Source of the DNA: Alloascoidea hylecoeti | Taxonomy: Eukaryota | Direction: 5' to 3' | NCBI GenBank assembly: GCA_001600815.1 | Contig: BCKZ01000010.1 | Span: 743,506 to 798,825, forward strand | Length of the DNA: 55,320 bases | Notes under the pieces: model-generated | The model's input: the letters and a program-made list of their open reading frames with translations, nothing else | Told to the model about the DNA's origin: nothing | The model's database searches: none | Program-made: the position numbers and the translations under genes | Shown here: positions 1 through 55,320 of the stretch, one piece after another | How positions within the stretch are numbered: the stretch's first letter is position 1 | Layout: the number at the start of each line of letters is the position of its first letter

Positions 1-280
1 ATAATAAAGAGCGTAATATAAAAAGAAGTACGTACATGTACAATGATAATCGTGCTGTAATATTAAAAATAATGTTTTTTTATATGAGTTTTATCTATTT
101 ATGATCTTATTCCAACTTTTGATAATTTTATTCCAATTTTTTATAATTAATGGTTTAACTTCCATATCCAGTAAACCATATACCCTTCAGATTTTTCTAT
201 TTATCCCTCTGATACAAGTACAATAAAATCTAATTAATCGTAATCATGTGCGCCTCTTCATTTTCTTTTTTAATTCACGA

Positions 281-3200
281 TTATCGTCTAGATCTCAATC
301 TACCTCTCATTGGTGCCAATTTCCTACCAATTGGTGTAGTTACACCTCCATGATTAGATAAACCACTTGCGAATATATTATTTGATTGATTCGCAGCAGC
401 TGCTCCCGATCCAAATCCTATACCTCCATTGTTATTATTGTTAGGCGTTGGGGCACCAAATGTAGGCATCGAAGAAACGTTCGAGTTATTGCTATTATTA
501 TTACCATCAAAATGGAATATCGAAGCAGGATTTAAATTTGGTTGACCTGTTGATCCACCAAAGTTAAATGATTTTGGAGTCTCTGTAATTACGGGTTTAC
601 TAAATGCTGGTGTTAAGTTTAATGAGTTTGAAAAATTAAAGGTTGGTTTTGATGCTGGTGTTGTTGATCCAAATGGTGTTGTATTTAAATTATTGTTATT
701 AATCGTAGCTGTATTATTATTATTATTATTAAATAATCCTGCACCAACCCCATTATTATTGCCAAATATTGATGGTTGATTTGAAGGTGTTCCAAATATA
801 TTAATTGGTGGTGCCGATGCTGGGGTGGTTGAAATGGCATTCATTGAAAATGCATTTTCATTACTATTAGTATTATTTTTATTAATTCCAAATCCTCCGA
901 ATACAGATCCACTATTCGTTGTTGCGGTTGCCATTGAATTATTACCACCTAGAGTGAAACCACTATTTCCTGCTGGAGCCACCGTTGCTGGTTTATTGAA
1001 TGAAAATGCACTATCTCCCGCTGGGGCCGCCATTGATGAATTGTTAGTATTAAACGAAAACCCAGCGTTTGAAGTTGATGTTAATGATGCAGCAGCATTA
1101 TTAGAATTATCTAAAGTGCCTAATTTCTTCTTCGGCAATTGAAATTTTGGTCGATTGGTTGGTGTTTGGTCAAGTTGTGGAGTATTAAAGGAAAACGTTG
1201 TAGCTGCAGCTGATTTCGGGGTTGGTGTTGAAAAATTGAATACACCTTCCTTTGTGTTATTCGTATTATCAAATATCTTTTTAGATGGTGTAGAAGCTAC
1301 ATCAAATACTGCAGAAGTTGTTTTAAAGGTATCATCAAATGTGACACCTCTGGTGTTTGGTTTGTTAAATAGAGTTTCTGAACCACTAAAGTTAAACCCA
1401 GTATTAGAAGTACCAGTAGAAGGTTTTGCATCAGTAGAAAATGAACCGCCAAAAGTTTGCTTTTTTGAAATCGTTTCGTTATTATCATCATTATCACCTG
1501 AAGGTCTCTTTTTAGAAGATGATTCTGATATTGTATCTTTTGAAAGAAATGAAAAAGTAGGAGCAACAGGAGCAGCAGTAGTAGTAATAGTAGCAAAAAG
1601 AGGTTTGGGATTTTCAGAACTTTCGGCTTTATTTGTACTTTTTTGATCAAGAACAGATTTAGGCTTATCTGAGTTCAAGGAAAAGCTAAATAAAGATTCC
1701 TTAGGTTTTGTAATATTAGATTTCGATGGCTCCGATGTAATTGGCTTAGGATCAACCTTCTTGCCAAATTCAAATAATTTTGATGTACCAGACAGCGATA
1801 CCGACGCAATCGATTTTGACTCCGATGTTTTATCTATATTAAGTACAGGAGTGGTGGTTGGGGAAGGAGAAACATCTTGACTTGTTGTTGTTGTCTTTGT
1901 TGTAGATGACGGAAATGAAAATAATGGTTTAGTTTTATCTTTCGGTTCAGATGATGGGTTGGATTTAATAGGTTCAGGTGACTTTTCAGGACTTGGTCCT
2001 CCAAATCTAAAACCGGCACTTGGACCAAGCAAGCGTTTTGTCGGAGTTGTTGTCACGCCATCTAAGGTTAGATCAGGACTACTACATGTAATTTTTTCTT
2101 TGGCTGGTTCTTTATCTTGATTTTGAACTTTATTTTCATTTTCTTTTTGTTTTTCCTTTTCAGTTGTTGTTAGTTGTAAAGAGGTTGTTGAATTTAAATC
2201 AAATTTTGGATTTGCACTATCTGTTTCATCTTTTTTACTATTTTTCTTTGACAACAAAGATTGAAAGTCATCCGCTGTTGGTCTATTAAACAATTTATTA
2301 ACTCTTTGATTATCTTTCTTTCTTTCCAATTCTGACTTTTTATCAGGTGATTTCAATGATTTTGAATCATTTTTAGTATCTTCATTTTTAACAACTTCCT
2401 TTTCTTCATCTTCATCATCGGATTCATATAAGAAGGAACCTGAAAAGAAACCTTTACGTTTTGTTCTATCCTTAGGAATATCTTCTTCTTTTTGAACTTT
2501 AAAAGCTCTCTTACGAAATACCGGAATCATTTGAGTTTGAGTTGTTGATTCAACATAACGAACAGAAGGTTTTTTAGAAAGAGATATATGTGATCGTTTT
2601 GAAGGTGCTGAAGCTGGAGGGGCAATGTCTCTTCGCTTCTTAATGGGATAATCTTTATTTGGTGTTGCTTGACTTCTCTTTCGCTTTTGATGGGGTTTAG
2701 AAGGAGTTTCAAAAGGAAATTCTTCTTCTTCTTCTTCATCAACTTGTGTTATTAATTGGCTTTCATGCTGCTGAGTTAGTTCAGAGCGTTGCTGATCTTG
2801 TTGTTGAACTTTTCGTTGAACTTGTTTAACTTGAGGTTGTTGTCTTTGTGCAGGAGGGGCAGTTTTTGGTATAAGTTCAATAGCAGTAGTTCTAGTCCTG
2901 CTTGTTGTTAAGGGACTTGTTGAGATTGAAATCGATTTGAAAGGCGTTTGATTAAGTTTCAAAGCTTCCTTATATGCATTGATTATCGACACAGGATCTC
3001 TTGAATCCCAACTTAAATCTGTTGAAATTTTTGTCCTAAAATAAACGAGATATTAGTAAGTTATACTTAAAAATTCATCAAATAAAATAAAATAATAGAA
3101 TAGCAATTCTTACCCTTTGATACTACTTGAAGTTTGTAAAGACAGCTTGTCTTTGCTATCATTGTCCTCATCCGAAATTTCAATAACCTCTCCACCATCA

Positions 3201-3652
3201 ATATCATTTTTGTTTCCACTATCATTATCATTGATAGTTGAAACAGATGAATTTCTATCAAAGTCATCACTACTTGATAAAAACTTAAATATAGTGCTTC
3301 TAATCTTTTTCATCAAAGTCTCACCTGATTGTTGTTTGGTTTGATTAGTTTTCAATGGTGTGGTAGGGACACTAACGGCACCATCTCTAAAATTTGTTTT
3401 TACAAGATTTAATTTTGATTTTAAAGGGTCCCTTTTAACTTCAGTAACTGGAACTTTTGAAATCAATGCTTTTGATGGATGTTTTTCAGATCTAAATCTT
3501 GATAAATAAATATCATAAGGAGAGGAGTTCTGAGCATACCTTGACCTTGAGGATATTAGCTTTCTGCCAGATGGCGAAGTTGCCAACGGAGTAGGGGTAC
3601 TAAAGCCGCGCGTGATATGTTTTCTGCGGTCGGAACGATAAACCGAGTCCAT
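281..3652 (-). CDS. NUP1: FG/FxF-repeat nuclear basket nucleoporin, Nup1-like (2 exons; intron 3036-3113)
   Basis: ORFs 3110-3652 and 281-2992 join in frame through intron 3113-3036 (GTAAGA donor, TACTAAT branch, TAG acceptor). S/T/N-rich C-terminal half with many FSF/FNF/FG motifs. Basic C-terminus GRKLAPMRGRLRSRR resembles the Nup1 importin-binding tail. Confidence 0.7.
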
Positions 3653-3802
3653 TTCAAAGAAGTTTAGATGAAAAAAAGTGAAAGATTTTAAAAAGGAGGA
3701 AGTGTGGTATCACATCAAAGGCAGGGTAACGTTGGAGGTGACTTTTGGTTTCCGGCAATATGGCAGTCTTCCTCCCGGGACGGCCTTGCGATTCCTTTGA
3801 AT

Positions 3803-3843
3803 CCCCTGTTCCCTCCCGTCCCCCTGTTCCCTCCGTCCCTCCC
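3803..3843 (-). repeat. G-tract-rich imperfect tandem repeat (G-quadruplex-capable) between divergent NUP1 and YVC1
   Basis: Minus strand reads GGGAGGGACGGAGGGAACAGGGGGACGGGAGGGAACAGGGG: seven runs of 3 or more G. The unit cccctgttccctc(c)cgtc occurs twice. Confidence 0.75.
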
Positions 3844-4046
3844 GTCACCTTGTCTAACTAACCCCTTTTTGTTTCCATCGTCTCCCAGTCGATTTTCTGT
3901 AATTAAGTAGCCAAAGGGGTCTTGATTGTTCTTACATTCTATTATATATTATTTTATATGCATGTCTTTGTTGTTTTTAACCGGTCCAGCTGCATTGTAA
4001 TCCCTTTAAATTTTCTTTCTTTCACCGACTTAGTTGATTATTAACT

Positions 4047-6587
4047 ATGCCAAATAATCAACCAGTCCACCGTCAGAATTCTAGCGATGGTTCCAGTGGT
4101 GCCTCCCATGAAGTTTTTCATGAGAGACCCTCGAGGTCATTTAGCCCACTGCTTCCAGAGACAGAATCCAACGAGTTTCTAGACCCTCCCTCATCGAGAC
4201 AAATCTTAAGAATTGCTTTGCGTCTTCGTCTTCTTATAGACAATATCGTCCCAGTTGAGTTTGACCCTGAATTAATTGCAAAACCGGACTCTTCGATCAT
4301 CACTCCATCTGTCGTCGACTTGGCAAGAGAAGCTGCTGGTGGTAAAGGAAATGGGAAAAAGGGCACCTCATCAAGAAGATATCAGGCTTGCTTGATTTTT
4401 GCTCTATTGATTGTACGTGGTTGGTATAGAAAACTGTCCTTTGGCGAACTGCACGACTCCGAACTTTATAATGCAAGAGAGGTAGCTGCTGAATATATCG
4501 CAAAAAGAATTATCGAAAGCGAAGAAGACACAAACTATTTGTTTATCAACATGCTATGTCAAAGATACACCATTAACTTAAATAGTGAAGACTCTCCTCC
4601 TCTTAATGCTTTGGAATTGGCTGTTGATTATCACTCAACTATCGTTATTGCATCTTCTGGTTATCAACGGTGTATGCAGTGGTTATGGAGAGGTTGGATT
4701 ATACAATCTGATGAAGATCCACTAAAATACGTTATGTATAATAACTTGGATAATTCAAGACTTTTAGCTCATTTCGATCCCGATAGAATTAAAACTCCAA
4801 AATATCAAAATTTCTTACAGATCTTATTCTCTTTTATTTATTTGATATTCTTCACCTTGTCGATCAATTTCCCAACGGATGATGGGTCCTTTTCAGTAGC
4901 TGACATATTTTACTATACCTTCTCTTTTTCTTTCATTCTAGATGAATTAATTAAATTTTATCATGTTGGGAAAAATTATATTGGCTTCTGGAATGTGTTA
5001 AATGATTCTTTGTACGCTTTGGTTGCAACTTCTTTCATATTTAAAATGTTTGCAATTATAACAGTTGATAGTGATACACAGGATCATTATAATGAAGTCG
5101 CTTATCGTTTATTAGCCTGTTCAGCCCCCCTAATGTATTGTCGTTTCTTATTATTCCTGGATTCGATTCGATTTTTTGGCGCAATGTTAGTTGTCTGTAA
5201 AGTTATGATGAAAGAATCAATCGTTTATTTTGTTTTACTTTTCATCATATCTTTAGGTTTTTTACAAGCTCTACTAGGGCTGGACTCTGCTGACGGTGCA
5301 AGAGATGTCACAAAATTAGTTCTACAAGTCATTTCTCATTCAATTATTGGTGATAATGATTATGATGCTTTCAGTAGATTGGCTCCACCTTATGCTGCAA
5401 TATTATACTACATTTTTGTATTCTTATGCTCAGTTATCTTGTTGAATATTTTAATTGCATTATTTAATTCTGCATATCAAAATATTTATGATAATGCAAA
5501 TGATGAATATTTAGCCCTTTTAGCTCAAAATACTCTAAGATATATACGAGCTCCAGATGAAAATGTTTTTGTACCACCTTTAAATTTAATTGAGTTCTTT
5601 CTATTAAATATCCCTCTATATTGGTGGTTACCAAAGAAAACATTTGAGAAGATTTGTTATAATGTAATGCTTGTTGTTTATTCTCCAATTTTAGTGTTTG
5701 TTTCCATATCTGAGTCGAAAGATGCAAGAAGAGTTGGTTATAATCGTCTTTGTAACAAAGATGATGATGATAATGAAGTCGATTATGAATGGAATTTAGA
5801 TGACGGTTATGAAGAAGAATTCTCAATTGCTGGTCATTTAAATATCTCCAGTAATGAGAGTAATGCAATTGGAAATTTAAATACTTTAAGAATTAGAAGA
5901 GAATTGCAAACCCAACAACGTTTTGAAAATATAGATCCGGAATTTTTAATCGATGAGAAAAAATGGGAGGCTTCTGTTAAAGATCGTGCTCCAAAAGTTG
6001 AGGAAGGTCAAAAAACTGGTTATGGATGGGAAATGTATGATTTAGGTAAAAAATTAGATACTATGGAGATAAGACTAGAGGATATTGGATTATCTATTAC
6101 AAATACAGGTTCAAAATCAACTTCAACTGAAAATACATTAACTAGTGTTGACCAAAATCAAGAAGCATTAAAAATTGAAGAAAGGCTCAATGAATTGAAT
6201 ACAAAAATTGACGATTTATCAACTTTAGTTAAAAAATTCATTACATTACAAATCCAGAAAGAACACGCTGCTAAAATAGCAGAAGAAGTTGAAGTTGCAA
6301 ATTATGTAACCGTTTCAAATGAACAACTTCAATCTCAATCAATTCCTGATCATAATAATGAAACTTCAATTTCTCGAACACAATCCGAATCAATTAAACC
6401 AGAAGTTGCACCACAAGATACAACAGACGTACACTCTGCATTATCTTTGGATTCAGATACTGATAATTCCAATGAGCATACAACCCCTGTTGAAACACAT
6501 GAGGGAACAACATCTGGTCAAACTACTCCTCCTGTTAAAAAGCATAAGAAAAAGAATAAAAAGGGTGGCAAAAAGGGGAAAAAATGA
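4047..6587 (+). CDS. YVC1: Vacuolar TRP cation channel (Yvc1/TRPY1)
   Basis: 846-aa ORF with LNALELAVDYHSTIVIASSGYQRCMQWLWRGWI, multiple TM segments, VILLNILIALFNSAY and YIRAPDENVFVPPLNLIE, all typical of fungal Yvc1. Confidence 0.95.
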   Translation: MPNNQPVHRQNSSDGSSGASHEVFHERPSRSFSPLLPETESNEFLDPPSSRQILRIALRLRLLIDNIVPVEFDPELIAKPDSSIITPSVVDLAREAAGGKGNGKKGTSSRRYQACLIFALLIVRGWYRKLSFGELHDSELYNAREVAAEYIAKRIIESEEDTNYLFINMLCQRYTINLNSEDSPPLNALELAVDYHSTIVIASSGYQRCMQWLWRGWIIQSDEDPLKYVMYNNLDNSRLLAHFDPDRIKTPKYQNFLQILFSFIYLIFFTLSINFPTDDGSFSVADIFYYTFSFSFILDELIKFYHVGKNYIGFWNVLNDSLYALVATSFIFKMFAIITVDSDTQDHYNEVAYRLLACSAPLMYCRFLLFLDSIRFFGAMLVVCKVMMKESIVYFVLLFIISLGFLQALLGLDSADGARDVTKLVLQVISHSIIGDNDYDAFSRLAPPYAAILYYIFVFLCSVILLNILIALFNSAYQNIYDNANDEYLALLAQNTLRYIRAPDENVFVPPLNLIEFFLLNIPLYWWLPKKTFEKICYNVMLVVYSPILVFVSISESKDARRVGYNRLCNKDDDDNEVDYEWNLDDGYEEEFSIAGHLNISSNESNAIGNLNTLRIRRELQTQQRFENIDPEFLIDEKKWEASVKDRAPKVEEGQKTGYGWEMYDLGKKLDTMEIRLEDIGLSITNTGSKSTSTENTLTSVDQNQEALKIEERLNELNTKIDDLSTLVKKFITLQIQKEHAAKIAEEVEVANYVTVSNEQLQSQSIPDHNNETSISRTQSESIKPEVAPQDTTDVHSALSLDSDTDNSNEHTTPVETHEGTTSGQTTPPVKKHKKKNKKGGKKGKK

Positions 6588-7154
6588 AATGAAACAAAAG
6601 GGGTTATTATATTTAGCTAGTGACTACATACATCTATAATGCTTTTTTTCTTTATTATATTAGTATTGATGTTAAATAAGTTTATTTTTATAATTACTAT
6701 TATTATTTATTAGTAGGCCTAGGTTCTGGAAAGCTACTACACTTGAATAATAATAAAATAAAAAAAAATACATAAAAATCCAAACTTTAATGTCATGATC
6801 GATATAAATTTAACCGTCAGGAATTACTTAATATAATCCTTTAGTTCATGAGCTAATCCTTCCTCTAAAACATTAACATTAGTCAACGTTCTAGAATGGA
6901 AATAAGTAGCGTAGGTAAATCAAGAGTATATTCTAGTGCAAAAGATAACATCATTTAGTTAAAAACTCTCAACTTAAAGGATTATGAGTATATCTTGGTC
7001 TGTACATACTGTATAATACCGGGTATAATGCCATATATAATATATTCTAAATATTATCGTTAACAGAAAAATATAATCAACTTGTTTTCTATATAATTAC
7101 TAGCTACTATGAATGGAGATGTTATATCATTTTTTATAAAAGTATTGATATTTC

Positions 7155-8363
7155 TTATTGTTCTTCTTCGGCCTCGGATCCATCCATAGAACTTTCCTCA
7201 TCATCCTCATCGGTATTAGAATCTGAATTTGATTCATCACCTTTAATATCGAAATCGGCATCATCCTCATCATCCTCCATATCAACATCATTAATAACAT
7301 CATTAATACTGACTTGCAATTGTGAGTTTCCTGTTTTTTCATTATTCTCATGATTACCAAAATTTGAATTTTTTAGTTGAGATTTTGCTTTTAATTCATC
7401 ACTTAAACTTTTATCATTTATTTTATTCTCTTTAATATAATTATCAATAATTGAAAATTCATCATGATCAATCATACTAAATTCATATGTTTTATTTTCA
7501 AATTTATCATTTAATTTAATATTAATATTAAAAGTTAATCTTGTAATTGAAGAATAAGATATTTCATCAATTTCTAATAAATTAACAATAATAATTGGTT
7601 TTTTCATACCAAATACAATGTAATTCTTAATAAAATATAAATAACCTTCTTTTGTACCATTATGTGTTTGTACATAGAATTGTTTATCACTGTCATTATT
7701 ATTTCCCATAAAAGGATTTTCAATCTTGATTGTTTTATGAAGTTTTTGCAAATTTTCAATAACTGAGAATGAACTTAAAGTTTCAATTGGGATATTTGCA
7801 ACAATTGGATCAAGTTCTTTGTTGAGGAAATTAAATATTATATGAAATTGAGTATTTTTATCGGGTATTGGTAAAATAAATAAATCATTCAAACCAGTCC
7901 AAAAATCAGGAATAAGCAGTTCAATGCTTTTATTATCATTATTAAGATCATCAATATTGATAAATTTATTATCCGTTGATATTAAAGATGCATTCTTAAC
8001 CAATAGAAAATTATTTGTTGACGTTATGAAAAGTTGCAATTTTTTTCGAAATGGACTTGTGAAAGAAATGGCGGGTAGTGAAAATATGATTTCTGTTCGA
8101 CTATTATCATTATTTTTGTTTGGTAATTTTCTTCTTTTTTCATCTGGAGATGATATTTGATTAGAGTTGATACTTTTAAGATTAAGATGGTTGTAAAGAG
8201 CTTCAAAGACGGGTAGGGACGAAGGTTGAGATTCTAATAAATAGAGACACGACCGTTAGAAAATTAATAAAATTAAAAGATTTAAACGAAGGTCAAATTT
8301 CATACTTGTTACAGATTCTATTTGTGAACGAAGGTGTTTCGGCAAATGGCTTAGGAAGGACAT
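7155..8363 (-). CDS. RTT106: Histone chaperone Rtt106 (2 exons; intron 8234-8305)
   Basis: ATG 8363 (MSFLSHLP...), GTATGA donor 8305, TCTAAC branch, TAG acceptor 8234, in frame with ORF 7155-8039. Motifs SPFRKKL, GTKEGYLYF, ISYSSITRLTFN, EFSMID, DKSLSDELKAK and an acidic tail. Confidence 0.92.
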
Positions 8364-8963
8364 CACAATAATTATAAAATACAAGGAAAAGAAAAAAAGA
8401 AACACAAAACTACATGTACAAATTTTGATTATGGCAAGTGTAAGTTAAGTTGAATTATAATGCTAGTATTTATCGTGAGGCCTAAGCCCGTTCCAGATCT
8501 TGTTGTCTCTTCTGTCTGGCGTGCAACAGGTTGAGTCTTCGTTGATTCAGCAACTCCTTCTGGCGGAGACCCACGTAGTACACTCCTGCTCCAATGGCTG
8601 CCCAAAAGCCCCCGACGTAGAGATATCCGCGCGGTCTCCATATAAAACGTTTACCAGCAAGTCCGTTCTGAAATGCCCGAATTCCAAGTCCTACGTTTTG
8701 TGTTAGCCCTCTGCAAACATCCTGCGACGACAGTCACACTTACCAAAAGCCGTGAAGCCGGTCAAAGTCCCTAAAAGTCCCATTTTTCGTGTTTAATACT
8801 GCTGTTTGATCTTTGGATGTGAAGGTGTTTGTCAACCAAAACCACTGGGGCTTGATTGGTGCTGACAGCTACTGCGGCGTGCGTAGTCCCCAGCACGCCA
8901 CAACCACATACATATGCATACAAACACACCATCTTCGTCTTTAGTACTCCACCAAACAGAAGA

Positions 8964-10199
8964 ATGCTGATGGCTCTGACCCGTATTCAGATCCCGGTGG
9001 CCGGTCTCAGGATATCCGCTTTAACTTTGGCTTCTTACGTCCTCGACTGGACTCTCTACATGTATATCCCTTCTTATTTCTCCTGCGATTTCACAGCGTT
9101 TACCCATACCTAATTATCCTTCAACAGAATTATACTCATAATCTCTCTCATTTATGGCTTAAGAGTAAGCCCGAGGTTCCATGAATTTTCCTTGAATGAT
9201 TCTTCTTTAATGTCGACGTTTTACCCGGAAGATCAGACCTATTTTCCAATGCGATCTCTGGTTATATCCGCTACCATCATGCCCACTCTAACTGTTACGG
9301 TTCTCTCGTTAATTGCAAACCGTCATATTTGGAAGAGACGTCTATGGGATTGGCATATAGGCGTGCTGGCACTGATGGGTTCTATATCAACTCAATCGTT
9401 GATTTGCAATCTTTTAAAAAATACTGCAGGTCTACCACGTCCTGATCTATTAGCAAGATGCCAACCTTGGAACTTAAATCCTCCTGCGAACCCGATTTCT
9501 CTATCGAATGTTTCAATTTGTTCAAATCCTAATATTTTAATGGTTGAAGCTGGATTTAAATCTTTTCCAAGTGGTCATGCTTCAACCATTTTTGCTGGTG
9601 CGGTTTTTACAACTTTATTCCTTGCTGGCAGATTTAAAATATATAATAATCATGGTGTTTCTGTTAAACTTTTACTTGTTATAAAACCAATAGTCATAGC
9701 ACTGGTTATTTCTGCTACTAGAATATCTGATAATCGTCATTTCTTAAGAGATATTGTTGCAGGTGCAATTATTGGATGCTGTACTTCCATTTTCTTTTAT
9801 CATGCTTATTTCCCTCCAATATATTATGTTGAAAATGGTGGTCGAGCATACCCCCCAAGAAGATTTGCTGTCAATGAGTATTTCAATGGTGTTGGAGGAT
9901 TTTGGAAAATTGGAGATGAGCATGATGGTGCTATAAATATTAGAAATAGAATACCAGGTGAAAAAGTCGAAACAAAATTACCTTTCAATGTTAATCTTAA
10001 TAATTCACCCCTTAGTTATAAAGGGGTGACTAATCCAGTTATAATCCCAACACTTCCAAGAAGAAATACCAAAAGATCCATTAAAAATAATCCAATTAAT
10101 GCTTTAAGATATAAAAAACCACCATCTACTAAAATTTTAAATCGTGAGAGATTGAGAGTACATGAACATATCGATGAAAATATACCCATTCAAAAATAA
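8964..10199 (+). CDS. PAP2-family lipid phosphate phosphatase (Dpp1/Lpp1-like; intron 9062-9127)
   Basis: Three PAP2 motifs present: KNTAGLPRP, SFPSGH, TRISDNRHFLRD. The 5' exon (ATG 8964 or 8970; ...SYVLDW) joins through a 66-nt intron, GTATAT..CCTAAT..CAG. Confidence 0.88.
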
Positions 10200-11362
10200 T
10201 AATAATACTGTACTTTTATTATACTAAATTTCATATGTATGAGAATATATTTATTTACTTATAACATAAATACAACAGCAACAATGGACCACAGATACAA
10301 AAGAAAAGCTATATTATGGCTTTCTCCCTCGAAACGTTATACACTATCTTTAAACGTATGAATGAAATATGCACCCCAGTCTATCGAAAGCTTAAACAAA
10401 AATTGACCTATCTATGAATCCTGACAGAATAAGTTTATCCCAAATTGGTTCTGAAACTGTGAATTCACAAATATCTGGCTATATTATGAATATCTTTGAT
10501 CGGACCATATCATAAGCTTAAAGCAATCATACAAACTGGTTACTTTTAAAACACAAATCATTTGAATTCATAAGCCTATTTATGATTACTTAGTTTTTAT
10601 ACCCTTAAGTATTATTTTATTATGATTAGTTGCCTAAATAATGAAATATAATATAATTATAAAATTAACCTTATAATATCTACATGTATTAGGATTTAAT
10701 ACACATTATTAATACGTGCTCGTATATGTTCATTGTATAAATTAGCTACTGGTACGAGAGAAAAACACTAATAAATAACTTAATTGCAATCCACTACTAC
10801 GATAAATTTGTACTAATATGTTTACTAAATATGATTTCGTTTTGTCTTTTCTTGTGCACCTTATACGTATATACGATCGATTCTTAACAAATGAAATACA
10901 AGGTTTTATTTTTAAATTTTGAGGAACTTTAACTAATATATAAAATTTCGATTGTGGGAAACTTGTAATACATTAGGCCTAAGGGGTAAATAATGAGCCA
11001 GAAATTGTACAACACTTAATTATATTGGGTCCTATAAAATTGATAGATCTTAATTTGGCCACCAATTAAAGGACCATAGCTATTAGATACGGAGCGGATT
11101 TAAATGGTTCCAATTTTTTTAAAAAAAGACCTTGAGAGTATAAAGAAATTTAAATATGGCGTAAAAATTTTTGAAAGCAGATTTAAGTCACAACGCTCAA
11201 GACGATGAAGATATACTGTCAAGCTTAAGTTTTAGTTTTCATAGATTTTAGATGTTTTGTTTAAATTTATAATTGTGTTAAATTTAAATCAAAGGAAGTA
11301 TTATATCACATTTTATTTTTTAGATGAATTTATAATTAGTCATGGCATATATTTGTTCCAAA

Positions 11363-12400
11363 TTAAAAGAATTGTCGAATTCTATAAGGACGAGAAACTT
11401 CTTCACAATGTTCACAAAACTCGGAAATTTTATTTCTAAAAACTTTTAAACGTTCCGGGACGTCTTCATCATCTTTAACCACATCCTTTAAATATTGATT
11501 AAATGAGTGGATTGCTACAAAACTGTATAAGTCAAGTTCACCACTGGTGAGAAGATTTTTGACAAGCTCCATAAGTGATAACTTACTATTATCAGGACCA
11601 TTACCAAATCTACCTCTTGAGTGTTTATATCCAGAAAATAGTGGAGGTTTTTTAGATGAATCCATATGACGATATGTGAACATTTTCATGACCCCAAATT
11701 CACTTTCACGTTCACGTTCTTGTTCGCTTATTTCGAGAGGGTGAACATGGATATTCCAAGTGAAGTAAACTAACTCGTCCGGATCTCCTTTTTCTAAGTC
11801 TTCATCCTCTTCTTCAAGCTCGTTCTCAGAATCGTTTTCAGAGTTTATTTCACAATAATCCATATCAGCATCAGAATTGGATTCATTTTCAACATCACTG
11901 AAAAAGTCATTGTCCGTTTCTATATCATTATTTTGCGCAGTTACTTCATTAATATATGAATTTCCTTCAAAAATATTTCTTATTCTTTTAGATTCTCGGC
12001 GAATACTGACTTTAAAGAGCTGTGATTCCTGATCACCAGCCGGACCAGCTGCGGGCATATGCATAACAGTAGTTGGTCCATAAAAATCTGGATGTTTCTT
12101 GAAATACTTTTTGTTATATTCTTGAAATTTAAAATGGGTCACGAATGGGCGATAGCGATTAGTAATGGGACTAATTATGAAACTATCCGGCTGATCTTCT
12201 TCCTCTGAATAATAATTAGAAGGTCCATTAGAAATATTATCAGAAAGATCATCGGTGCTAAGTGCAACACTTTCAGTATCAGAAAGCTCATCAGCAGAGT
12301 CATCGAAATTGATTGGGTTACCATCATGATCCAAAATTTCACGTAGGGATTGCAATTCCAATTGAGAATTTTTGAATTCGTCAAAAGTACGTTTGGACAT
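11363..12400 (-). CDS. Hypothetical acidic protein, no recognised family
   Basis: Uninterrupted 345-codon ORF in AT-rich DNA, ATG in a good context (CCAAAATG), protein-like composition with two acidic tracts. Confidence 0.7.
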   Translation of the reverse strand: MSKRTFDEFKNSQLELQSLREILDHDGNPINFDDSADELSDTESVALSTDDLSDNISNGPSNYYSEEEDQPDSFIISPITNRYRPFVTHFKFQEYNKKYFKKHPDFYGPTTVMHMPAAGPAGDQESQLFKVSIRRESKRIRNIFEGNSYINEVTAQNNDIETDNDFFSDVENESNSDADMDYCEINSENDSENELEEEDEDLEKGDPDELVYFTWNIHVHPLEISEQERERESEFGVMKMFTYRHMDSSKKPPLFSGYKHSRGRFGNGPDNSKLSLMELVKNLLTSGELDLYSFVAIHSFNQYLKDVVKDDEDVPERLKVFRNKISEFCEHCEEVSRPYRIRQFF

Positions 12401-14235
12401 TTTGGTTTCAATTGATTAATTATAATATTAACTTGGCAAGGGCTCTAAAAGTGTTCACAAACTTATATGTTGTAGCTTAAAAGTAAAAAGAGGGAAAAGA
12501 AAAAAATTTGTGAGGTGGTGAAATCCAGAGACAGTCCACGGAGACATCTTGATTCGATTTGGAAAGTACTGTTTTAATAACCAACAGGTTTTTAGAGTTT
12601 ACTGTAGCTGTGGGTGCGCAGTACCGTATTGTATGAATTATGATGCCTGTCACTGAAAATGAACGTTTTTTCCGCGAACTTTTGGTCACTGGGAGTATGC
12701 ATGCATTCACCTGTATGAGGTGACTATTATGGTTATGCATATCCTATAACTAATAGCATTATTCGTATGGCTGTGAATCCTGGAGATCTACATAGTTAAT
12801 AAATAGGGACCAAAGTTGACAAAAAGGTCCAAAAGTAAATTTGAAACGTCAAGATTTAGATTCGCCATTTATTTACCTTTTGTCATCTTTAATGTATATA
12901 AATGAAGTGATTTTGGTGCTGTAGTCACATTTTAAATAAGGAGTCTTTATTTCGTTGATTTTCCTAAGCTGTCCAATTCCAGTGATGCACAGTGAATGAA
13001 CACCTTAGTGAACAGGTAGTTGCCCAAATGGAAAAGTGCCGAGAAAATTACAAATATATTTGTAAGTTTCGTTCTATATTCCCCCAATATATTGCTCTAA
13101 AAATTATATACAAAAGTTATCCATCAATGCAATCTACTATGGATAATGGAATGGCAATTGGAAATGAGAATGTGGTTTGCTCTCTCTTAATTTGGAGTGT
13201 GTCCTACTTGTATGAAAAAATGTGTTTTTTTGGAATCAAAACTACTGAACTTTTTAACCACTATTGTGATATCAAACTTTTATAGTTAAATAAATAGAGA
13301 ATAAACTTATGCGAATAACTACAATGATAAACTGCGCTTAGAATTTTGCAGACGATTATTCATGGTTTAATTTTGTATGTCGTTCCATCTATAATAATTT
13401 GCTTCCCTAAAAGAGTGAAATATATAGCAGGCTCTACTACAAATAGAATCATATAATCCTCTCTTCCTACTATTTTACTTTATAAGTTACACCTGCTACG
13501 GCCACTTGCAACCACAAGATCTAGAATGGAAAAAATAAAATTCTATTAACAATTTGGACTAAGTTGCAAAATGCATCTCTAAAATCAATCAGGATCCGGA
13601 TGGTGGAAAATTCAAACACCATTAATATTAATAGTACTGTTATCACAAGTGTAGCTTCTTACGAATATGAATGAGACCTACAAACTCTAAACCTGGAATT
13701 TCACCATCATAGCAATCGTTGGAAGTAAAAATAGTATCATCAATCCTAGCTGGTACTTTTATGGAGCAATCAATCACCGGCCCCTTGTTTCTGCCAATTG
13801 CAGACTTAAGTTTTAACCTTCTGTGCTCTCATACTGAAGGTTCTTCTAAAAGTTCTTTGACGTTATCAATAGATGACCATGGTCAGGATCCCACAAAAGC
13901 CTCTGAAATGTACTCCCAGCTGCTTTCAAAATGACTTTTTTTCTTTCTTTTATTTAACAAAAATGTTATTATTCTATTACACTACTATACTCCAAATTCC
14001 AAGGAACAACCTCTAAAGGAAAATAAAAATTTTCTAAGAAATTGAAGGCTATTATTCAGATAAAATTATCTATTAAATGTATTCTCTAAATTCCCCCCTT
14101 TTAACCTTTTAAATCTGGTAACTATTCTTTCCAATAATCTGAAAAAATCTTTTCTTTTTCCTTTTTATTGCTATTATTAAATGGATCCGGATTAGATTGG
14201 TGATGTTTAATTCCCAGAATTCTGATCTGTGAAGG

Positions 14236-14243
14236 TTACCCGG
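14236..14243 (+). promoter_or_regulatory. Reb1-type site TTACCCGG upstream of CCL1
   Basis: Exact match to the S. cerevisiae Reb1 consensus about 70 nt before the ATG; the motif recurs at 18484 and 36403 in other promoters. Confidence 0.55.
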
Positions 14244-14311
14244 AGTTTAATGATCATATACTGAACCCAATATTTATACATGTATTGATATTAAATATCG
14301 TTAACATTAAC

Positions 14312-15433
14312 ATGACCGCCGAAAAAGAATCCAAAAAGAATCTAAATAATGATGAGTTATACAGAAATTCCTCACAGTATCGTTTTTGGTCATACACATC
14401 TAAAGAACTACTTCAAAAACGTGAAGAAGTAAATGCAAAATCAACAAATAAAATGAAAGAGATATGGAATTCAAGCGAAGCCTATAAAGATCTAAATTTA
14501 GAATCACTTGATGCTAATGAAGAAAACCAATTGGTTTTGTTCTATGCTAGAAGAGCGGAAACATTTACGGATTATTTTAAATTACCTTCACAAGTTAAGG
14601 TACTTTCCTTCTTATATAAAATCAATTTTATCTCATAGACTAATTACTTTATTAATTATGCTAGGCGACTGCTATATCATATTTACGGAAATTTTATCTT
14701 GTCAATACCGTGGCTGAATATCATCCAAAGAGTATATTGTTAGTATTCCTATATTTGCTCTCAACTAATTTTAAACTAGACTAATATTTTCTTCTTTCTT
14801 AGATATACTTGTGTCTTTTTAGCAGCCAAAACTGAAAACTGTTTTATCAAAATTGAAACTTTTGCAGAAGCGATAGAAAAGGCAACACCTCAAGAAATTT
14901 TAGACCTTGAATTTTTAGTATTACAGTCATTAAACTTTACCTTATTAGTTCATCATCCTTTTAGACCATTATATGGATTTTTCCTTGATATGCAGACAGT
15001 ATTTCAAAATGATAATCGAGAATTAGGTGCCTTATATGATTCTTCTAGGAAAAAGCTGGATTCTAGCTTATATAGTGATGCTTGCTTTCTCTACACACCA
15101 CCTCAGATTGCACTAGCAGCATTATTAGAAGTAAACGAGGCAAAGACAATGGAGTATTTAAACAACAAATATAATGGAAAGGAGCAGCTACTGAATGCAC
15201 TACTTGGAATATTACAGGATTGCAGGAAGGTTATAAACAATTCACCGGATCCATCGCAAGAAGAAGTCAAAATTATCGATAGGAAGTTACGATACGCGGT
15301 TCATCCGGAGAAGAAACTTCAACAACAACTAAAGAAAAGAAGGTTGCAAATGGATCAATCTTCGAATAATGCTAATGCTGATACCACTGCTGGTAATTCG
15401 CCTGGTCATAAAAAACCACGTTTAGATAGTTAA
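14312..15433 (+). CDS. CCL1: Cyclin H of TFIIK/TFIIH (3 exons; introns 14600-14664, 14739-14802)
   Basis: DELYRNSSQYRFWSY, ATAISYLRKFYL, YHPKSILYTCVFLAAKTEN, LEFLVLQSLNFTLLVHHPFRPLYGFFLDMQ, DACFLYTPPQIALAAL. Both introns have a GT donor, ACTAAT branch and TAG acceptor and restore the frame. Confidence 0.95.
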
Positions 15434-15553
15434 TATATAATACACCCATCCACCTTAAGATTCCTTTTATTTTTAGCTGTTCATTTCTACGTCCATTCAA
15501 ATTTCGTTGACGTCTTTAGACCAAAGAATACTTTGTTTCTTTAATAAACATAA

Positions 15554-16786
<1,233 letters not shown>

Positions 16787-16824
16787 TGGTAATAATTAAT
16801 ATTAATAGTACTTTTGTTTTTATC

Positions 16825-16830
<6 letters not shown>

Positions 16831-16860
<30 letters not shown>
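16831..16860. repeat. (TA)15 microsatellite in the MNN9 3' region
   Basis: Perfect TA dinucleotide run. Confidence 0.95.
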
Positions 16861-16869
<9 letters not shown>

Positions 16870-16877
16870 AGATTTGT

Positions 16878-16885
16878 GTCACATG
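16878..16885 (+). promoter_or_regulatory. Cbf1-type E-box GTCACATG upstream of GLO3
   Basis: Matches RTCACRTG, within the near-palindrome TGTCACATGACA, about 100 nt before the ATG. Confidence 0.4.
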
Positions 16886-16982
16886 ACATTTGGACACACC
16901 GTGGCCAGAAACGAACCTCTTTTTTTCCAACCACACTTCTTTTGAACATTAATTATTTATAGACATTAATACATAAGTAAAA

Positions 16983-18407
16983 ATGGCCTCCGAAGTACAA
17001 GCCTCAGATGAAGAAAAAGAACGGCTATTTGCCTACATGCAAGGTATCAGTGCAAATAAAGTATGTGTCATATGTATATATTCATGATTGTTGTTATTTC
17101 ATTTTAATTATTGATACTGACCTAAATATAAGTCATGTTTTGATTGCGGTGCTAAAAATCCTACCTGGGCCTCTTCTACTTTTGGTGTCTTCTTATGCTT
17201 AAACTGTTCTGCTGTACATCGTCAACTTGGTGTTCATGTCTCATTTATTCGTTCTACAAATCTCGATAAATGGACACGAACTAATCTACGAACCATGAAG
17301 GTTGGTGGAAATCAATCCGCTAGAGAATATTTCGTCAAACACGGTGGTAACTCTTACTTACAGACAAATGCAGACGCTAAAGCTAAGTATACCAGCAGAG
17401 TTGCTGTCTCATATAAAGATGAATTAAAAAGACGTGTTAGTAAAGATGCCATCAAATATCCAGAAGAAGTTGTTGTTGAACAAGCAAAAGATTCAGTCGC
17501 TTTGAATGATTCAAACAATAGTTCAAAAGATGATTTTTTTGCAAATTGGGAGAAGCCCTTGATTGAACAAGTCACACCTCCAATTTCAAGATCCTCCACC
17601 CCTTCTAACAGTGCTTCTACAAAACCTGTCGTAAAACCTCAAGCCAGATCAACAAAAACCGTTTCTTCTTCCTCAATACTAGCTAAGAGAAATACCGCCC
17701 GTGGTGCTGGAATTGGTGGAAGAAAGACAAATATAGCTAATAAGAAGAAATTTGCCGCAAAAAAATTAACTGTTGAAGACATTGATTTTGATGAAGCTGA
17801 AAGAAAAGCCAAAGAAGAAGAAGCCGAGACAGTCAAACTAGGATATAATCCAGCTGAATCCAAGACATCTACTGTTTCCCAAAAATCAGAAACAAATGAT
17901 ACATTTAGTTCATTTGCTCCAAATTCGTCTTCTAAAGTAGCACCTAAAAAGGAAGCAGATGTTACAAAATCATTTGCTAGGTTAGGATTTGGTCAAACAG
18001 CTGGTTCTGCGGTTCCTGAATCGAAGACATCAAGAAAGCCAGCAGTAGAATATACAGGAACAGTAGCTGCCAAATATGGAACACAAAGAGCTATTTCATC
18101 AGATGAATTCTTCGGTAGAAATACTTACGATAGTGCAGCACAAGCAGAAGCGAAATCTCGCTTACAAGCTTTTGATGGAGCAACTTCTATCTCATCATCT
18201 TCATATTTTGGAGAAGATGAGGATGCAAATGGAAGAGGACGATCTGGAACTTCAGGATCTGCAGATCTGGCACAATTCCAAGATGCTGCTAGAGATTTTG
18301 CTGGTAAATTCTCAGGAACTGCTGATGAAGATTTACAGGTTTTAAAAGATGTTTTGGAGCAGGGAGCTTCGAAGTTGGGAGATATAATGAGGGACATTCT
18401 TCGTTAA
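16983..18407 (+). CDS. GLO3: ArfGAP Glo3 (intron 17061-17132)
   Basis: Spliced product has [13 protein letters not shown]...[20 protein letters not shown], the zinc-finger ArfGAP domain, plus the C-terminal Glo3 motifs [10 protein letters not shown] and SISSSSYFG. Confidence 0.95.
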
Positions 18408-18483
18408 TAATAAATTTATATATAATATATAACGATAATACTAAGAATTTTGTTATTCGTCATATAAGTTTTAAGAATGCAAT

Positions 18484-18491
18484 CCGGGTAA
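18484..18491 (-). promoter_or_regulatory. Reb1-type site (CCGGGTAA) upstream of BNA4
   Basis: Reverse complement of TTACCCGG, about 50 nt before the ATG, in a 132-nt spacer. Confidence 0.5.
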
Positions 18492-18539
18492 TTTCCCATA
18501 TATCTTGAATATATCTGTAGTTTTCTGCTTAGGTTTTCA

Positions 18540-19996
18540 ATGAAATCAGTCGCTATTATTGGAGCAGGCCTTGTTGGATGTCTAGCTGCACTAGGGCTAG
18601 AACGCAAAGGTTATAGGGTGGTGCTGTTTGAAGCTAGAGATGGTAGGTTTTTGAGTGTCTAAATGAATGTGTCTGTATTGTTCCACTAACCTTTTTGGTA
18701 GATCCTCGTGAGGTGGATCAGTCTCTTAATCTACGATCTATAAACTTAGCTGTGTCAAGTAGAGGGATCACGGCTCTAACTTATGTGGATGCTGAAATGG
18801 CTAAGAGGGTATTGACCGGACTGGTTCCCATGCATGGCCGAATGATCCATGATCTTAAAGGGAAACAGATCAGTCAAAAGTATGGGTTATATGGTGAGGC
18901 CATTAACTCAATTGACCGTGGGAAGCTCAACTTGACTCTACTAGATGAATTTGCTAATTCTAGCAATGTTGATATTAAATTTAATCATAAATTGGTAAAG
19001 GCAGATTTATCTAGGCCAAATTCAAATCCCTTATTACAATTCAAGATAACAAAAACAGTTGGAAAGGAAAAAAAGGAAGACATTGCTGATTATTCGCAAT
19101 TTGAATTTGTTGTTGGGGCAGATGGTGCTTATTCTGCTCTTCGTTGTGAGATGCAAAAATATACCAGAATAAATATTAATCAGCATTATATTGATAATAT
19201 GTATATTGAACTATACATTCCTCCAGGTAAAGATGAATCAGGAAACCCAAAGTTCTCCTTGGACCCAAATCATTTACACATATGGCCACGTGATGATTTC
19301 ATGTTAATCGCTTTGCCAAATACTGATGGTTCCTTTACTTCAACGTTTTTTGCTCCTTGGAAATTGGCAGAATCTTTAAATACACCCGATAAAGTATTAG
19401 CACTTTTCCGAAAATATTTTAAAGATGGCCTCGAACTTCTTGGTGAGCAACATGTTGTTGAAGCCTTCAAGAATCATCCTAAAGGTTCACTTGTATGCAT
19501 TAAAATGAATCCTTATAATGTTAACGGAAAGGCTATCTTAGTTGGTGACTCATCACATGCCATGGTTCCATTTTACGGACAAGGTATGAATTGTGGATTT
19601 GAAGACGTTAGAATTCTACTAGAACTACTCGAAAAAAATCATTACAATACTGAAAAGGCATTCAATGAATATTCGATCTCAAGACATGATGATTTGGTTT
19701 CAATCATAGATCTTGCAATGGCCAATTACTCTGAAATGAGTCATAAAGTGAAGGATCCATTGTTCTTATTAAGAAAAAAGTTAGATGGGTTTTTAGGTAG
19801 ATTGTTAAAAGATAACTGGTTGCCTTTATATACTATGGTTTCTTTTAGAGCTGACGTTAGTTATTCAGAAGCGGTTAGACGGTCCAAGAGACAAAGCAAC
19901 ATTATTTCAAAAGCATTTGCTTGCGTTGCAACGGGAATTATTCTAGGGATCGCCAAAGGACTACATTGTTATTCAAGATGTCGAGCAAAGAGTTGA
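18540..19996 (+). CDS. BNA4: Kynurenine 3-monooxygenase (intron 18643-18701)
   Basis: [21 protein letters not shown]-binding start. GTAGGT..CACTAAC..TAG intron. [49 protein letters not shown]. Confidence 0.96.
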
Positions 19997-20101
19997 TTAT
20001 TGTAGCCGATATACTATTTCATTAACTTAATCCAAAACAGTCGTATGGGTGTTTTGTTTGTGTGTCTAAAATAAAAAATTATATATTGCATTTGATCATT
20101 A

Positions 20102-21691
20102 ATGAACAAATCAGAAATTATCCAAATCTCCGTTTCTCAATCGGCAAATCATATCAGCACTCATTTTTACAATTCTCAAGAATCGTATCTTCATTGCCCA
20201 AAGGGTTCATCTCCAATTGATAAGGATGTGTATTTCTATCCCTCTTCTACAAATCAGGGGTTTACTAGTTATAAACCAAGAACTATAATTTGGGATCTTA
20301 AAGGAGGGTTTGGCTCTTTAGGATCCTTACAGACTGGACTTGAAAATGAAATTGAAAATGAGAGTAGCATTGATAACCAAAATCAACATGGAAATCTCAC
20401 GATTATCAAAGAACCAAGAATTCCAAAAAGTGACTACCAACAAGCTTTGGATGATTTTAAACCTACTCCAAAACTAGATCCTTCAAATACAAAATATTGG
20501 TCAGATTATACAAGACTGCTTTACAATCATAATTCCTTAAACACCTTATCAGACTGGGAATTTGATCCGTCCAAATCAAAAGTCGGTGTTCGTAGAATGG
20601 GTGGTGAAATGGCTACTAAGATTGAATTTAAAGATTATAGTATAGGAATTGAACAATGGCATGACAGTCGAGATCATGGTAATTATTTAGAGGATTTTTT
20701 CAGACCTATATTAGAACAATGTGATGCTTTAAATGGGTTGAATGTTGTAACTGATGTTGATTCTGCCTGGGGTAGTTTTACAAGCGAAATGTTAGGTGAA
20801 ATAATTGACGATTATCTTCCCAAAAATACCATATTTACATGGGGTATTTATAATGATTTTTCAAACCAAGATTTAAATAGAAAAGAACGATTATCAAGGG
20901 TTCGAACTACTGCTGCATTATTAAATAATTCATCGATTTTCATTCCATTCTCTAATCCTACTAATAAAAGATTGATTGAAAACTTGGGATCCACCCAAGA
21001 CGAATTGAATAGCTCTTGGTATATGAGTTCAATATTAAGTCTACATTATGAAACTTATTCTTCATTATTTAGTCTTTATAAAGCTGATGGGATATCAATG
21101 TCGAGACTTGAAAGTATGCTGACGTCTGGATCAAAGAGAAATATTGTTGGTAATGTTGAAAGTCGAATAACATCAGATATAGAAATAGATAATCCATATT
21201 CATTATCAAATGATATCAAATTGGATATGTCAGGTTCAATATTTAGAAAAATTAAGTATCGAAAGCGTAAACATGTTTTTTCAAAAACTATTGCTTTTAA
21301 AGATCCAGTTAATCTTGATAATAATGGTGGAGAAATTTTAAAGAGTGATCTTAGGTTTGAAAAAATACTATTAGATCAAAAAGAAAAATTTGCCGATTTT
21401 CATAATCTTCTTGAAAATGGTACAGAGGTTGAAAATATGAAAATGATTGATGTCCCTTTAAAATTTAACCCTCCAGATACTTTTCCAACATCAATTAAAG
21501 ATAAAATTACAAACCAATTACAAGGGCATTCGTTAATGGTTTCAAATAAGCCTAACGAAATGTTGCTATCAATGATGGAATGTGTATCAAGATTTATGAA
21601 GGGGGATGATAGAGAAGAATTAATAGATGAATTGGAACAAGCCGCTGAACAATACCATTGGGAAAATGATTTTGATTGGGACAGTGATTGA
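20102..21691 (+). CDS. DML1: Misato/Dml1 tubulin-like protein
   Basis: EIIQISVSQSANHISTHFYNSQES, YKPRTIIWDLKGGFGSL, KYWSDY, RPILEQCDALNG..D.DSAWGSF. Confidence 0.92.
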   Translation: MNKSEIIQISVSQSANHISTHFYNSQESYLHCPKGSSPIDKDVYFYPSSTNQGFTSYKPRTIIWDLKGGFGSLGSLQTGLENEIENESSIDNQNQHGNLTIIKEPRIPKSDYQQALDDFKPTPKLDPSNTKYWSDYTRLLYNHNSLNTLSDWEFDPSKSKVGVRRMGGEMATKIEFKDYSIGIEQWHDSRDHGNYLEDFFRPILEQCDALNGLNVVTDVDSAWGSFTSEMLGEIIDDYLPKNTIFTWGIYNDFSNQDLNRKERLSRVRTTAALLNNSSIFIPFSNPTNKRLIENLGSTQDELNSSWYMSSILSLHYETYSSLFSLYKADGISMSRLESMLTSGSKRNIVGNVESRITSDIEIDNPYSLSNDIKLDMSGSIFRKIKYRKRKHVFSKTIAFKDPVNLDNNGGEILKSDLRFEKILLDQKEKFADFHNLLENGTEVENMKMIDVPLKFNPPDTFPTSIKDKITNQLQGHSLMVSNKPNEMLLSMMECVSRFMKGDDREELIDELEQAAEQYHWENDFDWDSD

Positions 21692-22287
21692 TTTAGAAGC
21701 AACAAAATAAAGTATAACAATCCTGAACATTGATATTAACCGTTTAAATCAAGTATATAATAAATTCAAAACAATGGATTGCAATAATAACAAACAATAC
21801 AAATATCGCAATAGATTCATCTCATGTCACCATCGTTAATGTTAACTGGTATAGTCTAACTGAGTTTATTTATAATTAATATTAATATTAATTAGAAAAA
21901 TTTGTATCGTTTGAGTAAATAATTGTAGCTAATTAGTTATTGGATCTGAGTTAGGACTAATCGATATATTATTTTCAGACCGCAAACTCAGGTGACCTAC
22001 TGTACATACACCTACATCTGTAATGTGGTAACTATAGCTACGCATAGTAAAATTATAAACAACGGATGAGGTTTGAAAAACCATCTTCAGTACATCCAGA
22101 TGTTATCTGGTAGTGATTCTAGTTGTAATGAAATTTTCATTGATTGTCATATACAATTACAGTTTCAGAAATATTGTTAATATTATCTATCAACTAACAT
22201 ACAATGATACAAATAAAATAACCTCTATGAGCAAAATCTTCTGTTCTTCACCTCTCCCTTCCTTTTTAACAAATTAAACAGTTACAT

Positions 22288-24132
22288 TTAACGGGTATTT
22301 AAAGCTTTAGTAACAACACGCTTAAGACTTAATTCAGCCTTTCTTAAATCGTCAGCAGAAGCATCTTCAATTTCTAAAGCAGCTAAAGCATCAGATAAAG
22401 CAGTTTCAATTCTTGATTGAGCACCTCTCTTTAATCTAGCAGCGTAACCAGGATCTGTGATTGATGATTCAATAGAAGAAACATATGATTCTAATCTTTG
22501 TTTGGCTTCATGTCTCTTAGAGAAAGCATCATCAGCATTCTTGAACTTTTCAGCATCGCCAATCATCTTTTCAATTTCTTGAGAAGATAATCTACCAACA
22601 GAGTTAGAAATGGTAATGTTAGAGGTTTTACCGGTAGATTTTTCAAGAGCTGTAACTTTAAGGATACCATTAGCATCAACTTCAAAAATGGCTTCTAAAA
22701 CTGGTTCACCAGCTCTCATTGGTGGGATTCCCTTTAAGTCAAATTCACCGAGTAAAGTATTCTCAGCACAGTTAACACGTTCACCTTGGTAAACTGGGAA
22801 CTGAACAGTGGTCTGATGGTCACCAACAGTTGTGAAAGTTCTTCTCTTAATAGTTGGAACTGTTGTGTTTCTTGGAATAACTGGAGCAAAGATATTACCT
22901 TCCATGGCAACACCGAGAGAAAGAGGAACAACATCCAAAAGTAAAAGATCCTTAGTCTCATCACCAGTGGCTTGATTGGTCAAAATAGCACCTTGAACAG
23001 CAGCACCATAGGCAACAGCTTCATCAGGGTTAATAGATTTTTCCAAAGCTTTTCCATCAAAAAAGTCAGATAAAAGTTTTTGGACTTTTGGAATACGGGT
23101 GGAACCACCAACAAGGACAACCTCATCAACACCAGATTTGCTGATCTTAGCATCCTTCAAGACACGTTCAACAGGTTCCAAAGTGCTCTTGAATAAAGCA
23201 GCATTAATGTCTTCGAAACGAGCACGGGTAATGTTGGCGCTGAAATCTTCACCACTGGCTAAAGAATCAACTTCAACAGTGGTTTGGGTAACAGAGGATA
23301 AAGTTCTCTTGGCACGTTCACAAGCAGTTCTCAATCTTCTTAAAGCACGAGAATCAGAAGAAATATCGACGCCAGACTTCTTCTTGAAATCTTTTTGAAA
23401 GAAATCTAATAAGTTTGTGTCGAAATCTTGACCACCCAAATGGGTATCACCAGCAGTAGCCTTGACGGTGAAAACACCACCAGCAATGTGAAGTAAAGAA
23501 ACATCAAAAGTACCACCACCTAAATCAAAAATAAGAACATGTTTCTCTTTCTTACCATCTTTACCAGCACCAAGACCGTAGGCAATGGCAGCAGCAGTAG
23601 GTTCATTAATAATACGCAAAACGTTTAAACCAGAAATTGCACCAGCATCTTTAGTAGCCTGTCTTTGGGCATCATTGAAATAAGCTGGAACGGTGACAAC
23701 AGCTTTTTCAACCTTTTTACCAATCTTGGCTTCAGCAATTTCCTTCATTTTAGTCAAAACCATGGAGGAGATTTCCTGTGGAGAAAAAGTTTTAGTTTCC
23801 TTTAAGTACTCAACTTCAATGAGTGGAGATCCTTCTGAATCAATGACTTTAAAAGGCCATGTCTTGATATCTTTTTGAACGGAACTGTCATCAAAACGAC
23901 GACCAATTAAACGTTTGGCATCAAAAACGGTGTTCTTTGGGTTAAGAGCAGCTTGATTCTTAGCAGCATCACCAATCAATCTTTCCTCTTCAGTGAAAGC
24001 GACGAAAGAGGGAGTAACACGGTTACCTTGCTCATTTGCAATGATCTCAACGGCACTGTCATAAGTAGCAACACATGAGTAGGTAGTACCTAAATCGATA
24101 CCGATAGCACCTGGAAAAACACCTTCAGCCAT
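22288..24132 (-). CDS. SSB1: Ribosome-associated Hsp70 (Ssb)
   Basis: [22 protein letters not shown] start; C-terminus [18 protein letters not shown] with no EEVD; strongly biased codons. Confidence 0.98.
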
Positions 24133-24667
24133 TTTGTCTTAATTATAAAAGTCTGTTTTAGTTAAAACTAATTGAGGTTTGTGAAGAAGAAAAGAAAAAA
24201 AGGGACGGATCTTTTACTTTTTAAATATTTTTCACCATTTGGAAAAAAAAAATCTTTACAAAGATGCATAACTGTACAGGCTGTTGTGTGCATGCATAAA
24301 CTGGTCTGAGAAGTACGCGGGAAGGTGCACATCTGGGCCCGCAGTCTCATCGACAAACGGGGAAGGTGACTGATATTGTTTCGCTAAACATATATATTAA
24401 CTTTCTATGTGGGTTTTTTCTATAATCTTATACTATTTCTCTCGTAATACTACCATTTTTCTTTACTTCTCTACTGCTTATTTGGCCCGAGGCTCGCAAT
24501 TATTGTTAGGAACAACTCAACATTATATTCCATGCATCCGATGGCCAAGCTTTTCACTACTAACGTACCATCCTATGTAGTGTAAGCAAAGATGAGCTGA
24601 AAAAGTACATACAAATAGATATAAAAAGGTGGAGGCAATAGTACTTTTAATGGTAAAGTCACGAAAA

Positions 24668-26129
24668 TCACTGTATTGGGATGTTAGATCTCACAGCGTG
24701 TAGATTCCGATTCTGTTCGTAGATGTTCCTCGCTGTGTCGTACAGAAACACGAATTGCGTTTTGCTTTCCACCATCCGCATCCGTTGCTGTCTCAGCTCC
24801 GAGACTATCTCATAGATCATGTCGTCTTGTTCCTCGTAATTTTCCCCAGGGACAGATGTGTCGGTCTTCTCGTCACTTTCTTCACCCGAGAAGTTGTTGA
24901 CAAACAGCTTACAGCTAGTCAGCAGATAGTCTAAAACAACAAACGTCCCGGTTCGTCCAACACCGGCAGAACAGTGAACAACCAATGGTGCATCTTCACT
25001 ATTCAATTCGTTTGCTCTCATAATTAATGATATAATACTGCCTGACTCGGAGGGTTTTGAACAATCTGCCCACTTATCGTAGTAAAGTTGATAAACGGTC
25101 TTAGTCTTGCCATGTTTATCGGACAATGTTAGCTTATGTTCATAGTAAGTATGACTCTGAGGATTGGAGGAGGAATAATTCGTTGACTTTAATGTAACTT
25201 CTAACGGTGTGTCAAACCCTTCATCACCGGACATCTCATATGTCTGCCCAACTGTTTCTGGCCAATATCGTGAACATTTAATAGTATTCCTCTCAACCAA
25301 TGGTGTGACCATGACAATAACGATTGTATCGTAATTCATTTGGAAGATCATTTGCCAAAAATGTCCATGTGTATTCTCAAGCGGGCCTTGAGACGCAATG
25401 TATTTTTTAGACCAGAGAGCCTTTTCCTTCAGATCAACCACAATATTTGAAGCGTTGATATAATCGGAAAAACCTGGCTTCACTTGAAGCTTAACCCTGG
25501 TGGAATCATATGGGAAGACATTCTATTAATATTGTGATATTTTCTTAGTATTTCCCTATAGAATAAACAACCGGAGACAATTTTCAACTTACAATGTATC
25601 TATTTCTACTGAGTTGTGAGGCAGCATCGTGAACACTCCAAGGGGACGTGGCACCGTTTACCACAGAGTCGTGTAGACGTTCATCCTCCAAAAATCTGAG
25701 ACCCAGAAAGCGATGGACAAGTTCTATAAAAAATGTTAGAAGGTTAAATTATACCGTTAGAATAAGAGAAAATGGTAATACACACCATCACGGCTCTGCA
25801 GTAGAAAAGGGGGTGTTTGTGACTGGATAGATGGTTTCTTTTTGGGTAAGATTAGTTGGATTTTATTATAGGATAAAGAGCCCAGGTCTTTCAAGTAAGT
25901 ACAGGTATCAGCCAGCATTCTAATTATGTGAATCATGAGTGTGGTATTAATGATGGTGGGTGAGTATCCCATCTAGATTCCGTGTGGATTCGATGCACCG
26001 AAAAGAGCCGGAATGATCAGTCACAACTATAACTAACCACTATACTCGTACTCCTGAGGCACATGATCATGACTGGGCGGGGAGGGCATAGGACGGGTGA
26101 ACTAGCACGAGGATACTTACGGTGGACAT
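24668..26129 (-). CDS. PTP1: Protein tyrosine phosphatase Ptp1 (introns 25523-25592 and 25724-25785, plus a probable first intron from 26120)
   Basis: Spliced product has RNRYINVFPYDSTRVKL, DYINAS, YIASQGP, WAD and VHCSAGVGRTG. It lies next to SSB1 as in S. cerevisiae. The 5' exon (ATG TCC ACC|GTAAGT, 26129-26121) is inferred; a start at 25972 is an alternative. Confidence 0.88.
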
Positions 26130-26240
26130 GGCGTTGTACACTCTGCAGCTGGAGGTGGAGGAAGATCCAGCAGGTGATGTCCCATAGTTTTATAGCATCC
26201 TAATTATAACTGTTTAAATTTGTTTTCTTCTCAAATCTCA

Positions 26241-30122
<3,882 letters not shown>

Positions 30123-30307
30123 TTTTAGTTAAGTAAATTTTTCAGTTTTTTAATTTCAGTTTCAGTTTCATTTTGATCGATATCATTTGACCGATATCAT
30201 TTGTTATGGTGTGATTTCATATTGAAAGAGATGGCCTAGATAGGTGTGTTAGAAAAGACACATATGCAGAATGGCAAGCAGTGGTGGTTATCTCCCCATA
30301 CCTTCCC

Positions 30308-30427
30308 TCACTTGCGGGCGAGTGCGCCTCTTGCGTTGGTCGAGATGGCGTGGTATACCAGGATCAGAGACATGGTGAAGATGCCGAGGGAGATGACCAG
30401 GGTGTTGAGCTGTTCGTCTGAGATCAT
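30308..30427 (-). CDS. OST4: Oligosaccharyltransferase small subunit Ost4 (39 aa; below the ORF-track cutoff)
   Basis: Hand translation MISDEQLNTLVISLGIFTMSLILVYHAISTNARGALARK*, close to S. cerevisiae Ost4 (MISDEQLNSLAITFG...) and located between BRE4 and MFG1. Confidence 0.95.
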   Translation of the reverse strand: MISDEQLNTLVISLGIFTMSLILVYHAISTNARGALARK

Positions 30428-30572
30428 TGATACTGTGATAGAAATGTAAAGCTAATAGCAAATTGAAAGAGTCCAAACCTCTCCATTCCGGGCGTACGGG
30501 TGTAGTTTCCGTGATACACTGTGCCCACCGCTTTTCTTCAGGTTGTCGACCCAGATTTCGTCTTTTCACGCC

Positions 30573-34216
<3,644 letters not shown>

Positions 34217-34554
34217 TTTTTTTTTCATGATATTTGAACTTATGTGTGTAATTTTATTTATATGTTTTTGTATATGTATATCGATATCTCTGTTGCTTTT
34301 TTTTCTGTTTATTCAGTAACGATGTTTCGTAGCTGGAAGGAGAGTGAGACAAGGTTACTTTCTGTTAATAATTTATAAGTTGAGTCCTATGTATTGCAGT
34401 ATTAATCTAGAGTTGTAACAATATAATTTGACTCTTTAATTATAAACTTTTAACATACCAAGGTAACATGGAAGATAAATATTACATACACCCAATCTAC
34501 CAGGAAGATTCGGTGGCTGGTATTATTCTCGACTTCTGCTGTAAAATTATATTA

Positions 34555-35405
34555 ATGAATAGGCAATCTCGTGCAATATCTTTTCCAGAAGCAGGAGATG
34601 TCATTAGCATCAGGCAAAATAGCACACTGATGCTCCTGAACTACCTGGTAAAACTCCTATACGGTGCCGGGACCTTTACAACCGTCTTATATGTTTTCTC
34701 GGTCGTCTTCCTGCGGCCACTATTTGAAAAGCAGTTGGTTTCAAGAAGGCAAGTGTTTGGTCTAACACTGGAAAAGTTGGCCAGTTTAAGAAACTCTCTT
34801 ATTAGCAGAGTTAAGATTATTCCTGCAAATACAAATAGTGTGTTGAAAGATGGGGTTCGATATGTTGACCAAGAAATTCAAGCTTCTACTCAAAAAGACA
34901 AGGATACTTCATCACATTTTAATGGGAAGAAGAAGGTAAAATTTGAGGATGATGAGCCTTTGGAAGATAAGTTGGGCAAACTTACCAAAAAACTTGATCA
35001 GCTTGCAGATAATATCGATCCTCCAGACCAAGATTTATATGGTTACTATGGGAAAAGAGGTGGTTCTGAGGTAGAACCCTTAAAACTAGTTATTAGAGAG
35101 ACTCAAGCATTATTGGACTCATACCTGTACTTTGACTACTTCAAACCACCCACAAAAACTAAAAATTCAACAGCAAAGAAAGAGGGTAAAACAGGAAATG
35201 GTAAGTTATGTCTTGTTTATATTTCATATGAATCTAAAAGAGATTATGTATTTTAACCATCATCTTTAGCCTCCACTTCGAGTGAAGTGAAAAAGGAGAT
35301 CCGAGCCATTAAGGGAATCTACATTTCTGGGTATGCCATTATGATTTACTTTTCAGTTGTTGATTTTAGATTGTATACTAACCGAGTAAATTTACCAGTC
35401 GTTAA
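34555..35405 (+). CDS. PEX17: Peroxin Pex17 (3 exons; introns 35201-35269, 35331-35398)
   Basis: LLYGAGTF..LY.....LRPLFEKQ..R, YVDQEIQ and the spliced C-terminus EVKKEIRAIKGIYISGR* match Pex17. Adjacent to RRG9 as in S. cerevisiae. An in-frame upstream ATG exists at 34468. Confidence 0.88.
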
Positions 35406-35547
35406 TAATAATAATTTTCATTTCATAAATAAAACCAAATTCAAATGTATTTCTATTTCATTAATTAGGATAATAGATATATATTTATTGTATTTAATCA
35501 AATACAAGTATCGTTATATTGAAATCCTTTTATAATATCAATAAGGA

Positions 35548-36342
35548 TCAAAACATCATAGAATGCAGATTGCGGTCTTTCTTTTGCATATTTTTATTAT
35601 TCTTATTACTCTTATCAGCTTGGGCATGCCTGTTGTCTATTTTATTTCCGTAGCTGATGTTTTTGCTCCGTCCTCTCGAATGTGTCTTTGGCTCATCTTG
35701 ATCTTCTTTATTATAAAGTATAGAATGTATTTTTTGACCTCTCTTTACCCACCGTTGATAAATTTTTTCTTCTTCTTCAGAATTCGGCCTCCATTTCACT
35801 CTTAGTATTCTTCTAATAGCTTCAGGTGAGATACGAAAATACTCTGCAAAGGTTGAAGCTTTTGTATCTGGGAACTTTATTGCAATGTGTTAGCGATGGG
35901 CTTATTTTTTATTTTTATATTTGTTATTTTTTATACATACTTGTTGCTTCAGCATCCGTATTCCTTCCATTGCTTCTCTTGATATCTTTTTCTCTGGATT
36001 CCAAGATTGGCCTTGGAATTTTTCTTTAAGCGAAAACATTTGTCTTTGCCATTCTGAATAGTCTCTCTTTTTCCTCCAGTTATCTGGTACTGTGGGAAGA
36101 TTGAAATTCTTTATTTTCGTGTCAGTGGCACGAATTTTTTTCGCTGGATTTATAATTACTATTCCTTCTTTACTCTTCTTTTTTATTTTTGTTTCCCCAT
36201 CAGATGTGGTCGGTATATCAAAATCAGGAAGATTCCATGATTTCCCTTTACATATTTTCGTTGCACTCAGTGGCCTTGCCTGTGCGAGTTCCCAATTCCG
36301 TGCGACAATCTTACAGGTAATCGGCCATTTATGGGCAAACAT
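35548..36342 (-). CDS. RRG9: Neugrin-family mitochondrial protein Rrg9 (intron 35875-35940)
   Basis: EWQRQMFSLKEKFQGQSWNPEKKISREAMEGIRMLKQQ|FPD...FRISPEAIRRILRVKWRP. GTATGT donor, GCTAAC branch, AAG acceptor. Confidence 0.92.
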
Positions 36343-36402
36343 TAAATTTAGAACTGATTTGATTCTGTAGTAAAAAGATTTAAAAAAACGAATGATGGTC
36401 AA

Positions 36403-36410
36403 TTACCCGG
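36403..36410 (+). promoter_or_regulatory. Reb1-type site in the RRG9/VID27 bidirectional promoter
   Basis: TTACCCGG near the middle of a 141-nt divergent spacer. Confidence 0.6.
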
Positions 36411-36483
36411 CTCATACATTCAAAAAGAAAACAATAAATTTGGCTACTGTTCTATTGCAAAGTTTCTTCTGGTTATTTAAAAC

Positions 36484-39105
36484 ATGAACTTCCTCAAGAG
36501 AATGTTAGGGTCTTCGCTTGACGAGGAGGTCGCCTTGATCCCATCTGGCCAACTGTTTTTGGCTAGAAGTCCATCATCTCCAAAGGGGGAAGCAGAGTGC
36601 ATGTAAGCGTGATGATTCATTAGGATCTGATTTGATTTAACCCCTACGAAAATATATCTAACCCCATCTTACTCTTAATGTAGTTATAATGATGCAGTGG
36701 CTTCCATCCGTAAAACTTCTGTGGACTTCCATTATCAATTAGTTATACAAAGAGCTTATGAAGAAGGGGAAGAGCAATTGAAATATGATGATGATGAGGA
36801 AGACGACGATGATTCAAAGGATGAATGGATTTTCTTGTTAGATGAATCATTGGAATTAAGGCTGTTAAGGAAAGAAAATAATTGGGTCATTGCTTGGCTA
36901 GATCTGTCTGGTGACCCTGGTGATCTCTTCCAATTTATTATTAATGATCCAACAAACCAAACCTCAATCAAAATATTCATGAAAGAGGTGAATAAATGCG
37001 TGTACGAACGCAAATATCAGAAGTCTTCTTCCAATGCTTCAATCAAGGATTTGAAAGAGTTTGAATATTTTCCAGATGATGTGGGTGATGTATCTAAATT
37101 TTCAGACACAAAATCTTTGGATATCCCCAAATCAACTACAAACCGCATAAAGTTATCTTTATTAAAGCCTAGACATGATCAAATCGCATCATCTGTGGAA
37201 TCGGATTATGCATTTGAAGATGCTCAAGATACAATAGAAGATCCTAATGTTTCTAAAGTTCATGAAGACATTGTGGCAAAGCAGAAATATTCCACTCCAC
37301 CGCAACCAATAAAGGGAATAGAACCAAATCAACAACAAATTGAAAGACTACCAGAACAACCCGAGGAAAATCAAAAAGAGCAAGAAACACTTCAACCCCC
37401 TTCGGTTGAGGAAACACCCGAGGGGGAATCTATCGTTAAATCTAAAGCAGAATTGCACCTTTTTGATCCAACTTCCGGTTCATTCATTCTCCAGGAACCT
37501 AATTCAATGGTAGAAGTTCTTGATCTAGGTAAATGGGAATACTATCTTGAAGTAGCCAATTCAGATGAAAAGCTTTTAGGATCTCTTATATCTCAGGACA
37601 TGAACCCTTGCTTTAATTTTGAGCATCTCTCATTTATTTTTAACTACTTTATCGAGGATAAAGCATTTAGTTGGCTGTTAAAATTTCAAGATTTTGACGT
37701 TTTATCTGAATTTCAACAAGGGTTCATGAGAGCGCTATGGGAGGGTCTTAATCAGCAGAAATGGCTAAAAGTTAAAGATTATGAAAGAGATTATGTATTA
37801 GATGCTTTTAATCAACTAAAATTAGAAGAAGATAACACTGGATTAGAAGAAATTCCAGAAGACGATGAAGATGAATTCTTCACTGATGATGAGCCAGAAA
37901 AAGGGACCATATCTACTGGACTTGCAAATAAATATGAATCTGACTCAGAAGAAGATAGTGACGAAGAAACGCGTAAATATTTGACAGATGGTACAAAGAA
38001 CAGTCAGCTAACTGTGGGTTATAAAAATGATCGATCATACGTAGTTAGAGGTAATAAGATTGGGGTATTCAAACATACAGATGATGATCAATTAGAATTC
38101 CAGACAGCAATTGAAAATATACGTGGCCCAAAAGGCAATCCATTTTCCCCTCAAAAAGTGATGTTACATACGGGAGATTCGGCTCTTGTTATGCAGGATC
38201 AGAACAACAAAAACTCTTTATTTAAAATGGATCTGGAATATGGGAAGGTTGTTGAAGAGTGGAAAGTTCACGATGATATTCCTGTGATTGAATTTGGACC
38301 TTCAAAAAAATTCTCACAAATGACGAATGAACAAACATTTTTGGGCATCTCTAGTAATGGATTATTTAGAGTTGACCCAAGATTGGCGGGTGATAAATTA
38401 GTAGAGGGGGAATTGAAGCAATATAAATCCAAAAATCAATTCAGTGCACTCACTACAACTGAAAATGGATTTATTGCAGTCGCGTCGAATAAAGGTGATA
38501 TCAGACTATATGATAGACTGGGAATTAATGCAAAGACACAACTTCCTGCTCTTGGTGAAGCCATTATTGGTGTGGACGTCAGTGCTGATGGACGATGGAT
38601 TCTTGCAACTTGTAAGACTTATTTACTTCTAATCGATGCTCTTATTAAAGAAGGGAAAAATGAAGGTTCCCTTGGTTTCAAAAAGCCATTTGGTAAAGAC
38701 ACCAAACCAAGACCTCGAAGATTACAAATTAGCCCTGAGCACGTTGCTTATATGCAACAAGAGACGAAAAAACCTTTGGATTTTACAAAGGCACATTTCA
38801 ACACGGGTGTTAATGCTAAGGAACAAACAATTGTATCTTCATCCGGGCCTTATGTAATCACTTGGTCTTTAAAGAAAATACTTAGGGATGATCGTGAGCC
38901 ATATCTTATCAAGAGTTATGATTCGGATGTTATGGCTGATGACTTCAAGTTTGGCTCAGATAAAAATGTGATTATTGCTCTTAGTGACGATGTTGGTATG
39001 GTGAACAGGAAAACTTTCCGTAAGCCAACAAGAGAATCATTGGTGACACCAGTTAGAAGAGTTGGTGCTCTATCTAGAAGCAGTATTGTTAATAGTCCCT
39101 ACTGA
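36484..39105 (+). CDS. VID27: Vid27 (intron 36603-36683)
   Basis: MNFLKRMLG..IPSGQLFL.RSP.SPKG..ECI|YNDA, YQLVIQRAYEEGE, and C-terminal GDIRLYDRLGINAKTQLPALGEAIIGVDVSADGRWILATC. Confidence 0.95.
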
Positions 39106-39261
39106 GGCTAGTACTTAGGCTTCTGGCACATGTTTTGTTGGTTCCGTTTTTTCAATTTACATACAATTAATTAATTATAAATTTAAAGGTACTTTCATAT
39201 AATCACTACAGTGTATTAAAATAAATGATAGTATACATTATGTTCCTATTGCTTTTATCCA

Positions 39262-40025
39262 TCAGATACTGAAATTATTGGTTGCAAGAAGAAACATATT
39301 TTGTTTGCTTTGCCATCTATTCAAAGCAGGATGATTTAACTGAGGTCTTCGAGGTCTTTGGGCAACTCCATCAGTCTCTCCTTCAGAATCATTGGCATCC
39401 GATAAAACTTTCTTTTCTTTGACTGCTCTTTTCTTTAGTAGCTTATTAAGAGTGTCCCTTTTTTCTTCCTCTAGTCGCCTTTCCGATAAATTTTTCCGTT
39501 TTCGAGCCGTTTCGGCCTTCCGTAGTTGCACTTCTTCTTCTGTGAGGATCTTCTTCTTGGTTCCTTCTAAAGGTAATGCAAGAAGCTCCTCATCATTAGA
39601 TGCGTATCTTGACCTTTGTCGTTCTGTCATTCTGGAAAAGTCGGGTGTCGCTACCTGAGAAGAGTTCCAGTCTTCTTCATCAAAGTCACCTTCATCAGTA
39701 CTATTGTCGTGACCGGTGCTATTAGTGTTGTTTAGAGCCCTTTTCAGGGGTATCCTCAACTTTAAACTTACTACTCTCTGCTTCTTCGGACGTGGGTTTT
39801 TGTCGATGCTTCTTGAAGGCTCTTCACCTAAGTCACCATATGCATCGACCATAGTTTTATCGAGGTTTTCTTGCACATGTTAGTAAAAATACTTCATCGA
39901 AAAGTTCAAAAGCACGGATTGGGCATACTGTTTTCCGTTTCGATGCCATCGCTCAACTCGCTCAACTCGCTTAGATCCGATGAGCTTTCTTCGTCGCTGA
40001 CGATTGTGCGTAGTCTTCGAGCCAT
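39262..40025 (-). CDS. IES2: INO80 subunit Ies2, PAPA-1 domain (intron 39870-39928)
   Basis: SRMTERQR and LTEEEVQLRKAETARKRKNLSERRLEEEKRDTLNKLLKKRA. 5' exon from ATG 40025 with GTATGC donor and TACTAAC branch. Confidence 0.9.
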
Positions 40026-40081
40026 TAATGTACAATTTGCAAGTTGGTGATGAAAATGATAAATAGCTACGCCATCGGTGT

Positions 40082-40089
40082 GTCACGTG
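40082..40089 (+). promoter_or_regulatory. Cbf1-type E-box GTCACGTG in the IES2/GYP7 bidirectional promoter
   Basis: Exact RTCACGTG at the centre of a 116-nt divergent spacer. Confidence 0.6.
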
Positions 40090-40141
40090 CATGTACCGTT
40101 GCTTTATATGAAGAACAAAGATCATCTCTTCCTCGCTCATC

Positions 40142-42358
40142 ATGTCCTCCTCAAACTCCTCCAAGCCCGTCCCTTCAACCTCTACCCCCTCCGCAAGAGC
40201 TTCCGCAAATAAATCACCATCCACCAGCTCATGCTTAGGGTCTCGCTCAAAAGTCATTCTTCTATACTGCAAATCAAAAGTATGTCTACACCCCACAAAT
40301 TTACCCAAAGATAATATACCGGGCTATGTCATTCTCACAAGAAGTAGAGGGGGGTCCAATAAAGATGTCATACTTTCTTGGGTCCCTGAGGACTCACTTG
40401 AAACGGGTGATGTTGTTGTTTTTGATAAGGTTGATATGCTATCAGTATCCGAGCTCGACCCTGTCGACTCCGGCTATGGTAACAAGACAACGCCACAAGA
40501 GTTCTTGATCAAAAAACCTCTTGTCTCTTCGCTTTCCTCTTATGCATTCTCAATCCCTATTGCTGATATTTATTCACTGCAAATAAGAGTCCCCACTGTT
40601 GGGTTATGGTGCGGGTCTATTGTAATCCATCCTAGGACTTCCGAGGTTCTTCCCGTTCTATTCTTCCATGATGAAGAGTCCCCCAGCACCTTAGCGGAAA
40701 GAAAAATTCGCAACCAGAAGTTTGAAATATTTTCTACAAATAGCCCGACATCCTTATTTTGGGGTGGCGATCAATTGATGGATGAAATGTCGAAATATGT
40801 AGTGGTAGTAAAGTCCTCCTTTGAACCCTCCATTTTCCTCATCAACCCCGACTCAGAGGATAGAAGATCATTCAGTCCATTAGTAAAAAAGATAAATAAT
40901 GAGTCTACAAAAAAGCCCATGGATTTGAAGTCATTCTTAAAAGAGGCCAAATGGACCGTTTTAGAAAGGATTGCTCAAATTACCCACAATTCGAAAAAGG
41001 CAGCAATCGAGGTAATTGATAATAACGCTCCCCCTAAACTAAGAGCGCTGCTGAATCAACCAGAAGTAAAGCGTATTGGTGAGGAGTTTGACTCAGCTAG
41101 AGTATATCTAGCAAAATGGGCTCTAAGTGCCCAAGAAGAGGCAGAAAGGTCAAGATACAAAAGGATACAATGGAATACTGAATATGATATTGAAATACTT
41201 TCGCTTGAGGATGAGGCCATATCTAGAAGAAATGAAGTTGGGAAAGTAGAATGGGAGTCATTTTTTGATTATTCTGGAAGATTACAAATCACTGCTGTTG
41301 AAGTAAAGGAAAGGATATTTCATGGTGGAATAGCCGACAACATTCGGCATGAAGTATGGCCTTTCTTGTTAGGTGTTTATCCATGGAACTCCTCTGATGA
41401 AGAAAGAAGAATAATTCGTACTACGTTAAGAAGTGACTACGAAGCATTAAAGAAAAGGTGGTATAGTGATGAAGATTTACAAAAGTATGATGAATTTTGG
41501 AAAGATCAAAAGTTCAGGATTGAAAAGGATATATTTAGAACTGATCGAAATCATCCAATGTTTAAGAATCTTGATATCCCGAATCTTGACCCTGACACTA
41601 AGGTGAATGAGCCGAATACAAATGTTCATCTAGAACAACTGAAAGTAATTCTGATCACTTTTAACGAGTATAATGTTAATTTGGGCTATGTTCAAGGAAT
41701 GAGTGATTTATTAAGTCCAATTTATGTCGTGATGCAAGATGATGGTATGGCGTTTTGGGGGTTTGCTCGCTTTATGGAAAGAATGGAGAGAAATTTTTTA
41801 AGGGATCAATCGGGAATGAGAGAACAACTTAAAACTTTGGAACTACTTGTTCAATTCATGAACCCAGATCTTCATAAACACCTTGAGAAATGCGACTCGA
41901 CAAATTTTTTTTTCTTTTTTAGAATGTTGTTGGTTTGGTTTAAAAGGGAATTCGATTGGGAACATGTTCTAAAACTATGGGAAGTATTATGGACTGATTA
42001 TTATTCTTCTCAGTTTCATTTATTTTTCGCCTTAGCTATTCTAGATAAGCATCAATTTGTCATAATGGAGCATCTTGAGAGATTCGATGAAGTCTTGAAA
42101 TATATTAATGATCTTTCGATGGATATGAACTTGGACGATATATTGGTTAGAGCCGAAAAACTATTTCTCAAATTTAAAAAGATGTGTGACGTCGTTGACA
42201 AAAAGGCTAGTTATGCTCCTGTAATAATAGGTTCTACTGGGTCTGTGGAAGATCAAGAAGAAGTTGAGAAAATGTCAGAAGAATTGAAATTACTTTTGAG
42301 TAAAGATATTATTGTTACAAAAGAATCGGAGAGACCATCTGGTGCTGGTGGAGGTTAA
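40142..42358 (+). CDS. GYP7: Rab GAP Gyp7 (TBC domain)
   Basis: LLYCKSKVCLHPT..KDNIPGY, FDSARVYLAKWA, arginine finger IEKDIFRTDR, glutamine finger GYVQGMSDLL, FFFFRMLLVWFKRE. Confidence 0.96.
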   Translation: MSSSNSSKPVPSTSTPSARASANKSPSTSSCLGSRSKVILLYCKSKVCLHPTNLPKDNIPGYVILTRSRGGSNKDVILSWVPEDSLETGDVVVFDKVDMLSVSELDPVDSGYGNKTTPQEFLIKKPLVSSLSSYAFSIPIADIYSLQIRVPTVGLWCGSIVIHPRTSEVLPVLFFHDEESPSTLAERKIRNQKFEIFSTNSPTSLFWGGDQLMDEMSKYVVVVKSSFEPSIFLINPDSEDRRSFSPLVKKINNESTKKPMDLKSFLKEAKWTVLERIAQITHNSKKAAIEVIDNNAPPKLRALLNQPEVKRIGEEFDSARVYLAKWALSAQEEAERSRYKRIQWNTEYDIEILSLEDEAISRRNEVGKVEWESFFDYSGRLQITAVEVKERIFHGGIADNIRHEVWPFLLGVYPWNSSDEERRIIRTTLRSDYEALKKRWYSDEDLQKYDEFWKDQKFRIEKDIFRTDRNHPMFKNLDIPNLDPDTKVNEPNTNVHLEQLKVILITFNEYNVNLGYVQGMSDLLSPIYVVMQDDGMAFWGFARFMERMERNFLRDQSGMREQLKTLELLVQFMNPDLHKHLEKCDSTNFFFFFRMLLVWFKREFDWEHVLKLWEVLWTDYYSSQFHLFFALAILDKHQFVIMEHLERFDEVLKYINDLSMDMNLDDILVRAEKLFLKFKKMCDVVDKKASYAPVIIGSTGSVEDQEEVEKMSEELKLLLSKDIIVTKESERPSGAGGG

Positions 42359-44417
42359 ATATCGCATTGCATTGATTTTGAATATTAATACAAGTTTATT
42401 TGCGATTTCTATTTCCAAGTTTTCCTCATAAATAGTATACACTTAAGCTAGTAGAACCACCCATTCCAGATATGAAAAAAGAAATAAAAAAAAGTAAAAA
42501 ATATAAAAAAATAATAGGGAGAGAGGGATGAACCTGGTGAGATAATGGGTATGGTAAATAAAATGAGTATTCCTTATATTTTAAGTTCAACGTTATGAAT
42601 ATAATATTTACCCTAAAAGTTTCGACATCTGGAAATTTAGAGTACCAAATTTGAGTGTTGACCATTAATTATAAGTATGATACAGGCGAATACATAAGTA
42701 TCGAATTACTATTATTTTCATAAACAATTAAATAGTAGATTTAGGCCCTATGTAACATCACATTAAATTTGTTCCTAGGCCTATAAATACGCCAGGGTAT
42801 AATATATAAAGTTATTTGGAGGCAAAGTTGAGAAATATATATGTATTTCTTAATTTCTGTGTAATAAAAATTTCATTCTGGGGCGACAAAAGAACTGTAA
42901 TTGGTACACATGTGGATGGCATTGAAGAAGCGAAAAAAGAATTCGAGACATAAAAAAATTATAACTGGAGTTCTTCACCGGATACCTAACCCTCATATGA
43001 ACACAATTTAATATATACTACGTACCAAAAAACAAAAGGTGGCAACCTAACAACTACACTGTAAATGTTAATGAGTCGACAAACAAATTTAAAAGAGATC
43101 TAGATATTAAACCAATGCACCCCAACCACCAAATTTAATCCACTTCATATAGGCCTATATTTTAAAAATAGCTAGTAGATAAATGGCCAATATTATAATA
43201 TATATTTTGTTGTTTGCGCAAAAATATTTTCCACTTCTTCTGAAGTTCTTCGTCAAATTTGTTGGCCTACATCGTTAAGAAATAGGGTGAGGGTATAGTT
43301 TACATATAATTACGTGAATCTCGTGCTTTTAAGTAATAAAACTTGCGTTATCCGGATCTGTGCATGCTTATTTCACTAAGATATTTCCTCTTGACCACTC
43401 CACGTCAATGCAACATTGCATAGAGATGCATATTTTTACGTTATATATTGTTTTCTGAAATAATGAGTTAATTATTAACAAAAATAAACAAAAAAAAACA
43501 CAAATTTTACCTCTCTAGATAGGCCCATAGCATTGAAGTCTACGTGCTCGATATTTAAAGTATTTTCATTATAAGTCTTACACCTATAATTGCAGTCGAT
43601 ATGATTAATATTCAAGCATCAGATCAGCTACAATTGGAATTATAGTTGGTATCATTTAATGATCAAATTAACTAAGAATTTGCTTGGCCTAGATTACATG
43701 TGTGAAGGAACACAGACTCAAGATAAGGAACAAGGAGGAGGAAAGAGAGCAACACAATGAGAAATAGTTTATAAAGAAGCACTTCAAGTGGAAGAACGTC
43801 GGCCATGTAGATTAGAATGATGCATTTGGTGTGCAATTGGTGTGCAATTAGTGCGCAATCAATATGTAAAAATCCACTGGCGGTAGGTTTTGTAGTAGTA
43901 GTTATGAGATGCACGTTTGATACTGTGAAAAGAATTGAGTTACGCGACTGTAGAGAAGATTAAGATGTTTTAGCGGTGATGGTGAAGAAAAGGGACTCTG
44001 AAGTTGTCCATGTGGTTGAATATTATTTCAAAAAATAAGTTTCCAAACATCTTCGTGTTTACATTGATACTGCTCTTAACGTAATATTTATAGTTGCATG
44101 CATACATCATGGAGACTAAAATTTCGAGTCCCCGAAATTAGGGTTATAACATTTAAACTTCTCTAATCAATATGATACTTATGATCCAGAATATAATAAT
44201 TAAATATATGAGAATAAATAATATAAATAGACAATGAAAACCACAAGTTTAGAGTCATCTCAATATATATATACATAAGAGTTATAGCTATTTTTACCGT
44301 ATCCTATTGCATATGCAGCCGTAGATGTCACTCTAATGCTTGTGAGCAATAACCTGAACTAGCATTAATTATTATATTATGGTATATTTAAATTTTCAAC
44401 TCAATGCTTGATTCTCC

Positions 44418-45980
44418 TTATAAGTATAAATGTTTGTCTGTAACTTCATAAGTGTTTTCATGATCACCGAACTTACTTAAGCTCATAAGTTTCGGGTCTA
44501 AGTTGAAGTCTTTTTCAGGTGATTTTAACCTCTGTCTGAGCTCGTCGACTAAACTATCAATGGTTCGTTGATTGGATCCTCTCAAAAGTGTATCTCCTCC
44601 AGATAACGACAAACTTAACATAGGAATATCATTATCATTTGTAGTTACCGCATCTACTATGAGAGACGCACTTGTGGAAGCTGTGCAAAATGACATTCTC
44701 TCGATATTAAATTTTGAATCAGCAGAATAATCATATTTTATATAACCAAGATTAGAAAAGTATACTGTGTTGATATTCTTACAGACACACCATTTATCAA
44801 GGTAGTTGTATAAATCTGGTAGAAACCCTGTTAAGGAGATAAATGATTCACTCAAAAGCTTACTGGGGGTAGTTAGTCTTTTTAGCTCATTGCTAAATTT
44901 TGAAACCTTCTCCCAGAAAGGTGTAGCTTTCTCATCATTGTAACATCCTTCTACAGTGGTTGCATAAAATCCCCAGACCTTCTTAGGCTCTATACCCTTT
45001 AAATGCGTTTTGTAAGAGGATTTTGGAATACTTTTCCGGAAATCTGCGGCAATATTCATTCTCATACACTTTTGACCAGAAAAATGGCTAACGCAATCTG
45101 TGACTAAAACACTCAAGTAGGTTGTAACCGAAACATGATTTGCTTTACATACACGAATGATGCTAGAAGTCTCTTGGGAATTTAGGTTAATGAATTGAAT
45201 TTGTAATCTAGGCAAACTAAATTTCTCTGGAAAAACATCTGGGGTAACTGTTAATGGTGGTGGCACCTTCCATTGGGTTCTGCAAGATCTTGGCCAAAAG
45301 ATCCTAGGTAAATATTCAATTGCTAATATACCAAGAATATAAAGAAAATTTGGTTTGACGCTCATCATCTCATCGGGGTTTGGGGGTATTACAATATTTT
45401 CTCCCAGATCTGATATTTTGATAATATTATCTTTTTCTGTATTGCCGATATTTAGTGCTGGTGATGATTCCAGGAGTCTTAAGTGATACAATAAAGACTG
45501 GTGAAAGAAATGAGCAGACTTACCATCCATCAATGCATGATTAAAAAATAAGCAAACCTCAGTATTGTTAACAACTATCAGTCTCCATAAGACACCATTC
45601 TTTTGATTGGTGGTATCACCTAAACCTTCTCCGATAATATCAACGACATTCTTCTTATTAAGATAACTCTTTGGGTCATCCATGGCACACTCATCTGTAT
45701 TGCAAAATTCAACAACATTTTCAAGATCAAGTTGTTCAATGAGTTCCCATCTTGCATCGGACCTTTTAACCTTTGGAGAACTATAGAATAGATTTGCAAG
45801 TAACCATGGATGATCAATTATCACTCCCTTTAGTGCTTGTATTAGTTCGTTTTTATTCAGCTCTTTTGAGTATCTTGTACCGATCCAGACACCAGAGAAT
45901 AAATGTCTATGGCACATAACAGCATGAAACCATTCATTTGCTGTGGGGGGTCTTATGATATTTCTTTGCCGAACTGACAT
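44418..45980 (-). CDS. Alcohol acetyltransferase / Sli1-Atf-family CoA-dependent acyltransferase
   Basis: WRLIVV..VCLFFNHALMDGKSAHFFH (HxxxDG), CKANHVSVT and FSNLG motifs. TATATAAA about 75 nt upstream. Confidence 0.85.
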   Translation of the reverse strand: MSVRQRNIIRPPTANEWFHAVMCHRHLFSGVWIGTRYSKELNKNELIQALKGVIIDHPWLLANLFYSSPKVKRSDARWELIEQLDLENVVEFCNTDECAMDDPKSYLNKKNVVDIIGEGLGDTTNQKNGVLWRLIVVNNTEVCLFFNHALMDGKSAHFFHQSLLYHLRLLESSPALNIGNTEKDNIIKISDLGENIVIPPNPDEMMSVKPNFLYILGILAIEYLPRIFWPRSCRTQWKVPPPLTVTPDVFPEKFSLPRLQIQFINLNSQETSSIIRVCKANHVSVTTYLSVLVTDCVSHFSGQKCMRMNIAADFRKSIPKSSYKTHLKGIEPKKVWGFYATTVEGCYNDEKATPFWEKVSKFSNELKRLTTPSKLLSESFISLTGFLPDLYNYLDKWCVCKNINTVYFSNLGYIKYDYSADSKFNIERMSFCTASTSASLIVDAVTTNDNDIPMLSLSLSGGDTLLRGSNQRTIDSLVDELRQRLKSPEKDFNLDPKLMSLSKFGDHENTYEVTDKHLYL

Positions 45981-47559
45981 TATGAATTGCACTAGCGATA
46001 ATATAATAGTTTAGTATATCGAGATAATTTCTTTGATATGAGCTTTTCTCCCTTTATATATAGAGCGATAAAATATCAGCGAGTAAATTTTGTGCTTTCT
46101 TTTATTGATAATCAAATTACTATTATACTTCAAATATGTTTGAGAAAAATGAATTATTCAATTAAGTGTTTGAATTCTCTAATGTTTATTACATATTATC
46201 TCGGGCGACTTATATGAAGATTAAAATTATAAATATAAGTATATATATATATATATTACTCTAAAAGATTTATGTTCAATTAATTAATTAATTATAAGTG
46301 GTTTTAATGCCAATGCGTGCAATCGGGAGTTTAGTTATAGAAAGTAATATATCACTCATCAGTTCTTGTCTCAAGAAAGAATAATACAAATACAAATAAA
46401 CCTTCTTGATCTAATTCCATATGTTAATTTAGTGAAAAGTAAATTACCGCTTATGGAAGTTTCACCATCAATTTTGCTATATAAGTGAGAATGTATAACG
46501 ACAATTTAGTTACTATACTCTGGTAACAGTGGTAAGTATCAAAAAGTTAATAAAAAATATGATTAATGTAGTATGATAGAATAAACCAATTGCATTCAAT
46601 GCATTGCATTCATCACTCTAAATTGATCAATGCATACGTATCTGCACAATATATGCTGATGAGTGAAGCTTTATATAAGCTTAAGGTATATATGGCAGGC
46701 ATTGACAGCCATAATTCTTGTTAATATTTGAAAGTTAAAAATTTCACAGATGTCTTGATCTTTTATTATAATTATACATAATCTTCCTTCAACATATAAG
46801 TGCTGGAATTCAATTATATATATATATTATACCATGGTATAAGGGGCCTTAGAACTTGTGAACTATGTACGTAACTTACATGTTGTAGCTATATAGAGGA
46901 AAAGCATATATATATAATATATATATGCATTGCATACGGATTTGCTTGAACACTACCGGAAAAACTATACCATAACTATTGAAACTTTAATCTTGGAGAG
47001 CCATTTCAGAAGCAAGGGCCAGCAGGACCTTAAAAATATTCCATTTTGACATTTATTATTACCTCGAAGTATGAGCCAGTATTACCCCCTCAAAGTATAA
47101 TGTTTTAGAGTAATTAGCAATAAAGTTCTGTTAATGTCGCATTATCTTAAGTTAGACGCTAAAGGGTTTTCTTTTGCTATAATTATATAAGTAGATTAAA
47201 ATCAAAATTTATATAATTATTTAATAACTTACACACACACAATGTAAGTGTCCAAGAAAAACTGTGTTAGCACTATAGTGCATGTATAATAGAGATCAAT
47301 GGCCATATTACTAAAATATATTGAACTTTAGTAGGGTATTTTGTTAATTTTGTAATTAGAAAAATTTATAAATCTCAAATTTATCTAGTACATTCAGCTA
47401 TGTAAAGCCTGAAGTTGCGCTCATTTTTGGGTCTCCTCTAAATAGATATAGCAATATTATAATCGACAACAGCTACAAGGCCATTAATGATCTCAAAATG
47501 GTGCATAATATTCCGTCAATTCTGTTAGTCCATGGAATTAAATTTAGTATATAGTGTTA

Positions 47560-47770
47560 GCGCCTAACCTCATAAAAGGCCGCCACTCTAAGATGCATTG
47601 AGTCTGAGGATCACCAACTACTCTATCTATACAGCTACGGTGAGGTAAGTCACCTTACCAAATTCCTGTCCATACCATAAGACTTACAGATACGAACATC
47701 CTTATGTTATGAATATTTTCAGATTCAGAGGCCTGATTGTCCTTGAGCATTTACTTCCCCCGATCCGGCT
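47560..47770 (-). pseudogene. Decayed Tc1-family transposase fragment (copy 3)
   Basis: Minus strand translates SVSLMVWTGIW*G.....DRVVGDP and aligns by eye to 49655-49830. Confidence 0.65.
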
Positions 47771-49439
47771 ATATGTACTTAAATCATTTAATACCAATTT
47801 GTATAACATAATTAATACCACTAACATATATAATTGGAAATTATTGGCGTATGCCGGTATAGGTATTAAGTAATATGGACTACACACTTGCGCATGCTTT
47901 AAACTTTAAATTTGTAACGATATTCCACATACAAATAACATTTTCCCTTTATTAACATTATCAAGAACTTTTCCAACTAATTAGGCCTAATTAAATACTA
48001 AACTAAATATGCTTTAATTAATGGATTTCTAATTCTTGATAATATAGATTCTATACCTCTTCAATGTGTGGTTTCTAAGTAAGAAATAAGATCTCATCAT
48101 ATTATAATTATAATATATCTTAATTTGAAACCATCTGTAAATTTAAAATAAGCATAAATATATTATAATATACAACTCCCTACTTAGTAACATTACAGTC
48201 ATGTCATACACCAACGGGTTTACAGTTTTTCCACTCTGGATTCGCCACTTTCGAGATTTTTGTCACTAATGTATGTGTGTTTTCGGTATTTTGAGATTTA
48301 ATAATTCGTTTCTCGGGTAACTATATCTTCGTGATATGGTTGATACATATTTCGACACTCTATTCGACATTAAGTAGACCAATAAGTTTGACACTTCGGA
48401 AACGATTAATTCGATATTCTATGTTCGGTAGGCCAACGGTTAGTGGTTCTTAATAGGCATATGGCACTAGTTTTATATTTTCGGTGATATTGGATTAATT
48501 TATACATATTTATGATTCAATGTAGGCTCTTTGGACACATACGTATATATCATTGAGATTTATATAGAATATATAAAGAAGTGGTCTTTAAGGTACATGT
48601 ATAAGGGTATACATAGGCCTATAGGTATGTCTAGGTGTATTTAAATCAACGATGTTTTGAGTTTGAACACTCAGTAGAGGCAGTTACTAATTATGTAGGT
48701 AAGTTTTTTTGCTAAAATTATGTATTGTTAGATATAGCCTATAGGCCATATAACATAAAAATTATACATATGCATGTCATTCATATCTTAAGATCTCATT
48801 CTTGTATCAGAGTCTAGATTCGTCTTCCTTAAATAGATTAATATATAAATAGGCGAACTTTCATCTAATATGCATAATCATGATCATAATCTTCATAGTA
48901 AGATCTTAACATGTTAAAAGCTCGCCTCTACCACACATTTGCGTCATCCACATAATATGCAAGTGGTCCTTGTAATTGAATTTTTTCTCCTGTACCTCAC
49001 CCACACAATCACTTCCATCTTATTCGACTACTTTATGTTGCCTCTTACAAACCTAAATATTTAATGAAATTAGTCCTTTTCTTTATCACTGGACGTCAAC
49101 TATGTTATGCGTTTATTCATATCTCGACCGGTTCAATGCCCTCTATACCACCTACGGAAAATATATGCGTTATCCACGATCGTCAAAGCAATAAAGTGGT
49201 GCCTTTTTTACGTATATTACATAAACACACTAAAACTCAACCTCCTTTTAGATCTACATAGTATCTGGAATTCTATGAAGCAAGATTTTAAGTAATTCTA
49301 ATCCTAAAATGCACTTGCAACCATTTAGGCGACCAATATTTGCAATATAAGTAAAAATTGCAGAAAATCAAATCTGTGGGTTGTGAAAGCTTCCCCTTTG
49401 AATAAGTTTGATGAACAGTCTTCAAATTTTAACATTGAA

Positions 49440-50180
49440 ATATCAAAGACCACCTAAAAACAATTCTGTAAAAACACGAATCTAGAATATTTTTGGCATA
49501 TAAATGGTGTCATACAAATGAGAAGAATCCAATTAATAGAGTGTTATCGTATGATCATAGTGGTCTTATGACATTTTGGGATGGTTTTGTATCTTGTGAA
49601 GAATGTTCGGATCCGGACCTAGAAATGAATAAGTTCTAGAACAGTCACACTAAGCCTTTAAATCAAAACGTATTTATATCATTCGGAAAGGCTTGGTATG
49701 TGAGTCTCTTTATTGGCATGAAATTTGAAAAGGTGGTCGTGCTTCACTGGACAGAGTGGTTGGGAATCCTAATTGCAGAAATGAAGGAGCCACCACGCTC
49801 CTACATATAATGTTTGTAAGAGGCCTTCGATTAGATTTACAAGCGCGTCAAATTCAAGCTGGATAACAAGGCTATCAATAAAGCTAAAATCACGATAAAT
49901 TGGCTTTGTAGAAATAAGATACAGGTGTTAGAGTGGTCACCGTTTTCACCGAATCTGAATCCAATGAAGCACAATTGGAATCTACTCATAAAAGTTTATT
50001 ACATGGCAGGAATTGCAATTATGAGCCTTACATATACTACTAAGGTGAAGAAATACCTAATTATAGTGTCACTTCTAACATACTGTGACCTAGTGGATCA
50101 GTATATCACTGATAATATTATTGACTCTATATTTCATAGGGTGCACTGTGCAGCCGTCTATAACGAGGGCCAAGAGTAAA
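49440..50180 (+). pseudogene. Decayed Tc1/mariner DD34E transposase (copy 1)
   Basis: FKLDNKAINKAKITINWL..NKIQVLEWSPFSPNLNPMKHNW: exactly 34 residues between D (49862) and the E position (mutated to K, 49967). Upstream W.EI*KGGR..DRVVGNP, downstream IIDSI. Stops and frameshifts present. The 5' boundary is approximate. Confidence 0.88.
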
Positions 50181-50259
50181 TACCCAATCTATGAGGTCCC
50201 AGTAATAAAAATTAAATTTGTAAATTAACTGCACTTAAATTAAAAAAGGTGATTCAAAA

Positions 50260-50670
50260 CCTAGGTATTGCGTCCCCCTTACAACACACGGAGGGCTCAT
50301 CATTGCAATTCCTGCCATGTGATGAAGCTTTATAAGGAGAATCTGTATGGGCCCAATTGGGTGCCCGCTCAGAAAGGTGACCACTCTATCTTATTTCCGC
50401 GAATCCAATTAATCATGATTTTAGATTTATTGATAGGTATGCCATCCTTCTTAAATATGAACTTCAAGTATCTCATCGAAGGCCTCTTTCAGAGCTTCTA
50501 TGTAGTACGTACGAACGTGTGCGTTGGTTCCTTCTTCTCTGCTATTAGGATCGCCAAACACTATACAATAAAGCACGGCCTACTTTCCAAATTTCAGCCC
50601 ACTCAATGGGATTCACATAGGCAGACTTCCCTATACTATAAAAGTTTTCTGATTTACAGGTGCTACTTCA
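50260..50670 (-). pseudogene. Decayed Tc1 transposase (copy 2), inverted relative to copy 1
   Basis: Minus strand gives WAEIWKVGR../GDPNSREEG..YIEALKEAFDEI/IFKKDGIPINKSKIMINWIRGNKIEWSPF*. Exact 19-nt and 14-nt matches to copy 1. Confidence 0.85.
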
Positions 50671-50919
50671 AAACGATCGTTGGCGCTTGTATTTACGATG
50701 CTCCACACAGTTGAAGTGTCTTCCTACAATTGAGAATCTTTCGATGATTTCACACTAGAGTCACGAAAAATTCGACTAACGAGACAAACGGACAAACTCA
50801 ATAGTGAAAAGTCATTAGTAAATTCTAACACTAAGTCCTAAATATCAAACCTATATTTACATTTTTTGTTTTGGATACACTATCTACATTTCGTGTTCTT
50901 TGATATACGTAAACCAGCC

Positions 50920-51185
50920 TGTCACCGTTTAAGTCAACGAATCACATTAGCTACAACGATAAATATACTGTCATATTTCACATACACTTAGATACATAAT
51001 ACATAAATCATTACTTCGTCTCTTTCATACACGGTTCTATATACATATAAATAGACTCGTATATCCCTTTTAACAAAAATCATCCTTTTATGTTCCTTAT
51101 TTGAGACAGGTTAAAAGATATACATTTTTATTCCTTATGAGATTCCTTCTGGACTCCCCAAGTGAGTTAAATAAACACTATAACA
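50920..51185 (+). mobile_element. Possible solo LTR
   Basis: TGT...ACA ends, internal TATAAATAG, AATAAA near the 3' end; no TSD found. Confidence 0.25.
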
Positions 51186-51314
51186 TCACGAGAATATCAC
51201 ATTATTTTCTTCCAAAGCAAGCCACATTGCTCTACCAAACCATAACAACAACAGGAAAACAAAAATAGCATATTCTTTCCACGACATATCATACTAAAGA
51301 TTTTAAATGCTATC

Positions 51315-52040
51315 TGTTAAAGTTAAGTAGGTAAAATATGAATCAGATAAAGGATAGAGAACTAAATCCTCCTCTGGATCCTCGTCTGGATTTAGTTCCC
51401 TTTTATATTAAATTTAAATATCATTATAAGTATATAAGTTTTTGTATAAATATTAAATAATAAATCTCAGTATGTGAGAAGTATATTTCAACATTCTCAC
51501 AACTTTGATACATATAAGAATTTAAAAATAAAACAAAGTAGAATAAAATAAAATAATCTTTAATAAGTAAAATAAATATTTTTTTAATAAAATAGGATAT
51601 TTCCAAAACAAATAGTAAGTTAAATATTCAATTCTTTTAACAACTTTTTAATAAATAAAGCATTTTTCGTGCCACTGCAAAATGATATAAGTTCTGATTC
51701 TGATGTAGAGAGAGTTATTGATGAAATAAGTTTACTTTTCCATGAGACTATATTATTGTTCACTATGGTTAAATATCCTAGATTGCTAGTTCTATCCTTT
51801 GAATCAGCCCATGTTGCATCAATTTAAGTAGTTACTGTAAGTTAGTCATTTAATTTTATGTATTCTGGTCTTTTTTCTTTCATAAAAGTTGACTCTATCA
51901 CTTCAATATCTATAATGCCAATTAATTTTTGGTATTCAGTAATATCAGAGGCTAACAACAGTACTGAATTTTATAAATTGGGGTGTGAGATTCATCAATG
52001 GATAGATGTAGTAATAGTAGTTCTGCATATAACTAATAGT
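51315..52040 (-). mobile_element. Truncated Ty1/copia relic: RT C-terminus and RNase H fragments plus 3' LTR (51315-51493)
   Basis: Minus strand has DITEYQKLIG (about 51917-51946) and IDATWADSKDRTSNLGYL....NIVSWKSK..S.ITLSTSESELIS....KNALFIKKLLKEL (51620-51823). 179-bp LTR TGTTG...TAACA. Confidence 0.88.
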
Positions 52041-52096
52041 ACTGTGTAAGTAAAGTAAAAATGAAAAGGGTGAAGAATCAAATCCAAGGAAGGATT

Positions 52097-52265
52097 TGAT
52101 AAAAAAACTTTAACTTTTAATTTGTAAAAAATATGAATAAGATAAAGAATAGAGAAAGAAATCCAGGGGTGGGTTTCTTCTCATTTTATATTACTTTTTA
52201 AATATATAGCTTATATAAAGTAAGATATTATTAATTTGCATATGTTGCTAAATATAGTTCCAACA
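52097..52265 (-). mobile_element. Short copia-type LTR (family A), probably a 3' LTR with its AT-rich 3' UTR at 52266-52429
   Basis: TGTTG...ATCA ends. 38 nt are identical to the copy at 54251-54288 and the two align throughout. TATAAAA present. Confidence 0.85.
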
Positions 52266-52429
52266 TACATATGCAAATTATAAAGTAATTAATAAAAATA
52301 AGTTTTGTTTAATTTTAACTAAAATAAGAACATAATAAGTGTTTTTTGTTTAATAAGAATAAGTAATATAAGTTTGAATAAAAATAAGATTCTTTTAATA
52401 AGATAATTTAAAAATAAGGATTAATAAAA

Positions 52430-52757
52430 TGATAACCTTATTATAATTATTATTCAAGAAGGTTCTGGAAGGTTCCATCACGTAACATTGGTTATTCATG
52501 AGGGTTGTAGACGGTGCTGGAATGTTCTATGACGCATGAGTTATATATATTATATAATTATTAGTATAGAAGAATATTCTGGAATGTTCCATGAGGTCCT
52601 TAGAACCGTCAGGAACATTCTAGGACATTCTGATGGTCATCCATCTCCCCATTATTTGTCTATATAAGGAGAGCAAAATCCCCTTCATTTCTGATTTTGC
52701 TCTTTACCTTTTTATTCTTTATCTTAATATATTCTACACTTATTTCATATCTTATCA
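52430..52757 (+). mobile_element. 5' LTR (family B, 328 bp) of the copia element
   Basis: Inverted termini TGATAA...TTATCA, TATATAA at 52661, gag ATG 77 nt downstream. Confidence 0.75.
52453..52630. promoter_or_regulatory. Cluster of heat-shock elements (inverted nGAAn arrays) in the LTR
   Basis: TTCaaGAAggTTCtgGAAggTTC (52453-52475), GAAtaTTCtgGAAtgTTC (52572-52589), GAAccGTCagGAAcaTTCtaGGAcaTTC (52603-52630). Confidence 0.8.
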
Positions 52758-54243
52758 TTCTTATACCTTACAAATTATTAGATTTCCAATCTTTCCGTCT
52801 TACAATCTACTCAATTCAATTTATTTTTAAACAATGTCAAAATTTTCTTTTGATGATGGTTTCGATATTAAAACAGATATTTTTAAATAAACTCAAACCG
52901 CATTATCCGCCGATTCTTTGGTAAAATTCGATGAAGGTTACTATTTTCCGGTCGTTGAAAGATGGTTAAAGGTTAAACTCAAAACCATTGTTCAATCTGA
53001 TGTGTTCTCTATTGATCGATTTATTACTTGTACCTCTGTGAATTTTTACCCAACTAACTTCTGTCCTATCCTTGAATACTTGCTTAAACTCTGCTTCTCT
53101 GATGAAGTCTTAAGGGAATATGAGGATTAGTATAATGGTATTGAACTATTCTTTGCTTTAAAAAAGGAATACAAGGTACTCAATAATGTTACTAGAGTCT
53201 TTTGCAAAAGGTTTTTACTGAAACTGCTAAACAGGGTGCTTTAACTAAGAACTTTAATGAAAAGGTTTATGTTATGCTCGAATATTTTCCGCATTTAAAG
53301 AAGTGCATTCCTCTTATTGCTTTCTTCCATCTTTCAAATGTACAAAGAGATCAAGTTCTTCTACGTAAGGATATGGTCAGTGCAACTGAAAGTGATATTG
53401 AATCTTTGGAAGAATCAAAACATACTGAAATCATTGTTTTCGTTAATAAGTTGACAAAGAAAGGAATCATTGCCGAATCTTCAAATATCTTGGACACTAC
53501 TGATGAAGTAAACTATCATGAGAATAACTCCAAGTTCTTGAAAAATGTTAGATGCTATCGTTGCCATAAATTTGGTCACTACATGAATCATTGCCCTTTA
53601 AATAAATTCAAAAAACACCCTAAGAAATATCATGAGGTTCAATACACTGAACTTCAAATTGGTGCTGACGTTTACTACTCCACTAAACTTGAATCCGATG
53701 ATGATGAAGAAGCGAACCTCATTGAGCATGAGGAAGAGGTTTTTCTTGTGTCTGATGTTGAATTCATTATTGATTCGGGTGCTACTTTTCATGTTGTGTC
53801 CGACAAATCTATTCTGGATAATGTTAGTGTGTCTAATACTACCATTAAAGGTGTTGATCGTCATTCTATTTCGAATCTTGAGGGAGGCTTAACTCTCGGT
53901 AACTTGTGTTTATCTAATGTGAAGGTCATGCCTAACACTAATAGAAATATTATATCTGGTAATGTGCTTTCCAAAAAGGGTTATAAAATTGGACTGGACT
54001 CCGACAAGGTTAAAATTTCTAAGAAAGGTACTACTTTCCTTAAGTGTCCGACGTTTGTGGTCTATTACCTCTTCTGATATTAAGAATGAAATCGCTATTA
54101 ACACTGAATCTGTTCCTGTTTCTGATACAATGATTATCGATGAACATATTTCAACTGGTCATGCATCCGCAAAGGTGTTAAGTTCTACTTATCCTGCTTT
54201 AGGTACTGCTTCTACAATTGATAAAACACTCAACAACAGATAA

Positions 54244-54408
54244 TGTTGAGACTATATTTAGCAACATATGCAAATTAATAATATCTTAATTTATATAAGT
54301 TAGATAGTTAAAAAGTAATATAAAAAGAGAAGAAATCCACCTCAGGATTTCTTTCTCCATCTCTTATCTTATTCATATTCTTCACTATTAAAAGTTAAAA
54401 GTTTTTCA
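54244..54408 (+). mobile_element. Family A LTR inserted in the copia pol region
   Basis: Starts TGTTG and is the reverse-complement homologue of 52097-52265. The 3' end is approximate. Confidence 0.85.
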
Positions 54409-54409
54409 T

Positions 54410-54639
54410 TGATCTGCATACGTTGCGTATTTATATTGAACTACATGCCTTGCATATTAATTAATGCAGGGGGTGCGTGGTCATTCATATACTTCAGCAA
54501 GCCCCTTAATATTATTGCCAGCCTCCTTATTATTATTTAGCCTATATAGTTACATATATAAGATAGCTAAATCCATTGGGTTTAGCTCTCTACTTTTTTT
54601 AATACAATTTTTATCTTATTACCTATTATTGTGAGATCT
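54410..54639 (+). mobile_element. Second LTR-like unit (family C) stacked after the family A LTR
   Basis: Same layout as the other LTRs: TATATAA, hairpin, pyrimidine tract, TTATCTTATT. Ends are uncertain (TGATCT...AGATCT). Confidence 0.5.
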
Positions 54640-55320
54640 TTATAGATAGTGATATTGAAATGGAAGAACCTGAAAATTCTGTTGTTTCAAAAGCTTATAT
54701 TGACGAATCAATCTCACCATTACCTGTCACGGATAGAACTATAACAACAACTTCATCAACTTCCAAAGACTCTGCTAATGACACTATTATGAGAGATGCT
54801 GTTTCTTCAACTCCTTTAAAGAATGTCACCCACAATATTAACAAACAATTTATGAAGGAAATGCAAAAGAAAGATGANTACATTGTGGAATCTCCCAAAT
54901 ATACTGTTAGTGTAGAAATATTAAGTGATGATGAAGATAACTTTGAATCCATTTCTACTTATCCAAAATTAAATGAAGGACCCACAATTAAGGCAATTGA
55001 GAACACAGGTGAGTATGAGAATTTTATGGATGATAGTTTGGCTAATCTGGAACAACAACTGGTACCTNGGAACAGAGAATGGACACTCAATACAAATCGT
55101 CAAAGTCCTGATCCACTCAACATGTTAGACAAGTCGTTATCTCATTATTTTGCAACCGAAACCTCTGATGAATCTATGCTTTTAATGGCCAGCAACAGTG
55201 AAGTTATTCCTAAAACCTATTCAGATGTTCTCAAATCCACCCTCAAAGATGAATGACTTGCAGCAATGAATAATGAATTTAAAAGTCTAGAATCAAATAA
55301 TGTTATGGATCTTGTTTCAA

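Follow-up and report, generated by a model that had tools for sequence, protein, structure and literature searches.

Can the LTR of a yeast retrotransposon place its transcription under the control of the heat-shock response of the host? This question is raised by the LTR of a decayed Ty1/copia-type element, here called element B, which is found in the window, i.e. the whole 55,320-nt stretch of DNA that was analysed. The original prediction described several heat-shock elements (HSEs) upstream of the TATA box of this LTR and proposed a heat-activated element. Here, we describe the arrangement of these sites, their relation to chance expectation and to the state of the element, and the proteins that might read them.

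Heat has been connected with the activity of various LTR elements. In the fungus Magnaporthe, the element MAGGY is reportedly activated by heat shock. In Arabidopsis, the LTR of ONSEN (ATCOPIA78) contains nTTCnnGAAn elements which bind HSFA2 and are required for heat activation (PMC3907296). LTR families of the Ty3/Mdg4 type in Macrostomum lignano are described as having acquired HSEs independently, and these HSEs are necessary for heat sensitivity (PMC12801592). The Cryptococcus elements Tcn12 and TCN3 mobilise at 37 deg C and have putative HSEs in their LTRs (PMC9942834, PMC12810828), and in C. albicans the RNA and extrachromosomal DNA of the copia elements Tca2 and Tca4 are more abundant at 37 deg C than at 27 deg C (PMC4139406). 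Host-machinery activation of this sort "remains undescribed in fungi" according to a paper from 2026 (PMC12810828).

The motif of Hsf1 in C. albicans and S. cerevisiae consists of three inverted nGAAn units (PMC4894976, PMC11774045). Budding-yeast Hsf1 is a promoter-resident trimer which is found on strong HSEs even in unstressed cells (PMC11774045). In C. albicans, no ChIP signal is seen at thousands of promoters that have the Hsf1 consensus, and access is gated by nucleosomes (PMC4894976).

Anatomy of the family B LTR

The LTR of element B is bounded by TG and CA and has a short inverted repeat at its termini, as in Ty1/copia LTRs (Table 1). Its initial assignment to this type is supported, and more precisely as a 5' LTR, by the ends TGATAA...TTATCA and by a TATA box and a gag ATG, which start at 52661 and 52834, respectively. 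The boundaries and the HSE content both rest on one copy, as a repeat search and sensitive blastn gave no second B LTR copy in the window; the element extends past the window at its 3' end. A candidate copy at 51442-51571 reached 66% over 137 nt but consists of T-rich leader-like sequence and was discounted. The 3' boundary is slightly uncertain because a 9-nt tandem repeat runs across it. Visual inspection of the bases after 52757 revealed neither a TGG-type primer-binding site nor an obvious half-tRNA sequence, and no tRNA genes were detected in the window by ARAGORN or Rfam. The hairpin just past the TATA box is predicted to fold at -15 kcal/mol (z -4.66), none of 200 shuffles folds as well, and it probably stands at the start of R.

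Table 1. Coordinates of the features discussed in the text, given as positions in the window.
Feature	Position	Strand	Description
Family B 5' LTR	52430-52757	+	328 nt; 6-nt terminal inverted repeat TGATAA...TTATCA
HSE1	52453-52475		five perfect contiguous inverted nGAAn units, TTCAAGAAGGTTCTGGAAGGTTC; 186-208 nt upstream of TATA box
Module 2 HSE	52515-52527		three units, the first being TGC, 8/9 bases; GGAATG Tec1-type site at 52519
HSE2	52572-52589		four perfect units, GAATATTCTGGAATGTTC; GGAATG Tec1-type site at 52581
HSE3	52603-52630		six in-phase units, two mismatched (GTC, GGA); inverted module copy; CATTCT sites 52616, 52626
U3 internal direct repeat	52439-52483 vs 52553-52597	+	78%; AT-rich stretch and HSE module
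TATA box TATATAA	52661-52667	+	direct reading
Hairpin just past TATA box	52670-52703	+	11-bp stem, 12-nt loop
9-nt tandem repeat	52745-52764		at the 3' end of the B LTR
Gag-protease, decayed	52834-54077	+	ATG 52834; stops 52888, 53128; frameshift near 53199
Integrase start	53923-54242	+	third frame; H..GH..S motif by eye; ends at 54243
Open frame with copia-type reverse transcriptase start	54640-55320	+	by eye
Family A LTR	54243-54408	+	about 166 nt; interrupts element B, cutting off its integrase
Family A LTR, inverted copy	52101-52266	-	88% over 165 nt to the + copy
A2 LTR	51315-51503	-	third LTR; first bases hold GAATGTTG core resembling the B module
Hsp70 gene, SSB1 type (ribosome-associated)	22288-24132	-	sole Hsp70 in the window

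Heat-shock elements in U3

In total, 18 HSE units are arranged in four sites of the B LTR, and 51 of their 54 triplet bases match. The arrays contain at least three contiguous, alternately inverted nGAAn units, which is the definition of an HSE. They are located in U3, at the distance from the TATA box that is usual for yeast activators. Direct reading and a scan of the window both recovered the perfect five-unit and four-unit HSEs as well as the six-unit in-phase array with two mismatches, each at the position originally proposed (HSE1, HSE2 and HSE3 in Table 1). The remaining site had been given as two units at 52520-52527. Its GAAnnTTC stands, and the number of units has to be raised, since TGC at 52515-52517 lies in phase before it and makes it a three-unit site with 8/9 bases. 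The distance from the TATA box, given before as within about 180 nt, is likewise to be corrected. With TATATAA located at 52661-52667 the arrays span 31-208 nt upstream, and it is the cluster itself that has a length of 178 nt. The placement is that of promoter HSEs, with the gag ATG downstream of the TATA box.

The cluster is built from four copies of one module of about 22 nt, three direct and one inverted, which can be anchored on a GGAAkGTTC core. The direct cores are located at 52467, 52519 and 52581, and on the minus strand the inverted copy has its cores at 52621 and 52631. Every module shows the core TTCnnGAAnnTTC followed by a (C/T)ATGAsG tail. In two of the copies an in-phase extension leads to five and four perfect units, and the GAA/TTC phasing runs past the module core into units without any other motif reading. 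The route by which the module was amplified is visible in the direct repeat inside U3 (78%) and in an inverted self-match across 52571-52631 (79%). Such a layout of amplified modules is typical of LTR enhancers.

U3 measures about 231 nt to the TATA box in family B versus about 48 nt in family A, which leaves some 180 nt extra. This difference in length is essentially the HSE cluster. The LTR also contains a single CCCCT motif, at 52680 and past the TATA box, and the module tails include two TGACG half-sites; these motifs offer no competitor to the reading as HSEs. No AP-1/Gcn4, Rap1 or Mcm1 sites were found in the motif scan of the B LTR.

Arrays compared with chance expectation

The whole window was scanned for alternating GAA/TTC triplets at 5-nt spacing. 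This gave 55 maximal arrays of at least two perfect units, just two of which reach three units or more, both in the B LTR. Three-unit windows were observed five times compared with a mean of 1.2 in 100 dinucleotide-preserving shuffles of the window, and two of these shuffles reached five. For four-unit windows the numbers were three observed against a mean of 0.02, and none of the 100 shuffles reached three. When the 328-nt LTR itself was shuffled 3000 times, no shuffle matched the observed counts for two, three, four or five units. With one mismatch allowed (at least 8/9 bases), 10 of the 39 three-unit windows fall into the 178-nt cluster, while the LTR makes up 0.6% of the sequence. The neighbouring LTRs contain no three-unit window at this threshold.

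A five-unit window as such can arise by chance, and it did so in one of the 100 window shuffles. An origin of the whole set as an accident or low-complexity artefact is nonetheless hardly conceivable in view of the shuffles, of the bunching of four arrays within 178 nt at a promoter position, and of the finding that TRF detects no simple repeat across the arrays. The shuffles of window and LTR support the view that the arrays are non-random.

Gag-pol body of element B and its decay

Gag CCHC, a copia-type beta-barrel domain and a D-S-G protease together mark a Ty1/copia element, and all three are present in element B. In detail, the open reading frame 53196-54077 contains a CCHC knuckle and the DSG protease motif and matches Pol_BBD in Pfam (E 1.2e-6). 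Its neighbours in the Atlas belong to copia gag / Pol_BBD clusters, the top ranks scoring 0.90-0.92, and bear Pol_BBD, zf-CCHC and Retrotran_gag_2. A HMMER scan with the gag-protease gave 156 matches at E <=0.001, six at <=1e-10 and one at <=1e-30, and there were no relatives among the 'Longer' proteins. The best full-length relative (34% identical) is P0122, a full-length copia-type polyprotein with the Pfam domains RVT_2, Pol_BBD and SH3_retrovirus. Used as a query, P0122 retrieved 11 proteins including itself, and the four named ones are plant proteins of 26-37% identity.

The description of gag-pol as decayed proved correct: the element shows two in-frame stops, two frameshifts and a truncation at 54243 by a family A LTR. 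In tblastn, P0122 and P0123 are colinear through the gag lesions, with both stops inside the colinear match. P0122 aligns from its residue 5 at 52849 and again across the CCHC-protease part at 53478-54023, and P0123 aligns on either side of the frameshift near 53199. The second frameshift lies between protease and integrase. An order of protease, integrase and reverse transcriptase would follow from the putative starts of the latter two, which were recognised by eye only, and the reverse transcriptase-like frame may belong to element B or to another element. The integrase-like fragment 53923-54242 was silent in Pfam and tblastn, and the reverse transcriptase-like frame 54640-55320 gave no match in either of them. 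A second family B gag-protease, P0121, is known as a protein alone and shows 74% identity over 191 residues. It is also broken, because its DSG motif is deleted.

The survival of intact HSEs in an element with a decayed gag-pol had been taken as an argument for a promoter that may still fire. We consider this argument weak. The few lesions fit, as a rough estimate, a divergence of just a few per cent; at this level 27 specified bases can survive by chance, and mismatches are indeed present in three other units. The intact HSEs in this decayed copy are therefore no proof of selection.

Neighbouring LTRs and the wider window

The 3' half of the B LTR aligns with three A-type LTRs, namely A(+), A(-) and A2(-). 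Common to all of them is the succession of TATA box, hairpin and T-rich box, whereas the HSE part is found only in B. The hairpins past the TATA box are located at 52670-52703 (+), 54331-54352 (+), 52152-52182 (-) and 51356-51401 (-). Those of the A type have z values of -2.5 to -2.8, and among the LTR types the stem sequences are unlike and the position is constant. These hairpins may represent a conserved structure of the R region.

The inverted pair of family A LTRs brackets the 5' part of element B. Between the A(-) and the B LTR lies an AT-rich stretch of 163 nt (52267-52429) in which ATAAG (CTTATT on the opposite strand) abounds. On the minus strand of 51315-51841, an RNase H fragment (tblastn, residues 1396-1469 of P0122) is followed by a T-rich stretch and then by A2, and the 163-nt stretch is similar to the one lying there between RNase H and A2. 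It may represent the 3' untranslated end of an A-type element, B having inserted into this tail. Farther upstream, an inverted repeat (49655-50027 and 50294-50660) shows 69% over 385 nt, and the open reading frame 49835-50179 resembles, on visual inspection, the terminal part of a DDE transposase, with no significant Pfam match. The region 49655-50660 is possibly a decayed DNA transposon.

The gene content of the window is yeast-like, including VID27, a YVC1-type channel, an SSB1-type Hsp70, Anp1 and an alcohol acetyltransferase, mostly as uninterrupted open reading frames, which makes a budding yeast a plausible host. The genome around element B is AT-rich. For VID27 the best named relatives are 49-61% identical and come from filamentous ascomycetes and from early-branching yeasts (Trichomonascus, Sugiyamaella, Lipomyces, Yarrowia and Pachysolen). 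At 30573-34216 (+) there are two long glutamine-rich open reading frames with extensive CAA/CAG repeats and a LIM-binding domain in the second. An assembly gap (a run of N) lies inside the first; the whole window contains 237 N, and in the region of the elements isolated ambiguous bases are found near 54879 and 55069. Upstream of the SSB1-type Hsp70 gene there is no HSE at a threshold of at least 8/9 bases, and so the window gives no calibration by host HSEs.

Candidate readers of the arrays

On balance we favour the view that U3 of element B is probably an Hsf1-driven enhancer, for basal as well as heat-induced transcription, within a dead Ty1/copia-type element. Hsf1 trimers would bind to the arrays, upstream of the TATA box by 31-208 nt, and the bound Hsf1 would activate transcription that starts in the LTR and continues across the leader into gag. 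As yeast Hsf1 is promoter-resident under basal and stress conditions, a high basal output of the LTR would be expected, with an added burst under heat or proteotoxic stress. The production of element B genomic RNA would thereby be coupled to the heat-shock response of the host. Hsf1 binding, heat induction and a residual promoter activity of this relic are what we infer from the sequence. A motif need not mean binding, and an LTR amid dead elements could be silenced.

The same module can be read in another way. CATTCY (RGAATG) is the consensus of Tec1, a TEA/ATTS protein that drives Ty1 in S. cerevisiae, and the module might be a Tec1 enhancer, with the HSE phasing arising incidentally or serving as a further input. 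Within 113 nt there are four CATTCY sites (52519, 52581, 52616 and 52626), which overlap HSE units, against a window background of 69 such sites or 1.25 per kb. Half of the eight GAA-to-TTC junctions have the required tg/ca spacer, and the neighbouring A2 LTR opens with a GAATGTTG core. Furthermore, Tec1 control sites are described as regulating filamentation genes (PMC2538907). We still regard this reading as unlikely. The four sites are not independent events, because they belong to copies of one module; CATTCY is present in three of the four modules and absent from module 1 and the whole of the perfect five-unit HSE1, and Tec1 would have no use for the perfect units added on the upstream side of the cores. 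Like element B, Ty1 is a copia element of a yeast; it makes use of a transcription factor of its host, and CATTCY-type sites also occur in B. Ty1 differs in having a Tec1/Ste12 element, whereas the Ste12 site (TGAAACA), and with it a composite element of the Ty1 type, is absent from the B LTR. As to temperature, the mobility of Ty1 is highest at 22 deg C (PMC12810828).

Other proteins with an HSF domain, such as Sfl1, Skn7 or an Mga1-like protein, could also read the arrays, and the LTR would then be governed by morphogenetic or oxidative cues, or be repressed, instead of being induced by heat. Sfl1 of both C. albicans and S. cerevisiae recognises TTCnnGAA and CaSkn7 recognises TCTAGA (PMC11774045), and a near TTCTAG core lies inside HSE3. 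At least three contiguous units are, however, the signature of trimeric Hsf1 (PMC4894976), and perfect arrays of four and five units exceed the needs of dimer-type sites, which makes a reader of this kind quite improbable. A more serious alternative is that the arrays are genuine relics of a once heat-driven family and that the present copy is inert, being silenced or covered by nucleosomes, and gives no heat-induced transcript. The stops and frameshifts, the interruption by another LTR, the presence of at least two other degraded elements flanking B and the likewise broken second family copy P0121 all speak for this, as does the gating of Hsf1 binding by chromatin (PMC4894976). On the other side, the TATA box and nine perfect units are intact and strong HSEs are frequently free of nucleosomes. 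An inert relic is thus a real possibility, to which we assign somewhat less than an even chance, and an Hsf1-driven enhancer remains the reading that we prefer.

Comparison with known heat-responsive elements

If driven by Hsf1, the B LTR would resemble ONSEN in its working, both being Ty1/copia elements with HSEs in the LTR; any relatedness to this element of a plant lineage would be conjecture. The B array is denser, with its 18 units in four sites. ONSEN is silent until heated, whereas the B LTR would be constitutive and boosted by heat, given the promoter residency of yeast Hsf1. The M. lignano families share canonical HSEs in their LTR promoters with B and belong to another superfamily and another kingdom. 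The Cryptococcus elements are likewise fungal LTR elements with putative LTR HSEs, but they come from a basidiomycete. Tcn12 has one imperfect step-type site and TCN3 two putative ones, compared with the perfect four- and five-unit arrays of B. The evidence also differs in kind: heat sensitivity through HSEs was validated by experiment in M. lignano, and mobility, though not binding, is demonstrated in the reports on Cryptococcus, whereas the case of B is a prediction from sequence. Tca2 and Tca4 are like B in being Ty1/copia elements of budding yeasts; the available text of the study mentions no HSE for them (PMC4139406), and a kinship with family B would be hypothetical. The literature that we searched, with subscription journals outside its scope, describes no HSEs in LTRs of budding yeasts, in agreement with the earlier statement that no such dense array was known there.

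Beyond this single locus, a copia lineage in an ascomycete yeast may have captured the heat-shock regulon of its host by amplifying a 22-nt HSE module in U3, in convergence with ONSEN and the Ty3-type elements of flatworms. We put this forward tentatively, at close to even chances. If true, no case would precede it among the budding yeasts, and it would provide a tractable fungal system to show Hsf1-driven transposon activation, and the cluster of about 180 nt would represent a compact and very strong natural heat-inducible activator. The mechanism would be easily dissected with the genetics of yeast Hsf1 and with reporters.

That family B was driven by heat is a prediction from the sequence of a single dead copy, and a well-founded one. 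Should it be Hsf1-driven, LTR elements exploiting the heat-shock response would be extended to a fourth independent lineage, now in yeasts, and a mechanism would be at hand for temperature-dependent copia activity as in Tca2 and Tca4. Heat-responsive promoters could also be spread across a genome by the solo or dead LTRs of a family of this type.
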